Positions 1 to 64,000 of a stretch of 64,000 nucleotides of DNA are shown here, piece after piece. The stretch lies in assembly GCA_963735035.1 (NCBI GenBank), contig CAVTJJ010000003.1, positions 288,001 to 352,000 on the forward strand, given 5' to 3'. The notes beneath the pieces are model-generated. The model was not told where the DNA came from. It saw only the letters and a list, made by a program, of their open reading frames with translations, and did no database searches. The first letter of the stretch is position 1, and each line of letters opens with the position of its first letter. The translations under genes and the position numbers were made by a program. This DNA is from an uncultured candidate division Zixibacteria bacterium. GTDB lineage: Bacteria > Zixibacteria > MSB-5A5 > GN15 > FEB-12.

Positions 1-692
1 CGATGAATCCCCCCCGCCGCCGGGACGAACAAATTCACCCGCTGGTGTTGATGGAGCCGAAGGGACAGATCGGTGTCTTCCATGTACATGAAGAAACGAC
101 GGTCGAAGCCGCCGATTTCACCAAACAGATCGCGACGGATGAGCACGAATGTAGCCGCCACCGCGGGAACTTCAATCGTGTGTGACGAATCTCCAAGAGT
201 ATATCGATCGTTTGGAGAAGCTTTGCGGCCCGTGAATCTAGTCACTGCAGAACCGCGGGAAAAGATCATGTTGTTTATCGACGGAAACCGGCGACAGGTC
301 GCCTGGAATGTATTGTCGGGGTTGCGAAGCCGCCCGGAAACAAGGCCGGCGTTCGGGTGCGCTTGAGCTTCGGCGAATAGAGCTGAAACTGAATTAGCAT
401 CAGGAATTACATCGGGGTTTAGAAACAACAGATACTCGCCGCGAGCGATTTCCGCTCCCTGATTACAGGCGGCTGCGAAGCCGACGTTCTTGTTGTTCCT
501 GATAATTCGGGCCGAAGGACAAAGCCGCTCTGATTCGGAAGCCGAAGCGTCCGTCGAAGCATTGTCCACCACGATGAGTTCATGAGATAGGCCGGAAACG
601 GCACCCGGAAGCGCGGTCAGACAATCTGTAAGGGCAGGCAGAGAATTACAGGATACTATGATTACCGAAACTTGTGGGTCGTTGGCGGACAC
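1..692 (-). CDS. Glycosyltransferase family 2 protein (3' end runs off the window)
   Basis: Missing from the ORF track; read manually from GTG at 692: MSANDPQVSVIIVSCNS...LIVVDNASTD...NVGFAAACNQG...YLLFLNPD...GGFDRRFFMYMEDTDLSLR, a typical GT2 (WbbL/RfbF-like) motif set. Confidence 0.9.
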   Translation of the reverse strand, partial: MSANDPQVSVIIVSCNSLPALTDCLTALPGAVSGLSHELIVVDNASTDASASESERLCPSARIIRNNKNVGFAAACNQGAEIARGEYLLFLNPDVIPDANSVSALFAEAQAHPNAGLVSGRLRNPDNTFQATCRRFPSINNMIFSRGSAVTRFTGRKASPNDRYTLGDSSHTIEVPAVAATFVLIRRDLFGEIGGFDRRFFMYMEDTDLSLRLHQHQRVNLFVPAAGGIH

Positions 693-701
693 ACATCTGC
701 T

Positions 702-1436
702 CTAGGAAAGCCTGCCCAGAATTGATTTCAATCTAAGCGACCAGACCATCCAGATAGCTTCCCGCATGATCTTCTTTGACATCTTGGACACCCCGGCGAG
801 CCGTTCATAGAAGATGATCGGGATCTCTTTGATGCGAAAGCCCTTCTTCCAGGCCCGCATGGACATTTCTATCTGGAACGAATACCCCGATGAGCGCACC
901 CGGTCCAGGTCGATACGTTCGAGCACCTCGCGCCGGAAACACTTGAACCCACCCGTCGCATCGCGCAGCGGGAGGCCGGTTACCAGGCGGGTGTAGACAT
1001 TGGCGTAGTACGAGAGCAACAGACGGCTCATCGGCCAGTTGATGACGTTGACCCCGGAAATGTAGCGGGAACCGATGACCAGATCGCAATTTTGAATTTC
1101 GCGCAGGAAGTCTTTGATATATTCGGGGCTGTGCGAGAAGTCGGCGTCCATTTCGAAAATGAAATCGAACTTCTGCTCGATGGCCCATCTGAAACCGGCG
1201 ATATAGGCGCGGCCCAGTCCCTGCTTTTGCTCCCGATGCAGCACGAAGACTTTTTCCAGTTGAGTCGTCAGCCGGTCGGCCACTTCGCCGGTGCCGTCAG
1301 GGGAATTGTCGTCCACGATCAACACATGAATACGCGGATCCAGTGGGATGACCGAGTGGACGATCTTTTCGATATTGTCCCGCTCGTTGTAGGTCGGGAA
1401 AATTATCAGGGCGCGTTGTGTATTAGCCACGGTCAT
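702..1436 (-). CDS. Polyprenol monophosphomannose synthase (Dpm1-like GT2)
   Basis: PTYNE, VDDNSPDGT, EMDADFSH, GYSFQIEM motifs; the ATG at 1436 overlaps the end of the upstream YfhO gene. Confidence 0.9.
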   Translation of the reverse strand: MTVANTQRALIIFPTYNERDNIEKIVHSVIPLDPRIHVLIVDDNSPDGTGEVADRLTTQLEKVFVLHREQKQGLGRAYIAGFRWAIEQKFDFIFEMDADFSHSPEYIKDFLREIQNCDLVIGSRYISGVNVINWPMSRLLLSYYANVYTRLVTGLPLRDATGGFKCFRREVLERIDLDRVRSSGYSFQIEMSMRAWKKGFRIKEIPIIFYERLAGVSKMSKKIMREAIWMVWSLRLKSILGRLS

Positions 1437-3984
1437 CCGTTTCCTCTTCAGGCTCAACGACGTCGTCCGCCGACTTGCGGCGACGATCCATAAAGATACA
1501 ACCTGCAATTATACCTAACAGCGGCAGAATCGTCAACAAGGTAACCGTCTTGCCGAGCGCGTACCGGCTCGAGTGGTACTCAAAGCGCACTTCGCGGCTC
1601 CCTGCCGGGATTTCCACGGCCCGGAAGGCGCCGTAGGCGCGAAGGCAGTTGACCGGCTTGCCATCGACCGTCACCTGCCAAGACGGGAACCAGGTATCGG
1701 TCAGTACCAGAATGGCATTCTGAGCTGCATTTACTCCGACCGTTACGGTTTCGGGCTGATAGTCGATGATCCAGGCAGAATCGGTGGGGTTCTCAGCAGT
1801 TGGCATTGACAGAGTCGGCTGATCTTCGAGCAGGACGGTGTGTCGCATATCGCTACGACCGCTGATCACCTCGTTGACCATCTGCTTGCGGTCGGTTACG
1901 ACTATATACTTGTCGACCAGAAAGACCCGTGGAAAGGCGTTGTCGTTGCGGATCAGCCTCTCGTTGCCATAAGAGGTGGCCGTCACCAGAGGTATCGGTC
2001 CAAAATGATTAGGCGGAATATCCTGGTCCGTAGGATTGATCAGATACTTCGTCCCGGTCAGGTTTAGCAGGCGGGGGTTGAAAGTATATATGTTATCCAG
2101 ATTCGGTCCGCCCAAGAGGTCATCGTACCAGCGAAGTTGATTGCCGTGATACCCTACAGTGGCATCAATGCCATGGACAGGGAAATCTGCTTCCTTGACA
2201 TCCGCCACATTTATGACCCGAAACCTCTCCTTCTGGCCGGTCAGAAAACGCGTCAGCGGGGTTTCATTGTACCTCGACGCAAACTCACGCGGATCGACAA
2301 TCCGGATGAAACGGCTGTCGAACCGGACACCGTCGATAACAGGCAGCGCTATGAGTGCGATCATGATGCCCGCGCCCATTTTCCCTTCGCGATAGAGCCA
2401 GAGGAAAAACGCGGCCAGCGCCACGAAGAAAAACGCTATCCAGGCACCCGATTGAATTGCCGGCAAGTTCATATTGGCGACGTCCAGCTTGGTGACTCCT
2501 CGCTGTACCAGTTGGGTCGACGCCTCGCTGTAGAAGATCGTGCACCAGAGCTTGATCATGCCCTGCCCGGCCACCGAGAAACAGATTGCGAGAAGCAATA
2601 TGAACGACGGGAAACCAAACAGAACGTAGTTGGCTTTATTGCCGATCAGTTTCTTCCCCTCGTCGCGCCAGTCGAATAAGCTCTGTACGCCCATCCCGGC
2701 CAGGAGCGCCACTGAGAACGAGCCGAGGAACATGATCATCGACGCCCCCCGCATCGACTTGACCATGGGGACTATAGCGTACATCAACCGGAAGAACGGT
2801 GTCGTTCCCCCCATCCCGTAGAAGATAGCGAATATTGTCAACCCTCCGAAGAACCAGGCTTCCTTTCTATTCCTGTAGAAGAACAGCCCGACTATCGCCA
2901 GATACAGGGCGACTGTCCCAAGCCATTCGGAATTGTCTTTGAAGGCGTTCTTACCCCAATAGTAAGTTTTGGCCTTCTCGGTCGAAGTTCCGGAGAACTC
3001 CGGGATGACCAGCGAAGCCACTTCTTCCTGGTGCAACGACCACGAGGTTGCCCAGTCCCACCCTCTCTTGGTGTCAGCGCGAGGTGAATATTGCTGCGTG
3101 TAGCTAATACCAGGATACATCTGGATGGCAGATATCATCAGCCCAATCACGACTGCGTAGACTACAAACAACCCCGGCTTAATGGCGGGCAAAATCGATT
3201 TCTTCTGCACCCAGATATTGATCAACTTGAACGCGGAATAGAAACTTAGTCCCCAGAGCGCGAAATACGACATCTGCGGGTGCGGTGTGAGCAGGATGAA
3301 ACCGATGGTTAGCCCGGTCAGAGAGAAATATTTCAGGCGACCGATGAGATGTTCTTTCTCGAAGCCTCGATCGAGGAAATACATCATCAAGGGGAAAAGC
3401 GCTATGACGTAGATCTTCCCGTCGTGTCCGGGGGTGACCATCGAAACGAAATACCCCGCGAACATATAACATGCGCCTGCGACCAGCGCCGATATCCGCC
3501 GAAGTTTGAACTGTCGCGCCGCGCGGTACATGAAGATGCCGGCGATGTAGATGTGCAGGATCATCAGCCAGCCGAGATCGCGGGCGATATTGATCGGCTC
3601 GATCTTATCGTCGAACCAGACCCGCATGTACTTCACGAACAGACTGGGCGGATAGAAAATGTCGCTGTGGAACGCCTCGACAAACGGCATCCCGGCGAAC
3701 TGGTGCGGCATCCATTGAGGAATCGCGCCCCCGTGCGCCGCCATGTAGGTCGCCTGGTAGATGCGAAACATCAGGCTCGACGCCAGAACGTCGGAGCTGT
3801 ACATCATCTGGTTCGAGAAAATAAAATCGGAAAACAGGAACACCATCGCCAGGAAGAGCGCCACAAACACCACCGGCACAAACCAGCGGCTGTTTTCCAG
3901 GTTGAGGGCTTGTCTTCGGGGGCGGGCGGAAGAGTGTTTTTGCTGACCCACAGTATCTCCAGAGAAAACCGGATTATTTGCCAA
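1423..3984 (-). CDS. YfhO-family multi-pass membrane protein (putative GT-C glycosyltransferase)
   Basis: Many TM helices; N-terminal W.P..F.G.P motif; C-terminal NAFPRVF...LVLTDTWFPSWQVTVDG...FRAVEIPAG typical of YfhO; start may be slightly downstream. Confidence 0.85.
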   Translation of the reverse strand: MANNPVFSGDTVGQQKHSSARPRRQALNLENSRWFVPVVFVALFLAMVFLFSDFIFSNQMMYSSDVLASSLMFRIYQATYMAAHGGAIPQWMPHQFAGMPFVEAFHSDIFYPPSLFVKYMRVWFDDKIEPINIARDLGWLMILHIYIAGIFMYRAARQFKLRRISALVAGACYMFAGYFVSMVTPGHDGKIYVIALFPLMMYFLDRGFEKEHLIGRLKYFSLTGLTIGFILLTPHPQMSYFALWGLSFYSAFKLINIWVQKKSILPAIKPGLFVVYAVVIGLMISAIQMYPGISYTQQYSPRADTKRGWDWATSWSLHQEEVASLVIPEFSGTSTEKAKTYYWGKNAFKDNSEWLGTVALYLAIVGLFFYRNRKEAWFFGGLTIFAIFYGMGGTTPFFRLMYAIVPMVKSMRGASMIMFLGSFSVALLAGMGVQSLFDWRDEGKKLIGNKANYVLFGFPSFILLLAICFSVAGQGMIKLWCTIFYSEASTQLVQRGVTKLDVANMNLPAIQSGAWIAFFFVALAAFFLWLYREGKMGAGIMIALIALPVIDGVRFDSRFIRIVDPREFASRYNETPLTRFLTGQKERFRVINVADVKEADFPVHGIDATVGYHGNQLRWYDDLLGGPNLDNIYTFNPRLLNLTGTKYLINPTDQDIPPNHFGPIPLVTATSYGNERLIRNDNAFPRVFLVDKYIVVTDRKQMVNEVISGRSDMRHTVLLEDQPTLSMPTAENPTDSAWIIDYQPETVTVGVNAAQNAILVLTDTWFPSWQVTVDGKPVNCLRAYGAFRAVEIPAGSREVRFEYHSSRYALGKTVTLLTILPLLGIIAGCIFMDRRRKSADDVVEPEEETDDRG

Positions 3985-4894
3985 TCACAAGGGCGATCAG
4001 AGCGGCCAGGGCGTCGATCACCACCGACCACAACCGGGCGACTATAGCAAGTGCCGGGGCGATCGGCCCCACAAACGGCGCTAATAACGCACCCATAATC
4101 AATTCGCGCGGGCCCAGGCCGCCGGGAGCAAACAGCGCCAGATAACCGATCTGATACGCGATATTATACAAACCGATGGCCAACACAAGCGATGGCGCTT
4201 TGTCGCCAAGAACCGACAAAAGAAACAGCCAGAAGGCCACGCCGAACAAAATCCAGCCCGCAGAATAGCCGATAAACGCTTGCAGGGCAACCGATTTGTC
4301 GAGCGAGAATTCGGCCGTCGGGCGACCCAGTTTCTTTAGAAGGGCGTTGGCCGCACGCAGAAACGGCTTCGGATAAAACACCAGAATGGCGCAGCCAATC
4401 AGTCCAAGCGCGCCCGCCGTATAGGCCGATCCGGGCCCCATGATCTTGAACTTTTCGATGAGCAACTGAGGCTCAAACAGGGCGGCGATCACCCATACCA
4501 GAAGCGACGACGGTATCGTAAAGAGCTGGTAAATGACAAACGACGCCGTCGCCTGCTCCTCGGGAATCCCCTTCTGTTTGGCGTAGTAGAGCATCCCGAA
4601 AACTTGCCAGATCTTGCCGGGGACATAGCGTCCGAGGTTGGAAAGGTTCAGGATACGAAACCCGGCCGTCTGGCTCAGGTCGTGGCCAAACGCCGAAATG
4701 ACCCGCACCCAGGCGGCGGAGAAGACCAACAGCGCCACCATAGCGCAGATGATTGACAGGAGCATGTAGCCGTAGTTGAAATGCCAGTCGAAATTCTTGA
4801 TTTGGTCCCAGTTGCTCCAGACCTGAAGGCCGACGTAGTAGAGCACGACGAGAGTGAGAATCAGCTTGAAGGTGAAGATGGCGGCTTTTTTCAT
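3974..4894 (-). CDS. Lysylphosphatidylglycerol synthase TM-domain / flippase-like protein (UPF0104)
   Basis: LGRYVPGKIW and APGGLGPRE motifs; about 8 TM segments. Confidence 0.85.
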   Translation of the reverse strand: MKKAAIFTFKLILTLVVLYYVGLQVWSNWDQIKNFDWHFNYGYMLLSIICAMVALLVFSAAWVRVISAFGHDLSQTAGFRILNLSNLGRYVPGKIWQVFGMLYYAKQKGIPEEQATASFVIYQLFTIPSSLLVWVIAALFEPQLLIEKFKIMGPGSAYTAGALGLIGCAILVFYPKPFLRAANALLKKLGRPTAEFSLDKSVALQAFIGYSAGWILFGVAFWLFLLSVLGDKAPSLVLAIGLYNIAYQIGYLALFAPGGLGPRELIMGALLAPFVGPIAPALAIVARLWSVVIDALAALIALVIGK

Positions 4895-4990
4895 CGCAGG
4901 GTATGGTACCCCAAGCGGGGCGCGGGTTCAACTAGAAAAGATGGGGGGCTTTCGCCAGGGAGGAAGCCAAATACGATCGGTATCTTAAGA

Positions 4991-5052
4991 GTGATCGGCA
5001 GGGTTCCACCCCTGCCGGAAACAGAACGGCAGGCACGGAGGCCTGCCGATCA
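4991..5052. repeat. Inverted pair of REP-like palindromes (family B, CGGCAGGG-N-CCCTGCCG)
   Basis: gtgatcggcagggttccacccctgccgg ... cggcaggcacggaggcctgccgatca; related copies at 6138, 39224, 40621, 57799, 57963. Confidence 0.8.
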
Positions 5053-5062
5053 GGAAGCTGCG

Positions 5063-6016
5063 CTATTTCTTGTTGAGTTGCTCCAGAATCGCGTTGGATT
5101 TGCGACGAAGGTCCGAGATCTCTTCCTTCAAAGCCGTCACACCCTCGGAAATAAACCCCATCAGGAAGAAACTCGTGCCGACCCCTATCAAGAGCATGAC
5201 CAGGTACAACCAGGTCCGGTTGCCGTGCATCATGACGAAACGTTCGTAGATCGCCCACAGGCCGACTATCACGCCGAGCAGAACGAAGATCAGGCCGGTA
5301 ATTCCGAAAAACAGAAGCGGTTTGCGAAGAAACGTAATCTGGAACTTGACCGCCATCATGTCGAGCACACCAACAGGAATCCGCCAGACCGAAAACTTGG
5401 TCTTCCCCCACGAACGCGGGTAGAGTTTGACCTTGACCTCTTCGACACTGAACCCCTCGTTGGCCGCCAGCGGCACGAGATAACGATGCCAGTCGCGACG
5501 GAGAAAGATGCTTTCGACAACCACCCGCCGAAACGCTTTCACCGAATTCAGGTCGTGAACATCCAGCCCGAATATTTTCCGCGAGAACCAGTTGTAGATC
5601 GATGACACAAACCGCTTGGCGTATTTTCCCTGTTTCCAGCCGGTGCATATATCAGCCCCGTCGGCAATCGGCGCCACCAAGGCCGGGATGTCTTCGGGAA
5701 GATACTGCAGATCGGCCGGGTAAAAGACGTACACCTCGCCGGTCGCCTTCGCGAACCCGGTTTGAAGTGCTTCGGTCAGGCCGCGATTGCGCTGGTGTGA
5801 CGCCCATCGGATGAAACCGTATTTCTGCGCGTTGGCCTTGATCTTGTCGAGCGTGCCGTCGGTGGAGCCGTCGTCGACAAACACCAGTTCGCCTTTGAAG
5901 GGGGCCTTCTTGAGCATCTCGTCGTAAAGACGGCAGAATTCATCGATATTCCCTTCCTCGTTGAGGGCGGGAATGATGGTCGAAACGGTAAAGTCGTATT
6001 TGGGATCAAGGGCCAT
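5063..6016 (-). CDS. GT2 undecaprenyl-phosphate glycosyltransferase (ArnC/GtrB-like)
   Basis: IPALNEE, FVDDGSTDGT, ADLQY motifs plus two C-terminal TM helices. Confidence 0.85.
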   Translation of the reverse strand: MALDPKYDFTVSTIIPALNEEGNIDEFCRLYDEMLKKAPFKGELVFVDDGSTDGTLDKIKANAQKYGFIRWASHQRNRGLTEALQTGFAKATGEVYVFYPADLQYLPEDIPALVAPIADGADICTGWKQGKYAKRFVSSIYNWFSRKIFGLDVHDLNSVKAFRRVVVESIFLRRDWHRYLVPLAANEGFSVEEVKVKLYPRSWGKTKFSVWRIPVGVLDMMAVKFQITFLRKPLLFFGITGLIFVLLGVIVGLWAIYERFVMMHGNRTWLYLVMLLIGVGTSFFLMGFISEGVTALKEEISDLRRKSNAILEQLNKK

Positions 6017-6137
6017 GGATATATCCTTAGTTGGAACCGGAAGAGCGGCACTCGTCCGATCCCAAAGCTTGCCAGCCGCTTAAATCGCATAATAGCAGGC
6101 GGGGTTGTCAAAACTCAACATGTTTTTTGGCAGAAAT

Positions 6138-6224
6138 CCGGCAGAGATGGAACCCTGCCGATTGAGTTTGGGAGCAGATATCTGAAGTATGTCGGCAGAT
6201 GTGGACATCTGCCGGGCACGGTTA
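6138..6224. repeat. REP cluster (family B + family A CCGGCAGATGTGGACATCTGCCGGGCAC)
   Basis: Palindromes seen directly; the family A copy at 6193-6224 is identical to 6937-6968. Confidence 0.85.
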
Positions 6225-6256
6225 ACGCACAACGGCTCCAGCTTTGAGCGTCCCAG

Positions 6257-6874
6257 TTACCGGTTATTCAGCGAGGCCCAGATGTACCAGCAGGCGACCG
6301 TACGGTACGGCCGGAATCGTTCGCCGAACTCCTCAAAATCGGTATCGTTACGATCGACCCCGTAGAGGTTGCAGATCCCCTTCTGAATGCCGAGATCACC
6401 AGCCGCGAAAATGTCAAGCCGCCCCAGCGTGAACATCAGATACATCTGCGCGCTCCACGGCCCCAGACCCTTGACCTGAGTGATGGTTTCGGCGATTTCT
6501 TCGTCGGTCATGCGGGGGAAGCGGCGCACGTTTAAGAAGCCGGAATCGATCTTCTCGATCAGGTCACGAACGGCCCGGATCTTGGCAAAGGACAAACCGG
6601 CTTCGCGGAATGAGGCGTCGTCGAGCTTGCGAAATGCTGTGATCGATGCCGTCCTGCACCCGGCCGCTCGGCATACTTTCTTGTAGATGGCGTCCGCTAC
6701 GGTGCCGGAGAGTTGCTGTCCGACGATGATTCTGACGAAGGCATTGAACCCGATTTGTTGTTTATGGTAGTCGAGGCGGCCAACCTGTTTGATGACGGCG
6801 GCCAGTTTCTTGTCGGTCTTTTTGAGGTGGGCGATGGCCAGGTCGATTTCGCGCTTGCGGTCGGTGGTAGTCAT
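6257..6874 (-). CDS. alkA: DNA-3-methyladenine glycosylase II (AlkA/HhH-GPD family)
   Basis: IVGQQLS, HhH motif VKGLGPWSA, catalytic GDLGI, RPYRT. Confidence 0.85.
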   Translation of the reverse strand: MTTTDRKREIDLAIAHLKKTDKKLAAVIKQVGRLDYHKQQIGFNAFVRIIVGQQLSGTVADAIYKKVCRAAGCRTASITAFRKLDDASFREAGLSFAKIRAVRDLIEKIDSGFLNVRRFPRMTDEEIAETITQVKGLGPWSAQMYLMFTLGRLDIFAAGDLGIQKGICNLYGVDRNDTDFEEFGERFRPYRTVACWYIWASLNNR

Positions 6875-6934
6875 GGGAGTCTATACGGATGTTTAGTATT
6901 GGAGGATATCACATTATGTTTACGACATTGCAAA

Positions 6935-7036
6935 CCCGGCAGATGTGGACATCTGCCGGGCACGGTTATCACAATCGTTCTTTCCTGCGGCAGACGAGGA
7001 CCCCCGATCAAGTCGGGGGCAGGCTCTGCCGGCCAC
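6935..7036. repeat. REP cluster (family A + composite palindrome containing CCCCGA-N5-TCGGGG)
   Basis: cccggcagatgtggacatctgccgggcac; cggcagacgaggacccccgatcaagtcgggggcaggctctgccgg. Confidence 0.8.
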
Positions 7037-7041
7037 ATCCA

Positions 7042-8355
7042 TCACCCTTCGTACACCACCTTGCCGCCAAGGATCGTGCGGTACACTTTCCCGGACAGCG
7101 TCCAGCCGATAAACGGCGAGTTGCACGATTTCGACTTGAAATTCTCCGCCTTCACCTTCCACTTCTTGTCCGGGTCGATGATCGTAATGTCCGCCGGTGA
7201 CCCGACCGCCATCGTTCCGCCCTGAAGGCCGAAGATTCGCGCCGGATTCGAAGTCATCTTCTGGATCGCATCGGCCCAGCCGAGATACCCCTTGTCGATC
7301 AGATACGTCTTCACCAGACCAAGTGTAGTCTCGAGACCGATCATACCTGACGGGGCCTGGTCGAACTCGCCGTCCTTGTCCTCGCTAGAATGCGGGGCAT
7401 GATCGGAGGCGATGCAGTCGATTGTGCCGTCGATCAGACCTTCGATGACCGCGTCGAGATCGTCTTTCGTGCGCAACGGCGGATTGACCTTCAGGTTGGT
7501 GTTGTACTCCTTGCCGATCTCATCGTCGGTCAGCACAAAGTAATGCGGGCAGGTTTCGGTCGTGACCTGGATCCCTTCGCGCTTGGCGGCGCGAACCGCC
7601 TCGATCGCCCGCCGCGTCGTGATATGCTGAATGTGCAAACGTGAGCCGGTGAGACGGCAGAGGGCGATATCACGCAGGACCGCAATTTCTTCGGCGGCGG
7701 CCGGACGGCCTTTCATCCCCACACGCGCCGACTGCGCCGATTCGTTCATCACCCCACCCTCGCAGAGGAACGAATCTTCGGCGTGCTGCATGACGGGGAT
7801 ATTGAACATCTTGGCGTATTGCAGCGCCCGGCGCATGATCTCCGGGTTCTGGACATAGTTGCCGTCGTCGGTAATAGCAATCGCGCCCATCTTAACCAGG
7901 TCGCCGATCTCCGCCAATTCCAGACCTTCGATATTCTTGGTGATCGCGCCCGCCACGAACACGCGGGCGGAGGCGTCTTTCGCGCGGTCCTGAACGAACC
8001 TGACCGTCTCCTGACTGTCGATTCGCGGTCGGGTGTTGGGCATGCAGCAGACCGAAGTAAATCCGCCGGCCGCGGCGGCCTCGCATCCCGAAGCGATAGT
8101 CTCGGCACCTTCCTTGCCCGGCTCGCGAAGATGAACGTGCACGTCAATCAGTCCCGGCACGACAATCTTGCCTTCGGCGTCAATAACACTTCCAGGCTCA
8201 ATCGATTTGAGCGTGCGTCGAAGCGCCGCCGTTTCGATTTCGATTCCGGCAATGACGCCGTCTTTGATGAGGACGCAAGCGTCCTGGCCGAATCCGAGCG
8301 CAGGGTCGATTACACGCCCGCCGGTAATGACCGTATCGAATTTCTTGCTGGACAT
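7042..8355 (-). CDS. pyrC: Dihydroorotase
   Basis: PGLIDVHVHLREPG, CMPNT, KVNPPLR, ASDHAPH; directly downstream of pyrB. Confidence 0.96.
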   Translation of the reverse strand: MSSKKFDTVITGGRVIDPALGFGQDACVLIKDGVIAGIEIETAALRRTLKSIEPGSVIDAEGKIVVPGLIDVHVHLREPGKEGAETIASGCEAAAAGGFTSVCCMPNTRPRIDSQETVRFVQDRAKDASARVFVAGAITKNIEGLELAEIGDLVKMGAIAITDDGNYVQNPEIMRRALQYAKMFNIPVMQHAEDSFLCEGGVMNESAQSARVGMKGRPAAAEEIAVLRDIALCRLTGSRLHIQHITTRRAIEAVRAAKREGIQVTTETCPHYFVLTDDEIGKEYNTNLKVNPPLRTKDDLDAVIEGLIDGTIDCIASDHAPHSSEDKDGEFDQAPSGMIGLETTLGLVKTYLIDKGYLGWADAIQKMTSNPARIFGLQGGTMAVGSPADITIIDPDKKWKVKAENFKSKSCNSPFIGWTLSGKVYRTILGGKVVYEG

Positions 8356-8358
8356 TGT

Positions 8359-9291
8359 TTACGCCTCCTCTTTCCGACCGGAGAGCAGATAGAGCACTGC
8401 CATCCGGACTGCCACGCCGTTAGTCACCTGATCGAGAATTACCGATTTGTCGCCGTCGGCCACATCCGTTGAAATTTCCACTCCCCGATTCATCGGTCCA
8501 GGGTGCATGATTGTGTAGTTGCGATTCAGCCGTTTGAGTCGATCCCGGTTGATACCGAACAGGTTCGTATATTCACGCAGTGAGGGGAACATGCCGGCTT
8601 TCTGGCGCTCCAGTTGGATGCGCATGACATTGACCACATCGGCTCCTTCAAGAGCTTCGTCGACATTGGTATATACGTCACACTCGAACTCTTCCACCCC
8701 GTGTGGGATCAGGGTCGACGGCCCGCAGAGCGCCACCGACGCTCCCATGGTCTTGAGACCCCAGATGTTAGAGCGAATCACGCGGGAGTGCATGACATCG
8801 CCGACCAGCACTACGCGCAGGCCTTTCAGCTTGCCGTACTTGTGCCGAATCGTGAGCATGTCGAGAAGAGCCTGCGTCGGGTGCTCATGGGTTCCGTCGC
8901 CGGCATTGATGATGTTGGCGTCCATGCACTGAGTCAGGAAGTAGGGCACGCCCGATGAGGCGTGACGCACTACCACCATGTCGATCTTCATAGCTTCGAT
9001 ATTCTGGACGGTGTCGCGAAGCGATTCGCCCTTGGATACCGACGAGGTCGCCTTCGAAAAATTGATCGAATCGGCCGACAAACGTTTCTCGGCCAGTTCA
9101 AACGATATCCGGGTGCGAGTAGACGCTTCGTAGAAGAGGTTCAGCACGGTGAGACCGCGCAGGGTCGGCAGCTTCTTGATCTCGCGTTCGAGGACTTCGC
9201 GGAAAGTCTCGGCGGCGTCGAGTATGGCGACAATGTCTTCCTGTGGGACACCCTCGAGCCCGAGCAGATGGCGTGACGAAAGACGGCTCAT
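8359..9291 (-). CDS. pyrB: Aspartate carbamoyltransferase catalytic subunit
   Basis: FYEASTRTRISFE, HEHPTQALLD, MHPGP motifs. Confidence 0.97.
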   Translation of the reverse strand: MSRLSSRHLLGLEGVPQEDIVAILDAAETFREVLEREIKKLPTLRGLTVLNLFYEASTRTRISFELAEKRLSADSINFSKATSSVSKGESLRDTVQNIEAMKIDMVVVRHASSGVPYFLTQCMDANIINAGDGTHEHPTQALLDMLTIRHKYGKLKGLRVVLVGDVMHSRVIRSNIWGLKTMGASVALCGPSTLIPHGVEEFECDVYTNVDEALEGADVVNVMRIQLERQKAGMFPSLREYTNLFGINRDRLKRLNRNYTIMHPGPMNRGVEISTDVADGDKSVILDQVTNGVAVRMAVLYLLSGRKEEA

Positions 9292-9911
9292 CGCTTGCCT
9301 CCTTTCCGGGCGGCTTTCGCGGCCGGTTTCTTCTTGCCGGTCGGAGCTTTGGTTGGCGAAGCTTTCTCTGTTGCGCCGGAAATCACGCTGACCTGATCCT
9401 TCCCTTCCTTTTCTTTCACTTCGAGCACTACCTGATCGGAGCGCGACGTCGGGATGTTGATTCCGACAAAATCGGCTTTGATCGGCAGTTCACGGTGACC
9501 CCGATCAACCAGCACTGCCAGTTGGATCGTGCGCGGGCGGCCGAAATCGACGATGTGATCCAGGGCCGCGCGAATTGTCCGCCCAGTGAACAGGACGTCG
9601 TCGACCAGAATGATATTCTTGTCCTGAACCGGGAAGAGAATGTCGGTGCGCTGGATAATGGGCTGATCCAGCTTCTGATGGACGTCATCCCGGTACAGCG
9701 AGATGTCCATCAGCCCTACCGGTACGGCGACCCCTTCGAGCTCTTCAATAAGGCCGGCGATGCGCTTGGCCAGGAAGGCTCCACGCGTCAGAATGCCGAC
9801 GATGGCGATTGAATTGACGTCATTGTTGTGCTCCATGATCTCGTGAGAGATCCGCGCCAGGGCGCGAGCGATCTTCTTGTCATCGAGAATGACCTTGCTA
9901 TTAGCCGTCAA
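9288..9911 (-). CDS. pyrR: Bifunctional pyr operon regulator / uracil phosphoribosyltransferase
   Basis: ALARISHEI, DISLYRDD, LVDDVLFTGRTIRAA, DRGHRELPI; TTG start with GGAGG RBS. Confidence 0.96.
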   Translation of the reverse strand: MTANSKVILDDKKIARALARISHEIMEHNNDVNSIAIVGILTRGAFLAKRIAGLIEELEGVAVPVGLMDISLYRDDVHQKLDQPIIQRTDILFPVQDKNIILVDDVLFTGRTIRAALDHIVDFGRPRTIQLAVLVDRGHRELPIKADFVGINIPTSRSDQVVLEVKEKEGKDQVSVISGATEKASPTKAPTGKKKPAAKAARKGGKR

Positions 9912-10013
9912 AACGGCACCTCCGTGTGTATCTGTGAAATAGGATTAATTCCGAGTTACTCGGCAGATTACGGCATGGATTGGAAGAAAAATCAGAGATC
10001 ATTAAGCTTTCCA

Positions 10014-10046
10014 CCTTTGGTGACCTCTCTGGATCACCTTAAAAGG
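10014..10046 (-). promoter_or_regulatory. PyrR-binding stem-loop in the pyrRBC leader
   Basis: Minus strand CCUUUUAA-GGUGAUCCAGAGAGGUCACC-AAAGG matches the PyrR binding-loop pattern (U-rich + AA internal motif, UCCNGNGAGG loop), about 100 nt upstream of pyrR. Confidence 0.85.
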
Positions 10047-10157
10047 TCGGATCGATCCGGCCAAGGCCGGAAGTCGGCGTGAGTATAAGCGATCCCTCGA
10101 CGCTGTCAAGCGGCCGAAACAATTTTGTTTAGATATGTGAAAAGAAATTGCCGGGGC

Positions 10158-11651
10158 TCAGCCCTCTGAGAGCATGCTCGAAAGGCGGGGGTCGCCGAAA
10201 AGCTCGGCTACGGACAGCGGCAATAATTCCCCGCGACGAGTGAGATACAGTACCCGATCGCACACCTGGCGGATCACGTCGCCGTCGTGGCTGATAACCA
10301 ACTGACCCAGATTCATGGACTTGAGAGAGTGCGACAGGGCCATGAACCGGCCGACCCCTTCACCGTCGAGACCGGCGGTGGGTTCATCGAAAATGATGAT
10401 CGACGGCTCCATAGCCAGAACGGCGGCAAAGGCCAGGCGGCGCTTTTCACCAGCCGAAAGCGAGAAGGGATCACGGTCGGCGTAGCGTGCAGGGTGCAAG
10501 CCGACTAGTTCGAGAAATTCACCGATTTCATCGGGGGTGAGCTTGCGGCCGAGGTTCTCCGGGCCAAAGCCTACTTCGTGGGCGCACGTTTCGAGAAAGA
10601 ACTGCCGCTCCGGCTGCTGCAGAACCAGGGCCAACTCACCGCGAATATCTTTCAATTTGAGCGGCTGGCCGGTTTTGTTGAGATAGACGATTTCCCCTTT
10701 CGATGGAGCCGCCAGTCCGGCCATTAGCAGACCGATCGTGCTCTTCCCCGCTCCAGTAGGACCGATCAGGCCGACCGTCTCCCCCGCCTTGAGCTCAGCC
10801 GATAGCCTCTCGAAGACCACAGGCGACATCGGCCAGTTGAAAGTGACATCGTTCATCTTTGCCGCGTCCAATGAGGAGGACTTGTCACCCGCACTCTTGG
10901 CTCGCTTGGGTATTCGAACCTGCATTGCCGATGTATCCGGCACGGTCAAACCGGCCAGGGTACAGAGGCGACTGTCACTAAGCAGCGCAGTCGGGGCGCC
11001 ATCGGCGACAACCGTACCGGAATCGAGAACCACAAGACGAGAATACTGCCGTGCCACCTGGGCGCTCTGGGTAATGCGAATCTCGATCAGGCGACGGTCT
11101 TCTTTATGGAGTCGTTCGAGCTCTGCTGACAGAATCAATCGCCCGGCCTGATCGAGAAACGAGTCGGGTTCATCAAGAAGCAGCACCGCCGGTTGCTGTA
11201 CCATCACCGACGCCAGCGCCACGCGTTGCTTTTCTCCACCGGACAGGTCGGATGTGAGGCGTTGACACAGGTGCTCGATGCCAAACTGTTTAGCGGCCTT
11301 GGATACCTCGGCTTCCATCTCGGCCTGGGGCATCGCCCGATTTTCAAGCGCGAAGGCGATCTCTTTCTCCACCAGCGTGGCCACTATCTGGTTGTCTGGA
11401 TTTTGAAAGAGAATGCCCACGCGGGTATCGGGGGTGCCGTCATGAGTATGGCCGTCGACAGTGATTTTTCCCCGGCCGGGTTTGATCAACCCGGCAATCA
11501 GTTTGACGAGGGTCGACTTGCCCGACCCGTTGCGCCCCATAACACACAGTGATTCACCGTCGCGCAGGCGCAGGGTGACGTCGTGTAAGGCCGCCTCCGT
11601 ACGGCGCGGGTACCAGTAGCTGATGTGGTCGAGGTCTATCATAGGATCCAT
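10158..11651 (-). CDS. Duplicated ABC ATPase of the ECF-transporter type (EcfA-EcfA' fusion)
   Basis: Two Walker A motifs (GRNGSGKST, GPTGAGKST), FQNPDNQ and LQQPERQ Q-loops, LSGGEKQR and LSAGEKRR signatures. Confidence 0.88.
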   Translation of the reverse strand: MDPMIDLDHISYWYPRRTEAALHDVTLRLRDGESLCVMGRNGSGKSTLVKLIAGLIKPGRGKITVDGHTHDGTPDTRVGILFQNPDNQIVATLVEKEIAFALENRAMPQAEMEAEVSKAAKQFGIEHLCQRLTSDLSGGEKQRVALASVMVQQPAVLLLDEPDSFLDQAGRLILSAELERLHKEDRRLIEIRITQSAQVARQYSRLVVLDSGTVVADGAPTALLSDSRLCTLAGLTVPDTSAMQVRIPKRAKSAGDKSSSLDAAKMNDVTFNWPMSPVVFERLSAELKAGETVGLIGPTGAGKSTIGLLMAGLAAPSKGEIVYLNKTGQPLKLKDIRGELALVLQQPERQFFLETCAHEVGFGPENLGRKLTPDEIGEFLELVGLHPARYADRDPFSLSAGEKRRLAFAAVLAMEPSIIIFDEPTAGLDGEGVGRFMALSHSLKSMNLGQLVISHDGDVIRQVCDRVLYLTRRGELLPLSVAELFGDPRLSSMLSEG

Positions 11652-11660
11652 TAACAGGTT

Positions 11661-11768
11661 GTGTCAGTTCCTGCGATCCGCCTTTGGCGGATCGCAGGAA
11701 CTGACACACTCGGCGTCAGGTCACACCACAAAATCGCTGAAAGCGATTTCGTGGCAGGACCTGACGCA
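11661..11768. repeat. Two long palindromes (GTCAG...CTGAC family E); the first has an inner CCGCC-TTT-GGCGG
   Basis: gtgtcagttcctgcgatccgcctttggcggatcgcaggaactgacac; gcgtcaggtc...gacctgacgc (related to 19507-19553). Confidence 0.8.
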
Positions 11769-11786
11769 ACCATTAGTCAATCACTC

Positions 11787-11824
11787 ATAAAGAGAGCCGG
11801 CGTCTAAGTAAGAGACGCCGGCTC
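11787..11824 (-). terminator. Probable intrinsic terminator after gcvPB
   Basis: GAGCCGGCGTCT/AGACGCCGGCTC stem followed by TCTTTAT on the minus strand. Confidence 0.6.
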
Positions 11825-11844
11825 AATTTGGCAAGTCGGATAAC

Positions 11845-13308
11845 TTACGCTATGTAATTCACGTCCAGATTGCGGACCGCCAGAGTCTCGTCCAGCCGCC
11901 TGACCGGCGTGTTGTGAGGGGCCGACGTCACAATATTAGGATCGGTTTCCGCCTCACGGGCGATTCGGATCATAATCTCGGCGAAAGCTTCGAGCGTCTC
12001 GATAGTCTCCGTCTCGGTCGGCTCGATCATCAAAGCCTCGTGGACGATCAACGGGAAATAGTTGGTCGGGGCGTGGACGCCGAAATCGAGTAGCCGTTTG
12101 GAAATGTCGGAAGTCTTGACGCCGAGCTTCTTCTGCCGATCACCCGACAGCACAAACTCGTGCATGCAGTGGCGATCGTACGGCAGGTCGAAATCCTTCT
12201 TGAGCAGCTCTTTCAGGTAGTTGGCATTGAGCACGGCGTTTTCAGATGCTTCGCGCAATCCTTTGCCACCCAGGTTACGGATGTAAGCGTAGGCCCGGAC
12301 CATATTGGCGAAATTGCCGTAGAACGTGTGCAGGCGACCGATTGACTTCGGACGGTCGTAATTGAAAAACAGCTTACCGCCGTCACCCTTCTCCAACACT
12401 GGGAAGGGAAGGAACTTTTCGAGTTCCTTAGTAACACCAACTGCGCCCGCGCCCGGCCCGCCGCCGCCGTGCGGGGTCGAGAAGGTCTTGTGCAGGTTGA
12501 AGTGCATGATGTCGAAACCGACATCGCCGGGACGGAAAATACCCATGTTGGCGTTCAGGTTGGCGCCGTCCATATAGAGCAGGCCGCCGGCCTTGTGCAC
12601 TACCCGGGCGATTTCCTCGATATTGCTTTCGAACAGCCCCAGCGTATTCGGATTGGTCATCATCATGCCGGCGACTTCGTCGTCGAGCGCCGCCGCGACC
12701 GCTTCGGGAGAAATAATACCCCGCTCGTTCGATTTGATCTCGACCGTCGTGAAACCGATCGAAGTCACCGACGCCGGGTTGGTACCGTGGGCCGAATCCG
12801 GGATAATGATCTTATGCCGCTTGTTGCCTTTGTCCAGATGGTAGGCGCGCATAATCAACAGACCGGTGAACTCACCGTGAGCGCCGGCTACCGGCTGGAG
12901 CGAAATTGCCGGGAAACCGGAAACTTCGCGCAGGAAACCGATCAATTCCCACATCAACTGCAGACTACCCGTCGACCGACTACACGGAGTGAGTGGGTGA
13001 TGCTCCTGAAAACCACGAAGCGACGCGGCCACGTCGTTCATCTTGGGGTTGTACTTCATCGTACACGATCCCAGCGGGTAAAAGCCCTTGTCGATGTGGT
13101 GGTTCTTGGTCGACAGATTGACAAAGTGACGGACCACTTCCGGCTCAGCCACTTCGGGCAGAGCGGCGTCTTGGGAACGCCTAAACCGCTCCGGTATGGT
13201 CTTCAAGATGTCAGCTTCGTTGTGTTTGGTCGCGGGAAGGGTGTACCCCTTGCGGCCCGACTGGGATTTCTCGTATATCAGAATCTTTTCTTCCACGGCT
13301 CTATCCAA
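11845..13308 (-). CDS. gcvPB: Glycine dehydrogenase (decarboxylating) subunit 2
   Basis: YPLGSCTMKYNPK, SAHGTNPAS, PLP-lysine motif NLHKTFSTPHGGGGPG, EPTETE. Confidence 0.97.
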   Translation of the reverse strand: MDRAVEEKILIYEKSQSGRKGYTLPATKHNEADILKTIPERFRRSQDAALPEVAEPEVVRHFVNLSTKNHHIDKGFYPLGSCTMKYNPKMNDVAASLRGFQEHHPLTPCSRSTGSLQLMWELIGFLREVSGFPAISLQPVAGAHGEFTGLLIMRAYHLDKGNKRHKIIIPDSAHGTNPASVTSIGFTTVEIKSNERGIISPEAVAAALDDEVAGMMMTNPNTLGLFESNIEEIARVVHKAGGLLYMDGANLNANMGIFRPGDVGFDIMHFNLHKTFSTPHGGGGPGAGAVGVTKELEKFLPFPVLEKGDGGKLFFNYDRPKSIGRLHTFYGNFANMVRAYAYIRNLGGKGLREASENAVLNANYLKELLKKDFDLPYDRHCMHEFVLSGDRQKKLGVKTSDISKRLLDFGVHAPTNYFPLIVHEALMIEPTETETIETLEAFAEIMIRIAREAETDPNIVTSAPHNTPVRRLDETLAVRNLDVNYIA

Positions 13309-13326
13309 AATAGTTTCGACTCAGCC

Positions 13327-14205
13327 TTACTTCTTGTCGCCGGCGGGAGTCGGGTTCTTCAATTTCTTTATCTGTCCTTCAGCGTAATCCTTGTCCTCGG
13401 AGTCAGGGTAACGCTGAATGTATGATTCGAATATCGATATGGCCTGGGCGGTGTCGCCCTTCTTGACGTTCACAATCGCCTGCATCAGCAAGGCATCGCG
13501 ACCGTGAAACGTCGTAAACTCTTGCTCGATCTTCTTGTAAGCGTCGATAGCTTCGTCATATTTCTTGTCGCGACGGAGAAAATCGGCAAAGGCTATCCGT
13601 GCTTCGCCCGAGAGCGAATCGTGCAGATCGCCGGTCTCGATCACTTTGGTGTACCAGTTCTGAGCATCTGTCGCCTGACCGCGATACTTGTACTTGTCCG
13701 CAATCTGAAGATCGAGAGACCGGTCGGTAGCGGCGCTCGCCTTAGCAAGCATGTCGTTCAGAGTGCCGATACCCTTGGAAAAATCTTCGAATGTCTTGAG
13801 ATATTCCTGCGTCGGCTCATACCCTACCAGGCGGTCAACTTCCACACCGCTCTTGTTTACCAGCATTGACGTCGGAAATGCCTTGGCATAGTAACGCGCA
13901 GCGACTGCCGAATCCTTTTCGGGATTTACTCTGGCCAGAATCATCTGATTGGAGAAGAACTTGATTGTAGTATCATTTATGAACACGACCGTGTCCAGCG
14001 TCTTGCACCACGTTCACCAATCGGTGTAGAATTCGATCACCACGAATTGGCTGTCTTTAGCCGCTTTCAAGGCATCGTCGATCTGAGAGTAGTACGGCAC
14101 GTAGCCGGGCTTGGTGACCAGTGAAGTCGACGGCGTTTCGCCGGCGAGGCAAACCGTCGCAACCACTGACGTCAGCAGCAGAGTCGCAAAAATCAGAAGA
14201 CGCAT
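13327..14205 (-). CDS. Exported thioredoxin-fold + TPR selenoprotein (UxxC; Sec at TGA 14014-14016)
   Basis: ORFs 14014..14271 and 13327..13986 are in frame: ...VIEFYTDW-TGA-TWCKTLDTVVF...; AGGAAGGA RBS and a signal peptide at ATG 14205; AFPT cis-Pro loop; C-terminal TPR-like helices; SECIS-like hairpin after TGA. Confidence 0.82.
13980..13997 (-). promoter_or_regulatory. Candidate bacterial SECIS hairpin
   Basis: UGGACAC-GGUC-GUGUUCA: 7-bp stem with a G-starting 4-nt loop, 23 nt after the UGA. Confidence 0.6.
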
Positions 14206-14236
14206 CTCGGTTCCTTCCTGTAACCTTCGTAATTTC

Positions 14237-14623
14237 CTACTGTTTGGGGGCGTCGATCGCCTCGAAATCATCGCCGAGCACGGCCGACAGGAGTAGTTCG
14301 ACTTCCTGCCGGAACTCGCGCGGCACCATCAAATAATGTTTGTCGCCCCGGGAGGGTTTGGCGCCGGAAATCCAACCGACCCCGTTGGGCAGCGGTTGAA
14401 AAGCCGAGGACATAACGATCGAGGGGATATTGTTCGATTCCAGGAGCCCGCGCACGAGTTGCGAAGTAAGGTCTTTCTCTATCTGGCAGACTCTAATCCA
14501 GCTATCGTCCGGCGAAACCGCCGCTGCACCGGCGGGCATCTGGTCTACCAGACCGACCTTGCACTCGGGGCATATCACCATCGAAGTATCATATTCAAAT
14601 GAGCATTCAGGACAATAAGGCAT
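14237..14623 (-). CDS. Zinc-ribbon + DUF2007 (putative signal-transducing) protein
   Basis: CPEC...CPEC knuckle; LVRGLLESNNIPS and LMVPREF match the DUF2007 pattern. Confidence 0.75.
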   Translation of the reverse strand: MPYCPECSFEYDTSMVICPECKVGLVDQMPAGAAAVSPDDSWIRVCQIEKDLTSQLVRGLLESNNIPSIVMSSAFQPLPNGVGWISGAKPSRGDKHYLMVPREFRQEVELLLSAVLGDDFEAIDAPKQ

Positions 14624-14989
14624 CTAAGACTCTTTCACGTTGCGTTGCCATTTGTCGCCCAGCACCATATCAAGAACGCCGGTGGCCTCTTCCACGCACT
14701 CTTCGGGCGTAGAGACTTCAAACAACTGCGATCCGGCTTTGTAAAACCCAGTCAGCGTCAGACCGGCCTGTCCGAAAAACCCGGACTTGGAGATCACGAC
14801 CGCCGGGATTTCGTACGATTTCAGAACTTCCCGGGCGTAGTCGGCCGAGATGTTGTCGGCTATGAAACCGAGCAGCACCCAGGGACTTTCCGATTGCTCC
14901 GCCTCGGACTTGCCGAGTTCGCGCGAGCAGACCGGACACTCGGTCACGCCGTCCTCCCATTCGGTTTTACACACCGGACAAAACGCCAC
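14624..14989 (-). CDS. Zinc-ribbon + DUF2007-like protein
   Basis: CPVC...CPVC; AREVLKSYEIPAV; GTG start overlaps the gcvPA 3' end. Confidence 0.72.
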   Translation of the reverse strand: MAFCPVCKTEWEDGVTECPVCSRELGKSEAEQSESPWVLLGFIADNISADYAREVLKSYEIPAVVISKSGFFGQAGLTLTGFYKAGSQLFEVSTPEECVEEATGVLDMVLGDKWQRNVKES

Positions 14990-16322
14990 GGGCTGACAAC
15001 TCCTTCAATCCGCCGACCAGGGCGGCGATATCGGCGTCGGTACGTTTCTCGGTGAGCGCCACGATCAGGCAGTTCTTCATCGAGGGATACCATCGACCGG
15101 CATCTACTCCCGGCAGGACGCCTCTTTCCATCATGTGTATGACCACATCGCTCGCCGGCACCGGGGTTTTCACCGCGAACTCGCGAACAAACGGGCCACG
15201 GAAATACATTTCGAATCCGCTGAGCGCGGCAATCTGCGTCGCAGCGTTCTGGGCTTTCTCAGCCGAAATCAGCGCCACCTGCTTGAGGCCGGTTTTGCCC
15301 ATCAGGCTGAAATAGATCGACGCCATCGTGGCGCACAGCGCTTCATTGGAGCATATATTAGACGTCGCCTTCTGACGGCGGATGTGCTGCTCCCGGGTCT
15401 GGAGGGTGAGCACGAATCCGTTCTTGCCATCGACATCTTTGGTGCGTGCCGCGATTCGACCCGGCATGCTTCGAACCAAATCTTTCTTTACCGAGAAGAA
15501 ACCAAGCAGCGGACCGCCGAACGAGAGCGGAATGCCCAAAGGCTGGCCTTCGCCCAAGGCTATATCGGCACCGATTTCGCCTGGAGTCTTAAGAAGGGAC
15601 TGGACGATCGGATCGACCACCATCACGAGCTTGCCGCCCGCCTGATGAATGACCTCACCCATCCGTTCCACTTCTTCGAGTTGTCCGAAGAAGTTTGGCT
15701 GAGCCACGATGACACAGGCGGTCCGATTGTCAACCGCGGCCGTAAGCTTCTTGAGATCGGTGACGCCATCAGTCAATGGCACCGTCACGATTTCGACTTC
15801 GCGCGGTGTGACGTAGGTTGCGATGACTTCTCGAATAAGCGGGCTGACCGTCTCGCAGACCACGATCTTGTTTCGGTCGGTGACTGAGACACAGATAAGC
15901 GCCGCCTCGCCGGCCGCCGTGGCGCCGTCGTACATTGACGCGTTGGCGACATCGAGACCGGTCAGACGACAGATGTGGGTCTGGTATTCGTAAATGGCCT
16001 GCAGTGTTCCTTGAGCGACTTCAGCCTGATAAGGTGTGTATGCCGTGACAAATTCCGGCCGGGAAGCCAGTGCGGTCAGCGCCGACGGCACAAAGTGATC
16101 GTAGACACCACCGCCCGCAAAACAAACCGAACCCTGACGGTTCATCAGCGAGAGGCGCTCGATCTCGGCCAGCACTTCCATTTCGGAAAGCGCAGGAATG
16201 TTGAGCGGCCGGTTCAGTCGCAGCTTATGGGGGATATCCTGCAGAATATCTTCAATCGTGCCGACCCCGATCTTCTGAAGCATCTTCTTTCGGTCGGCAT
16301 CGGTGTTGGACAAGTAAGACAT
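14967..16322 (-). CDS. gcvPA: Glycine dehydrogenase (decarboxylating) subunit 1
   Basis: TAYTPYQAEVAQG, NASMYDGA, LQTREQHIRRQKATSNIC. Confidence 0.97.
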   Translation of the reverse strand: MSYLSNTDADRKKMLQKIGVGTIEDILQDIPHKLRLNRPLNIPALSEMEVLAEIERLSLMNRQGSVCFAGGGVYDHFVPSALTALASRPEFVTAYTPYQAEVAQGTLQAIYEYQTHICRLTGLDVANASMYDGATAAGEAALICVSVTDRNKIVVCETVSPLIREVIATYVTPREVEIVTVPLTDGVTDLKKLTAAVDNRTACVIVAQPNFFGQLEEVERMGEVIHQAGGKLVMVVDPIVQSLLKTPGEIGADIALGEGQPLGIPLSFGGPLLGFFSVKKDLVRSMPGRIAARTKDVDGKNGFVLTLQTREQHIRRQKATSNICSNEALCATMASIYFSLMGKTGLKQVALISAEKAQNAATQIAALSGFEMYFRGPFVREFAVKTPVPASDVVIHMMERGVLPGVDAGRWYPSMKNCLIVALTEKRTDADIAALVGGLKELSARGVLSGV

Positions 16323-16361
16323 GTGAAACCTGTGAGCAAGTCCCTCAAAGGGACCGTATTG

Positions 16362-16742
16362 TTAGTGTGACAACAGGTGGGTGTAACCCTCGGCATCGAG
16401 CAGTTGATCTACCTCGGAATGGTCTTCCATCTCGACCTTGATGATCCATCCTTCGCCGTAACAATCCCGATTGACCATCATCGGATCGTCACCCAGCGCG
16501 GTGTTTACTTCGACTACCTTGCCGGTAACGGGCGAATAGACTTCGGAGACCGCTTTGACGGCTTCGATGGTGCCGAAAGCTTCGCCGAGTCTGACTTCGG
16601 TGCCGACTTTGGGCAGCTCGACAAACACCACATCACCCAATTCACCCTGAGCATAGTCGGTAACGCCGACGGTAGCCAAAGGACCTTCAACTCCAACCCA
16701 CTCGTGTTCCGTAGTGTACCTAAGATCTGCTGGAACGTTCAC
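16362..16742 (-). CDS. gcvH: Glycine cleavage system H protein
   Basis: YTTEHEW, LGDVVFVELP, lipoyl-lysine motif IEAVKAVSE. Confidence 0.96.
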   Translation of the reverse strand: MNVPADLRYTTEHEWVGVEGPLATVGVTDYAQGELGDVVFVELPKVGTEVRLGEAFGTIEAVKAVSEVYSPVTGKVVEVNTALGDDPMMVNRDCYGEGWIIKVEMEDHSEVDQLLDAEGYTHLLSH

Positions 16743-16756
16743 TCAAAACCTCCGGA

Positions 16757-18220
16757 TTAGTGCGAATCTGCATCAGCGACTGTCACTGTGGCCGGTTCGG
16801 TGGTGGTCGGAGTCTCCGACGTATCACCTTCACCCGGTCGCTTAAGCGTTATTGAATTTTTTTTTTGATCGTCCCGCCCCTGGCGGAATTTAGTCTCTAT
16901 GAACGAAGTATCGTAGTTGCCTGCAATGAAATCGGGATGCGCGAATATCTCCTGGTGGAACTGGATCGTGGTCGGCACACCCTGAATGACCAATTGATCG
17001 AGCGAAACACGCATCTTGGCTATAGCCTGCTCGCGGGTGCGGGCCCGAACGATCAGCTTGGCGATCATCGAATCATAATACGGCGGAATCACATAGTCGG
17101 CATAGACGGCCTTGTCAATACGAACTCCCGGGCCGCCCGGAAGGTGGATAGCCTCGATCTTGCCCGGCGTCGGACGAAAATCTTTCTCGACATCCTCGGC
17201 GTTGATCCGGCACTCCATCGCGACCCACTTGGGCTTGATGTCTTCCTGGCGATAAGTCAGTTTCTCGCCCAGGGCGACTTTAATCTGATCCTGAACCAGG
17301 TCCACTTCGAACGCTTCCTCGGTAATCGGATGTTCCACCTGGATACGGGTATTCATTTCCATAAAATAGAAATTGCGCTGCTCATCGACCAGGAACTCGA
17401 TCGTCCCGGCGCCCCGATACTCGACATTACGAGCGCCCATCACCGCCGCGGCTCCCATCCGGGCCCGCAGATCGTCGGTCATAATAGGCGACGGCGTCTC
17501 TTCAATCAGTTTCTGATGACGGCGCTGGATAGAACAATCGCGCTCGCCAAAATGGAAGTAGTTCCCGTGGGTGTCGCCAAGAAGCTGAAACTCGACATGG
17601 TGCGGGTTGACTATAACTTTTTCGAGATAGAGATCAGGGTTTGAGAAGGCGTTGGCGGCTTCGGTCGAAGCAATATGAAAGCCGCGCTCCAACTCGGCCG
17701 CGTCGCGACAAATTCTCATCCCCTTGCCGCCGCCACCAGCGACCGCCTTGAGGATGACCGGGTATCCGACCTGTTCGGCTATCTCGCGTGCATCCAAATA
17801 AGACGCGACGATACCTTCCGAACCGGGAATCACCGGCACCCCGGCAGCCTTCATGAGCGCCTTGGCCGAGGCCTTGTCGCCCATCTGACGAATTTGTTTG
17901 GGAGTCGGACCGATGAAGTTGATGCCACACGATTCGCAGACTTCTGCGAAATCGGCGTTCTCAGCCAGGAAACCATAACCGGGATGAATCGCACCCGCAT
18001 TGGTGACTTCGGCCGCAGCGATGATCCGCTTGAAATCCAGGTATGACTGAGCAGCCGGCGGCGGACCGATACAGACGTCTTCATCGGCAAACCGCACATG
18101 CAGAGCATTACGGTCGGCTTCGGAATAGACCGCAACCGTCTTGAGGCCCAGCTCCTGGCAGGCACGAATTACGCGAAGGGCGATTTCGCCCCGATTAGCA
18201 ATCAGAACCTTATCAAACAA
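16757..18220 (-). CDS. accC: Acetyl-CoA carboxylase biotin carboxylase subunit
   Basis: [55 protein letters not shown]. Confidence 0.95.
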
Positions 18221-18407
18221 AACGACTCCTTAGCCGGAAACGACCGTCTAAAGCCGATGTCACCGGCAAAACAGACTGTAAGAATACGGCAAACCTTCGG
18301 GGTTGACAAGGGGCAAGTTAGCCACCGACAACGCTGAACGCAACCTGCACGGGCACAATGTCATGCAGGTGAAGAATGAAACGAAAACCGGCCCTCAGGA
18401 AGAACCG

Positions 18408-18803
18408 TCAGTCAGCTTTGCCCGGCTGGTCTGATCCTTTATCCCCTTTGAACTTGTCTTTGATCTGGGCGATTTTCGACGCCACCCCCGGAATGGCTTC
18501 GACCAGGCTTTCCCAGTTACCTTTCTTGGCCGGAAGCAGGCTGATCCCGTCCTTGTCCATAATGATGAACGCGGCCGGTTCAATGGAAACCCCGCCGCCA
18601 CCACCACCGCCAAATCCGGAACCTTTCTGTTCGTACTCACCCTGACCGCCACCGGCACCAAAACCGACCGTCATCTTGATGATCGGAATGACGGTCTTGT
18701 CGCCAACCGTAATCGGAGCACCGACTATCGATTCCGTCCGGGCCATGTTCTTCAGCTCGCCGACGACGCTGTGAAGAATTTCAACCACATTATTGTCTGA
18801 CAT
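18408..18803 (-). CDS. GerW/YtfJ family protein
   Basis: IVGAPITVGDKTVIP, GFGAGGG...GGGGGGVSIEPAAF; start at ATG 18803 with AAGGAG RBS. Confidence 0.85.
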   Translation of the reverse strand: MSDNNVVEILHSVVGELKNMARTESIVGAPITVGDKTVIPIIKMTVGFGAGGGQGEYEQKGSGFGGGGGGGVSIEPAAFIIMDKDGISLLPAKKGNWESLVEAIPGVASKIAQIKDKFKGDKGSDQPGKAD

Positions 18804-19446
18804 CGCGAACTCCTTCTTTTTCACCTATTGATAACCTGATGATTTTCCTGATGGGAAGACGCCACATGAACAGCGCCATTAGCCAAACCAAACGGTAGAC
18901 CGGCCAGGCTATCGAGACTCGGGCCGAACCGGAAAATGAGCGACCGGTCCAGTTCGGTACGATCGAGACGCGTCCGAATAGAGCGGGCGCCATAGCAGCC
19001 ACCGCGTGATAATATCCAAAAACTTGCCCTGTAACATCGGGCGTATCGAAGCCGAATTCAATTTCCGCTTCAGCTTCTTCGACTATCGTAGACTTCAAAA
19101 CGCCCACCGCCAGCCGCCAGCACGCCGAAAGGCTCTCGGGGATAATCGCTATGATCGAGCCGAGGGAACGACGCCGTTTCGACGGGGATGGTACTTCTTC
19201 GACTTCGGCCGTGGGGACTTTGGTCTGTTGGGTGGTTGTCCGGCCCTTTTCAAGGCGAAATCGTTTTAGATTCATCCCGAACAGACGAATGACACCTTCA
19301 CTATGTACAAAATCGAATTCCGGGCCGGAGCGTCCCAGGCCGACAAAGAGAATTTTGCGCTCGCGTGAAATCTCCAGACGCAGACGGACTCGTACTAGCA
19401 ACGTCGCAATGATAAGAATGAGAATCGCCGCCAGAATGTAGATCAT
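18790..19446 (-). CDS. DUF2953 (YtfI-like) domain protein
   Basis: N-terminal TM anchor; FGFDTPDVTGQVFG motif; adjacent to ytfJ-like gene, a common pairing. Confidence 0.75.
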   Translation of the reverse strand: MIYILAAILILIIATLLVRVRLRLEISRERKILFVGLGRSGPEFDFVHSEGVIRLFGMNLKRFRLEKGRTTTQQTKVPTAEVEEVPSPSKRRRSLGSIIAIIPESLSACWRLAVGVLKSTIVEEAEAEIEFGFDTPDVTGQVFGYYHAVAAMAPALFGRVSIVPNWTGRSFSGSARVSIAWPVYRLVWLMALFMWRLPIRKIIRLSIGEKEGVRDVRQ

Positions 19447-19506
19447 ATCCTAGATTATATACTCTTGGTGGAGCGGTAAGTTGCCAGTATTGACAGACCC
19501 GGTCCA

Positions 19507-19553
19507 TGCGTCAGGTCACAACCCCGACCAAGTCGGGGTCAGGACCTGACGCA
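19507..19553. repeat. Family E palindrome with nested CCCCGA-N5-TCGGGG
   Basis: tgcgtcaggtc acaa ccccgaccaagtcgggg tcag gacctgacgca. Confidence 0.75.
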
Positions 19554-19572
19554 ACCCCAGCGCCCACGACTT

Positions 19573-20226
19573 CTATACCACGCTGGCTGACGGACAAAGC
19601 TTGGCCAGAAAGCATTCGCTGCATTTCGGTTTGCGCGCCACGCAAACTGCCCGCCCGTGATCGATCAGCATATGCGAATATACGATCCAGTCGGATTGCG
19701 GCAAGACCTTCATCAGGTCCTGCTCGACCTTGACCGGATCGGTCTCGCGCGTCAGACCGAGCAGGCGGCTGATCCGGCCGACATGGGTATCGACTACTAC
19801 ACCCTCGGCCAGACCGAACCCGGCGCCGAGAACCACCGACGCCGTTTTGCGCCCCACTCCCGACAGCTTGACCAGTTCGTCCAGCGTGCGCGGTATCTCG
19901 CCTTCGTGACGCTCGATCAGTTGCAGGGCCGAGGCCTTGATCGCCTTGGCTTTGTTCACGTAGAAACCGGTGGCGAAGACTTCTTTCTGAAGCGCTTCCG
20001 GATCGGCTTCGGCAAAAGCCTGTACCGATGGATACTTCTTGAAGAGATCTGGCGTGACTTTGTTGACGCGTTCATCGGTGCATTGCGCCGACAGAATCGT
20101 CGCCACCAGAAGTTGGTGTGGGGTCTTGAAATCGAGCGAACAGTGCGATTTCGGATAATGCTTCTTGAGCAGCGCGACAATTTTCGCCGCCCGACCCTGA
20201 CGGTCTTTCTGTGATTCGCGCGGCAT
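19573..20226 (-). CDS. nth: Endonuclease III
   Basis: ILSAQCTD, LSGVGRKTA, VVDTHV, 4Fe-4S motif C-X6-C-X2-C-X5-C. Confidence 0.96.
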   Translation of the reverse strand: MPRESQKDRQGRAAKIVALLKKHYPKSHCSLDFKTPHQLLVATILSAQCTDERVNKVTPDLFKKYPSVQAFAEADPEALQKEVFATGFYVNKAKAIKASALQLIERHEGEIPRTLDELVKLSGVGRKTASVVLGAGFGLAEGVVVDTHVGRISRLLGLTRETDPVKVEQDLMKVLPQSDWIVYSHMLIDHGRAVCVARKPKCSECFLAKLCPSASVV

Positions 20227-20228
20227 GG

Positions 20229-21098
20229 CTACCCCGCACAGCCAAGAATGATCACGCGGTCCACCCCGGCCAGATCTTTGAGGTAGGCAAACGACTGATA
20301 CCGGTTGTCGCTTTCGGTCATCTGCGCGACTTTTTCAGCCTGGTCGTAACCGACTTCGAACATGATTCGTCCGCCGGGCGCCAGGAAATTTGGACCGTCG
20401 CGCAAGATCACGCGCACCGGGTCGAGTCCGTCTTCGCCCCCGACCATGGCGATGATTGGATCGTGCAGCACTTCTTTCTGGAGCGTCGGATACTCTTTTT
20501 CAGTGATGTACGGCGGATTAGACAAGATCAGATTGAACTTCTCCCCTTCGCGAAGAGCCCCAAAGAAATCCGACTTACGAAATTCAATGCGGTCGGCCAC
20601 GTCCATGTCCCGGGCGTTCCGGCGAGCGACATCGAGGGCTTCTTCGGAGATGTCCAGCGCAACCACGGTGGCGTCCTTCAGCTCGGCCGCCATGGTGACG
20701 GCAATCACACCGGAGCCGGTGCCAAGATCGAGAATCCGGGATGATTTAATCCCGTTCGCACTCAGGAATTTCATACCGGCTTCGCACAGCGTCTCGGTCT
20801 CGGGCGTAGGCGCCATGACCGATTCATTGACGAAGAACTTCCGGCCGTAGAACCAGGATTCCTGAAGGATAAACTGGAGCGGGTAGCGTTCGCGACGGCG
20901 GTTAAGAATCTCATCGATTCTCTGCATCGCTTTGTCGTCGAGCAGTTCCTGTCCGTGCATATAGAGATTGAGCCGGTCGACCTCAAGTACATGACAGAGA
21001 ATCCATTCGACTTCGACCCGGGCGCAGTCGATACCTACATCTTCGAGCAGTTTGGCCCGCTCGGAGATGAAATGCGGCAGATATGGAACGTCAGCCAC
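20229..21098 (-). CDS. prmC: Release factor glutamine methyltransferase
   Basis: LDLGTGSG, NPPY motif; near prfA. Confidence 0.93.
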   Translation of the reverse strand: MADVPYLPHFISERAKLLEDVGIDCARVEVEWILCHVLEVDRLNLYMHGQELLDDKAMQRIDEILNRRRERYPLQFILQESWFYGRKFFVNESVMAPTPETETLCEAGMKFLSANGIKSSRILDLGTGSGVIAVTMAAELKDATVVALDISEEALDVARRNARDMDVADRIEFRKSDFFGALREGEKFNLILSNPPYITEKEYPTLQKEVLHDPIIAMVGGEDGLDPVRVILRDGPNFLAPGGRIMFEVGYDQAEKVAQMTESDNRYQSFAYLKDLAGVDRVIILGCAG

Positions 21099-21118
21099 GG
21101 GTAGCCCTATCGCATCAA

Positions 21119-22082
21119 TCAGCGGGGAACGGCCCGATTCTTGGTCAAACCGATCACATACAGAGCGACCACCACGGCGATCCAGGAGTAACAGAACGTC
21201 TTGGTGAATTCACGTGAAAACTGGATTGAGTGCGGTATCAGGTAGATGAACATCATGACGGCGAACGTACTCACGCCTATCCAGCCACGCGTAATCGGCG
21301 AATAGAGATCACGCCCGAATCGTCCGCGACTGAACGAACCCAGAGTTGTCAGAGCCGCGAAGAGCAGATAGACCAGCAGAAGTTGTGTCTTGTTGTCGGT
21401 GGCATCGGTGCCGAACGGAACGCCTTCCCAGGTACCGTTGAAAGCATAGTAGTTCATGGGAATTCCGAGCGGGTACCCGCCCATGAAACAGGCGAACACC
21501 GCCCCGAAAAGATAGATCGACATCGGCCGGACATCGCCGCCACGAATGACGCCAATCCCTTCAACTGGCCGCCAGCGCCACAAAGAAGACCGTGGCGAAA
21601 GATGAACAGGAGATGTCCCAGCAGGACAACCAGATTGGTACTTCGCCGATATACTTGAGGAAGAACGGAGTACCGTCAGTCTGCGCGAACCGTGCGACCG
21701 GTGAGCCGGTCGCGTCAACCACTTCAAAGTAGTAATGGAATCGCCCGCCTCTGTCCCCGGCGGTTACGCTGACGGCATATTCGTTTGACTTAGCTCCCGA
21801 CGGAGTCATCTCAACCGCATCGAAATCGGTCATCTGAGCCGGTGTCAGACCACGCGGCTGGGAAGTACGAAATATTACACGCTTCCCCTCGATCGGTCCA
21901 GTTACCGAGACAGTAATCCTGTCAGTCTGCTGTTCCGTAATCTTGGGCACCGAAGTCATTTCAAAAGTGTACGGTCCGTCGGTGTGGGTCAGCAATTCCG
22001 GCCGCCCACGGGAATTATTGCGCGCGATGTGCAGCATTGCCAGGGTGGCCAGGAAGGCCACGCCAAACTTGATGAACTTCAT
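21119..22082 (-). CDS. Hypothetical membrane protein, apparently one gene broken by three small indels
   Basis: Correcting homopolymer indels near 21630, 21599 and 21567 gives a continuous ...[36 protein letters not shown]... joining ORFs 21561..22082 and 21119..21727. Confidence 0.7.
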
Positions 22083-23170
22083 CCGTTCTTGCTCCTTATG
22101 CCCGGTTCAGCAAATTTCAACCGCTCGGCTTGATCGTGCTCGCGTAGCGGCTGGATCAGACAATCAACATCGCCGCTGAGGATTTCGCTCAAACGATGCA
22201 GCGTCAAGCCGATGCGATGATCGGTAACTCGCGATTGCGGAAAATTATAGGTCCGAATCTTGGCGGAACGATCGCCGGTGGAAACCATGGATCGCCGCTC
22301 GGCCTCGATCTTGGCGTTTCGCTCGGCGAGCATTTTGTCGTACAGACGGGCGCGCAGGACTTTCAGAGCCTTAGCCCGGTTCTTGATCTGCGATTTTTCG
22401 TCCTGGCAGGTCACCACCAGACCGGTTGGTATGTGGGTAATCCGAACCGCCGAGTCGGTCGTGTTGACCGACTGGCCGCCGTGGCCGGTGGAACGGTAGA
22501 CGTCAACCCGGATGTCTTCTTCCCTGATTTCGACTTCGACTTCCTCGGCTTCCGGAAGAACGGCGACCGTAATCGCCGAGGTATGTATGCGCCCCTGCGA
22601 TTCGGTGGCTGGGACGCGCTGGACACGATGCACGCCCGATTCGAATTTCATCTGGCCGTAGGCGGCTTCGCCTTCGAGCGCGAAGATTATTTCTTTGAAG
22701 GCGCCGGGGATAGAGTCCGAGGTGCTGAGCACTTCAAGTTTCCACCCCTTACGATCGGCGTAACGCTGGTACATGCGAAAGACATCGGCCACAAACAGCC
22801 CCGCCTCGTCGCCGCCGGTGCCGGCCCGGATTTCGACTACGGCCGGTTTGTCGTCGGTGGGATCGCGCGGCAGCAAACGAAGTTTGAATTCCCGTTCGGC
22901 TGCGTCGATAAGCGCCTCGTTTTCGGCCAACTCTTCACGCGCCATCGCCATCATATCGTCGTCGCCGCCTTCTTCGATTATCTCCTGAGCATCGTCAATG
23001 CTCTTGCGAACACGGCGGTATTCCTGTCCGGCCTCTAGAATGTTAACGAGCTGACTTCGCTCGCGATTCAGCTCGATCAGTTTCTTGCGGTCGGCCAGGT
23101 TGACGGGGTCGGACAGTTGTTGGTCCAACTCGGCCAGGCGCGTTTCAAGTCTGTCAATAATCTCCAACAT
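22079..23170 (-). CDS. prfA: Peptide chain release factor 1
   Basis: [12 protein letters not shown] (PxT motif, RF1), GGQ motif, IRTYNFPQ. Confidence 0.97.
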
Positions 23171-23240
23171 AGAACAATATCCTCTACAAACGGGAACGTA
23201 TGAGATACAGTCCCCGGGGGCAAGAGCTATTGAGGACCAG

Positions 23241-24221
23241 CTACAACACGGGAATGCGCCGGCAAGTTAATTTGGAATTGGTCACCCCGAGCGACGCCTC
23301 AAGGGCGGCGATGGCGACCTCGAGTTGTTCCAGCGACGGTTCTTTGGTCGTAATGCGCTGTAGCCAGAGACCGGGAGCGATCAGAACGCGGGTGATGGCG
23401 CTGTCGCGAGTGCGGCCGGAAAGCTTGAGTAGTTCATACGACGTACCGGCCACAATCGGCAGCAAGCTGAAATGCACTCCGAACCGGGTGGCCAGCAGCG
23501 GGGCGTGACCCGTTATGACGGCGTAGATCGAATCCGATACGGAATAGACCAGTATGGCCAGGATGGCTACTATTAATATGAACGAAGTGCCGCAGCGGGG
23601 ATGGAATCGGGTAAAAGTAGCCGCCGCCTGGGGGGTGAGCTCCTGACCCATTTCATAGGCGTAAATTGATTTGTGCTCCGCGCCGTGGTATTCGAAAACG
23701 CGACGAAATTCACCGAATAAAGAGATGGCCCAAACATAGAGCAGGAAGAGTGTCAATCGTACCGCTCCGGCGACCAGGTTGAACCCGACCGCGTCGCGAC
23801 TGTAACCGAACAGTTCGGACATTCCCTCGGCGGCAGCCAGAGGCAGGTAGAAGAAAATGCCGATCCCCATGGCCATAGCGAATAGCGCTGTCACGGCCAG
23901 CAGGAATGTGTTGCGTTTCTTCTTACTGGGGGTGTACTCGCGCCCTTCCTTGACCGCTTCTTCCTTTTCGGCCTCTTGAATAGCAATCTCTGCGGAAAAA
24001 TTGAGGGTCTTGATCCCCAGCACGAGCATTTCTACAAAGGCGACCGCGCCACGAATGATAGGTGTATTCAGAATCTTATAGCGACTGGCGAGCGGGGTGA
24101 ACGGTTCGGTCTTGATCAGGATTTCACCGTTGGGGGTACGCACCGCCGTGGCCACGCGCTCTTTGGAGCGCATCATGACCCCTTCGATTACCGCTTGTCC
24201 GCCTACGTTCAGATCCGCCAT
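23241..24221 (-). CDS. DUF1385 domain membrane protein
   Basis: [27 protein letters not shown]; usual position between rpmE and prfA. Confidence 0.92.
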
Positions 24222-24399
24222 GCGACGATTCTCAGATTGTCCGCTGGGTTCTTCATTACTAAGACTAAATACGCTTCCAAAAATCAAAACCGCGAGCTTT
24301 AGATCAATCTAAAATCATGCTCGCGGCTGATCCACTAAAACCGCTTGCCGCCTGAAACGCCAGGAGACTGTCGGCGGTTCTCCGGTTTCGGCAACCGGG

Positions 24400-24630
24400 C
24401 TACTTCTCTTTGGCCGTATCTGCGTCTTTGGCCGGAATGTTGTACTTGCGACGGAACCTCTCGACACGACCGGCGGTGTCCATAAGCTTCTGCCGGCCCG
24501 TAAAGAACGGATGGCAGTTGGAGCAAATTTCAACCGCGATCGACTTCGAGGTTGAGCGGGTCGGATAGGTCGCGCCACAAGCGCAAGTGATGGTCAATTC
24601 GCTGTACTTCGGGTGAATCCCGGGTTTCAT
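24400..24630 (-). CDS. rpmE: 50S ribosomal protein L31 (Zn-binding C+ form)
   Basis: MKPGIHPKY...CACG...[12 protein letters not shown]...DTAGRVERF. Confidence 0.96.
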
Positions 24631-24798
24631 CTGTCTAACCTCTATTAGCAGTTCATTATCTTCCGGTAATGCTTGCGGGCGACCCAAGGTCACCCAGCCA
24701 GCCGAACAATATATGGAATTGGATCAAAACCGCAAGGGCAAAGCCATAATTTTGACCAAACCCCACCACTTCTTAGTCGTTCAACAAGATACGGCGGC

Positions 24799-25458
24799 TC
24801 AGGTTCCCGACTGCGCCAGCACTGTCGACCAGTAATACTTATTGTGAATCAACGACTTGACTCGAAACCGTCGGCCCAAGATGGCCGCCAGCTCTTCCGC
24901 ACTGAAGTAATTCTTAACGATTATGAACGACCGACCGTCAGACAATTCCCGCTTCTTATAATTGTTGCCGTTCTCGTCCAGTTGCGGCACAACCGGGGAT
25001 CCTTCGGCGGGAGGATTGTTGTCGATCATCCAAATCAGGCCATCGACGCGCAAGGGTCTGGTCAGGACTTCAAACAGCCTTTCGTATTCCTGGCGCGGTT
25101 GGTGTGAGAACCAAAAACCGAGCGCCACCAGATCGAACTTGCCTTCGCCGAACGAATCGACAAACATATCGGCCGCGCTGAAACTGACCGGACAACCGTA
25201 CTCTTTCTTGCGGGCCTCAATCAGGGTTTCGGGGGCAACATCGGACGCTACAATCGACTTAGCTGTCCGACTCATCACCTGAGTCCAGTAACCGGTGCCG
25301 CACGCCAGTTCCAATACGTCCTTGCCGGCCACTAGCTCGGCCAGACGTTCGCCTTCGGCCACCAGCTCCGCGCGACGAACCGGGTCATCACGGTAATAGA
25401 TTTGCTCGTATTCCGGCGCCCGGGCACGATAGTATTTTTCTATGTCATCGCCTTGCAT
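24799..25458 (-). CDS. Class I SAM-dependent methyltransferase
   Basis: YYRARAPEYE, VLELACGTGYWT, FWFSH; ATG at 25458 overlaps the upstream stop. Confidence 0.88.
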   Translation of the reverse strand: MQGDDIEKYYRARAPEYEQIYYRDDPVRRAELVAEGERLAELVAGKDVLELACGTGYWTQVMSRTAKSIVASDVAPETLIEARKKEYGCPVSFSAADMFVDSFGEGKFDLVALGFWFSHQPRQEYERLFEVLTRPLRVDGLIWMIDNNPPAEGSPVVPQLDENGNNYKKRELSDGRSFIIVKNYFSAEELAAILGRRFRVKSLIHNKYYWSTVLAQSGT

Positions 25459-26065
25459 ATTTCTTCCTGACAATTCCGGCCAGACGGCGACCGAGCCGGT
25501 CAGCCTCGTGCAACCTATCCGGTTTGTCCATGACATCGCCGACTCGTTCGGCATCAATACTTTGATGTATAACCAGGCCTTCGTTGGTGACCTCGATCCA
25601 CTTGAAGAATCCGGCGATACACCGCCGGGCGCCTTCGACCCAGGCCTTTTCCCCGCCGACCAAGACCATTGCGCCCGGACGAGATCGAGCGATTCGCTGG
25701 ACAAAATGTCGCTCCCCTTCCGCCCGATCAAAATTATAGGGACGGATACAATTGCAGCGATCGATAAACAGTTTGGCCGAAGCAGATACCGAATCGAAAT
25801 AAATCGGCGAACCGAATAAGAGACAGTCGCACTTCACTACTTTGTCATATAGCTCGGTCATGGCGTCATCGATGAAACAGTAGTTAGGCATAGGAGATTC
25901 ACCGCAGGCCTGACAGGCGCTGATATCGTAATCCGAGAGGCGAATCAACTCGTGGCGCGATTTGACATCCAACCGACTGCTAATACTCGCCGCGATGCGA
26001 TCCAACAGAATCTCGGTTGAGGAGCCGGACACCGGCGAGGCGCACAGCGAAAGAATCTTAATCAA
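25445..26065 (-). CDS. Flavodoxin-fold / iron-sulfur flavoprotein family (NADPH-dependent FMN reductase-like)
   Basis: ASP..GSST, CQACG..C..DD, GSPIYF...KLFIDR; TTG start with GGAGGAG RBS. Confidence 0.82.
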   Translation of the reverse strand: MIKILSLCASPVSGSSTEILLDRIAASISSRLDVKSRHELIRLSDYDISACQACGESPMPNYCFIDDAMTELYDKVVKCDCLLFGSPIYFDSVSASAKLFIDRCNCIRPYNFDRAEGERHFVQRIARSRPGAMVLVGGEKAWVEGARRCIAGFFKWIEVTNEGLVIHQSIDAERVGDVMDKPDRLHEADRLGRRLAGIVRKKYARR

Positions 26066-27941
26066 GCTCGGTCTCCTCCAGCCGGTCGAGTTCCGCATAC
26101 AATTCGAGAATGTCATTCTCTAATTCGCGAACCCGTTCGGTCGTCTTGTGCAAATGCTCCCAGTCGTCGGCTTTCTCGGAGGCAGTTAAGTCAATTTCGG
26201 TCTTGGCCAGATCGGCTTCAGCCGCCTCGATCTTGAGGCGAACCGTTTCAAGCGCCTTACGGTGCCGTGAGCGTTGTTTGGACTTTTCTTTGAATTCGAG
26301 GAATTCCTGTTTGTCCGATGAACTCTTGAGTTTTGGTCCGGGTTCCGCCGCGGCCATCTTTTCTGCAAAAGCGGTGTAGTTGCCGCTGTAAACACGGGCA
26401 CGACCGTCACGCAGATGCACAATTCGATCAACCACCTGATCGAGAAAGTAACGGTCGTGGCTAACGATCAAACAACTGCCGTCGTATTCCTGCAGAGCCG
26501 ACTCGAGCGCTTCGCGCGCCTGCATGTCGAGGTGATTGGTGGGCTCGTCCATGATGATCAGGTTGGCCGGATGATAGAGCAGCCGTGCCAAGCAGAGCTT
26601 GGTCTTTTCGCCGCCCGAAAGTGCCGCCACTCGCTTCAGCACATCCTCACCGGTAAATCCGAACCGGGCCAGAAATGACCGCATCGGGCCGACCTCGGCG
26701 GCCGGATCGAGCGCCCAGAGATTGTCCAGCACCGTTGCGCTTTCAACAAGGTCCGACAGGTCCTGATCGAAATAGGCGACGTCGACATTGTTCCCCAGGC
26801 GAATATTCCCGGACGCGGGTGTCAATTCACCTATCAATGCTTTCAAGAGAGTCGACTTGCCGCACCCGTTGCGCCCAACGAGACCGACTTTCTCGCCCCG
26901 ATAGATATCAAACTCGATCTCCTGAATGACCGGTTCGTTGCCGTATGAGACCGAGACTTCCTCTACCGACAAGACGTGCGAGTAAGACCGCCCGGACGAC
27001 TGTACGGAGATGGTCGGCCCGACATCATCCGATCGGGGCGGCGGCAGACGTTTGATGCGACCGAGATACTTCAGTTTCGACTGCGCCTGTTTGGTCTTTT
27101 GTCCGGCCATATTGCGGCGGATGAATTCTTCGAGCCGCTTGATTTCTTCCTGCTGGTGGCGATACCAGTGTGCTGCCTGCTCGCGACGGGCGTGTCTCTC
27201 TACCAGGTAGCGACTGATGCCACCGGCGTATCTTTCGATCTTGGCGAAACTGAGATCCCAGACTTCATCTGTCACAGCCTGAAGAAAAGTCCGGTCATGC
27301 GACACAATCACCACCGTCTTCTGTGATTCCTTGAGGAACTGCTCCAGCCAGGTTGTTGATTCGATATCAAGATGGTTGGTGGGCTCATCGAGCAGGACCA
27401 GATTTCCCTGCCCTGCCAGAAGACGGGCCAAGCCAGCGCGGTTACGCTCGCCGCCGGAGAAGTTCCGCAGACGCTCACCGAACCGGTCCCGAGGAAACCC
27501 GAGACCGTTAAGGATCGCAGAGATCTGGGAATCGAAACCGAAGCCGTCGAGTCGTTCATAGTCGTGCTGAAGTGTTCCGAGTCGCTCCAACTGGCTGCGG
27601 TCGGACGGGTTCTCTTCGAGAAAGTGTTCAAGCGAGGCGATTTCGCGTCGCATCCGGATCAACTCGGCCCGGGCATCGGCGACAAAATCGAACAGCGTCA
27701 TGTCGAGATATTCGTTCTTCTCCTGCTCGACATAATCAATGAGGCAGTCCTTGGCGCGGTTAACCGTACCCGAATCGACTGACTGTTTCCCCGCCATGAT
27801 TTCCAGAAGTGTGGTCTTGCCGATTCCGTTCTTGCCGACCAGGGCGATATGTTCGCCGGACTGAATCGCGAATGAGACCTGATCCAGAATGATCTGGTCT
27901 TTGTGGCGCTTGCAGAGATTTTCGGCGGTGAGCAGAGTCAT
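26058..27941 (-). CDS. ABC-F family ATP-binding protein
   Basis: Two ABC domains (GKNGIGKTT, GRNGCGKST), LDEPTNHLD twice, KQAQSK linker, no TM segments. Confidence 0.93.
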   Translation of the reverse strand: MTLLTAENLCKRHKDQIILDQVSFAIQSGEHIALVGKNGIGKTTLLEIMAGKQSVDSGTVNRAKDCLIDYVEQEKNEYLDMTLFDFVADARAELIRMRREIASLEHFLEENPSDRSQLERLGTLQHDYERLDGFGFDSQISAILNGLGFPRDRFGERLRNFSGGERNRAGLARLLAGQGNLVLLDEPTNHLDIESTTWLEQFLKESQKTVVIVSHDRTFLQAVTDEVWDLSFAKIERYAGGISRYLVERHARREQAAHWYRHQQEEIKRLEEFIRRNMAGQKTKQAQSKLKYLGRIKRLPPPRSDDVGPTISVQSSGRSYSHVLSVEEVSVSYGNEPVIQEIEFDIYRGEKVGLVGRNGCGKSTLLKALIGELTPASGNIRLGNNVDVAYFDQDLSDLVESATVLDNLWALDPAAEVGPMRSFLARFGFTGEDVLKRVAALSGGEKTKLCLARLLYHPANLIIMDEPTNHLDMQAREALESALQEYDGSCLIVSHDRYFLDQVVDRIVHLRDGRARVYSGNYTAFAEKMAAAEPGPKLKSSSDKQEFLEFKEKSKQRSRHRKALETVRLKIEAAEADLAKTEIDLTASEKADDWEHLHKTTERVRELENDILELYAELDRLEETELD

Positions 27942-27944
27942 CGG

Positions 27945-30009
27945 CTACTCCTCGGCCGATTTTCGACCCAGAAGCATCTCCACCGCCAACAGGACCGCCG
28001 CTGCCCAGAGGAAAAGCGGCCAGAGTTCACGACCGACCCGATACTTGGAAAGACTCTCCGCCAGAGCGTCGGTATATCCCACACGTCTGAATGGCTGCGA
28101 CCCGAGTGATGCGGCCATTTGATCCGGATCGATAGGTCGCCAGGTCGCATTCCGCCGGATTGATGTTGACCGCAAAGCGATCGATCTCGCGCCCGCGAGT
28201 CGCCAGATGATATATCCCGGCTTGATCGGCGTCGTTGATCCGCACGAGGGTCGCACCCTGATCGTCTTCAGAAGACAGTCCGACCACGGTGCTGTCGGGC
28301 CGCATGAGATCGATCCCGAAACCGACCGCCTGATTGGAAGGCAGCGAACGCGTGATAGTCTGCCCGGCAAACAGCTTGATCTCGAGACTGGTAAGATCCG
28401 AAGACAGATACTCGATCACACGGGAGACAAACGGCACGAAGAATCCCTGGCTGGTCAGGTCGCAGTAGTTCGGCGCCATGGGGCCCGCAAATGTTATGAC
28501 TCTCCCCTGTCCCGCTGATGTCTCTACCAGCGCAGGCATTCCGCCGGTGAAACTCATGAGCACTTTGCCGGAACTACCGACCTTGACCTGAGGCAACGTA
28601 TAGAATTTAACTTCGGGCGGTCGGCTTTCCTTGAGCTTGAACGGAAGGAAGATCGGATGATTGAAATCTATCTGGTCGAACGTATAGAAACCCGCCCGTG
28701 TGAATGTCTGGCGCACTGGGCCATCGTAAGTGACCCCGGCCGTCTCGGACCAGACCGTGTTGAAATTCGTAATGTCGGTGTTACCGCCGTAGATCAGAAA
28801 CAGAGAACCGCCGCGACGGACATACGACTGTAAGCGCCGATTCTGGGCGTCATCGAGTCTCGGCACGCCGGATAATACCACCACACTGTAGTCCATGAAA
28901 TTTACGCCGGCGAGTTGATCGGGCGCGGCCGTCTTGACCGACCAGTACTGTGCACCTTCCTGATCAGGCACCAGGGCCAGCGAGAGCAGCGAAGTAACCG
29001 GATCGCCGTCAACGAGCAGAATATCGGACTGCTCCGGAATTTTGAAAGAGAAGTAGTAGCGGTTGTCGGGTGCAAAATGATCATCGGACAATTCCACATA
29101 ACCGGAGTGGAAACCGGTTCCGGCGACCGAGCGGGTGAAACGGACCGAGGTTTCGCTGCCGGCGGCCGCTTTGAAATCCATTTGGGCCACCCGACGGCCA
29201 TCGAGGTATAGCGAGGCAATTCGTGAGTCGCTGTCGGTCCGGTCGTAGTTACGGATAGTTGCGACCACGTCGAAGTCGTGTCCCGGATGAATGAGCTGTC
29301 CACCGAAATCGACCGCCACGATGCCGAGGTTGTCGATTTCTTCCTGTGGCAGTTCGACCAGATAGACCGGGATGTTGTGTCCTTTGAGCAGGTCTGCCTC
29401 GGGGAGTGACGACCGCTGTAGATCGGTCACGAGAAACAATTCGTGATTCAGGGACGGAGCCGATTCGAGCAGGTCGAGAGCGGTCTTCAGACCGGTCTGG
29501 AAATCAGTCGATGCCGCACCGCGATGCAGCCGCTGGAGTTCGGCGATAGCGGCGGCCGGCGATCCCATTGAGGGAGAACCCAGCCCGCCGGATCGGTCGA
29601 GCGGCACAATTGCAACCTGATCGGACGGCGAGAAGGTATTTATCAGTAGAACTGTTCGTTGTCTGGCTAAATCGAGCAGGTTGCCGTCGGCGACAGAGCG
29701 ATCCATCGAAACTGAATTGTCGAATAGGATGACGGCGGCTACGGCAGCGTGGGAGCCGACCGAACCTTCGCGCAGCGTGGGACGGGCAAAGGCAAGAACC
29801 GCCATGAGAATAATCAGCATCCGCAGGATCAACAGCAGCCACTGGCGCAGTTTGAGGCGTCGTAGCTGGCGTTTCTCCATTTGCTTCAGATGCTTTAGCG
29901 ACGAGAACTCCACCACCTTGACCCGACGTCGCGAAAACAAATGGATCAGGAGCGGAATAAGGGCCGCCGCCGCGGCCAGAAGTACGGTGCTGTTGAGAAA
30001 CCCAAACAT
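27945..30009 (-). CDS. BatA N-terminal + vWA domain protein, with a single frameshift near the 3' end
   Basis: IPLLIHLF..RR..VEFSS, LAFARP, DNSVSM MIDAS-like motif; removing one G at ~28140 restores the usual C-terminal GRELWPLFLWAAAVLLAVEMLL TM tail. Confidence 0.8.
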
Positions 30010-30012
30010 CGG

Positions 30013-31920
30013 TTAGCGTCGGTACGGCCGCTGAAGCAGCAGCCGCGCTTCTTCCTGGTGATAGGCGGCCGATGACCCGGCCAGCACTTTCTCGTAGTAC
30101 TCACGGGCCAGGGCGCGTTCCCCGCGCACGTCAGCGACTTTGCCCAGCCAGAGGTTGACCATTCCCAAGTAGAATACTCTGGTTTCGAGGAACATCGCCG
30201 TCTGAAGGCAGGACTCGGCGTTTTCCGTATCGCCCGTCCCGAGATAGGCTATGCCAAGCCACATCATCTGACTCGCCGAGGGATTGTGGCGGGTGTCCGC
30301 TTGCGTCAGAGCCGCTATGGCGGCGCTGTAATAGTTGAGCGCCTCTTTCTTGTCGGCTGCAACGGATGAATGCGACAGAATGTTGCCTAACATCACCTGG
30401 CTCTCGGACAGTCCGCCCGTGCGGCCACTGGCCGCAATCACCTGGGAAAACAGTTGGCGTGCCGCCGTAGTATCGCCCACACAAAGTTTGTATAGACCCT
30501 GGTTAAATGGAATCAAGGTACTGGAGGAATCCAGCTCCCGGGCTCGATTCAAATCCGCCGCCGCCGAATCGTATTCACCGTTCATCAGGCGATACCCGGC
30601 TAGCTGCATCCACTCGGAAGCCAGAGTGTCGATAAGCTTTATCACTGCCGTCTGCCTGGTCGCCGCCGCGAAGTAATCACCGGCGAAGAAGGCAGTGCGT
30701 GAAAGCGTGGTGGAAGCCTCAAACGAGTCACGGAAATTGCTCGCCTTCGCAAGCATCTCCTTGGCATAATCGTGGGCCGTCGTATAGTCAAAGCGGGCCT
30801 CGGCCAGGCCGGTATGATAGGCAAGCTCCTCATACGAAATGCTGACCGTGTCCACGTAATGCAGCCATTCGGCCTTCAACTGGTCAAGTGTCTTTCCGTA
30901 GGTGGATTCGATGGTGGCGCGGAGATTAAGATCATCCGCTTTGCGATACAGATCCAGAAATAGACCAACCTGATACTGGTTTATGAGATACCGAACAAAG
31001 GTCGCCGAGACTCGATCCGACGTGAGCGGATCGTACTGATAATAGGCATAGGTATCGAGCAGTGAATCGAGCGGGAAAGAGCGCTTTTCGCGCAGCATCT
31101 GCTTCATCTCGTGAATGGCGAACGATGAGTAGTTCGCGAATCCGTCGGCCAGAAACGCCGGAGCGTACCCGTAGTTGTGATAAATTGCCGCCTGGCTGAT
31201 AAGAAACGGAAAGACCGAATTGCGCTCTTTGGAATACACCGCGAAAATCGTGCTTCGGACAGGATCAACCATCATCGCGAAACGATCGTCCCAGATTACC
31301 GTGTTGATCTTACAGGGGCAGATGAACAGAAGGTACTTGCCCGGCATCGAGAAATTTAGCATCCGGTTAAGATTATCGTATTCCTCTTCCAGTATCCCTT
31401 TGATCGAATTCCAATAATAGTCGCCCAGTGACCGTTCGACATAGTAGATGTTCATGTGCGCGGTCGGATCAATCGCAAAATCCTTGGCCTCATGATGCGA
31501 ATACGGGCACCAGGCCGTATCCACACTGACCGCCTTGAGCGGCGTGACAGTAAGCGAAAAACGCGCGCCGTTCTTCCCGATCAGGTTGCTCACCCTCCCC
31601 GGAAGACCGTATTCGATGTTGAAGTTCCGGGCGCCGTGCTGCGGTTGGGGGGCGAAAGTGTACGCGTGCACCATGATCTCGGTCGAGACCGTGTCAACTT
31701 TCGTCACGTTGACATCAATGGAGAGCCCGGCCGCAAACCCGGTGACGATCTTGCCTTTGACAAAATCGGCCGTATCGGCCCAAAGAAGCCGGTCACGCGA
31801 TCCGGCCGAATCCCACTGGTAGATATTCAAAGCGCAACGTACCGCGTTGGAGGCGGGTTCTGAAGCCAGGGCCGCTCCGGCGATCACCACAGACAAAACG
31901 ATTGATAGCAATTTCATCAT
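30013..31920 (-). CDS. Secreted TPR-containing protein with a degenerate peptidase MA-like domain
   Basis: Signal peptide; APAFLADGFANY resembles the P.WL.EG.A.Y motif; C-terminal TPR-like repeats. Confidence 0.7.
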   Translation of the reverse strand: MMKLLSIVLSVVIAGAALASEPASNAVRCALNIYQWDSAGSRDRLLWADTADFVKGKIVTGFAAGLSIDVNVTKVDTVSTEIMVHAYTFAPQPQHGARNFNIEYGLPGRVSNLIGKNGARFSLTVTPLKAVSVDTAWCPYSHHEAKDFAIDPTAHMNIYYVERSLGDYYWNSIKGILEEEYDNLNRMLNFSMPGKYLLFICPCKINTVIWDDRFAMMVDPVRSTIFAVYSKERNSVFPFLISQAAIYHNYGYAPAFLADGFANYSSFAIHEMKQMLREKRSFPLDSLLDTYAYYQYDPLTSDRVSATFVRYLINQYQVGLFLDLYRKADDLNLRATIESTYGKTLDQLKAEWLHYVDTVSISYEELAYHTGLAEARFDYTTAHDYAKEMLAKASNFRDSFEASTTLSRTAFFAGDYFAAATRQTAVIKLIDTLASEWMQLAGYRLMNGEYDSAAADLNRARELDSSSTLIPFNQGLYKLCVGDTTAARQLFSQVIAASGRTGGLSESQVMLGNILSHSSVAADKKEALNYYSAAIAALTQADTRHNPSASQMMWLGIAYLGTGDTENAESCLQTAMFLETRVFYLGMVNLWLGKVADVRGERALAREYYEKVLAGSSAAYHQEEARLLLQRPYRR

Positions 31921-31997
31921 ATCAGCTTATACCCCGCTGTCCCTTTAAGGGGACGAGATTCATTGACGGATCGACCGAGAGAGCCGCCGCTCCCGAA

Positions 31998-32729
31998 TTA
32001 CGATCCCTCGATTCTTACCAGGCGGCCGTCACGAAGTATCGGTACGATCGGCATGGAATCGACCCGGCTACAAAGCGCAACATCAGTGGCCATTCCCAGA
32101 GAAGCCAGAAACCGCCCGTGCTCTCCCCCGGCAATCGCCTCTTTGAGCTTGTCTTTTCTTTCGCGATAGAGCAATCGGGCCAACTCGCCGGCATCGTCGA
32201 GCTTGATTCCCTCGCTCTGTCGCGCAGCCAGCATGTCGATCAGGAAACCGCCGCACAAAGTATCTTCAATGGAAAAGCCCCCCTCGCGCCCCGAGCACAC
32301 GATCACCGAGTCCTGAGCCAACCTGGCAACTTCTTCCGCGATGCTGGTGATATTCACCAGAGCGCCGGAATAAACCTGGCCGGCTCCCGTGGTCATACCG
32401 AAGACCCCGGTGCCGTTGGTCGTACACAGAATGACATTCTTGCCGGCGACAGTCGCGGGAGTGAACTCGGCGGGCGAGTTGCCGAACTGAAAGTTCTCGA
32501 TCTTGACCCCGTTGCGTTCCCCTGCCACGACCGAACCTTCCGAACCCAACTTGGCCCGCAGCTCTCCGGCCTCGCCGGGCTCAGCGACCGGGATGACTCC
32601 CCGCGCCCCGGCCTGAAGCGAAGCACATATCGTGGTTGATGAGCGAAGCACGTCGATTACGACCACGGTCTTGCCTTCGAGCTCAACGTGATCAAGGGTG
32701 TGGGGCGTCAAGAGTAGCTGAACATTCAT
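31998..32729 (-). CDS. comB: 2-phosphosulfolactate phosphatase family protein
   Basis: VIDVLRSSTT, GER.G...FQFGNSP, TTNGT, EDTLCGG. Confidence 0.9.
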   Translation of the reverse strand: MNVQLLLTPHTLDHVELEGKTVVVIDVLRSSTTICASLQAGARGVIPVAEPGEAGELRAKLGSEGSVVAGERNGVKIENFQFGNSPAEFTPATVAGKNVILCTTNGTGVFGMTTGAGQVYSGALVNITSIAEEVARLAQDSVIVCSGREGGFSIEDTLCGGFLIDMLAARQSEGIKLDDAGELARLLYRERKDKLKEAIAGGEHGRFLASLGMATDVALCSRVDSMPIVPILRDGRLVRIEGS

Positions 32730-32738
32730 CCGGCAACC

Positions 32739-33848
32739 TCAGCGATGCGATGCATTCTTATAGAACGGCGGCTTTACTACCTTGGCCGCAAAACGCTTGT
32801 CTCGAATGGCAATTTCCACGGTGCTGCCGATCTTGGATTTCTCGGTGGTGACATACCCCATCGCGATCGGTATCTGCAGCGACGGCGAGAACGTCCCCGA
32901 TGTTACATGGCCGATCTTTGCGGCCCCGTCGAAAATATCGAAACCGTGCCGGGGGACATTGCGTCCTTCCATCTCCAGACAGACCAGGCGGCGTTTCGGC
33001 TTTTCTTCTTTCTGACGGGCGATTACCGGCTTGCCAATGAAATCCTTGTCGGTATCGACAATCCAGCCGAGGCTGGCTTCAATCGGCGTGGTGGTCTGGT
33101 CAATGTCGTTGCCATAAAGGGCCATCTTCATTTCCAAACGAAGCGTGTCGCGCGCTCCGAGACCAATGTATTCCATGCCCAGCTTCTTGCCGGCTTTGTT
33201 GACCGCGTCCCACAAGGCCTCACAATGTTTGGGCGGGATGTACATCTCGAAACCGTCCTCACCGGTATATCCGGTGCGGGAAAAGAAAAGCTCGATTCCA
33301 GCCACTTTGGCCGTGGCGTGATGATAGTACGGGATCGAATCGAGATTGTAGTCGGTCAGAGCACTCATCACTTTCTGAGCGTTAGGGCCCTGAATCGCCA
33401 GCAAGCCGTAGTCGTCGGAACGGTTCACGAAATCGACTTTGCCGCTCAGATGTGATTTCAGCCAGTCGAAGTCCTTCTGGATATTGGAGGCATTGACGAC
33501 TAGAAAGAAGCTCTGCTCGCCGGTGCGATAGACCAGGAGGTCATCGACAATACCGCCTTCGGCGTACGGCATGCAATTGTACTGGATCTGGCCGATCTTG
33601 AGACTGGCGACATTATTGGTGGTGGTCTTCTGCAGGAACGCCAGGGCGTCGGGACCTGAGACGGTGAACTCGCCCATGTGTGACAGGTCGAAGAGGCCGA
33701 CATTTTGGCGGACGGCCAGGTGCTCGACCTGTATCCCTTTGTACTGCACCGGCATAAGAAAACCGGCGAAGTCTACTACTTTGGCGCCGGCATCAACATG
33801 ATACTGATAGAAGGGGGTTTTTACTGCGGGTTGGTTACTATGGCTCAT
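32739..33848 (-). CDS. gcvT: Glycine cleavage system aminomethyltransferase T
   Basis: FDLSHMG, SRTGYTGEDGFE, GLGARDTLRLE, VTSGTFSPSL. Confidence 0.97.
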   Translation of the reverse strand: MSHSNQPAVKTPFYQYHVDAGAKVVDFAGFLMPVQYKGIQVEHLAVRQNVGLFDLSHMGEFTVSGPDALAFLQKTTTNNVASLKIGQIQYNCMPYAEGGIVDDLLVYRTGEQSFFLVVNASNIQKDFDWLKSHLSGKVDFVNRSDDYGLLAIQGPNAQKVMSALTDYNLDSIPYYHHATAKVAGIELFFSRTGYTGEDGFEMYIPPKHCEALWDAVNKAGKKLGMEYIGLGARDTLRLEMKMALYGNDIDQTTTPIEASLGWIVDTDKDFIGKPVIARQKEEKPKRRLVCLEMEGRNVPRHGFDIFDGAAKIGHVTSGTFSPSLQIPIAMGYVTTEKSKIGSTVEIAIRDKRFAAKVVKPPFYKNASHR

Positions 33849-33972
33849 ATCTATTATCTACCGTAGGTTAGGTTCGTTATTCTCGCCTAATAAACGGCGC
33901 AACCGAGCCAAGTCAATAGCTATGTCCCGACGGCGTGACTTCTTACGGTACAACGATTTGAGCGAACGTCCC

Positions 33973-34251
33973 TTACCCTCGCGTCAGGTGCAATGCGATT
34001 GCTACCAATGCGAACACCAGTGCGGCATTGATTGAGATAAGCCAGTGATAGTAAAGCGGTCCGGTTCGGCCGGTCTCTTCGCGAGTGATCTTCCGGTAGC
34101 GGTGGGCATAAATGGGCGCCATTACGCGCAGCCAAATGAAACTGACCGAGACTCCGCGACGGCGAAACCAGTCGTAGATCCTGATGCTGATAAACACGTT
34201 CCAGAAGACACAGGCTACGGCCAGTACCAAATAGACGACGGCGAGCGACAT
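33973..34251 (-). CDS. Small hypothetical membrane protein
   Basis: ATG at 34251 with AGGAGG RBS; two to three hydrophobic segments. Confidence 0.7.
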   Translation of the reverse strand: MSLAVVYLVLAVACVFWNVFISIRIYDWFRRRGVSVSFIWLRVMAPIYAHRYRKITREETGRTGPLYYHWLISINAALVFALVAIALHLTRG

Positions 34252-34307
34252 AGGAAACCTCCTTCTTCTAAAGAGAGGTACTACCTTTATCGGGTGTTTA
34301 TTCGGAC

Positions 34308-34493
34308 GTAGGTCGGGCGGATTTGACGCCCGACATAAACGTGCCCGGCAGATGCCTACATATGCCTGCAAGAAAGTGGAGCAGTCTTCCTTGTCGGTAG
34401 CGGCGAGAAACCGACACTTTGACGGTGTGACAAAACCCCCCTTGGGTATGGTACCGAAGATAGCGTGTCAGGCGTCAAGTCCGCCTGACCTAC
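34308..34493. repeat. REP cluster: inverted pair of GTAG-type REPs around a degenerate family A copy
   Basis: gtaggtcgggcggatttgacgcccgaca ... tgtcaggcgtcaagtccgcctgacctac; near-identical to 63743-63770. Confidence 0.82.
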
Positions 34494-35014
34494 GCGTCGC
34501 CTGATATCATACAATTGATGTACGGCACGAAATGCCCCACATACCGCGCTTGAAGATCAGCCCGTCGCCAATCGTCCCCGGTGATTCGATGACGACACAG
34601 TGGCGAGCCGCATCGACACGGATCGAGTGACCACGACGGGTCGCACTCCCAGAGGGCATAATCGACCGTGAGTTCTTCGCCGGGGGCGATATCGCAGCGC
34701 GCGGTCAACGTTATCTCGTCGCGCATCCATAGATTGGGGTCACAGGAATGGTTGATGTGATAGTCTACGGCTGTAGTTGTGTCGGGCGGATCGGCGAGAT
34801 AAAGCCCTTCGGCGAGAACCGAAATTGTGCCCGGCTTCGCCTTACCGGCCTTGATTTCGGCCTTGGAGTAAACCGTCCCGCCCCACTTGAGGACGACTTC
34901 GCCCTTCGCAATCGCCCTGACCGCGAACATCCCGCGTCCGTGAGTATCCGATTCACGAACGACCGCCTTGCGGCTGATCCAGGGTTCGAGTATTTGACCG
35001 GGGGTGAATATCAT
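34490..35014 (-). CDS. SET domain protein (putative lysine methyltransferase) with post-SET motif
   Basis: HGRGMFA, INHSCDPN, GEELTVDY, CRCGSPLCR. Confidence 0.92.
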   Translation of the reverse strand: MIFTPGQILEPWISRKAVVRESDTHGRGMFAVRAIAKGEVVLKWGGTVYSKAEIKAGKAKPGTISVLAEGLYLADPPDTTTAVDYHINHSCDPNLWMRDEITLTARCDIAPGEELTVDYALWECDPSWSLDPCRCGSPLCRHRITGDDWRRADLQARYVGHFVPYINCMISGDA

Positions 35015-35202
35015 CTTGTGGGCGGCAGGCGTCCTCGCCTGCCCCTTTCTATCTGCCTGACCCGTGGCTGGGTGTCAACTTTGTATCTAGCGAAGACAAT
35101 AAACAATTCCCCGACTGTTGACGTCAATATCCAAAGGCCCGAGAAAATAAGTAGACAACGGAAGTAAGAATGACATCTAGTACTTCCAAGGAGTTACAAC
35201 AT

Positions 35203-37259
35203 ATGGAGAAGAGAACTGCAATCATCGTGATGTGCTTAGTTCTTCAAAGTTTCACCCAACTGTTTGCTCAAGAATCATCGAAACAACAGGACAAATTGAT
35301 TCCGGAGTCGGCGGCGTATATGGGACAAACGCCGCCCGGGGACTCCGCAATCGTGTTTGCTCCCGACATTATCTCTACGGATAGCATTTTTGTAGGGACG
35401 TCGACATTCTCCCAAGACGGTCGGGAGTTCTATTTCGCCGTTACCAACAACAGGTGGGATCATTTTGAAATCTGGTCCACAAAATTCATAGACGGCAAAT
35501 GGTCGATCCCTGCCAAAGACGCTTTCCTGGACGATTCGCTCCAACTTGATGAATTGGAACCGTTCATTGCACCTGACGGCAATCGCATCTATTTCAATGC
35601 CGGTAATGCCGCCAATACGGATATCTGGTATTGCGAGAGAATGGGCACAGCCTGGGGGAAACCTACAAAATTGTCTGATATGATCAACACTTCAGATCTC
35701 GAGTGGTATCCCACAATATCCGGGAAGAATACTCTGTATATTGCGAGGAACGGTGACATATATCGTTCCACTTTTCAAGATGGGCAGTTTCAACAAGGCG
35801 GAAAAGACTCGATTGCCCGGTGAATTCAACCGACGGCGATGGGGATCCTTTCATATCACCGAATGAAGACTATCTGATATTTCAATCTCATCGTTCGGGG
35901 GGCTTTGGGCAGGCTGATTTGTACATCAGCTACAAGAAAGAAGATGGCTCCTGGACCAATCCCAGGAATCTCGGGCCAAAGATTAACACGAGTGAGTTTG
36001 AGAATGCTCCTTCGGTGACACAGGACGGCAAGTATCTCATGTTTACACGAAGAGAACAATGGCTGACGGAAAAACCATCGAAGATATGCTGGGTTTCCTC
36101 AGACTTTATAGTGCGCCTCAAGCACACGAATTGTGTTCCCTATGCGTGCAAACAAGTGAAGAATCAAACGTGCGTAGTTGGGCAGCCATTCAGCATTGTT
36201 ATTCCCGACGATACATTCATCGATGATGACGGTTACAACACCTTGACTTATTCGGCCGTGCTCGCCAATGGTGGCCAATTGCCTTCGTGGATAAGCTTCA
36301 ATCAGAAGTCCGTCACATTATCGGGCACACCGACCCAGGTAGGGATGGTTAGTATAAAGATCATCGCTACCGACACTGCCGGAGCGGCTGCTTCAACAAC
36401 ATTCTTACTGTCGGCGACCGATATGGCGGCCAAGCCCCAGCCCAAAGGAGTTTACTTCGGTCAGAGCTTGCCGGGAGAATTACCGGTGCTTTTCGCGCCT
36501 GAGATTCTTAACTCGGTCAGTGCGTGGGTGGAAGCCACGGGTTTCTCTCCGGATGGGACTCACTTCCTCATGGCGGTGGGTGACGCATCTTATTCAAGTA
36601 CGAGACTCTACTATTCGAGATGTGTTGACAGCGTATGGACGCCCTTTGTCGACGCCCCTTTCATCTCGGATTTTACCTTTTCACACGAACCCCACTTTGC
36701 GAAGAACGGCACCACTCTCACATTCACCGGAAAGAGTGCGACCGGGTCGCAGGATCTCTGGATGGTTCCCTATCGAGACACAATTTGGGGCCAGCCCATT
36801 GCGCTGCCGTCACCGATCAACAGTGACGCCAAAGAATGGCGCGGTAGCAGCACGTTGGATGGCATCGTATACTTCGGCTCGGATCGTGCCAAACCCGGAA
36901 TGAACCAATTGTACAAGGCCTACCGGGATTCCAGCCAACAGTGGGTTGCCGAGCAACTGGGGGCGCCCATCAATATGAATTCTTACGAAGGCGATCCCTG
37001 TGTTGCTCCGGATGGACGTTTCCTCATTTTCTATTCAGCTCGCGGTGGCATCAGTTCCGATCTATACGTGTGCTTCAGTGACGGCAACGGAGGATGGAGT
37101 GAACCCATTCTTCTTGGACCTGATTTCAATACTGCGAGCGACGAGTATGGCGCGCATCTGTCCTCTGATGGGAAGTATCTTTTCTTTACGCGCCACACTT
37201 TGAAGGGGAATAGTATTTTCTGGGTTGCAACTTCGGCGATTGATAAGCTTAAGAAGTAG
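35203..37259 (+). CDS. Secreted PD40 (TolB-like beta-propeller) protein with a central putative Ig domain, frameshifted near 35800
   Basis: Signal peptide; repeated FS.DG / P.I.PDG..L.F units; LPSWISFN...LSGTPT Ig-like motif; ORFs 35170..35823 and 35820..37259 join if extra bases in ggcggaaaag are removed. Confidence 0.78.
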
Positions 37260-37289
37260 TTCCGATTTCGTAGCGGTCTGCAATTTCAC

Positions 37290-37317
37290 GTGCCCGGCAG
37301 ATGCCCACATCTGCCGG
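37290..37317. repeat. Family A REP between convergent genes
   Basis: gtgcccggcagatgcccacatctgccgg. Confidence 0.8.
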
Positions 37318-37380
37318 CGAATCAACAACGTCGAAACCCCGCCGCAGCGGGCAGGCAGAGGGGTTTCAGCCTATGACGAC

Positions 37381-39117
37381 TCAAGGAATTGGGTTTTCAG
37401 GCCGTACGGATGTCTTCACAGAACCAGCCCTTCGCGCGCGACGAACAAGCCCTCGTCGAAGGTATAGACCTATGAGCAGCCCTGCCACCAGTCCGCCTAC
37501 ATGCGCAGAGTTGTCAATCCAGGGAGTGACGGCACCGAGCACGAGAGTCAGTACCACGCTTGGTGCAATGTAGAAAGCATATCGGGTCTGATCAACAAGC
37601 CGTCTGTGCCTCGGGATGGACAGACTGAATAGAACACCGAACATTCCAAAGATCCCGCCAGACGCTCCTATCGCCATAGAATCTGCATGGCACAAGAGAC
37701 TGACAATGCCGGCAATCAACCCCGTCACCAAGAATGAAAGAACAAACTTGCGCCACTTCAAGAGCCGTTCCAGAGAGAGACCAGCCAGAACAATCCCAAA
37801 GAGATTATTGATCAGGTGAGGGAAACTACCGTGAAGGAACATCGCCGTGATAAGCCTCCACCATTCCCCGGACAGAATCGCCTGGCGATTACAGGCTCCC
37901 CACTCAATAAGTGGATCCGAGTCAGAGAAACCGGCATAGAAGCCAGATGCTGTCTGAGCTCCGAAAATGGCAATGATGAGCCATATGAGAAGAGGAGTGG
38001 CGACGTAATCTCCCTGCAAGAACATAAAACTAACTGCATCTCTAATGTCACTGTCCTTAGATGACCTCCCCTGCCGCACACTCTTCAACTCCTCTTCATC
38101 CACGAGCGGCACCATAACCATGGCAAGCCAGATCAGTGCACCTCCAGCGAAAGTTCCTATCAGCCACACAAGAGAACGCCCTGTTCTGGATTCATATGGA
38201 TTGTCGAGAGGAATCAAAATAATCGGATCACCGCTTTCTTCGACAATTCCGCTCCTTAGAACGGCGTCCTTGAATCCATCCAAGTCCGCACAAGGCCCTA
38301 TTCTCTCGAAGAGAGGGATTGCTCTAATGTCCTTTTGGAGAATATCCTTGTAGGATTGGTGAACTAATTTGTTATAAGCGACGTTCTGGGCGGAGTCTGA
38401 AAGCAACCGACTCACCTCTTTCCTATACTTCAGGCCAAGCCATACCATGCTTGTAGTCGGGTTTGCCGACAAGCAAGAGTCTGACAGAGGCATCGCAAAG
38501 TATAAAGACAGTTCAAGTCTGTTTCCCATCCTCCCCATCAACTTGGTTCGCAGCGACAAACCCCAGTTGGTAGTGTCAATTTCCAGGTCGTCTACGGTGT
38601 AGTACTTAGAATTCTCAGCCGCGGCAATACCGCTGATATGGTTTAGGTGCGTGAGACGGCCTGTTGCAGTAGTCATATATTGCTGAGCAATTATGACTGG
38701 CACAGACAAAACTATCGTTGCAGCCATCAAGAAACCAAAATGTGGATCATTATAATTGGATTTGGAGACAAATTTGAGCACTCCGACTTTGGGTCTCAGC
38801 CAGAACAGGACAATCGCTACTGTCAGAATCAGAGGCAGCCAAAACTGTAGAATATTCTTGTCCAGCGTAATCAGTCTTGTTTGGATGACAAAGAACCAAT
38901 GGGCCAGGGTGTACAGGACCACTAATGTTACCAACACGAACAGAAACGGAAGGTATATGACTTCCATCTTCTCCCGGAATGCGCCCCGGCGGATGCGTCG
39001 TCCCTTTTCTGCCGAGGCTTTCTTCTTGGGGCTTCTTGATTTCTTGCTGTCGTCGTGAGTTCCGGCTACTCCCATGCTGGAATGATAGCTCCCCGATTGG
39101 GTTTCGTCAATCAACAA
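37381..39117 (-). CDS. Rhomboid-family intramembrane serine protease with a long N-terminal extension (start uncertain)
   Basis: EWWRLITAMFLH, HLINN, catalytic GASG, DNSAHVGG. Confidence 0.88.
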   Translation of the reverse strand: MLIDETQSGSYHSSMGVAGTHDDSKKSRSPKKKASAEKGRRIRRGAFREKMEVIYLPFLFVLVTLVVLYTLAHWFFVIQTRLITLDKNILQFWLPLILTVAIVLFWLRPKVGVLKFVSKSNYNDPHFGFLMAATIVLSVPVIIAQQYMTTATGRLTHLNHISGIAAAENSKYYTVDDLEIDTTNWGLSLRTKLMGRMGNRLELSLYFAMPLSDSCLSANPTTSMVWLGLKYRKEVSRLLSDSAQNVAYNKLVHQSYKDILQKDIRAIPLFERIGPCADLDGFKDAVLRSGIVEESGDPIILIPLDNPYESRTGRSLVWLIGTFAGGALIWLAMVMVPLVDEEELKSVRQGRSSKDSDIRDAVSFMFLQGDYVATPLLIWLIIAIFGAQTASGFYAGFSDSDPLIEWGACNRQAILSGEWWRLITAMFLHGSFPHLINNLFGIVLAGLSLERLLKWRKFVLSFLVTGLIAGIVSLLCHADSMAIGASGGIFGMFGVLFSLSIPRHRRLVDQTRYAFYIAPSVVLTLVLGAVTPWIDNSAHVGGLVAGLLIGLYLRRGLVRRARRAGSVKTSVRPENPIP

Positions 39118-39137
39118 GTCACACCAGGCGAATATGG

Positions 39138-39284
39138 CCCCCGATAGAGTCGGGAGCAGACATCAGCCGGGCACGCTGACATCATCCACCAACCCACAGC
39201 AAGCTGTGGGGTGCCAATTGATACGGCAGGGATGGAACCCTGCCGATCACGAAACCTACCACCCTTCGACAAGCTCAGGGTGAC
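39138..39284. repeat. Composite REP cluster (families A, D CCCACAGCAAGCTGTGGG, B, C CCCTTCGACAAGCTCAGGGTGAC)
   Basis: Four different palindromes in tandem; 39224-39270 is identical to 40621-40667. Confidence 0.85.
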
Positions 39285-39303
39285 TTGCGCGACGATCCGG
39301 TGG

Positions 39304-40443
39304 TCACCGTTCGGTAATCTTGATATTCTCCGGCGGCAGAAATAGACTATAGTCGAAACCTAGACCGGATTGGTAATCGTCGTAAACGACGGTGACCCAC
39401 GAACCGTCCGGTCCTTTTCTAGTGACCTCATAAAGCAACCCTGTCTTCTTGTTGATATACAAGTGCAGCAGCCAGTAATACCGGGGTAGCTCATACGCCT
39501 CGCACCACACTCCGTCCACCAGTTGATCGGCAAGCCTTCGGGCACCGTGGTAGGCAAAGAAGGCTTGTTCCCGGCCGAATTCGAGCGGCTTCAATCCATC
39601 GTCCTTCCACTCGTTGAACACCGGGCAGACGGTATTGAAGGTGGGACCAGGGTCGAGAGAATGCCTACCGATTTTGTCGAAGAGATTGATCAGCCACATA
39701 TTCGGCTCGTTCATGACTGTGAGTTTGTGCACGTTTGTGGCCGGATTGGGCGGTTCCTCAGCCCGAGCATACTTCTCGCCCGCCCTCCAAATTGTAGTGG
39801 GTTGCGCCTTCACAGAGTTGATCTCGATGTGAGGTGAGACATATCGATAAGTGATCTTAACCATCTTCGCGGTGTCGCTCAGGAGGCCGAGCGGCGCTCC
39901 GCCGAGCGATTCGTCGGGCGCGAACACACGTGCATGCTTGAATATGTCCATCCACTTCAGCATATTCGTTCCGAACGTTTTCCGATCCTTGGCAGAGTAC
40001 CAGAACGAATGAACAAATTGCCTGCCTACTATGAATCCAAACAGCATGTACTCAGGTTTGGCCTGTGCCTTACAGTTTTCAGGATTCCAACTGCAAATGA
40101 TAAGGCTGTCGCTCGTGAAAAGGACCTTCCAGATTCCTTCCGGGCATGTCTTTATGGCGTTATCGCGGTGGTGGTCCCGGGCGAATTCAACGACGCCGGG
40201 TGAACGATAGACCGGGAACGACATAGTGGAAACGAGTTCGGTCCAGTTTTCGATATCTTCTCCCCTGAGAATGTACTCTACAAGGCCCTGCTCCCGATCG
40301 GCGTAACAAGAGGCCGCTATCCACTCGCGACCATCGAAATCCACAACGACGCGTTCGTCTAAGAACTCACCGTATGATGATGTGGCTGCTACGAAGAGTG
40401 TTGCCACGATCATTACAGCCAGATTCAGTCGGTGCACGCGCAT
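39304..40443 (-). CDS. Hypothetical secreted protein
   Basis: ATG at 40443 with AGGAGG RBS; N-terminal signal-like segment; long open frame; no family recognised. Confidence 0.7.
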   Translation of the reverse strand: MRVHRLNLAVMIVATLFVAATSSYGEFLDERVVVDFDGREWIAASCYADREQGLVEYILRGEDIENWTELVSTMSFPVYRSPGVVEFARDHHRDNAIKTCPEGIWKVLFTSDSLIICSWNPENCKAQAKPEYMLFGFIVGRQFVHSFWYSAKDRKTFGTNMLKWMDIFKHARVFAPDESLGGAPLGLLSDTAKMVKITYRYVSPHIEINSVKAQPTTIWRAGEKYARAEEPPNPATNVHKLTVMNEPNMWLINLFDKIGRHSLDPGPTFNTVCPVFNEWKDDGLKPLEFGREQAFFAYHGARRLADQLVDGVWCEAYELPRYYWLLHLYINKKTGLLYEVTRKGPDGSWVTVVYDDYQSGLGFDYSLFLPPENIKITER

Positions 40444-40546
40444 CTTTCCTCCTGTTGTATCTAACTCAAAGTAATGTCTGAACATTCAACGATAACGCAA
40501 GGACGATTCGAGCCCGACTTGGCGGATCGGGCACGTTTCGGTTTCA

Positions 40547-40706
40547 CGTTTCGACAGGCTCAGGGCGACTTACGGCTATCACACCCGGCAGATGTGGACA
40601 TCTGCCGGGCACTTGTCAAGCGGCAGGGATGGAACCCTGCCGATCACGAAACCTACCACCCTTCGACCCTTCGACAAGCTCAGGGCAGGCTTAGCTCAGG
40701 GTGACT
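40547..40706. repeat. Composite REP cluster (C, A, B, and C nested in C)
   Basis: ttcgacaggctcagggcgac; cccggcagatgtggacatctgccgggcac; cggcagggatggaaccctgccg; cccttcgac[ccttcgacaagctcagggcaggctt]agctcagggtgac. Confidence 0.85.
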
Positions 40707-40712
40707 TATGTC

Positions 40713-41744
40713 CTACTTCCCGAACAGCGACTTGCCGTCGGACTTCAGGTCCTTGCAGGCCTGCGCCACCCGCTCCGACATCCCCTTCTCAGCCGCCTTC
40801 AAATACGCCCGAGGATCAAACTTCTTCTTGTCCGCCATCTTCTCCGCCGAATGCGTCAGGTCTTTCTGGTTCTCGATCATGTGCTTGAGAATCGGCTGCG
40901 TGAAATGATACTGCGTGTCCGTGTCGACATTCATCTTCACCACGCCGTACTCAAGCGTCTCATGAATGTCCGCCAGCTCCGAGCCCGACCCGCCGTGGAA
41001 GACCAGATCGAACCGCGCCTGGTCACCGAACTTCTTCTTCAGCGCATCCTGGCCGTCGCGAAGGATTTTCGGCTTGAGCACCACATTCCCCGGCTTGTAG
41101 ATGCCGTGAACATTGCCGAACGTCGCGGCGACCATGTAGCGACCGCCCACCGGCTTGAGCGCTTCGTACACTTTCACCATGTCTTCCGGCGTCGTGTAGA
41201 GCTTCTCTTTGCCGACCGACGTGTTGTCGAGACCGTCTTCTTCGCCACCAACCACACCGATTTCGACTTCGAGAATTATGTCAACCTCTTTGCACGCCTT
41301 GAGAAGATCGACCGCCATCTTCATGTTCTCGCCGATAGCGAGCTCGGACCCGTCGAACATGTGCGACTGGAACAGAGTGTTCTGCCCGGCGGCGTGCAGC
41401 GCGGCGGACGCCTCGATCAGCGGCTTGACAAACGCATCCCACTTCTTCGGCACGCAATGGTCGGTGTGCATGGCTACGAAGATCTTGTAGTGCTCGGCCA
41501 TCCGATGCACATGCTCGGCGATAGACATCGCCCCCTCGGCCATGTTCTTGACATTGAGCCCCGACGCAAACTCGCCACCGCCGGTCGAGACCTGGATGAT
41601 CCCGTCGGAACCGGAATCGGCGAATCCTTTCAGCGCGGCGTTGGCGGTTTCGGTCGAGGTGACGTTGATCGCCGGGAAGGCGTAGTGTTTCGCCTTCGCG
41701 ACGTCAAGCATCTGGCGGTATATTTCAGGTGTTGCTACCGGCAT
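40713..41744 (-). CDS. fbaA: Class II fructose-bisphosphate aldolase
   Basis: HTDHC, SHMFDGS, FGNVHGIYKPG, VFHGGSG, KMNVDTD. Confidence 0.95.
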   Translation of the reverse strand: MPVATPEIYRQMLDVAKAKHYAFPAINVTSTETANAALKGFADSGSDGIIQVSTGGGEFASGLNVKNMAEGAMSIAEHVHRMAEHYKIFVAMHTDHCVPKKWDAFVKPLIEASAALHAAGQNTLFQSHMFDGSELAIGENMKMAVDLLKACKEVDIILEVEIGVVGGEEDGLDNTSVGKEKLYTTPEDMVKVYEALKPVGGRYMVAATFGNVHGIYKPGNVVLKPKILRDGQDALKKKFGDQARFDLVFHGGSGSELADIHETLEYGVVKMNVDTDTQYHFTQPILKHMIENQKDLTHSAEKMADKKKFDPRAYLKAAEKGMSERVAQACKDLKSDGKSLFGK

Positions 41745-41792
41745 AATTTAGTCTCCATCCGTCTATCAAAAATCCGTTTAGTATTCATATCC

Positions 41793-44468
41793 CTATGACT
41801 TGGCCAACTGGCGAAGGACCATCTGAAGAATCCCGCCATGGCGATAATATTCGACTTCGATCTTGGTATCTATGCGCGCTTTCATCTGGAACTTTAGCTC
41901 GCCGTCGCCGCCGAGCGCCCGGACCGTCACCATCTGGCCCGGCTTCATGTTGTTCGAGAGGCCTTCGATCGTGAACAACTCGTCCCCTTTGAGGCCGAGC
42001 GATTCCCTCGACTCACCTTTGACGAACTCCAATGGAAGCACGCCCATGCCCACCAGATTGGAGCGGTGAATTCGTTCGTAGCTTTGCGCCAGAACCGCTC
42101 TTACTCCGAGCAGCATCGTGCCCTTGGCGGCCCAGTCACGCGACGAGCCCATGCCGTAGTCTTTACCGGCAATGATAACGAGCGGCGTTTCTTTCTCGGC
42201 GTAGTGCATGGCCGCATCGTAAATCGACATGGTTTTCCCATTCGGGAAGAATCTGGTGACGCCACCTTCGGTGCCCGGTACAAGCTGATTGCGAAGGCGG
42301 ATGTTGGCAAACGTGCCGCGCGTCATGATGCGGTCATTGCCGCGCCGCGAGCCGTACGAGTTGAAATCGGCGAACTGGACGCCGTGTTTGAGAAGATACG
42401 TTCCCGCCGGAGAATCGGCCTTGATCGAACCGGCCGGAGAGATGTGATCAGTCGTCACTGAATCGCCCAGCGACGCCAGACAGACGGCGTCGCGGATCGG
42501 CTGCACGTCGCCCGGATCCTTCTTCATCCCAACAAAGAAGGGCGGGTGCTGGATGTAAGTCGACTTGTCATCCCATGAATAGATTTCGCCAGTGGGTGAC
42601 TTGATCGCATTCCAGACCGCGTTGGCATTGAATACCGAGGCATATTCTTTAGCGAACAGCTCGCCCGTGACGTTCTTGCTGACCACATCCATGACTTCTT
42701 TTTCGCTCGGCCAGATATCTTTGAGGAAGATCGCCTCGCCTTTGTCGTTCGTCCCGAGAGGTTCAGTAGTCAGATCGATGTCTATCGTTCCGGCGAGTGC
42801 AAACGCCACGACGAGCGGCGGTGACGCCAGGTAATTAGCTTTTGTGTTCGGGCTGACACGTCCCTCGAAGTTCCGGTTACCGGAAAGCACCGCGGCCGCG
42901 ACCACATTCCCCTGATTGATCGCCTGAACGACTTCGTCCGGAAGCGGTCCGGAGTTGCCAATGCAGGTGGTACAACCGTAGCCGACGTTATTGAACCCGA
43001 GCCTCTTGAGCGGTTCGATCAGGCCGGCCTTCTCCAGATAGGCGGTGACCACTCTCGATCCGGGAGCCAGCGAGGTCTTAACGTACGGCTTGGTCTTCAA
43101 CCCGAGAGCAACCGCCTTCTTGGCCATCAAGCCCGCGGCGACCAGCACGAATGGATCGGACGTATTCGTACATGACGTAATCGCCGCGATGACTACGGCG
43201 CCGTGATGGATCTCGGCTTTGTAGCCATCGTTGATAACACCTTTGTCGTCGAGTGCTCCGGCGGCCAGTTCGTAGCCACGATCTTTGATCGGCTTGGTCA
43301 GGCTGGCTTCGAAATCGGTCTTGATCGTTGTGAGCGACACGCGATCCTGAGGCCGTTTCGGACCGGCCAGCGACGGTTCAACTTTCGAGAGGTCGAGTTC
43401 GAGGGTCGAGGCAAACTTCGGCGCCGCCGAACCTTTGTCGCGGAACAACCCCTGTTCCTTGCAGTAACGTTCGACAAGTTCCACTTCGTCGGGTGTACGT
43501 CCGGTCATCTTAAGATACGCCAATGTGCCGTTATCTACCGGGAAATAGCCCATCGTCGCGCCGTACTCGGGAGCCATGTTGGCGACCATCGCCTTGGTCG
43601 GGAGAGAAATCTCGTCCAGGGCCGGACCGAAGAATTCGACAAACTTCCCCACCACGCCGTGCTTGCGCAGCATCTGTGTGACAGTCAGCACGAGATCGGT
43701 GCCAGTAACGCCTTCGGAGAGTTTCCCGGTCAGTTTGAATCCGACCACTTCCGGCATGAGCATGTACAGCGGCTGGCCAAGCATACAGGCTTCGGCTTCA
43801 ATTCCGCCCACGCCCCAGCCGACCACGCCGAGACCGTTGATCATTACTGTGTGGCTGTCGGTGCCGACCAGAGTATCCGGGTATGCCACGCCGTCGTTGG
43901 TCCAGACTACTTTAGCGAGGTATTCCAGGTTGACCTGATGGCATATCCCGGTGGCAGGCGGGACGACCCGGAAATTGGCGAACGACTTCTGTCCCCAGTG
44001 AAGAAACTCATACCGCTCCCGATTGCGCTCAAACTCTTTTTCCATGTTGAGGCGAAGGGAATCGTCCGACCCGAACGAATCGACCTGCACTGAGTGGTCG
44101 ATGACCAGATCCACCGGCACGAGCGGGTTGATCTTCTTCGGGTCACCCTTCATGGTTTTCATCGCGGTTCGCAGGGCAGCCAGATCAACTACCGCCGGGA
44201 CGCCGGTGAAATCCTGAAGGAGTACGCGGGCCGGTTTGAAGGGGATCGTAATTTCCGATACTTTGGTCGGGTTGTAACCGGTCGCCGCGATGACATCGTC
44301 CTCGGTGATTATTTTTCCATCGACATTGCGCAGCAACGCTTCGAGAAGTATGCGTATCGAGTACGGCAACTGGTCTATGTGACCGTGTTTCGAGAGGCTG
44401 GACAGCTTATAAAAGGAATATTTACCTGCTTTGGTGCTGAGACTGGCTTTGGCATTGAACGGATCCAT
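41793..44468 (-). CDS. acnA: Aconitate hydratase A
   Basis: [57 protein letters not shown]. Confidence 0.98.
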
Positions 44469-44612
44469 GTATGACTCCTGCGTAAAAGACTAAACCAAAT
44501 TTATAACCCAGCGTTAATTATAGGCCGCTATTTGGGGGATTTCAAGGTTTGCGGACAGATTTTTGATCTAGGCCCTTGACTGGAGGCAAATCGTAGCGTT
44601 TCTCTGGTAGTT

Positions 44613-45506
44613 ATGTTCGTGAAACGTTTGTCAGCAAACGAGTTGGTGATCGGAACACCGGCCAAGGTGAATCTGGACCTCCACGTATTGGGGCGCCGCC
44701 CGGACGGCTACCACGATATCGACTCGCTCTTCCAGGCGGTTTCTCTCTTCGACCGACTCCGATTCTACCGCGAACCTGACACAAACGGAGTGACGTTAAC
44801 TGTCACTAACCGTTCTGACCTGCCGACTGACGACTCCAACCTGGTCTCGAAAGCCTTCCACCTGATGAAGAGCCGCTTTGGTCTCGAGGGCGGGCTGGAA
44901 GTCGAGCTCGAAAAGAATATCCCCATCGCCGCCGGTCTGGGGGGTGGGTCGGCCGACGGCGCCGCCACGATTTTGGCTTGTCGGGACCTGTTCGACCTGC
45001 CTCTGAAAGCGGCTGAAATGGCCGAATTGTCGGCTGAAATCGGGTCGGACCTGCCGTTTTTCTTCTCCTCCGGGCAGGCCCATGTGACCGGTCGGGGTGA
45101 AATTATCGAAGATATCGAATTGCCTATTGACTACTGGATGGTTCTGGTGACGCCGCCGATCGCGGTTTCGACCGCTGAAGCTTATGCCGCTCTTAGATTG
45201 CCCTTGACAAGAAGTGCCTCCCCCCGTACTTTTCGGGGCTGGAAAGTGCCCGGGGACTTCCTTAACTGGTTGTCCAACAGTGGCAACGATTTCGAACGGG
45301 TCCAGACAACCGCTTTCGAGCAATTGCAGAAAGCGAGAAACGACCTGATGGACAACGGGGCGTTGTTGGTCCGAATGAGTGGCTCCGGTCCAACGGTCTT
45401 TGGAATATATGGCAACGCGCCTGACATTGCAGGCGACAGGGTACTTGGCAGAAGCGACTGGACGACAGTGGTCGTAAGACCGATCCGGTTGCCTGCGCCA
45501 CTTTAG
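44613..45506 (+). CDS. ispE: 4-diphosphocytidyl-2-C-methyl-D-erythritol kinase
   Basis: PAKVNL, RPDGYH, KNIPIAAGLGGGSADGA, MSGSGPTVF. Confidence 0.95.
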   Translation: MFVKRLSANELVIGTPAKVNLDLHVLGRRPDGYHDIDSLFQAVSLFDRLRFYREPDTNGVTLTVTNRSDLPTDDSNLVSKAFHLMKSRFGLEGGLEVELEKNIPIAAGLGGGSADGAATILACRDLFDLPLKAAEMAELSAEIGSDLPFFFSSGQAHVTGRGEIIEDIELPIDYWMVLVTPPIAVSTAEAYAALRLPLTRSASPRTFRGWKVPGDFLNWLSNSGNDFERVQTTAFEQLQKARNDLMDNGALLVRMSGSGPTVFGIYGNAPDIAGDRVLGRSDWTTVVVRPIRLPAPL

Positions 45507-45523
45507 ACGACAGGGGCAACAGC

Positions 45524-45793
45524 GTGGAGATCACTGAGATCAGAGTGACCCTCCGGGATGAGGAGAAGCTCAGAGGATTCGCCAACGTGACCTTCGATAA
45601 TTGCTTCGTGATACGAGGCATGAAAATTATCCAGGGCACGACCGGGTACTTTGTATCGATGCCGAGCCGAAAGAGGCCGGACGGTACCCATCAGGACATC
45701 GCACACCCGGTAAATCGGGACATGCGAACGATGATTGAAAAGGCGGTGCTGGAAGCTTACGAAAAGGAGCTCCGCGAGCAAAGCACGGAGTAG
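45524..45793 (+). CDS. spoVG: SpoVG family protein
   Basis: MEITEIRV...FVSMPSRK...DIAHPVN. Confidence 0.93.
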   Translation: MEITEIRVTLRDEEKLRGFANVTFDNCFVIRGMKIIQGTTGYFVSMPSRKRPDGTHQDIAHPVNRDMRTMIEKAVLEAYEKELREQSTE

Positions 45794-45819
45794 TCCCGGA
45801 CAGGACGGACCCGATTTAC

Positions 45820-45894
45820 TGGGGCGTCGTCAAGTGGTAAGACACCAGCCTTTGGAGCTGGCATTCCCAGGTTCGAATCCTGGCGCCCCAGCCA
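45820..45894 (+). tRNA. tRNA-Gln (anticodon TTG), CCA encoded
   Basis: TGGGGCG/CGCCCCA acceptor stem, D-loop AGTGGTAA, CCAGC-CTTTGGA-GCTGG anticodon arm, GGTTCGAATCC T-arm. Confidence 0.97.
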
Positions 45895-45981
45895 TATGCG
45901 ACTTTTACGACAAGGCCTGCTTTGCGATCGGCCACGACGGTCGCAAAACAGGTTTTGTTTCGAATAGCCCAGGCTTGCGAA

Positions 45982-46941
45982 ATGATAGTACGAAACGACA
46001 TCAAACTGGTGACCGGCACCTCCAATCCCGGATTGGCGCAGAAGATCGCCGCCTATCTGGAACTGCAGTTGGCCAACTGCTCGGTAACCCGGTTCAGCGA
46101 CGGCGAAGTTTTCGTCCAGATCAACGAGAATATCCGGGGCGCCGATCTGTTTATCATCCAGTCGACCAACCCGCCGGCCGAGAACCTGATGGAGCTGCTG
46201 ATGCTTATCGACGCTTCACGGCGGGCCTCGGCCATGCGCATCACCGCGGTGATTCCGTACTACGGCTACTCACGTCAGGAACGCAAAGACCGGCCGCGTG
46301 TTCCGATCACGGCCAAGCTGGCCGCCAACTTGATTACGACCGCCGGGGCTGATCGCATCCTGACTTTCGATCTCCATGCCAGTCCGATCCAGGGCTTTTT
46401 CGATCTGCCCCACGATCACTTGTATTCATCAAAGCTGTTTATCCCCTATCTGGCCGACTGGCACCTGAAAAATCTGGTGGTCGTTTCGCCGGATGTCGGG
46501 TCATTGAAGATGGCCCGCAGCACGGCTGAACAACTCCAGGCCGACCTGGCCATCGTTGACAAGCGCCGTCCGAGCCCCAATCAGTCGAAGGTGATGAACC
46601 TGATCGGCGAAGTTCAGGGGAAGAATATCATCATCCGCGACGACATGGTGGACACCGGCGGTTCGCTCTGTCAGGCCGCCGACTATCTGAAAGAGCGCGG
46701 CGCGCTCGAAATCTACGGCGCCTGTACCCACGGCGTGCTGAGCGGAAATGCGATTCAACGAATTGAAGAATCGCCCATTCGCAAGATGGTCGTCACCGAC
46801 TCGATCGACCAGTCTCACAAGCCGTTGACCGCAAAATTTGAAATTATATCCTGCTCGCACTTGATCGGGGAAACGATCCGACGGATTGCCGATGAAGAAT
46901 CGGTGTCCGTCATGTTCGACGAACCGAGCCTGCCGCTATAG
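45982..46941 (+). CDS. prs: Ribose-phosphate pyrophosphokinase
   Basis: RFSDGE, PYYGYSRQERK, DLHASPIQGFF, DDMVDTGGS. Confidence 0.96.
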   Translation: MIVRNDIKLVTGTSNPGLAQKIAAYLELQLANCSVTRFSDGEVFVQINENIRGADLFIIQSTNPPAENLMELLMLIDASRRASAMRITAVIPYYGYSRQERKDRPRVPITAKLAANLITTAGADRILTFDLHASPIQGFFDLPHDHLYSSKLFIPYLADWHLKNLVVVSPDVGSLKMARSTAEQLQADLAIVDKRRPSPNQSKVMNLIGEVQGKNIIIRDDMVDTGGSLCQAADYLKERGALEIYGACTHGVLSGNAIQRIEESPIRKMVVTDSIDQSHKPLTAKFEIISCSHLIGETIRRIADEESVSVMFDEPSLPL

Positions 46942-46977
46942 CGAAAATAAGAACGTCTATTTGGAGATAAAGAGAAA

Positions 46978-47718
46978 ATGAGAGAGATTCCAGTAACCCT
47001 TCAACACCGCCCCGGCACCGGCAAAGGCGTCGCGCGCCAGGCCCGTGCCGCCGGCCTGATACCGGGAGTCGTCTACGGTCCGGAGTTCACGCCGGTTTCG
47101 GTGACGGTTGAAGAGCGGGCCTTCCGCGCAGCCATGCGTCACGCCACCAAAAGCTCGATTCTGAATTTGAACCTCGATGGCAAAGAGACCAAAGCGGTCG
47201 TCCGCGAACTTCAGCGCGACCCGGTTTCCAACCGCGTCTTGCATGTCGATTTCCACGCCATCTCGATGACCAAGCCGATTCACGTCGCGATCCCGATTCA
47301 CTTCGTAGGCACTCCGATCGGCGTTAAGGTTGACGGCGGTATCATGCAGACGACCATGCGCGAAATAGAAATTTCGTGTTTGCCGACTGCCATTCCCGAA
47401 CACCTGCAGATCGACGTGTCCGAGTTGCACATTGGTGACTCGATTCACGTAAAGAATATCTCGGTGCCGGGAGCCACGATTATGGTCGATCAACAGCGCA
47501 CGATCGTAGTGATTTCCGCTCCGACCATCATCAAGGCCGAGGAAGTCACAGCTGAGGCTGCTGCCGCCGCTGAAGGCGAAGCCGCCGAAGGCGCTACTGC
47601 CGAAGGCGCTGCTGCTGCTCCGGCCGAAGGTGAAGCCGGCAAGGGTGATGCCAAGGCGGCCAAGGGCGATGCCAAATCTGCCAAAGGCGATGCCAAGTCG
47701 GATAAAGACAAGAAGTAA
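46978..47718 (+). CDS. rplY: 50S ribosomal protein L25 / Ctc
   Basis: GKGVARQAR, IPGVVYG, QRDPV..VLHVDF; follows prs. Confidence 0.95.
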   Translation: MREIPVTLQHRPGTGKGVARQARAAGLIPGVVYGPEFTPVSVTVEERAFRAAMRHATKSSILNLNLDGKETKAVVRELQRDPVSNRVLHVDFHAISMTKPIHVAIPIHFVGTPIGVKVDGGIMQTTMREIEISCLPTAIPEHLQIDVSELHIGDSIHVKNISVPGATIMVDQQRTIVVISAPTIIKAEEVTAEAAAAAEGEAAEGATAEGAAAAPAEGEAGKGDAKAAKGDAKSAKGDAKSDKDKK

Positions 47719-47746
47719 CCAACAGACTCGACTTAGTCTGGATTTC

Positions 47747-47776
47747 AAAAGGCCGTCCACAAGGACGGCCTTTTTT
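47747..47776 (+). terminator. Intrinsic terminator after rplY
   Basis: AAAAGGCCGTCC-ACAA-GGACGGCCTTTTTT. Confidence 0.88.
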
Positions 47777-47828
47777 GTCTCCTCGTCACACACTTCACAA
47801 AAAAAATACACAAAAGAATTCGCCTCCC

Positions 47829-47992
47829 CATTATCGAGTAATTACTCCACGCCGATAAGTAATCGTGGAAGTCGTCAGGACTGAAGCAGAGTAAGATCTA
47901 TCAGTCCGCGAACAACATTGACCACAGCCCGCCGAGTACTTGGCTGCCGAACCCGTGACCGGGGGACCTCTCGGACGGCATTCACACTACTC
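47829..47992 (+). promoter_or_regulatory. Sigma28-like promoter (-10 GCCGATAA at 47851) plus structured leader of MCP1
   Basis: GCCGATAA matches the FliA -10; stems GGACTGA/TCAGTCC, GAGTA/TACTC, TGCCG/CGGCA; collinear with 51221-51384. Confidence 0.55.
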
Positions 47993-48249
47993 AACAACTC
48001 AATCCTCAGGGCTTCAGACTCAAACAACCTCTATCGGCTCAAGGACCGATCTATGTCAGAGCCGGATTTGGCTTGAGGTCGAGAAACGATAGAGAATAAC
48101 CGACGAGTTTTCCGCCTCCCTCGGAATCGAGCGGTGAACCTTGCCCAAGACGCATGGCGCAACGCGTAGATCGAGCCGGAGTGCGAAGGTCAGGACTCGA
48201 GGCCCGAGTCCTATCGGAAGGTAGGAGAGATAACTTGGAGAAACAGACT

Positions 48250-50376
48250 ATGAAGATCAGAATGACACTGGGGCGCAAGATCATGCTGCTCGTCTTCTGC
48301 GTGCTATCGCTTTCGATTGCCGGCATCGCTGCGATAAGCATTTCTCAGTCCGGCACCCACATGACCAACCTGGCTAAAAACGATCTGGCTCATCTGGCGA
48401 CCATGGCCAACAGCATCTGCGCCATGAACGCCGAACAAACGAGGATGCGAGTAAAGTCCGACATGGCCGCTGCGAAAGCAGTGTTCGAAATGTCCAGTGG
48501 CAACAAAGTGGAAATCGAACAGGGTCAAATGGTTATCGGCGAAGGGAGCAAACAGTGGGTTGTCAACAATAGCACCGATTTCGTCGACCGGGTCACGGCC
48601 CAGACCGGCGCACGATGTACCATCTTTCAGAAGGATGGTGCCACCGCCCGACGCATCAGCACGTCAGTTGTCAACAAGGATGGGAACCGAGCGATCGGCA
48701 CTGAGATTTCCGCGGAAGTATACAAAGAGGTGTTCGATAACCGTCGACCGTATCAAGGTCGGGCCTGGGTAGTGAACGCGTGGTTTGTGACGGTCTATGA
48801 ACCGATTATGGACACCAACGGCGACATAGTGGGCGCCCTCTTCTGCGGCGTCCCGGAACAATCCAAGCTGCTCAGCGAGACGTTACTCGCGCAGAAGGTC
48901 GGCACTACCGGCTACATGTACGCCGTCAACTCTCAGGGAATCGCCCAAGTACACCCGACCAAGACCGGCGCCGGTCTGATGCAGTACGATTTCATCAAAG
49001 AAATGTGCACCAAAGGTCCGAATCTAAAGGGCGGCGAAATCGGCTGGATTGTCTATCCCTGGATAAACAAGGAGCTCGGTGAAACCACGGCGCGAGACAA
49101 GATCGTAGCCTACACCTACTTCAAGGATTGGGACTGGATCGTAGCCACCGAAAGCTACTTGGACGAGTTCACCGCGCCGGTAGCCCAAGTACGTGACGCC
49201 ATCTTAATCTTCGGTTTCATCTCCTTGCTAATCTCCCTATCCCTTGGGTTGTGGATGTCCCGCGGCATCACCCGTCCCGTGCATCGTCTCTTGAGTGTCG
49301 CCACCTCGGTGGCACAGGGCGACGTCTCCCGATCGGTGGAGGTACACTCGACCGACGAAATCGGTGAACTGGGACATTCATTCAATCAGATGGTGGTCTA
49401 TCTTCAGGAAGCCGCCACGGCAGCGGATCAAATCGCCAACAACAACCTCACCGTTCAAATCGCCCCCCGGTCGGACCAGGACACTCTGGGGCATTCGTTC
49501 CGCAAGATGACTGTGAATTTGACCAAAGTCGTCCGCGGACTGGGTGACAACGCGCATGGACTGCTCAGTGCGGCCAATGAAATCGCGGCTACTTCAGAGC
49601 AACTGTCGCACGGCGCGGCCGATCAGTCGACCCAGGTTGATCAGGTAGCGACCGCTATCGAAGAAATGAGTGCATCGATCGTACAAGCATCGAAGAACGC
49701 CGACTCGGCCACGGATACCTCACGCCACGCCGCTGATAATGCTTCCCGCGGTGGTGAAATCGTGTCGCAGACCATCCAGGGTATGCAGCGGATCACCGAT
49801 CAGGTAAGGATTTCGGCGGAATCAATAAGCGCTCTGGCAACTTCCGCCGACCGGATCGGCGAAATCATCAACGTTATTGACGACATCGCCGACCAGACCA
49901 ATCTTCTGGCTCTCAACGCCGCTATCGAAGCCGCCAGGGCCGGTGAACAGGGACGAGGATTTGCGGTGGTGGCCGACGAAGTCCGCAAGCTGGCGGAGCG
50001 AACCGGCAAAGCGACCGGCGAGATATCCGACATGATCAAAAGCGTCCAACGGCAAACGGCCGATGCGGTCAAAGCGATGGAAGAAGGAATCAAGCAAGTC
50101 GAGGGCGGACAAGAGCTCGCCGACCGGGCGGGTCAGTCACTGGGCGAAATCGTCTCCATGTCACAGCAAGTCATGCACATGGTAACAGAAATCGCCAGCG
50201 GTTCCAGCCAGCAGTCGGTTGCCGCTGCGAAGATTTCCACTAACGTTCAGCGAATCGCGACGGTAGTCAAAGAATCGGTGAAAGGCGCCGAGCAAGCCGC
50301 GGCGGCGGCCGAAGAATTGAACCGTCAGGCAGAATCCCTGAACAAGACGGTCGAGATTTTCAAATTTCAGAAATAG
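48250..50376 (+). CDS. Methyl-accepting chemotaxis protein with Cache sensor domains and HAMP
   Basis: TM-Cache (RISTSV...GNRAIGT, YEPI...GALFCG)-TM-HAMP; signalling hairpin [40 protein letters not shown]. Confidence 0.95.
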
Positions 50377-50403
50377 ACCTCCCCGTCTGTTAGAAGACTG
50401 CTT

Positions 50404-50437
50404 GAAGGCCGCCCAATCGGGCGGCCTTCTTCGTTTC
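50404..50437 (+). terminator. Probable terminator after MCP1
   Basis: GAAGGCCGCCC-AATC-GGGCGGCCTTC followed by a T-rich tail. Confidence 0.75.
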
Positions 50438-50682
50438 TGTTGAAAATTAATCAGCAAACTAGTCATGGCGATTTGTCACACCAATGTCACGGTCACACAG
50501 CTCGACACCTATGAACCGTGTTGAGAAAAGAATCCGTACAAATAAGTCCGGAAAAATTATGCGAAAATTGAATCCTATATTAGACGAAACTTGTCTGGTA
50601 TGCGTAAAAGCGATGGAAGATGTCGGAACAGCTGTTTGGACAAAGTAATTGTCAAACGTTCTTACCTCGCATGGAGGCCACA

Positions 50683-50976
50683 ATGTCTATCAAGCGTACT
50701 ACGACGATGTCTCCGGGCATGGAAAGCACCCAGCAAACGCGCAAGTTTGTGACGGAGCCTTTCAACGAGATAAACGAACCGGGTGTCTACTACAACCATG
50801 ACACGGGTTGGCTTTATCGCGTACCCGGCGAAATCCTCGCCCTCGGTCACAGTCCTCTGTTGAACATAGTTAGTGTCAACGAGACTTTCGTGACCAGAAT
50901 CTCAGATGATCCCTGGTTGCCGGTGAACAAAGCCCGGCAAATCTGCGCCAATATGGATCTGGCGGTGAATTTCTGA
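50683..50976 (+). CDS. Small hypothetical protein
   Basis: ATG at 50683 with GGAGG RBS; protein-like composition; no family recognised. Confidence 0.65.
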   Translation: MSIKRTTTMSPGMESTQQTRKFVTEPFNEINEPGVYYNHDTGWLYRVPGEILALGHSPLLNIVSVNETFVTRISDDPWLPVNKARQICANMDLAVNF

Positions 50977-51022
50977 AGCTGTCCCACTTAGAAACAGGGG
51001 CCCGTTGTTACGGGCACACTAG

Positions 51023-51068
51023 AACACCCGGTGCCCGGCGGATATGGACATCAGCCGAGGCACCCGGG
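51023..51068. repeat. Degenerate family A REP
   Basis: gtgcccggcggatatggacatcagccgaggcac. Confidence 0.6.
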
Positions 51069-51220
51069 TATATTTATCCGACGACTAATCGTTCGCCGGA
51101 AATGTAGCGATCTGCTATTTCATACTGAAACGAACTTGAAAGGCGACCCGTAAGGGTGGCTTTCTGCTGTTCGTGCTTGAACCATTTTCCGCCAAATCAG
51201 ATAAAATTGGACGATAAAGT

Positions 51221-51384
51221 CATTATTGAGCATCTACTCCATGCCGATATATTTCGATACGAGCCGTCGGGACTGAGTCATCATTGGACGTATTAGTCCC
51301 CGGCCGGCATTAGCCTTGGCCCGAAGAGTACGTGGTTGCTGAACCGGTGATCGGGGGAGCTCCCGATCGGCACTCACCATACTC
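51221..51384 (+). promoter_or_regulatory. Sigma28-like promoter (-10 GCCGATAT at 51243) plus structured leader of MCP2
   Basis: Same spacing and stems as the MCP1 leader, with compensatory and G-U changes. Confidence 0.55.
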
Positions 51385-51635
51385 GACCAATCGAACTGCA
51401 TGGCTCAGGGCCCAAGCGAATCACAAATATCAATGATCGGACCGACGTCTGAGCCGGAGTTGCCGGACGTTGTCATGCAACAGGCGCGACCCGTAGATGG
51501 TTCGATTCGCGCGCGCGGAAATGACCGCGGCGTGAAAGCGTATCGGTTTGCGCCTGACGAAACTGAAGCACTAGGACAGGAATGGAATGTCCGGCCCCGA
51601 AGGCCGGCGGTGAAGAAACCCGGGAGACACAAACC

Positions 51636-53762
51636 ATGAATATCAGAATGACACTGGGACGTAAAATCATGCTGCTTGTCTTTTGCGTACTGGCTCTTTC
51701 GATTGTCGGTATCGCCACGATCAGTATATCCCAGTCACGTACCTACATGACCGATATGGCCAAGAGCGATCTGGCTCACATGGCTACCATGGCCCGCGAC
51801 ATGTGCGAGGCCAGCGCCGAACTGAGTCTGGCCATGGTGAAAGCGAACATGGAAACGGCCCATCTGGCCTTTGAGCAGGCCGGCGGCAACCGGGTCGAGA
51901 TCGTCAATGGCAAGATGGTGGTAGGCGAAGGTGCCAAACAATGGGCGGCAAACGATGGTTTCGAGTTTGTCGATCAGATTACCGCTCTGACCGGCGCTCG
52001 TTGTACGATCTTTCAGAAAGATGGGACTACCGCCCGACGCATCAGCACCTCGGTGATTGCCGCCGACGGCAAGAGAGCCATCGGCACTACCATATCGCCG
52101 GAAGTCTATCGTGAAGTGTTCGACAATCGTCGTACCTACCAGGGTCGCGCATGGGTGGTCAGCGCCTGGTTTCTCACAATGTACGAGCCAATCAAAGATG
52201 TGAATGGTGACGTGATCGGCTCACTCTTTTGCGGGGTCCCGGAACAGTCGAAGCGCCTGACTGAACTTCTGGTGTCTCAGAAAGTCGGCGCCTCGGGATA
52301 CATCTATGTTATCAACTCGCAGGGTGTTCTGCAGGTACATCCCACCAAAGCAGGCACCAACCTCTCCGAATACGAATTCATAAAAGAGATCACAGCTAAG
52401 GGACCAAAGCTCGGCCGGAACGAACTCGGCTGGATCACTTACCCCTGGTTCGACAAGGAGCTCGGTGAGACCACACCTCGCGACAAGATAGTCGCGTACA
52501 GTTACTTCAAGGATCGCGACTGGATTGTCGCCGCCGGAAGTTATGCCGACGAATTCACCGCACCGGTCACGACAGTACGTAATGCCATTATCATGTTTGG
52601 CTTCATATCTCTGGTCATATCTCTGATCATCGGCTACCTGATGTCGCGATCGATCACCCGGCCGGTGCATGAACTGGTCAAAGTAGCCACCACGATCGCC
52701 GAAGGTGATGTCAGTTGTACGGTGGAGGTCCGGTCACAAGACGAAATCGGCGAGTTGGGCGAATCCTTCAATCGCGTGGTCACGTATTTGTCGGAAGCAG
52801 CTACCGCCGCCGACCAAATCGCTAACAACAATCTCTCGGTGAAGATAACCCCCCGTTCGGAACGTGATACGCTCGGCAAGTCGTTCGGCAAGATGGTCGA
52901 CAACCTGACCGGGATGATCCACCGCCTCACTTCCAGCGCTCATGAACTGCTCAGCGCTTCGGGCGAGATATCATCCACTTCAATGCAGATGTCACGCGGA
53001 GCCGCCGATCAATCCACCAAAGTGGATCAGGTGGTAACGTCGGTTGAAGAGATGACGGCGTCGATTCTTGGGGCGTCCAAGAACGCCGAGTCGGCCACTG
53101 AACTATCGCGCAAGGCCGCCGAGAACGCGGCTCACGGCGGGACGTTTGTCTCCCAGACTATCGACGGCATGAAGCGTATCACCGATCAGGTGCGCAGTTC
53201 GGCCGAGTCGATTGGCGCTCTTGCGAGTTCGGCTGACCAGATTGGTGAGATTATCAATGTCATTGAAGATATCGCCGATCAGACCAATCTATTGGCGCTC
53301 AACGCCGCGATTGAAGCGGCTCGCGCCGGCGAGCAGGGACGTGGCTTTGCGGTGGTGGCCGACGAAGTCCGCAAGTTGGCGGAACGTACCGGCAAGGCGA
53401 CCGGTGAAATCTCCGACATGATCAAGACTGTCCAGCATCAGACCGGCGACGCCGTCAACTCGATGGAGCAGGCGATCAAGCAGGTCTCGGTCGGTCAGGA
53501 GTTGGTCGATCAGGCCGGCCGGTCGCTCGGTGAGATCGTGGCCATGTCAGAGCAGGTCATGCATGTGGTGAAGGAAATGGCGGCCGGAGCGGGCGAACAA
53601 TCGGTGGCCGCCGAGGAGATTTCAGGAAATGTTCAGCAAATTGCGACGGTCATTAAGGATTCGGTTAAGGGAGCTGAGAAGGAAGCGGCTGCGGCCGAAG
53701 AACTCAACCGCCAGGCTGAATCAATGAACAAAATGGTGGAGGCGTTCAGGCTGGCACATTAG
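51636..53762 (+). CDS. Methyl-accepting chemotaxis protein, paralog of 48250..50376
   Basis: Same architecture and near-identical N-terminus ([19 protein letters not shown]) and signalling hairpin. Confidence 0.95.
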
Positions 53763-53791
53763 CGCCGGCGTGGCCTCAATTCGGTAATCAT

Positions 53792-53828
53792 AAGGCCGCC
53801 CACATGGGCGGCCTTTTTTATTCTTTTC
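53792..53828 (+). terminator. Intrinsic terminator after MCP2
   Basis: AAGGCCGCCC-ACAT-GGGCGGCCTT followed by a T-rich tail. Confidence 0.85.
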
Positions 53829-53889
53829 GTCGTCCCCGAGACGTCGGGACACAAGGGTCAACTGTACCCCGCCCAGCGGGTGGGAATCT

Positions 53890-56322
53890 TCATTTCAATA
53901 TGACCAGCTTCCCGATCTGGGTGCGGGTGGTGGATTCCACCACCCAATAATACAGCCCCGACTCTACCGCCAGACCGGAACGGCTGACTAAGTTCCACCA
54001 GTCGTGCATCGACTCCGGGCCGCCTTCGGGGAAGTTGTGATCGATCGTGCCAATATGATCGCCATCGAGAGAATAGACTTTGATTTTACAAACGCGTGGC
54101 AGATTGCCGAAATGGATCAGCCGCGCCCGGTCGGGAATGATATTCCCCTTGCGATTCTCGTAGCCGCCGTCCTCATATTTGGCGTCAACTCTGTAGGGAT
54201 TGGGATAGACATAGGCGTTAAGGTTCTCTTCTTCGACAATTTCCGATGAAGTCTGCGCGTAGCATTCAGTGAGATTGTTCAGCGAATTCGTCTCATCGGG
54301 AGGCATGTTACCGCGTCCACCGGCGTATCCGAAGTCAAATACTGTCACCGCGACAAAATATGGCACAGTCGGCAGCAGGTTGTCGATGACGTATTCATAC
54401 TCATAGTATTTGGGAAGTCTGCGGCCGTCGTGCTCGGTCGTGATGTCAGCTTCGGTCCAGAGAGTCGAGTCGGTGCCGGGGTTGATAGCATCAGGATAGG
54501 CTTTGTGAATGCCGTTTGGTGTAGTCAGGCTGTACACGTTTTCGTCCACGGAGGAGAAATAGAAAGCGCTGTCGCCGTCTATCAACGGCCGTTGGCGGGG
54601 GTAATCATCCGGGTTGAAATCGGGATTGTTATGAAGAATGCGGAGTGAATCGAGACTGAAGGGTGGATCATCGTTGAACCAGCGACTTTCGCCTGATCCA
54701 AGTTTGTTGTACTTCCTGCGCAGCCAATCTTGTTTGTCGTAACTGGTCAACAGAGCCAGACTTGTTTTCCGGTTATCCAGACCACAATAGACGCGGTACC
54801 CCTCGAAATCGATCAGATTCGAGAAGATATCTTTCGTTGTTTCGGAGAGAAAGCCGTTCCAACGGACAATGATCTTCCCAGCTTCAGTTTCGAATCGTGT
54901 GAACGGTATCGGCGGCGGCGTGTTGCCACGGAAATCAGGGACACCATCACCTTTGTACCAGGTCGTTTCGCCTTCACATATACGATACTCGCCGAAATAG
55001 CCATCGCTGTCGGTATCCACACCGGGGTTGTCATACACCCACTGCGCCCAGCGAGCGTTGGCTGCAAGTTCCGAGAAATCGAGCTGATCATAATACGGCT
55101 GAGGGTTGTATGTTTCGAAAACTGCGTTCGGATTGGTGTGAACGTTGTCACCGCCGACTACGGCGATGGTGAAAGAAAAGTTCTCTCTGGGACTCAGTTC
55201 AAACGGACCAAACGATAACATGGCTTGTCCCCATGATCCGGACGCAATCAGATCAGCGTCCCCCGGTGGAGGCAACCATCCTTCGTTCCCTTGATCCACG
55301 GTAGTGAAGATCTGGTCATAGTCAACTTCCGGGTGAGACATAACATAGTAGAAATTCACATCCTTGTACGGCTGACCAAGGAAGGGGCCAATCGGTCGAA
55401 ACGGATCGTCCGCCGTTCCTTTCCGTCTCGGCCCGAAACTTTCTCGCAGGCTGTTGGTACCAATCCACCAGTTGAAGTTGAGTTTGGTAGAATCTGATAG
55501 TCCCCCGAGTACCATAACGCCCACGGCCGCGCGAGGGGACTGGCTCGTATATTCACCGCCGCTCGGATCGCCGTCGTTGTCCATCACGTACGCCAAATCA
55601 AGCGTATCGATAAAACGACATTCTTCAGATGGCCTGGAATACCTCAGAAGGCCTGCCAGGTTATCCTGGTCATCGTTCCCATCAACAAACACCGAACTTG
55701 CCCATGTCCATTGATCAAGACCGATGTACATCTGTTCCAGGTGCTTGCCGCCCGTGTTGGCGATGTTGAATTCGATAATCACGAAATCGCCGATAGATCC
55801 CCCTCCCCACGCCATAGAGCGTTGAGTGATTGTCAATCCAAGGGGGATGTGCTTGCGGACGTCCCAACCAGTCGTCTGGAAGGGCACTTGGTAGTTATCA
55901 TAGTATTTGCAGATGAGATCAAGTTGCGACCTTGCGTTCGTAGAATAGTAAATCGATCTGGGATCACGACTCAGTATTGTAAATTTGTTTGAACCTGCCT
56001 CCGGAGCTATCTCCCATGGATTGGACACCAGGGTGTCAGTGCCAACAACGGCACCAACACTCAAGTCGACAGCACAGTAGCGCCTATAGCTGCCCCTGGG
56101 ATAGACGCATCCGAAAACGCTATCGCCAGTGACTGGGTCAATTGCCTCAGTGACACCGAACTTCCCGCTGTTGCATACTGATAACTGGAGGTTGCCACAT
56201 GAATGCGCATAGCATCCTGCATCTTGAGCCACAGCCACGGCACGCCAAGAACACAGTAGTGTCAATAGTGCGAGCAGGTAAAGTAACATGCTCCATCCGA
56301 GACGACATTGACTTAGATGCAT
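53890..56322 (-). CDS. Large secreted hypothetical protein with a T9SS-CTD/FlgD-like C-terminal domain
   Basis: Signal peptide; acidic DxDxDG motifs; C-terminus YVYPNPY...FGNLP..C.IKVYSLDG...WNL...SGLYYWVV...GKLVILK. Confidence 0.75.
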   Translation of the reverse strand: MHLSQCRLGWSMLLYLLALLTLLCSWRAVAVAQDAGCYAHSCGNLQLSVCNSGKFGVTEAIDPVTGDSVFGCVYPRGSYRRYCAVDLSVGAVVGTDTLVSNPWEIAPEAGSNKFTILSRDPRSIYYSTNARSQLDLICKYYDNYQVPFQTTGWDVRKHIPLGLTITQRSMAWGGGSIGDFVIIEFNIANTGGKHLEQMYIGLDQWTWASSVFVDGNDDQDNLAGLLRYSRPSEECRFIDTLDLAYVMDNDGDPSGGEYTSQSPRAAVGVMVLGGLSDSTKLNFNWWIGTNSLRESFGPRRKGTADDPFRPIGPFLGQPYKDVNFYYVMSHPEVDYDQIFTTVDQGNEGWLPPPGDADLIASGSWGQAMLSFGPFELSPRENFSFTIAVVGGDNVHTNPNAVFETYNPQPYYDQLDFSELAANARWAQWVYDNPGVDTDSDGYFGEYRICEGETTWYKGDGVPDFRGNTPPPIPFTRFETEAGKIIVRWNGFLSETTKDIFSNLIDFEGYRVYCGLDNRKTSLALLTSYDKQDWLRRKYNKLGSGESRWFNDDPPFSLDSLRILHNNPDFNPDDYPRQRPLIDGDSAFYFSSVDENVYSLTTPNGIHKAYPDAINPGTDSTLWTEADITTEHDGRRLPKYYEYEYVIDNLLPTVPYFVAVTVFDFGYAGGRGNMPPDETNSLNNLTECYAQTSSEIVEEENLNAYVYPNPYRVDAKYEDGGYENRKGNIIPDRARLIHFGNLPRVCKIKVYSLDGDHIGTIDHNFPEGGPESMHDWWNLVSRSGLAVESGLYYWVVESTTRTQIGKLVILK

Positions 56323-56526
56323 AAGAAAGTCAAATGAATACTATAGTTTGTCTGCAAATGAGCCACCCTCCTGTTGCAATTCTCTACAACCGTACACCAA
56401 TTATTCGAACCACCTAACTGCCGCTCCCGAGTCTCAAATTACTTCCGGCACTGGATTCGCAGGTCATAGCTCAAGTAGAATGCAATCTCGAGCCGGAATA
56501 CTACACTGAACGCGGAATCACCGCCT

Positions 56527-56820
56527 CTATGATTCAGGCCCGCACTGATAGGTAAAGTGATCGCAAACTGCCCCACAGTCTGGGGCGAAGAAGCCGGTGC
56601 ATTGAAAGACCTCACCCACACCAGGCACATAGGTAACTATCCAGTGGCCTTGTACTGCTATCTGCTCCGGATCATCAGGGCAGTAACTCATACAGCACGC
56701 GCAAGCCATAAAGGGATCCGGCTCCGCTTGCGCCTGGCTCGCCAGCGTGAAGCTGAAACCGAGCGTAAACGCAAACAGGAACAGGTACGTGTAAACTATC
56801 AGAACTTTCTTGTTTTTCAT
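56527..56820 (-). CDS. Secreted cysteine-rich small protein (8 Cys in a ~65-aa mature part)
   Basis: ATG at 56820 with AGGAAGGAG RBS; signal peptide ending AQA; mature EPDPFMACACCMSYC...QC...DC...VC...QCGPES. Confidence 0.8.
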   Translation of the reverse strand: MKNKKVLIVYTYLFLFAFTLGFSFTLASQAQAEPDPFMACACCMSYCPDDPEQIAVQGHWIVTYVPGVGEVFQCTGFFAPDCGAVCDHFTYQCGPES

Positions 56821-56908
56821 AGTAAAGTTCTCCTTCCTATGGTTAGATAGGTTTCGTGTTAAAGGAAGGGAACGGACAGTCAGGCGGTATTGCATTTGTT
56901 CTTCCTAC

Positions 56909-57702
56909 TCACCCTTCGACAGGCTCAGGGTGACGAAGCACGTGCCCGACAGTTGCTATCTCTGTCATGCCTGTGGAGGCAGGCACCCAGACAAGATCGC
57001 CATACACCAACACCCCATTGCGAGAAGCATGCTCATGATGAGCATCTGTCGAACAATCTACCTCTCTGACCGGCCACCTTGACTGGGCACCCGCCTGCGC
57101 GGGTGTGACGGAGTGAGCCGCTTCAAACAACTGTTCATTGTCATCCGGTAGAAGCGTGTTCGCATGAATCGTTTGGATCACACGGTCACGGTCCACCACT
57201 AGATTGAAAGGGAACGACTGAATCTTCAATGCCGCCCCGAACTGCCGTTCATTTTCGTACAATATCTCACACCCCAGACCGTAATCTTCTCGTATGCGCT
57301 GCATGTGCAACGGATTGGCCGAGGTGATAAGAATCACATGTTCGTAATCGTCTGGACCCTTAGCGACACTCCGCAAACGCTCGAGTTCTTCCAGGCAGGC
57401 GTCGCAGTCCGGCTTAAGATATGTAATCAGTGTTTTGTCTGTAGCCAGTTCAGACAGAAGGTGTAGTTTCCCGTCGATGTCTTCGAGTGGGAAGTTCCCC
57501 AACGTGTCCCCCACTTTGATTGTCCCCATTTTCCTCAGGATCATCGCCGTCTGCTCGGCGGCCTGGGTGCGGTACTCATCGGCGTTCCGGCTGAGATTCC
57601 ACTCTTTCATCCACTCAGCTGATTGTGTACCAATGAGATAGGCGAGCGCTACCAGCGTCACCCCCCCATAACCCATACTACTTTACTCTTGATTTGATCC
57701 AT
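56909..57702 (-). CDS. Membrane-anchored TlpA/redoxin-family thiol-disulfide oxidoreductase (CDAC); apparent frameshift in a G7 run
   Basis: VGD...F.LEDIDG, PDCDAC, SFPF cis-Pro motif; the RBS-supported ATG at 57702 (MDQIKSKVVWVMGG) needs G8 at 57661-57667 to join the frame; the C-terminus reads through REPs. Confidence 0.75.
56910..57110. repeat. REP cluster overlapping the redoxin 3' end (family C + inverted GTCA...CCCAG pair)
   Basis: acccttcgacaggctcagggtgac; gtcatgcctgtggaggcaggcacccag ... ctgggcacccgcctgcgcgggtgtgac. Confidence 0.75.
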
Positions 57703-57727
57703 TTGCTGCTCCCTCTTTGCGTTTCAT

Positions 57728-57986
57728 CCGGCAGATGTGGACATCTGCCGGGCACGAAGCTGACCCACAGCAAGCTGTGGGCTACCCCTTTCGACCGTCC
57801 GGCAGGGTTAGAACCCTGCCGATCACAATTGACTGCCGATCAAAATTAACGTGGTGTCGTGCCGGAACCCTCAAGATACGGGGGATGCTGTCTCCTGATA
57901 GGCAGGATAACTAACGCCGCTGTGTGATGCAAGAGGAAAACGCGGTTCTGCCGGAGAGCGCTCGGCAGGGGTGGAACCCTGCCGAT
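57728..57986. repeat. REP cluster (A, D, B, B) to the left of the IS30
   Basis: ccggcagatgtggacatctgccgggcac; cccacagcaagctgtgggctac; ccggcagggttagaaccctgccg; cggcaggggtggaaccctgccg. Confidence 0.85.
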
Positions 57987-58020
57987 TAAATTGACTGCTC
58001 ACACCCTTGGGTGCCCCCCT

Positions 58021-59048
58021 AAGTTCACAAACGAAGTGCAACACCTGTTAAAGGTGTTGTCATGGAACGAAGATATGCACAGATCAATCTTGAAGAGCGG
58101 TGTGAGATTGCCCGCTTACACACCAACGGGCGGTCGCTCCGGCAAATCGCGGCAGCTCTGGATCGCGCGCCATCGACCATTGCTCGGGAGATAAGGCGAA
58201 ATCGCAGCCGACAAAGCGGTTACCTGCCCGCCTATGCCAACGACCAGAGCCGTGCCCGGCGTTGGACCGGCTCCAAATTGGATCGCCGTCCAGAACTGCG
58301 CGACATGGTAGTGATGGGACTAGCTAATGGTTTGTCTCCGGAGTTGGTCGCGGGAAGGCTGGCCGTGGAGATGGGCCGGAAGGTGATTTCCTACGAAACG
58401 ATCTACCGGTTTATCTACGCGCAGATCGCCCGTACTAAGGATTACACTTGGCGGTACTTACTGATCCGTGGCCGAGCCAGACGTAGCTGGCGAGGGTGCA
58501 AGAGAGGTCGGTCGACGTCGTCTATAGCCCTGCGGTGCCCTATCTCCGCGCGGCCGAAGAGCGCCAAGAGCCGGAAAACACCAGGACACTGGGAAGGTGA
58601 TCTCATGAACTTCCGAAAACCCGATCAGAGCGTCCTCGTCCTTCATGAGCGACACTCACGCCTGATGATGGGGGTTAAGCTACCCGCCAAAGATGCCGCC
58701 TCGGTTGCTAAGGCCATGTGCACTCTCCTGGCACCCTTGCCGCCCGCCTGGCGACAGACCATCACCTTCGATAACGGTCCCGAGTTCGGCCAGCACTACC
58801 GACTCCATGACCACGACATCGAGACCTACTTCTGTAACACCTACTCACCCTGGCAGAAAGGCGGCGTCGAAAATGGAATCGGTCGCCTCCGACGCCGACT
58901 CCCTCGGTCAACCGACTTGACCAAACTCTCGCCGAGACGGTTCGCAGACTTCTTTCAAATCTACAATAACACGCCTCGAAAATGCCTGGACTTCCTCACT
59001 CCAGCAGAGTTCTTTTGGCTCGAACTGTTGCACTTCAAATGTGAATCC
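58021..59048 (+). mobile_element. IS30-family insertion sequence
   Basis: Imperfect inverted repeats TTCACAAACGAAGTGCAACA (58024-58043) and TGTTGCACTTCAAATGTGAA (59026-59045) around the transposase; the exact left end may extend to ~57990. Confidence 0.85.
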
Positions 59049-59060
59049 AGCCCCGCCTGA
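58062..59060 (+). CDS. IS30-family DDE transposase
   Basis: HTH SLRQIAAALDRAPSTIAREIRRN; GHWEGD, ITFDNGPEF, SPWQKGGVEN, NNTPRKCLDFLTPAE. Confidence 0.95.
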   Translation: MERRYAQINLEERCEIARLHTNGRSLRQIAAALDRAPSTIAREIRRNRSRQSGYLPAYANDQSRARRWTGSKLDRRPELRDMVVMGLANGLSPELVAGRLAVEMGRKVISYETIYRFIYAQIARTKDYTWRYLLIRGRARRSWRGCKRGRSTSSIALRCPISARPKSAKSRKTPGHWEGDLMNFRKPDQSVLVLHERHSRLMMGVKLPAKDAASVAKAMCTLLAPLPPAWRQTITFDNGPEFGQHYRLHDHDIETYFCNTYSPWQKGGVENGIGRLRRRLPRSTDLTKLSPRRFADFFQIYNNTPRKCLDFLTPAEFFWLELLHFKCESSPA

Positions 59061-59086
59061 AGCGGGGCAAGACGGAATTCAAATAC

Positions 59087-60628
59087 CTATACTTTGTACA
59101 CTTCCGTGATGTCGCTGTTGTCGTTCGCGTTGTACATGCGATAGTCGCTCTGGTTCAAGGTCGTGTCACGCACCAGATTGATCCGGCAGCGCGACGCCTT
59201 CATGATCCGCGCAATCCGGCTCGAACCATTGCCATTCAACATCACTTCCGCCATATCCGGATTCACAACGAGATGAAAATCACGATACTTGCTCGCCGAA
59301 CGCGCCCGATGAAACCAGCGCTCGATCTTGGTCGCGACATTTTCCTTCGACATGATCCGCCCGACCCCCTCGCAGTGCGGGCAGGGCTCCGACAAGGTCT
59401 GCATGTGCGACGGACGCACCCGCTCGCGAGTCATTTCGATCAGGCCGAATTCCGTCACCGGATTAATCGCCCGTTTGGCGCGATCATAGCGGAACGCCCC
59501 CTGGAATTCGTCGAGCAACCGCCGACGGTTGTCGCGGTTATACATATCAATGAAATCGCAAACGATCAGGCCGCCCATGTCGCGCAGACGAATCTGGCGC
59601 GCGATTTCTTTCGCAGCCATCAGGTTCGTCTGAAAGATCGTGTTCTCCTGATCGCGCCGCCCGACAAACCGGCCGGTGTTGACATCAATAGTCACCATCG
59701 CCTCGGTCTGGTCAATCACGAGATAAGCGCCCTTCTTGATCCAGACTTTGCGGCTGAGCATCTTGTCGAGCTCCGGTTCCAGATTGTGTTCGTCGAAAAC
59801 CGGCTTGCTCCCTTTGTACAAATGCACCCGGCTTTTCAAATGCGGGAGCACTTGACGGGCGTAGCTGATGATCTTCTTGTAATCATCGCGGTAGTCGCAG
59901 ATGACTTTATCGACCTCGTCGGTGAAAACGTCGCGAATCATCGCAACCACCATGTCGGCTTCTTTGTGGACGAGCGACGGCGCCGGAAGACGATCCGCCT
60001 TGGCTTTGAGTTTGGCCCAAAGTCGCATCAGGCGCTTGATGTCAGCTTCGAAATCCCGTTCCTCGCGCCCTTCGGCTTCGGTGCGGATGATTAACCCGAA
60101 CCCTTCCGGCCGATGCGGCGAGATCGCCTTGCGCAAGCGGCGCTTCTCGCCCCAGTTGGTAATTCGTTTGGAGACGCGTACGTGATCATCGTCCGGCACC
60201 AAAACCAGATAGCGGCCGGCGAGCGAAATTTCCGATGCAATCCGCGGTCCTTTGGTGGAGATAGGCTCCTTGATGACTTGAACCAGAATCTCCTGGTTCT
60301 TCTTCAGAACTGTCTCGATTCCGGCGCGGCGGGTCTTGCGGATGATCTCCGCGGGGGCTTCTTCTTCCTCGTCTTCGTCCGATTCGTACGTGTCGTGATA
60401 GACCTTGCCGATATCGGACGAGTGCAGGTAGGCGGCTCGTTCGAGACCGATGTCGACAAACGCGGCCTGCATGCCGGGCAGAACCGAACTGATTTTGCCC
60501 TTGTAGATGTCGCCGACCATGCGGTCCGATCCGGCCCGTTCGACCTGGAGTTCCACCAGTTCGCCGTCTTCCAGGATCGCCACGCGAGTTTCGTACTCGG
60601 TGGTGTTGATAATAATTTCTTTCCTCAC
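59087..60628 (-). CDS. Rne/Rng family ribonuclease (RNase G-sized)
   Basis: GDIYKG...LPGMQAAFVDIG, QVIKEPISTKGPR, IDVNTG, LRDMGGLIVCDFIDM, CPHC. Confidence 0.94.
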   Translation of the reverse strand: MRKEIIINTTEYETRVAILEDGELVELQVERAGSDRMVGDIYKGKISSVLPGMQAAFVDIGLERAAYLHSSDIGKVYHDTYESDEDEEEEAPAEIIRKTRRAGIETVLKKNQEILVQVIKEPISTKGPRIASEISLAGRYLVLVPDDDHVRVSKRITNWGEKRRLRKAISPHRPEGFGLIIRTEAEGREERDFEADIKRLMRLWAKLKAKADRLPAPSLVHKEADMVVAMIRDVFTDEVDKVICDYRDDYKKIISYARQVLPHLKSRVHLYKGSKPVFDEHNLEPELDKMLSRKVWIKKGAYLVIDQTEAMVTIDVNTGRFVGRRDQENTIFQTNLMAAKEIARQIRLRDMGGLIVCDFIDMYNRDNRRRLLDEFQGAFRYDRAKRAINPVTEFGLIEMTRERVRPSHMQTLSEPCPHCEGVGRIMSKENVATKIERWFHRARSASKYRDFHLVVNPDMAEVMLNGNGSSRIARIMKASRCRINLVRDTTLNQSDYRMYNANDNSDITEVYKV

Positions 60629-61578
60629 AATAACTCCGTCTTTCCCTCTCGGGTAAACGATTCACCGGCGACCGGTCTGAAGCCGTTGATGAACGATACG
60701 CCGTCCATCTCTTTCTTTCCGGCCGGGACAACTTTGGTCAGCTCGACTACGCCGCTTCCGCAGACAACCCGAAGGGCTTTCCGGTCGGGCAGGATACTTC
60801 CGACCGGTAATGCTGAGACAGCCATCTGTTCGGAGACACTCGCAAAATGCACTTTGAGCATCTGGCTCCGAAAGTAGGTGTACGCCCCCGGCTTCGTAGC
60901 CATGCCCCGGATGAAATCAGCGACCCGGGTCGCGGGCTGATCAAAATTGATCAGAGCGTCTTCCGGTCGGATTTTCGGGGCGGGGGTAGCGGCGGTGTTG
61001 TCCTGGGGGATCGGGCGGGTTTCGCCCCGTGCGATCAGGTCCAGGGTTTCGAGCGTGAACGGCCCGGCTATTGTGGCCAGACGGTCGTACAGTGAATCAT
61101 AGGTATCATTTGGGGCGATCGGGACCTTCGTCTGAAGAATCATGTCGCCCGTGTCTACTTGTCGTTTCAAAAAGAAGCTGGTCAGACCGGTCACGGACTC
61201 GCCGTTGATAATGGCCCAGTTGATCGGAGCGGCGCCCCGATATTTGGGTAGAAGCGAGGCGTGGATGTTGATCGAACCGAGCTTCGGCAGTTCGAACAAC
61301 GACGGCGGGAGAATCCTGAAAGCGGCCACGATGAACAGATCGGCTTTGAGCGCAGCCAGCTTTTCGCGAAGATCGGGATCCTTGAGCGACAGCGGCATCA
61401 GGACCGGCAACTTGTGCTCACGAGCATACTCGTGCACCGCGGTTGAGGTCATCACCCGCCGGCGGCCGACCGGTTTATCCGCACCGGTAACCACGGTCAC
61501 AATTTCATGGCTGCTGTTGTTCAGGACGGATAGAATGGCTCGCGCGAATTCCGGCGTCCCCATAAACACAATCTTCAT
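60625..61578 (-). CDS. fmt: Methionyl-tRNA formyltransferase
   Basis: FMGTPEFA, NIHASLLPKYRGAAPINWAI, DTGD. Confidence 0.96.
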   Translation of the reverse strand: MKIVFMGTPEFARAILSVLNNSSHEIVTVVTGADKPVGRRRVMTSTAVHEYAREHKLPVLMPLSLKDPDLREKLAALKADLFIVAAFRILPPSLFELPKLGSINIHASLLPKYRGAAPINWAIINGESVTGLTSFFLKRQVDTGDMILQTKVPIAPNDTYDSLYDRLATIAGPFTLETLDLIARGETRPIPQDNTAATPAPKIRPEDALINFDQPATRVADFIRGMATKPGAYTYFRSQMLKVHFASVSEQMAVSALPVGSILPDRKALRVVCGSGVVELTKVVPAGKKEMDGVSFINGFRPVAGESFTREGKTELL

Positions 61579-61714
61579 CGTCGCATGGCCGTGGCATACC
61601 CACAAACCCGACATGGCCCGGGTAGACGCACCCGGGTGGCCTGATCTGGTGGAGCAGTGGATTTGTCGGCCGGTCGCCGTTCAGACGGCGAACGAAGCAG
61701 GGGGAAGCAAATCT

Positions 61715-62221
61715 TTACGATGCGGCAGCAAGCTTTCTCAGCCGGCCCTTCAGCAAGGTTCGGGACAGCGGTGACAGATGATCGATGAACAGCTTTCCCT
61801 GGGTATGGTCGTACTCATGCAGAATGGCGCGCGCCATGACCCCGTCGGCCGTCATTTCGAACCGATTTCCATTGAGGTCGGTCGCGCGGACTTTGACCCG
61901 CTCCGGGCGGGAAATTCTGAGGTACAGTTCCGGAAACGAGAGGCAACCCTCCTCCATTTCGATTTCCCCGTCGGTCTCGATAATTTCCGGATTGATAAAC
62001 ACCCTGAGGGACTCATCGATGTCGGTCGCTGAGAGATCAAGAATAAACAGCCGCAAGGGCGCGCCTACCTGGCTGGCAGCCAGGCCCAGGCCTTTGGCCC
62101 TTTTGAGTGTGTCTACCATTTGAGACACCAAGTCTTTTACTGCCTGGTTGATTTCCTCAACCGGGTGGGCTACTTCCCGCAATACCGGGTCGCCATATAT
62201 GACGATCGGCCGCTCAGCCAC
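61715..62221 (-). CDS. def: Peptide deformylase
   Basis: GLGLAASQVG, EGCLS, HEYDH. Confidence 0.96.
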   Translation of the reverse strand: MAERPIVIYGDPVLREVAHPVEEINQAVKDLVSQMVDTLKRAKGLGLAASQVGAPLRLFILDLSATDIDESLRVFINPEIIETDGEIEMEEGCLSFPELYLRISRPERVKVRATDLNGNRFEMTADGVMARAILHEYDHTQGKLFIDHLSPLSRTLLKGRLRKLAAAS

Positions 62222-62244
62222 GGTTACTCCCTAAAGCTTTTCAG

Positions 62245-62559
62245 CTACTTCTCCACTTTGCCGGCGATGGAGGTTTTCAAAAACTCCAGTTTGGTTTCCT
62301 CGCTTATGCGAAGGATAATCCGTCCCTTTTCGTCGTCGATGGCGAAAATGGTTCCGAACATGCCGCCGGTCGTTACAACTCTATCACCTTTTTTCAGCTC
62401 GCTCACGAGCTTCTCGTGCTCTTTCTGCCGTTTCCGCTGAGGGCGGATCAGCAGGAAATACATCATCACGAACAGCAGGCCAAGCCACACAACCATCGCG
62501 ACGGTACTGCCTTGTCCACCGCCGGGGCCGGCCATCAAGAGAATCCAATGGTTTTCCAA
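62245..62559 (-). CDS. yajC: Preprotein translocase subunit YajC
   Basis: YFLLIRPQRKRQK, LKKGDRVVTTGGMFG. Confidence 0.94.
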   Translation of the reverse strand: MENHWILLMAGPGGGQGSTVAMVVWLGLLFVMMYFLLIRPQRKRQKEHEKLVSELKKGDRVVTTGGMFGTIFAIDDEKGRIILRISEETKLEFLKTSIAGKVEK

Positions 62560-62759
62560 ACCAACTCCTGTTACTAAATCTTATCGGCTAACAGTTCAAT
62601 AAATGAACAGTTCTTCCTAAGTCAGCACCGTACAATACGATACCCTGATTGACGGGGCAAGTAAAACCTTTGCTATATAAACAAGGGAAAAACCGCCTGG
62701 TTCCGGGGTTGGAGCAGCCGTCATTCCCCCTCTCCGTTACCGTTATTACCACTCTAATC

Positions 62760-62796
62760 GTGCCCGGTCCGCCGCGGCGGACCCACATCTGCCGGA
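62760..62796. repeat. Family A REP with inner CCGCCGCGGCGG palindrome
   Basis: gtgcccggtccgccgcggcggacccacatctgccgga. Confidence 0.75.
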
Positions 62797-62813
62797 TCGT
62801 GGCCTACCGGTTG

Positions 62814-63566
62814 TCAGGACCTGACAAAAGCACCGTCTCTGAGTACCGGCGCAACGTCGATTGTGTCCAATCCCGACGCGAACCTGACATCCTCCCCGAA
62901 CCCGGCTTCCCGCAACTCCCGTCCGCTGACACAATCCCACAAGAGCGCTGCAATATCTTGTGCTGAGCCAACAAAGGCTGCTTCTGCCAACCGGGCTTCC
63001 GGCGATTTGCTGACATTCAACCCGGCGATAATCGCCCCCGCACCCAGCCAGTCTTCGACCGCCGGTCTCAGATCGCCCACTGGTTCCGGTTGTTTCTCGC
63101 GCTCGCCGCACGCGATAACAGTCACCGATTCGCTCCCTTGGGAGAGAAGTCCGGCAACCGCCGACGCTACCGCCGTTGCGTTCACCAAGGCGCCAGCAAA
63201 CACGTGGTTGGTTGCCCTGCGGCTGCTGCATGTCGACCCGTTCAGAGATGGCAGGACTATCTTTTCACCCTCTACTACTTCAGCGAAAGTTGACGGCGAA
63301 AGCGAATACCGACCGAGAGCGGGCACATCGGGCCGCTTGACCGCCGCTTCTCCCCCAATCTTGCGTGCAAGTTCTCGAGCATCCTCGGAGGGTGAGCAGG
63401 GAATTATCAGAGCACCGCGCGAGACAGCGTATGCGGTCGTGGTCAAGAAGCTAAGGACGTCGACGATTACGATGATATCGCCCCGATGTATCGCGCGCTC
63501 GGTTCCGATGACACCCCAATCCAAGCGGCATCTGTATGGTGATTGGGAGAAGATGTCGTCTGACAT
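62814..63566 (-). CDS. Second 2-phosphosulfolactate phosphatase-family protein (divergent ComB-like)
   Basis: VIVDVLSF, SLSP, SLNGS, RPAVEDWLGAGAII, SGREL. Confidence 0.85.
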   Translation of the reverse strand: MSDDIFSQSPYRCRLDWGVIGTERAIHRGDIIVIVDVLSFLTTTAYAVSRGALIIPCSPSEDARELARKIGGEAAVKRPDVPALGRYSLSPSTFAEVVEGEKIVLPSLNGSTCSSRRATNHVFAGALVNATAVASAVAGLLSQGSESVTVIACGEREKQPEPVGDLRPAVEDWLGAGAIIAGLNVSKSPEARLAEAAFVGSAQDIAALLWDCVSGRELREAGFGEDVRFASGLDTIDVAPVLRDGAFVRS

Positions 63567-63656
63567 TTTACCTGCCTTTGGGTACGTTAGACGGACATTA
63601 TACCATAGCGTGAGTGTCTACGCTACATCGACGGTGTCGAAACCGCTATTATACTC

Positions 63657-63860
63657 GTGCCCGGCCCGCCGCGGCGGGTCCTCGTCTGCCGGAAAGGGGC
63701 GCACGGGGACGTGTGCCGCCCACGTCATATAGGTAGAAGATCGTAGGTCAGGCGGACTTGACGCCTGACATAGTAAGGATGTCAGGCCCCGAGTAGGCCT
63801 GACCTACAAAGCTCGCCATCCCGATATATCCGTTGTCGGGACCACAAGGGTCCCGACCTA
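63657..63860. repeat. REP cluster (family A with inner palindrome, GTGG-type, three GTAG-type)
   Basis: gtgcccggcccgccgcggcgggtcctcgtctgccgga; gtaggtcaggcggacttgacgcctgaca; tgtcaggccccgagtaggcctgacctac; tgtcgggaccacaagggtcccgacctac. Confidence 0.82.
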
Positions 63861-64000
63861 CAGGACTTGCGCGCACCTTTGTGTTTGCAGATATTGGTCA
63901 GAACTTAGCCATTTATCAGACCTATGACATCCAATACCGCTTCGTCCACACCCACCCGCCGCAAACGACCGCTCCACGTCAAAATTCTCTATGGACTGGC

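Follow-up and report, generated by a model that had tools for sequence, protein, structure and literature searches.

The 64,000-nt stretch of DNA analysed here (the window) very probably carries, on the minus strand between positions 13327 and 14205, a single gene coding a selenoprotein of 292 residues whose in-frame UGA is read as selenocysteine (Sec). The frame opens with the ATG at 14205-14203 and closes with the TAA at 13329-13327, and the TGA at 14014-14016 (codon 64, minus strand) is the only other stop along its 292 codons. This TGA lies in the context ...EFYTDW-TGA-TWCK... and takes the first position of a thioredoxin WCxWC motif, so that Sec would be the first residue of a U-T-W-C redox motif. 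Codon 67 (TGC, 14005-14007, minus strand) codes the resolving cysteine of the UxxC and is found in 23/23 full-length sequences of alignment A1. A preliminary description of this DNA had placed the TGA at the first cysteine of a thioredoxin (Trx) WCxxC in a frame that runs on uninterrupted, and both points hold. The purine-rich segment GGAAGGAA (14211-14218, minus strand), 5 nt ahead of the start codon, is Shine-Dalgarno-like and probably serves as such.

Gene callers divide this gene into two ORFs, as had been suspected from the start. Their 219-aa ORF (13327-13986) continues the frame beyond the TGA and is stored in a public protein collection as a separate protein, P0003. This 'TPR protein' is spurious: the callers end a first ORF at the UGA, and the GTG codon from which they begin the next one (13984-13986, minus strand) belongs to the 3' arm of the SECIS stem described below. 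Among the 120 homologs listed of 155, 68 have 204-228 aa and begin just past the TGA column, several of them being named 'tetratricopeptide repeat protein', and 52 have 281-319 aa (hand counts). Such truncated database entries conceal the catalytic domain and the selenocysteine. A dedicated family model would allow the annotation to be repaired phylum-wide and would add the exported Trx-TPR architecture to the selenoproteome.

Relatives carry Cys or TGA at the column of codon 64, the alternation that the preliminary description had looked for in homologs. Cys is present in 22/22 full-length database homologs aligned. A homolog was found in 149 of the 151 genomes of a phylum sample, where the 150 listed matches divide into 80 with exactly one in-frame TGA and 70 without any (hand count); three of these 80 have a second stop as well. 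The TGA codes the first residue of the UxxC motif, in the same column, in all 59 TGA loci read out of the 80 (19 from the window's family and 40 others). The Sec form of the Trx-TPR protein, as predicted from these codons, is widespread in Zixibacteria. Among the differences listed for contigs from four other metagenome runs that cover the site, none falls at 14014-14016; these contigs belong to relatives and span the gene in part only. The best-matching DNA run shares 0.14 of the sampled words, and no RNA run was among those listed.

Cys forms exist also among close relatives, such as loci L024 and L029 of one genus. Sec and Cys have switched repeatedly in the family, as illustrated by this same-genus pair and by tandem Sec and Cys copies. 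Such repeated switching provides a natural experiment and shows in addition the constraint that a SECIS places on coding sequence. The idea that Cys forms occur only where Sec decoding was lost is rejected, since selA is found in 147/151 genomes of the phylum sample, including genomes with Cys forms.

The genome has a complete set of Sec-decoding genes, all above curated cut-offs, which answers the question of Sec machinery raised beforehand. The tRNA-Sec scores 67.6 bits (gathering score 47), has the anticodon TCA and is called SeC(tca) by ARAGORN, while selA, selB and selD reach 511.5 bits (cut-off 267.9), 327.8 bits (cut-off 242.25) and 394.1 bits (cut-off 125), respectively. The selD gene itself contains an in-frame TGA (VACAG-U-ASK), downstream of which is a hairpin with the loop GUU. 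Two genomes, G046 (100% complete by markers) and G109 (93%), have the TGA form, yet no selA, selB or tRNA-Sec was detected there above cut-off. One missing contig could account for these absences because the three genes are clustered within 14 kb of a single contig in genome G000. In the window TGA behaves as an ordinary stop, ending 21 of the 48 open frames of at least 250 codons, and an alternative genetic code is rejected on this ground.

A hairpin attributed to a SECIS element is found at 13980-13997 (minus strand). Its 7-bp stem pairs 13997-13991 with 13986-13980 and its apical loop, GGUC, spans 13990-13987. The hairpin begins 16 nt past the UGA and its loop begins after 23 nt, in agreement with the 7-bp hairpin with a G-starting loop 23 nt downstream that had been described. 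The stem lies wholly inside the coding sequence for L-D-T-V-V-F. It is fully paired in 19/19 family-level Sec forms (126/126 cells over 18 distinct sequences), with two covarying pairs (GC 13 / CG 5 and CG 16 / UA 1 / UG 1). None of 500 shuffles reached the pairing or the covariation score observed in the Sec forms, and slid controls are 29-49% paired. In Cys forms the hairpin has decayed, with 75.3% pairing, no better than shuffles (297/500). The codons ACG GTC are invariant in 19/19 Sec forms of the window's family, silent sites included; they occur in 3/11 and 4/11 Cys forms, respectively.

In other clades of the Trx-TPR family, both the stem and the loop at this site have other sequences. 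Bulge-free hairpins of 6 bp or more that start 8-24 nt past the UGA are present in 51/59 Sec forms compared to 2/11 Cys forms and 24% of shuffles. Of the 40 distant Sec forms, eight lack a bulge-free hairpin of this size in the scanned zone, and six lack even one of 4 bp or more. The window hairpin taken by energy alone is within chance (z = 0.06 for the 71-nt fold versus shuffles), and bulge-free hairpins of at least 5 bp arise in 50% of shuffles; the hairpin is significant because it is conserved and covaries across relatives, not by its energy. An Rfam scan of 13850-14150 with E values up to 10 gave no SECIS family. The match to CRISPR-DR17 in Rfam (20.5 bits versus a gathering score of 42) is attributed to chance. 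The loop of the E. coli fdhF SECIS also reads GGUC, and the window stem, of 7 bp, is shorter than that of fdhF-type elements. Bacterial SECIS elements are recognised as a hairpin close behind the UGA whose small apical loop has a G (PMC1088965), and the window hairpin shares this position and this kind of loop.

Selenocysteine at residue 64, the central proposal of the preliminary description, is sustained by the Sec machinery of the genome, the Cys/TGA column and the covarying hairpin, from which Sec insertion is inferred.

The protein read through codon 64 has three parts. Residues ~1-21 (14143-14205, minus strand) form a predicted signal peptide: the amino terminus MRLLIFATLLLTSVVATVCLAG features a signal-peptide-like hydrophobic segment (best 12-residue value 2.54), modelled as helix 2-20 by AlphaFold2, with a probable cleavage site near CLA/G. 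A hydrophobic leader is present in 22/23 full-length family members and a lipobox in 12/23. The signal peptide had been anticipated, as had the Trx remainder followed by a TPR region within the 219-aa segment, which is confirmed by Pfam matches over their cut-offs and by the AlphaFold2 model. The Trx-fold domain covers residues ~36-143 (13777-14100, minus strand), where PF00085 scores 43.1 bits (cut-off 23.5) and PF13098 31.7 bits (cut-off 27). The AlphaFold2 model of the read-through protein has a mean pLDDT of 92.5 and a pTM of 0.83, and the two halves flanking the UGA model as one Trx domain with pLDDT >90 across the break. U64 sits just before helix 65-74 and C67 enters it. P111-T112 are invariant in 30 sequences, and P111 lies in the loop presumed to carry the cis-Pro of Trx folds. 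The TPR domain, composed exclusively of helices, extends over residues ~149-283 (13357-13761, minus strand) and is matched by TPR_6 (37.5 bits, cut-off 26.3) and TPR_14 (28.7 bits, cut-off 23.5); further TPR-type models gave weaker matches under their cut-offs. PDB sequence matches of the Trx part are PDI a-domains, 2kuc and DsbD-gamma, while the TPR part matches BamD (PDB access code 3qky) and CpoB (6g5s). The sequence points to an exported, periplasmic protein and suggests a thiol-disulfide redox role for its U64/C67 pair.

Bacterial Sec decoding relies on SelB, Sec-tRNA-Sec and a SECIS, as established for E. coli fdhF. By analogy, the hairpin would tether SelB-GTP-Sec-tRNA(Sec) at the ribosome, and UGA64 would be decoded as selenocysteine rather than as a stop. 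The leader is expected to route the protein through the Sec translocon and is probably cleaved by signal peptidase I in the window protein, the leader of 12/23 relatives being of the lipoprotein type. Outside the cytoplasm, U64-T-W-C67 may alternate between the selenolate/thiol and the selenenylsulfide states, as in a thiol-disulfide oxidoreductase, and the TPR domain may hold a client or another partner. The genome has a DsbD_TM gene (200.7 bits), whose product, a DsbD-type electron carrier of the membrane, could maintain the protein reduced.

The gene lies amidst genes of the glycine cleavage system. The gcvPB gene (glycine dehydrogenase subunit 2; 11845-13308, minus strand; GcvP2_C and GDC-P), a conserved neighbour, is found 18 nt downstream. 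Upstream are two conserved paralogous small genes (14237-14989, minus strand) coding 128 aa (14237-14623) and 121 aa (14624-14989) with CxxC...CxxC amino termini. They match no Pfam family at E < 0.001 and gave weak zinc-ribbon matches only. Next come the conserved gcvPA (glycine dehydrogenase subunit 1; 14967-16322, minus strand; GDC-P, 406 bits) and gcvH (16362-16742; GCV_H, 156 bits). The Trx-TPR gene is positioned between gcvPA and gcvPB in 28/30 loci of the family and in 12/16 loci of other families, and second copies away from gcv genes exist at L091 and L102. Glycine cleavage proteins have no signal peptide and are cytoplasmic. That the gene of an exported protein is kept between two genes of a cytoplasmic enzyme is not accounted for by the selenoprotein model.

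If the TGA were a true stop, the locus would hold two genes, for a 63-aa leader fragment and for the 219-aa TPR protein, or a pseudogene. This is how the callers annotate it, the 219-aa product and the 68 similar short ones among the 120 listed are public, and read-through is a prediction from sequence. It is nevertheless highly improbable: the two pieces are halves of one confidently modelled Trx fold, the TGA keeps to one catalytic column in all 59 TGA loci read, from many families, and alternates only with Cys, and the decay of a pseudogene would neither preserve both halves in frame nor freeze silent sites in a paired hairpin. There is next to no chance that a TGC or TGT was misread or misassembled as TGA. 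Although the window is known from an assembly and the genus of L024 and L029 shows that Cys forms occur in close relatives, the same TGA recurs in genomes assembled independently (80 of the 150 listed matches), no difference is listed at the site for the contigs of the four other runs, and the SECIS is intact and matches that of the Sec forms. Read-through of UGA64 without Sec, by a near-cognate tRNA inserting Trp or Cys or by a SelB-independent local recoding, is very unlikely as well. The inserted residue is a prediction from sequence and the Sec genes escape detection in two TGA-form genomes, but this genome has the machinery, selA is nearly ubiquitous in the phylum sample, a redox Cys position is the classic site of a Sec/Cys pair, the hairpin has a SECIS-like position and a small G-containing loop as described for bacterial SECIS elements (PMC1088965), and TGA is a normal stop elsewhere.

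A different doubt concerns function within the Sec-containing reading. Instead of a general periplasmic reductase, the protein might be a dedicated factor: one connected functionally with glycine cleavage, or one resembling CcmG/CcmI that matures a single class of exported proteins. The conserved location between gcvPA and gcvPB speaks for a dedicated factor, and the Trx plus TPR layout recalls client-specific factors, YbbN/CnoX (3qou) being the top full-length fold match. Against it stand the cytoplasmic location of the glycine cleavage proteins, which lack signal peptides, the second copies away from gcv, and a Trx domain that matches classical Trx, PDI and DsbD-gamma and scores 16 bits versus 170 with ResA. 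A dedicated role is on balance unlikely, and a general reductase is the preferred reading. A bolder proposal is that the protein is a 'periplasmic chaperedoxin', an exported Sec-containing Trx-TPR protein near-universal in Zixibacteria and constituting an unlisted family, placed in the gcv cluster by a coupling to glycine cleavage or its regulation. This is speculative and rather improbable, although if true the coupling would be an unprecedented tie between envelope redox chemistry and one-carbon metabolism.

Known Sec-containing thioredoxins are small single-domain proteins. The window protein shares with them a PF00085 match over cut-off, a Sec placed first in UxxC, and a UGA followed by a hairpin, and differs, in a comparison made by description, by its leader and its carboxyl-terminal TPR domain of ~135 residues. 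In Table 1 of an inventory from 2026 that covers 119 selenoprotein families of prokaryotes, in the part of it available, Sec-containing Trx (PF00085, UxxC) is an experimentally verified family and the 'Thiol:disulfide interchange protein' selenoprotein (PF13098, UxxC) a predicted one (PMC13188914). The latter also resembles the window protein by description, in having PF13098 over cut-off, UxxC and a presumably extracytoplasmic location, but a TPR domain is nowhere mentioned for it in the available text, where 'TPR' and 'tetratricopeptide' occur 0 times and Zixibacteria do not appear (PMC13188914). A literature search on Zixibacteria selenoproteins and Trx-TPR selenoproteins found no such protein.

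No NCBIfam model recognises the Trx-TPR family. The highest-scoring selenoprotein model, the rhodanese/DsbD fusion-like TsoB (NF045694), reaches 46.8 bits versus a cut-off of 805, over its last 140 profile positions only, and is rejected. DsbD (NF001419, 37.2 versus 330 bits) is rejected too: it matches only in its carboxyl-terminal domain (profile positions 460-571) and differs by the absence of a membrane domain and the presence of a TPR tail in the window protein. The thioredoxin equivalog TIGR01068 (43.8 bits versus 96.8) is matched under its cut-off, and ResA of the TlpA family far under its own. DsbD-gamma and PDI a-type domains are among the best matches of the Trx part (3idv, 3e-20; 2kuc, 1.8e-19; 4ip6, DsbD-gamma, 7.4e-17); these are presumably extracytoplasmic or ER Trx-fold domains.

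The best full-length Foldseek matches are 3qou, which is E. coli YbbN/CnoX (E 1.3e-08), and 3qdn. The likeness to CnoX appears to be one of layout only, an amino-terminal Trx followed by a carboxyl-terminal TPR: over the whole length, identity to YbbN is 13-14%, the TM score 0.27-0.33 and the rmsd >21 Å, the domains being arranged differently. In one public source a homolog bears the name 'thioredoxin-like negative regulator of GroEL'. The place of CxxC is taken by SQHC in E. coli CnoX (PMC10998233), and the accessible portion of the literature on CnoX, YbbN and chaperedoxins yielded no Sec form. CnoX is cytoplasmic, while the window protein has a leader, in common with the 22/23 full-length members mentioned above. 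The Trx-TPR selenoprotein leaves the understanding of Sec decoding unchanged: it belongs to the well-known Trx-fold UxxC selenoproteins, with the architecture of an exported Trx joined to a TPR domain.

The Trx-TPR gene (13327-14205, minus strand) starts at an ATG (14205-14203) with GGAAGGAA upstream. Its translation opens MRLLIFATLLLTSVVATVCLAGETPS and runs to ...EFYTDW, where an in-frame TGA follows as codon 64 (14016-14014); the frame continues with TWCKTLDTVVF... and meets no further stop before the TAA terminator at 13329-13327. Reading codon 64 as selenocysteine (Sec, U64) gives a product of 292 residues. Mechanical ORF listing cuts the gene in two, an ORF of 85 amino acids that the TGA terminates and one of 219 amino acids that begins with the GTG at 13986. 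The public protein collection lists the longer ORF as an entry of its own (P0003). Pfam finds a Trx domain across the TGA at residues 48-137 (PF00085, 43.1 bits for a cut-off of 23.5; PF13098, 31.7 bits for a cut-off of 27) and, carboxyl-terminal to it, TPR repeats at residues 167-276. The continuous frame and the Trx domain spanning its TGA uphold the single 292-residue protein with Sec64 at a Trx UxxC site put forward in the preliminary description. An AlphaFold2 model computed from 30 aligned family members (mean pLDDT 92.5) features one unbroken Trx fold with strands 54-59, 88-93, 112-116 and 122-127, followed by an all-helical TPR domain (residues 149-283). U64 lies immediately amino-terminal to helix 65-74, the canonical CxxC position, and Pro111 of the cis-Pro loop is invariant in the family alignment.

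Searching the protein collection with Trx-TPR yielded 155 homologs. Among the 120 listed, hand counting gives 68 proteins of 204-228 amino acids, which comprise the post-TGA part only, and 52 of 281-319 amino acids. Where the source names them they are Zixibacteria MAG proteins, the short ones called "tetratricopeptide repeat protein" and the long ones "thioredoxin domain-containing protein". The window protein was aligned with 22 of the 52 long homologs, all of which carry Cys in columns 64 (U64 in the window protein) and 67, and with seven short ones that start 7-10 residues past the UGA column. When 151 genomes drawn from across the phylum were searched in six frames, 149 had a homolog. Among the 150 matches listed (11 further ones are unlisted), hand counting gives 80 with one in-frame TGA and 70 without; a second stop accompanies the TGA in 3 of the 80. 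Of these TGA loci 59 were read at the DNA level, 19 from the taxonomic family of the window (L020-L049) and 40 from other families (L050-L089), and in all 59 the TGA codes the first residue of UxxC. The remaining 11 loci of the window's family carry TGT or TGC at this position. The occupancy of the column by Cys (22/22 long homologs) or TGA (59/59 TGA loci) agrees with the proposed Sec site. Contigs of four other metagenomes span 13975-14046, and none of the differences listed among them falls at 14014-14016.

The source genome (G000; 6 contigs, 96.9% complete) has the Sec machinery that the preliminary description named as decisive for its reading. It codes a tRNA-Sec (67.6 bits for a gathering score of 47; typed by ARAGORN as SeC with anticodon TCA), selA (511.5 bits), selB (327.8 bits) and selD (394.1 bits), each of the three genes above its curated cut-off. 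The tRNA-Sec, selA and selB genes (L001, L009 and L011) are found within ~14 kb of one contig (G000:C6:279334-293537), where selA adjoins selB. The selD gene (L018, G000:C3:544642-545568), localized on the window's contig outside the window, likewise contains an in-frame TGA, at VACAG-U-ASK, and 13 nt beyond it a 7-bp hairpin with a GUU loop. As a selenoprotein gene it serves, within this genome, as a positive control for the use of Sec. Elsewhere in the window TGA is an ordinary stop, terminating 21 of the 48 open frames that reach 250 codons or more, a set that includes shadow frames.

Across the phylum sample selA is found in 147 of the 151 genomes. In two genomes with the TGA form, G046 (100% complete) and G109 (93%), the search for selA returned nothing at E 1e-30 or better, and neither selB nor tRNA-Sec exceeded its cut-off. 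Since the three genes lie within 14 kb of each other in the source genome, it is plausible that a single unbinned contig accounts for their absence in each case. G109 has a congener with a single-contig genome, G099, in which selA and the TGA form are both present.

The 7-bp hairpin with a G-starting loop described downstream of the UGA is present. The stem of this SECIS pairs 13997-13991 with 13986-13980 around a GGUC loop (13990-13987, minus strand), starting 16 nt after the UGA. Its folding alone is unremarkable (71-nt fold z = 0.06; 5-bp hairpins in 50% of shuffles), and the evidence comes from comparison. The codons ACG GTC are identical in all 19 family-level Sec forms, silent positions included; ACG is kept in 3 and GTC in 4 of the 11 Cys forms. 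The GAC and GTG codons of Sec forms change only in sequences where the partner has also changed or pairing is retained. Standard pairs occupy 126/126 stem cells of the Sec-form alignment, for 29-49% in slid registers, and its pairing or covariation score was matched by 0/500 shuffles. Two stem pairs covary among the distinct Sec sequences: at 21/36, 13 of them have G-C and 5 have C-G, the latter through a Phe-to-Leu codon change, and at 24/33, 16 have C-G, 1 has U-A and 1 has U-G. Cys forms threaded on the same structure are 75.3% paired, a value reached by 297/500 shuffles.

Scanned for a bulge-free hairpin that has 6 bp or more and begins 8-24 nt past the UGA, 51/59 Sec forms (19/19 of the family and 32/40 distant ones), 2/11 Cys forms and 24% of shuffles were positive. 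By this strict scan 8 of the 40 distant Sec forms lack a hairpin of at least 6 bp, and 6 lack one of at least 4 bp. Farther clades have other stems and loops at the site, such as UCGAUAC/CGUGAC/GUAUCGA and AGGUUGGA/GGA/UUCAACCU. No Rfam family matches the hairpin. PMC1088965 gives as field criteria a conserved Cys/TGA pair and a stem-loop directly after the UGA with a small G-containing apical loop, features that the Trx-TPR UGA and hairpin share. Among the contigs of three unrelated metagenome runs are several short pieces that match 13980-14036 only and then diverge. This fits an island of nucleotide-level conservation of ~50 nt, covering active site, UGA and SECIS, in a gene otherwise diverged.

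Since selA is so widespread in the phylum, loss of the Sec trait does not account for the Cys forms. The 30 family-level proteins, placed in a maximum-likelihood tree with the Sec site masked as X, require 9 Sec/Cys changes, at least 4 of them forced by well-supported branches. The two states cluster no more than shuffled labels (309/500), and three supported sister pairs differ in state. In one genus the Cys form L024, whose hairpin is intact, is sister to the Sec form L029 with branch lengths of 0.03; it looks like a recent replacement, presumably of Sec by Cys. Both forms also coexist, as tandem Cys and TGA copies (G051:C4:101650-103397) or with the Cys copy in the gcv operon and the TGA copy at another site (G037:C1, L091 and L092). 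Tandem copies are also seen at a contig edge in G146 (L032).

The gene is part of a conserved block (11845-16742, minus strand; compared over L020-L049 and L090-L105) with the order gcvH, gcvPA, two small paralogous CxxC...CxxC genes, Trx-TPR and gcvPB, separated by short gaps. A biotin carboxylase gene (CPSase_L_D2, Biotin_carb_N, Biotin_carb_C; 16757-18220, minus) lies directly upstream of gcvH. Both gcvPA and gcvPB flank Trx-TPR in 28/30 family loci, the other two being truncated by contig ends, and in 12/16 loci of other families; of the remaining four, two are flanked by gcvPA alone and two are second copies at other places. The small genes (14237-14623, 128 amino acids; 14624-14989, 121 amino acids; both minus) are kept between gcvPA and Trx-TPR across the family. 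Their products, 23% identical with CPxC...CPxC amino termini, have no Pfam match at E < 0.001, zinc-ribbon models being hit only weakly. Trx-TPR, predicted to encode an exported redox protein, interrupts the pair of genes for a cytoplasmic enzyme.

A hydrophobic leader in 22/23 full-length members and a lipobox in 12/23 suggest that the family is exported, many members as putative lipoproteins; the protein of this organism is probably soluble after SPase I cleavage. It would act as an envelope thiol-disulfide oxidoreductase through its U-T-W-C site, in which Sec64 would provide a more reactive nucleophile, and its TPR domain would hold a client protein. Reduction would run via DsbD; the source genome codes a DsbD-type membrane domain (200.7 bits).

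Among bacterial selenoproteins the Trx-fold UxxC type is the most frequent, and Trx-TPR is placed within this known kind. No NCBIfam model claims the protein, and the literature search turned up no Trx-TPR or Zixibacteria selenoprotein. Judged from sequence, the predicted selenoprotein is real, well supported, mis-annotated and mechanistically ordinary. The available text of the 2026 inventory of 119 prokaryotic selenoprotein families (PMC13188914) has zero occurrences of TPR, tetratricopeptide or Zixibacteria. For the Trx part the nearest sequences are PDI a-domains, a Bacteroides disulphide isomerase-like protein (2kuc) and DsbD-gamma; for the TPR part they are BamD and CpoB. The top full-length fold match is Escherichia coli YbbN/CnoX (3qou; E 1.3e-08, TM 0.27, 14% identity), with which Trx-TPR has the layout in common and not the family.

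Follow-up and report, generated by a model that had tools for sequence, protein, structure and literature searches.

A 47-nt composite of REP-type hairpins present in two direct copies around a gene for a predicted envelope protein in an uncultured Zixibacteria bacterium

Tandem clusters of REPINs in Pseudomonas fluorescens SBW25 are composed of repeated units that include flanking non-repeat sequence, and the authors inferred a second cluster-forming mechanism apart from transposition and described RAYT genes within REP clusters (Bertels and Rainey 2011, PMC3116915). In Neisseria, NIME/dRS3 arrays are located on both sides of pilC1, and identical dRS3 elements are discussed as a possible site of integration or deletion by Schoen et al. 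(2009, PMC3898611), who also define minimal mobile elements. Strain-specific genes of Pseudomonas tend toward REP deserts (PMC3390384).

We analysed a window of 64,000 nucleotides (contig C3, positions 288001-352000; coordinates given without a contig name refer to the window) from a Zixibacteria genome, G000, which is a MAG of 3.61 Mb in six contigs. Two identical copies of a composite hairpin repeat of 47 nt bracket a gene in this window. As in the SBW25 clusters, nearly identical REP units appear duplicated locally together with their flanks. In the clusters described for SBW25, however, the units are arranged head to tail in one intergenic region at short separation, whereas a 1.35-kb gene separates the copies studied here, which occupy neighbouring intergenic regions, and the repeated unit joins two different hairpin families. 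Measured against that published description, the present case is a gene-spanning variant of SBW25-type REP unit duplication.

The neisserial pilC1 case is similar in that a variable gene lies between conserved genes with intergenic repeat arrays on either side, and in that the content of the slot differs by genome without a dedicated mobility gene. The slot studied here, between a gcvT-like gene and the gene of a class II fructose-bisphosphate aldolase (FBA), corresponds to the descriptive part of the minimal mobile element definition given there. The two cases differ in three respects: dRS3 is the target of a phage integrase, whereas no such enzyme is encoded near the present locus; Neisseria is naturally transformable, whereas the Zixibacteria lineage is uncultured; and the bracketed gene is, unlike the occupant of the pilC1 slot, a conserved resident.

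Two further systems share single properties with the locus. Tandem duplications mediated by REP elements have reportedly been obtained in enterobacteria, and there too REP hairpins act as join points of local rearrangements in direct orientation; the enterobacterial duplications comprise whole segments, whereas here only a piece of 47-63 nt is still duplicated. Integron attC cassettes likewise consist of a single gene bounded by imperfect palindromes in direct orientation. In contrast to integrons, the hairpins described below are distributed genome-wide (96 to 194 copies per family) instead of forming one array, no tyrosine recombinase is encoded on contig C3, and the genes of the slot face both directions.

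The composite repeat and its hairpin families

The repeat search of the window returned positions 39224-39270 and 40621-40667 as identical over 47 of 47 nt in direct orientation, confirming the pair reported in a preliminary description of this DNA. Both composites lie immediately 3′ of minus-strand genes. The left one is composed, on the plus strand, of hairpin B with its GATCA tail (39224-39249), a spacer CGAAACCTA (39250-39258) and the 5′ half of hairpin C (39259-39270); in the right one, also on the plus strand, B spans 40621-40646, the same spacer CGAAACCTA 40647-40655 and the 5′ half of C 40656-40667. Identity begins at the first base of B and stops within C (10-12 nt in), exactly where the short and the long form of C diverge. 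Downstream, both composites run on into the 15-mer AGCTCAGGGTGACTT (39272-39286 and 40693-40707), as had been described. The left boundary coincides exactly with the end of B; this speaks against a local copy and is also what a cut made by a REP transposase would leave.

The preliminary description had reasoned that exactly two genomic copies of the 47-mer would indicate a duplicated site, and that a common genome-wide composite unit would argue otherwise. A whole-genome count yielded exactly two copies in G000. The 16-mer GATCACGAAACCTACC is likewise present twice, the left-side 63-mer once. When the 32-nt junction pattern was searched with up to three mismatches in 31 genomes of the family, it was detected in G000 alone, in two copies, and the exact 26-nt junction gave no match in public genome contigs and none in metagenome contigs. 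The sequence originally named as a unique spacer, ATCACGAAACCTACCA, has to be trimmed: its roughly 9 nt CGAAACCTA are indeed unique, whereas ATCA belongs to the GATCA tail of B and CCA to the stem of C. By chance alone, a pair would share a spacer of 9-11 nt with a probability of about 4^-9 to 4^-11, and among the 96 copies of B a C follows directly (within 70 nt) only here and, differently spaced, at a single further site. Since the same spacer is present at both sites and B is so rarely adjacent to C, we conclude that one composite site was duplicated as a whole, as previously proposed, rather than that REP elements were inserted independently.

Hairpin B, CGGCAGGGATGGAACCCTGCC followed by the conserved GATCA tail, is present in G000 in 18 exact copies and in 96 at up to three mismatches, dispersed and mostly intergenic. 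It folded into an 8-bp stem with a 6-nt loop in four of four folds. Together with a hairpin termed E, it is concentrated at a Y1 (IS200-like) transposase gene (C3 433734-434381; Y1_Tnp at 433887-434264), the cluster of B and E hairpins spanning C3 433463-434702; six Y1_Tnp genes were detected in the genome. This clustering identifies B as a REP of RAYT type, in agreement with the properties by which such elements are recognized: a stable, short, imperfect palindrome, dispersed copies, and a Y1 gene flanked by them.

Hairpin C forms a stem-loop of the type (G)TCACCCT-TCGACAAGCTC-AGGGTGAC(TT), and its 16-mer core gave 61 matches at up to two mismatches. The left copy is the short form (CCACCCT TCGACAAGCTC AGGGTGACTT; 39259-39286, plus strand), with 17 nt separating its end from the bracketed gene's stop codon, and the right copy the long form (40656-40707, plus strand), ending 5 nt from the stop codon of the FBA gene. 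The long form, CACCCTTCGAC-CCTTCGrCAAGCTCAGGGCAGGC.TAGCTCAGGGTGAC, recurs at no fewer than eight further sites and is thus a variant of the family, not the product of a local nesting event; the extra C element thought to be nested in the right copy is therefore to be withdrawn. The two forms differ by two indels (8 and 16 nt) or by a 25-for-1 replacement and cannot be interconverted by a single clean insertion.

Further hairpins, all given on the plus strand, accompany the composites. Hairpin A, a 194-copy family, is located 8 nt upstream of the right B (40586-40612). The left B is preceded, also at 8 nt, by hairpin D (49 copies; 39193-39215). A half A element lies at 39150-39174, and a diverged C-like hairpin at 40543-40571 in the upstream region of the bracketed gene. 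Single A hairpins are all that the remaining intergenic regions of the slot share with the two flanks. A search of positions 33000-42000 against Rfam at E up to 0.1 gave no match, and a consensus scan revealed no terminator-like site at the composites.

The gcvT/FBA slot and the age of the bracketed gene

The conserved left border of the slot is a gcvT-like aminomethyltransferase gene (32739-33848, minus strand), a name read from the sequence without a family call, and the conserved right border is the FBA gene (40713-41744, minus strand). Between them, a gene for a small membrane protein adjoins gcvT (33973-34251, minus strand), followed by a block encoding a SET-domain protein, a PD40 protein in two ORFs and a 578-aa rhomboid-domain protein (34372-39117), parts of which have a G+C content of 0.46-0.50, and by the bracketed gene of 379 codons (39304-40443, minus strand). 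The latter starts with an ATG at 40443 preceded by AGGAGGA, within a longest ORF extending to 40485. Pfam matches of the neighbours were to SET, PD40, rhomboid and aldolase families; the 578-aa rhomboid protein gave only weak, domain-level matches, in five relatives.

Comparison with relatives demonstrated that the slot is variable. In G004, which belongs to another genus of the family, translated comparison showed that gcvT and FBA are separated by about 160 bp versus 6.9 kb in G000, that is, the slot is empty. The same-genus genome G002 is syntenic with G000 only to the right of 40711 and holds other genes: left of FBA it carries, in the corresponding position, a DDE transposase fragment between direct repeats of about 110 nt that are about 80% identical, and then a VTT-domain gene. 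The metagenome contig L031 encodes the best homologue of the bracketed gene (51% aa identity; 97% identical to P0002) in the order aconitase, FBA (79-84% aa), IS transposase, methyltransferase-like ORF, the homologue, TM protein (63% aa to 33985-34251, within the small membrane protein gene of G000) and gcvT (74%). The block at about 34372-39117 is missing in L031 and in G004, and nothing matching it lies beside FBA in G002. The lineage-specific DNA of the slot is consequently the SET/PD40/rhomboid block to the left of the bracketed gene, and, judged from sequence comparison, the bracketed gene and the small membrane protein appear to be its shared, old content.

The finding of the best homologue in the same FBA/gcvT slot of L031 argues that the bracketed gene is an old resident. 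Its FBA identity to G000 (about 82%, compared with 88% for G002) would place L031 roughly as far from G000 as a congener. No alignable intergenic sequence was seen between G000 and L031, and the slot of L031 is devoid of the flanking 47-nt repeats. With such a distance and no alignable intergenic DNA, a non-coding repeat identical over 47 of 47 nt must be far younger than the residence of the gene. It cannot be the scar of the gene's first arrival, barring re-acquisition or conversion that kept the flanks identical. Since the homologue is only 51% identical compared with about 82% for FBA, the gene could nevertheless have been replaced or re-acquired in the lineage of G000. The tendency of strain-specific genes toward REP deserts (PMC3390384) implies that the REP-rich flanks agree with long residence of the gene, or with its arrival from a donor having these repeats too.

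The bracketed gene is single-copy in G000 and has a G+C content of 0.51-0.545, near that of the genome (0.555). Matches were obtained in six of 40 related genomes besides G000. It was found in neither of the same-genus genomes, G001 (77% complete) and G002 (100%), which speaks against a local copy. The homologues in G040, G028, G022 and G006 have flanks that map elsewhere in G000, and their flanking sequences contain, as direct repeats, nothing beyond weak matches of at most 29 nt. Among the relatives compared, none of them of the same species, a gene-free site with a single composite was not found. The preliminary description had gone one step further and proposed an integration of the gene through recombination at a composite REP site. 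The data do not support this proposal: a family member occupies the same slot in L031, no tyrosine recombinase is encoded on C3, and the G+C content is unremarkable.

Local duplications in the genome and the origin of the repeat

A census was performed of exact repeats of at least 32 nt that lie outside ORFs of at least 150 aa and are present only twice in G000. The 183 direct pairs were distributed as 37 at less than 300 nt, 31 at 300-6000 nt, three at 6-50 kb, 34 at more than 50 kb and 78 on different contigs; the corresponding numbers for the 122 inverted pairs were 0, two, five, 44 and 71. Distant pairs, at more than 50 kb or on another contig, are thus balanced (112 direct versus 115 inverted). 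The 31 direct segments at 300-6000 nt fall into 25 loci, with an ORF of at least 120 aa between the copies in 13 and none in 12; the 13 include one tandem gene duplication and one RAYT locus. In the strongest case, a segment of about 330 nt is 99% identical between C3 212721-213051 and C3 215235-215566; it ends exactly with an A hairpin abutting the stop codon of a conserved gene and brackets a 632-aa exported beta-helix protein. Many of the other local unique pairs consist of one hairpin and a few flanking bases.

The excess of direct over inverted local pairs is only partly informative, as single hairpins near each other are already co-oriented: hairpins of the same family 300-6000 nt apart are co-oriented in 65-82% of cases (A 72:39, B 45:10, E 49:12). 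For the same reason the orientation bias was rejected as proof of an insertional mechanism. The locus at C3 591-596 kb was also discarded as an unclean test case, its arrays sharing a member of a dispersed repeat family of about 200 nt.

Six bracketed loci were compared for synteny with G001, G002 and G004. At five of them (the locus at 39224-40667, L021, L024, L026 and L027) nothing corresponding to the bracketed gene is present at the site, and these relatives have the conserved flanks closer together. At the sixth, L022, one of the bracketed genes (SPFH) is kept in place in G002, and the similarity of the arrays derives from a dispersed family of about 200 nt. The lineage-specificity at five of six loci fits insertion, in a comparison confined to bracketed genes among all REP-flanked ones. 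As L031 carries the gene studied here, its absence from G001, G002 and G004 is no proof of recent arrival.

We consider the 47-mer to be a young, local, direct duplication of a piece of a REP array that arose with the gene already in place, a reading to which we assign a probability of about one half. In the initial state, a C hairpin would have followed the stop codon of each of the two genes. A single event anchored by homology would then have placed a copy of the spacer plus B from beside one C next to the other, at a distance of 1.4 kb. Candidates for this event are template switching of replication stalled at the hairpins, ectopic gap repair, or the collapse of a 1.4-kb tandem duplication resolved by recombination between the C elements, of which the composite would be the scar. 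This reading would explain the boundary of identity inside C, the two forms of C and the rarity of B-C adjacency, as well as the position of both copies after stop codons, their direct orientation, the many gene-free duplications and the old residence of the gene.

It is unlikely that the gene and its upstream region instead entered as a cassette at a composite REP site, either by Campbell-type crossover with a circular molecule or by an insertion that duplicated a long target, leaving the 47-mers as left and right joints. Such an entry would account for exactly two direct copies around one gene, for the patchy occurrence of the gene (six of 40 related genomes and neither of the same genus), for a slot in which gcvT adjoins FBA in G004 and other content is found in G002, for the DDE fragment of G002 with its own direct repeats at the same FBA-proximal place, and for the lineage-specific insertions in which five of the six bracketed loci sit. 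However, L031 has a member of the gene family in the same slot without these repeats, so that the gene predates the perfectly identical non-coding repeat, and four other genomes carry homologues without flanking direct repeats. In addition, a circle would already have had to contain the same unique spacer, so that the duplication itself would still need an origin. The two C elements are of different family form, the three tyrosine recombinases of G000 (Phage_integrase family) are all encoded outside C3, and 12 of the 25 comparable duplications have no gene between their copies. An attL/attR pair would be recognized by two direct copies, an insert younger than its surroundings and a nearby recombinase; the first was found here, and the other two were not.

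A hop catalysed by a REP transposase, in which B was excised along with the spacer as a short 3′ tail and inserted a short distance away beside another C, giving a two-member subfamily of B, is quite improbable. The RAYT-type nature of B and its clustering with E at the Y1 gene of C3 433734-434381, the six Y1_Tnp genes, the start of the identity at exactly the first base of B and the many local pairs made of a single hairpin with a few flanking bases are what such a hop would predict. Yet this would require that each copy came to lie immediately 5′ of a C hairpin, with no target motif seen at the flanks of B, and the identity extends 10-12 nt into C.

A bolder interpretation, which we regard as highly doubtful, is that direct duplications of unique hairpin composites are the working joints of integrase-free gene shuffling in Zixibacteria. 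Through the REP composites on either side, individual genes would be excised as loops and put back, or be lost, with catalysis by REP transposases or by host recombination, so that slots such as gcvT/FBA would be kept in flux and the 13 ORF-bracketing loci would be the current substrates.

An assembly artefact, in which the gene segment was threaded between two copies of a repeat that the real chromosome has only once, might be suspected in a MAG of six contigs and is hardly credible here, as a repeat of 47 nt is shorter than usual final k-mers and reads, the contexts on both sides of the two copies are distinct and coherent, a 172-nt contig from an independent or the source soil run equals 40645-40816 with no difference across the right junction, and L031 has the gene in the FBA slot too. 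Among public runs, only two, both from soil, had small shares (0.07 and 0.05); a few short contigs from them cover 39971-40339 (96-98%) and 40645-40816 (0 differences); they include no joining or bridging piece at the repeats and leave most of the slot uncovered. Target-site duplications of transposons measure a few to about 15 bp. A transposon origin was rejected for a repeat of 47 nt that has no inverted terminal repeats at its inner borders and surrounds a gene that does not encode a transposase.

Taken as a local duplication, the locus is a genuine and young structural trait of this repeat-rich genome, one instance of a process that recurs locally, and not evidence for a new mobile cassette system. 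Identical flanking repeats are easily misread as the scar of an insertion, and here, where repeats abound, such pairs form locally and frequently, whether or not they enclose a gene. If the pattern of the census (25 loci; 31 direct versus two inverted) holds in populations, it would represent a gene-spanning form of the known REP tandem duplication, and REP arrays would be places at which accessory genes of an uncultured phylum gain deletion-prone flanking repeats. The gene studied here, which now lies between direct repeats of 47 nt that could mediate its deletion, may itself have become deletion-prone.

The product of the bracketed gene

The 379-aa protein carries a signal peptide and was matched to no Pfam family at E up to 0.01; PF27161 is a precomputed assignment on two of its homologues. 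A search of 5.8 billion proteins yielded seven family members including the query, the best at 51% aa identity and one named as coming from a Zixibacteria MAG. Full-length relatives in species-representative genomes numbered four, three in Zixibacteria MAGs and one in a genome labelled Ignavibacteriales, and the C-terminal half alone has relatives in several other phyla. The family is found mainly in Zixibacteria MAGs.

An AlphaFold model of the protein (pLDDT 78.7, pTM 0.78) comprises two domains. In this predicted structure, the N-terminal domain (residues 27-176) resembles PsbP, DcrB and Mog1 (Z 12-13), and the C-terminal domain (residues 183-379) resembles LolA, RseB and VioE, the comparison with 4mxt giving Z 13.2 and an rmsd of 3.5 over 165 aligned residues. 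The earlier label of an unknown secreted gene was therefore a fair one in view of the signal peptide, the lack of a Pfam match and two folds of periplasmic type. As modelled, the product is an exported envelope protein of two domains, one PsbP/DcrB-like and one LolA-like, which provides the gene with an annotation at the level of the fold. Foldseek comparison of the C-terminal domain with LolA chains gave an E value of 3e-7.

Direct repeats that bracket other genes

In the Zixibacteria genome (G000), a pair of composite hairpin arrays of ~330 nt is located on contig C3 at 212721-213051 and 215235-215566 (4722-5052 and 7236-7567 of L021, the stretch extracted around it). The two arrays are 99% identical, G000 carries no copies beyond these two, and the gene enclosed by them encodes an exported beta-helix protein of 632 aa that ends in a dockerin-like tail. 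The counterpart of this slot in the same-genus genome G002 is occupied by another gene. Direct repeats of a hairpin array, ~110 nt long and ~80% identical, were likewise found in G002 itself at 9557-9660 and 10097-10200 of L019, a stretch of its contig C21. They enclose the C-terminal 155 aa of a DDE transposase (PF13751), a fragment located immediately downstream of the aldolase gene.

On C3 of G000 (433463-434771), a gene for a RAYT-like Y1 transposase lies within a dense cluster of hairpins of families B and E and is flanked on both sides by an exact direct repeat of 87 nt. In E-B doublets elsewhere in G000, the spacer varies strongly in length and sequence.

Short ORFs flanking the homologous gene of the relative

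On L031, the contig of the relative, the homologous gene is flanked by two paralogous mini-ORFs (4751-4846 and 6238-6336), both with a GAGGA-type ribosome site. The first encodes the 31-aa peptide MQTLVWAIAFAAAFVLGWAFVRNRKKNTPGK and the second the 32-aa peptide MQTVVWAIAFAVAFVLSWLFVRNRQKRSRPPK. The mini-ORFs are part of a 142-nt repeat, the copies of which are 75% identical, with differences that often appeared synonymous when judged by eye. The products look like conserved single-helix membrane peptides.

Dispersed elements and a beta-propeller ORF pair

An insertion sequence at 58017-59054 of the window (C3 346017-347054) recurs in at least eight further places in G000, with at least nine near-full copies spread over contigs C3, C4, C5, and C6. 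Its transposase of ~346 aa is 64% identical to one on L031. The insertion sequence of L031 is adjoined by a tandem array (3100-3270) of a 20-nt unit (aggggcaggggtgacgagag-like). A further repeat family of G000, with a length of ~200-233 nt, is composed of several hairpins (pattern …GTCATGCCCGA..TCGGGCA.CCATGAC.ACTCGCG…) and occurs both in tandem arrays and as dispersed copies (C4 416880-417436, 429771-430216, and 512906-513333; C3 590700-596000).

A PD40/He_PIG beta-propeller protein is encoded in the window by two ORFs, 35170-35823 and 35820-37259, which share 4 nt (GTGA). The pair could represent two coupled genes or a single gene with a frame error.
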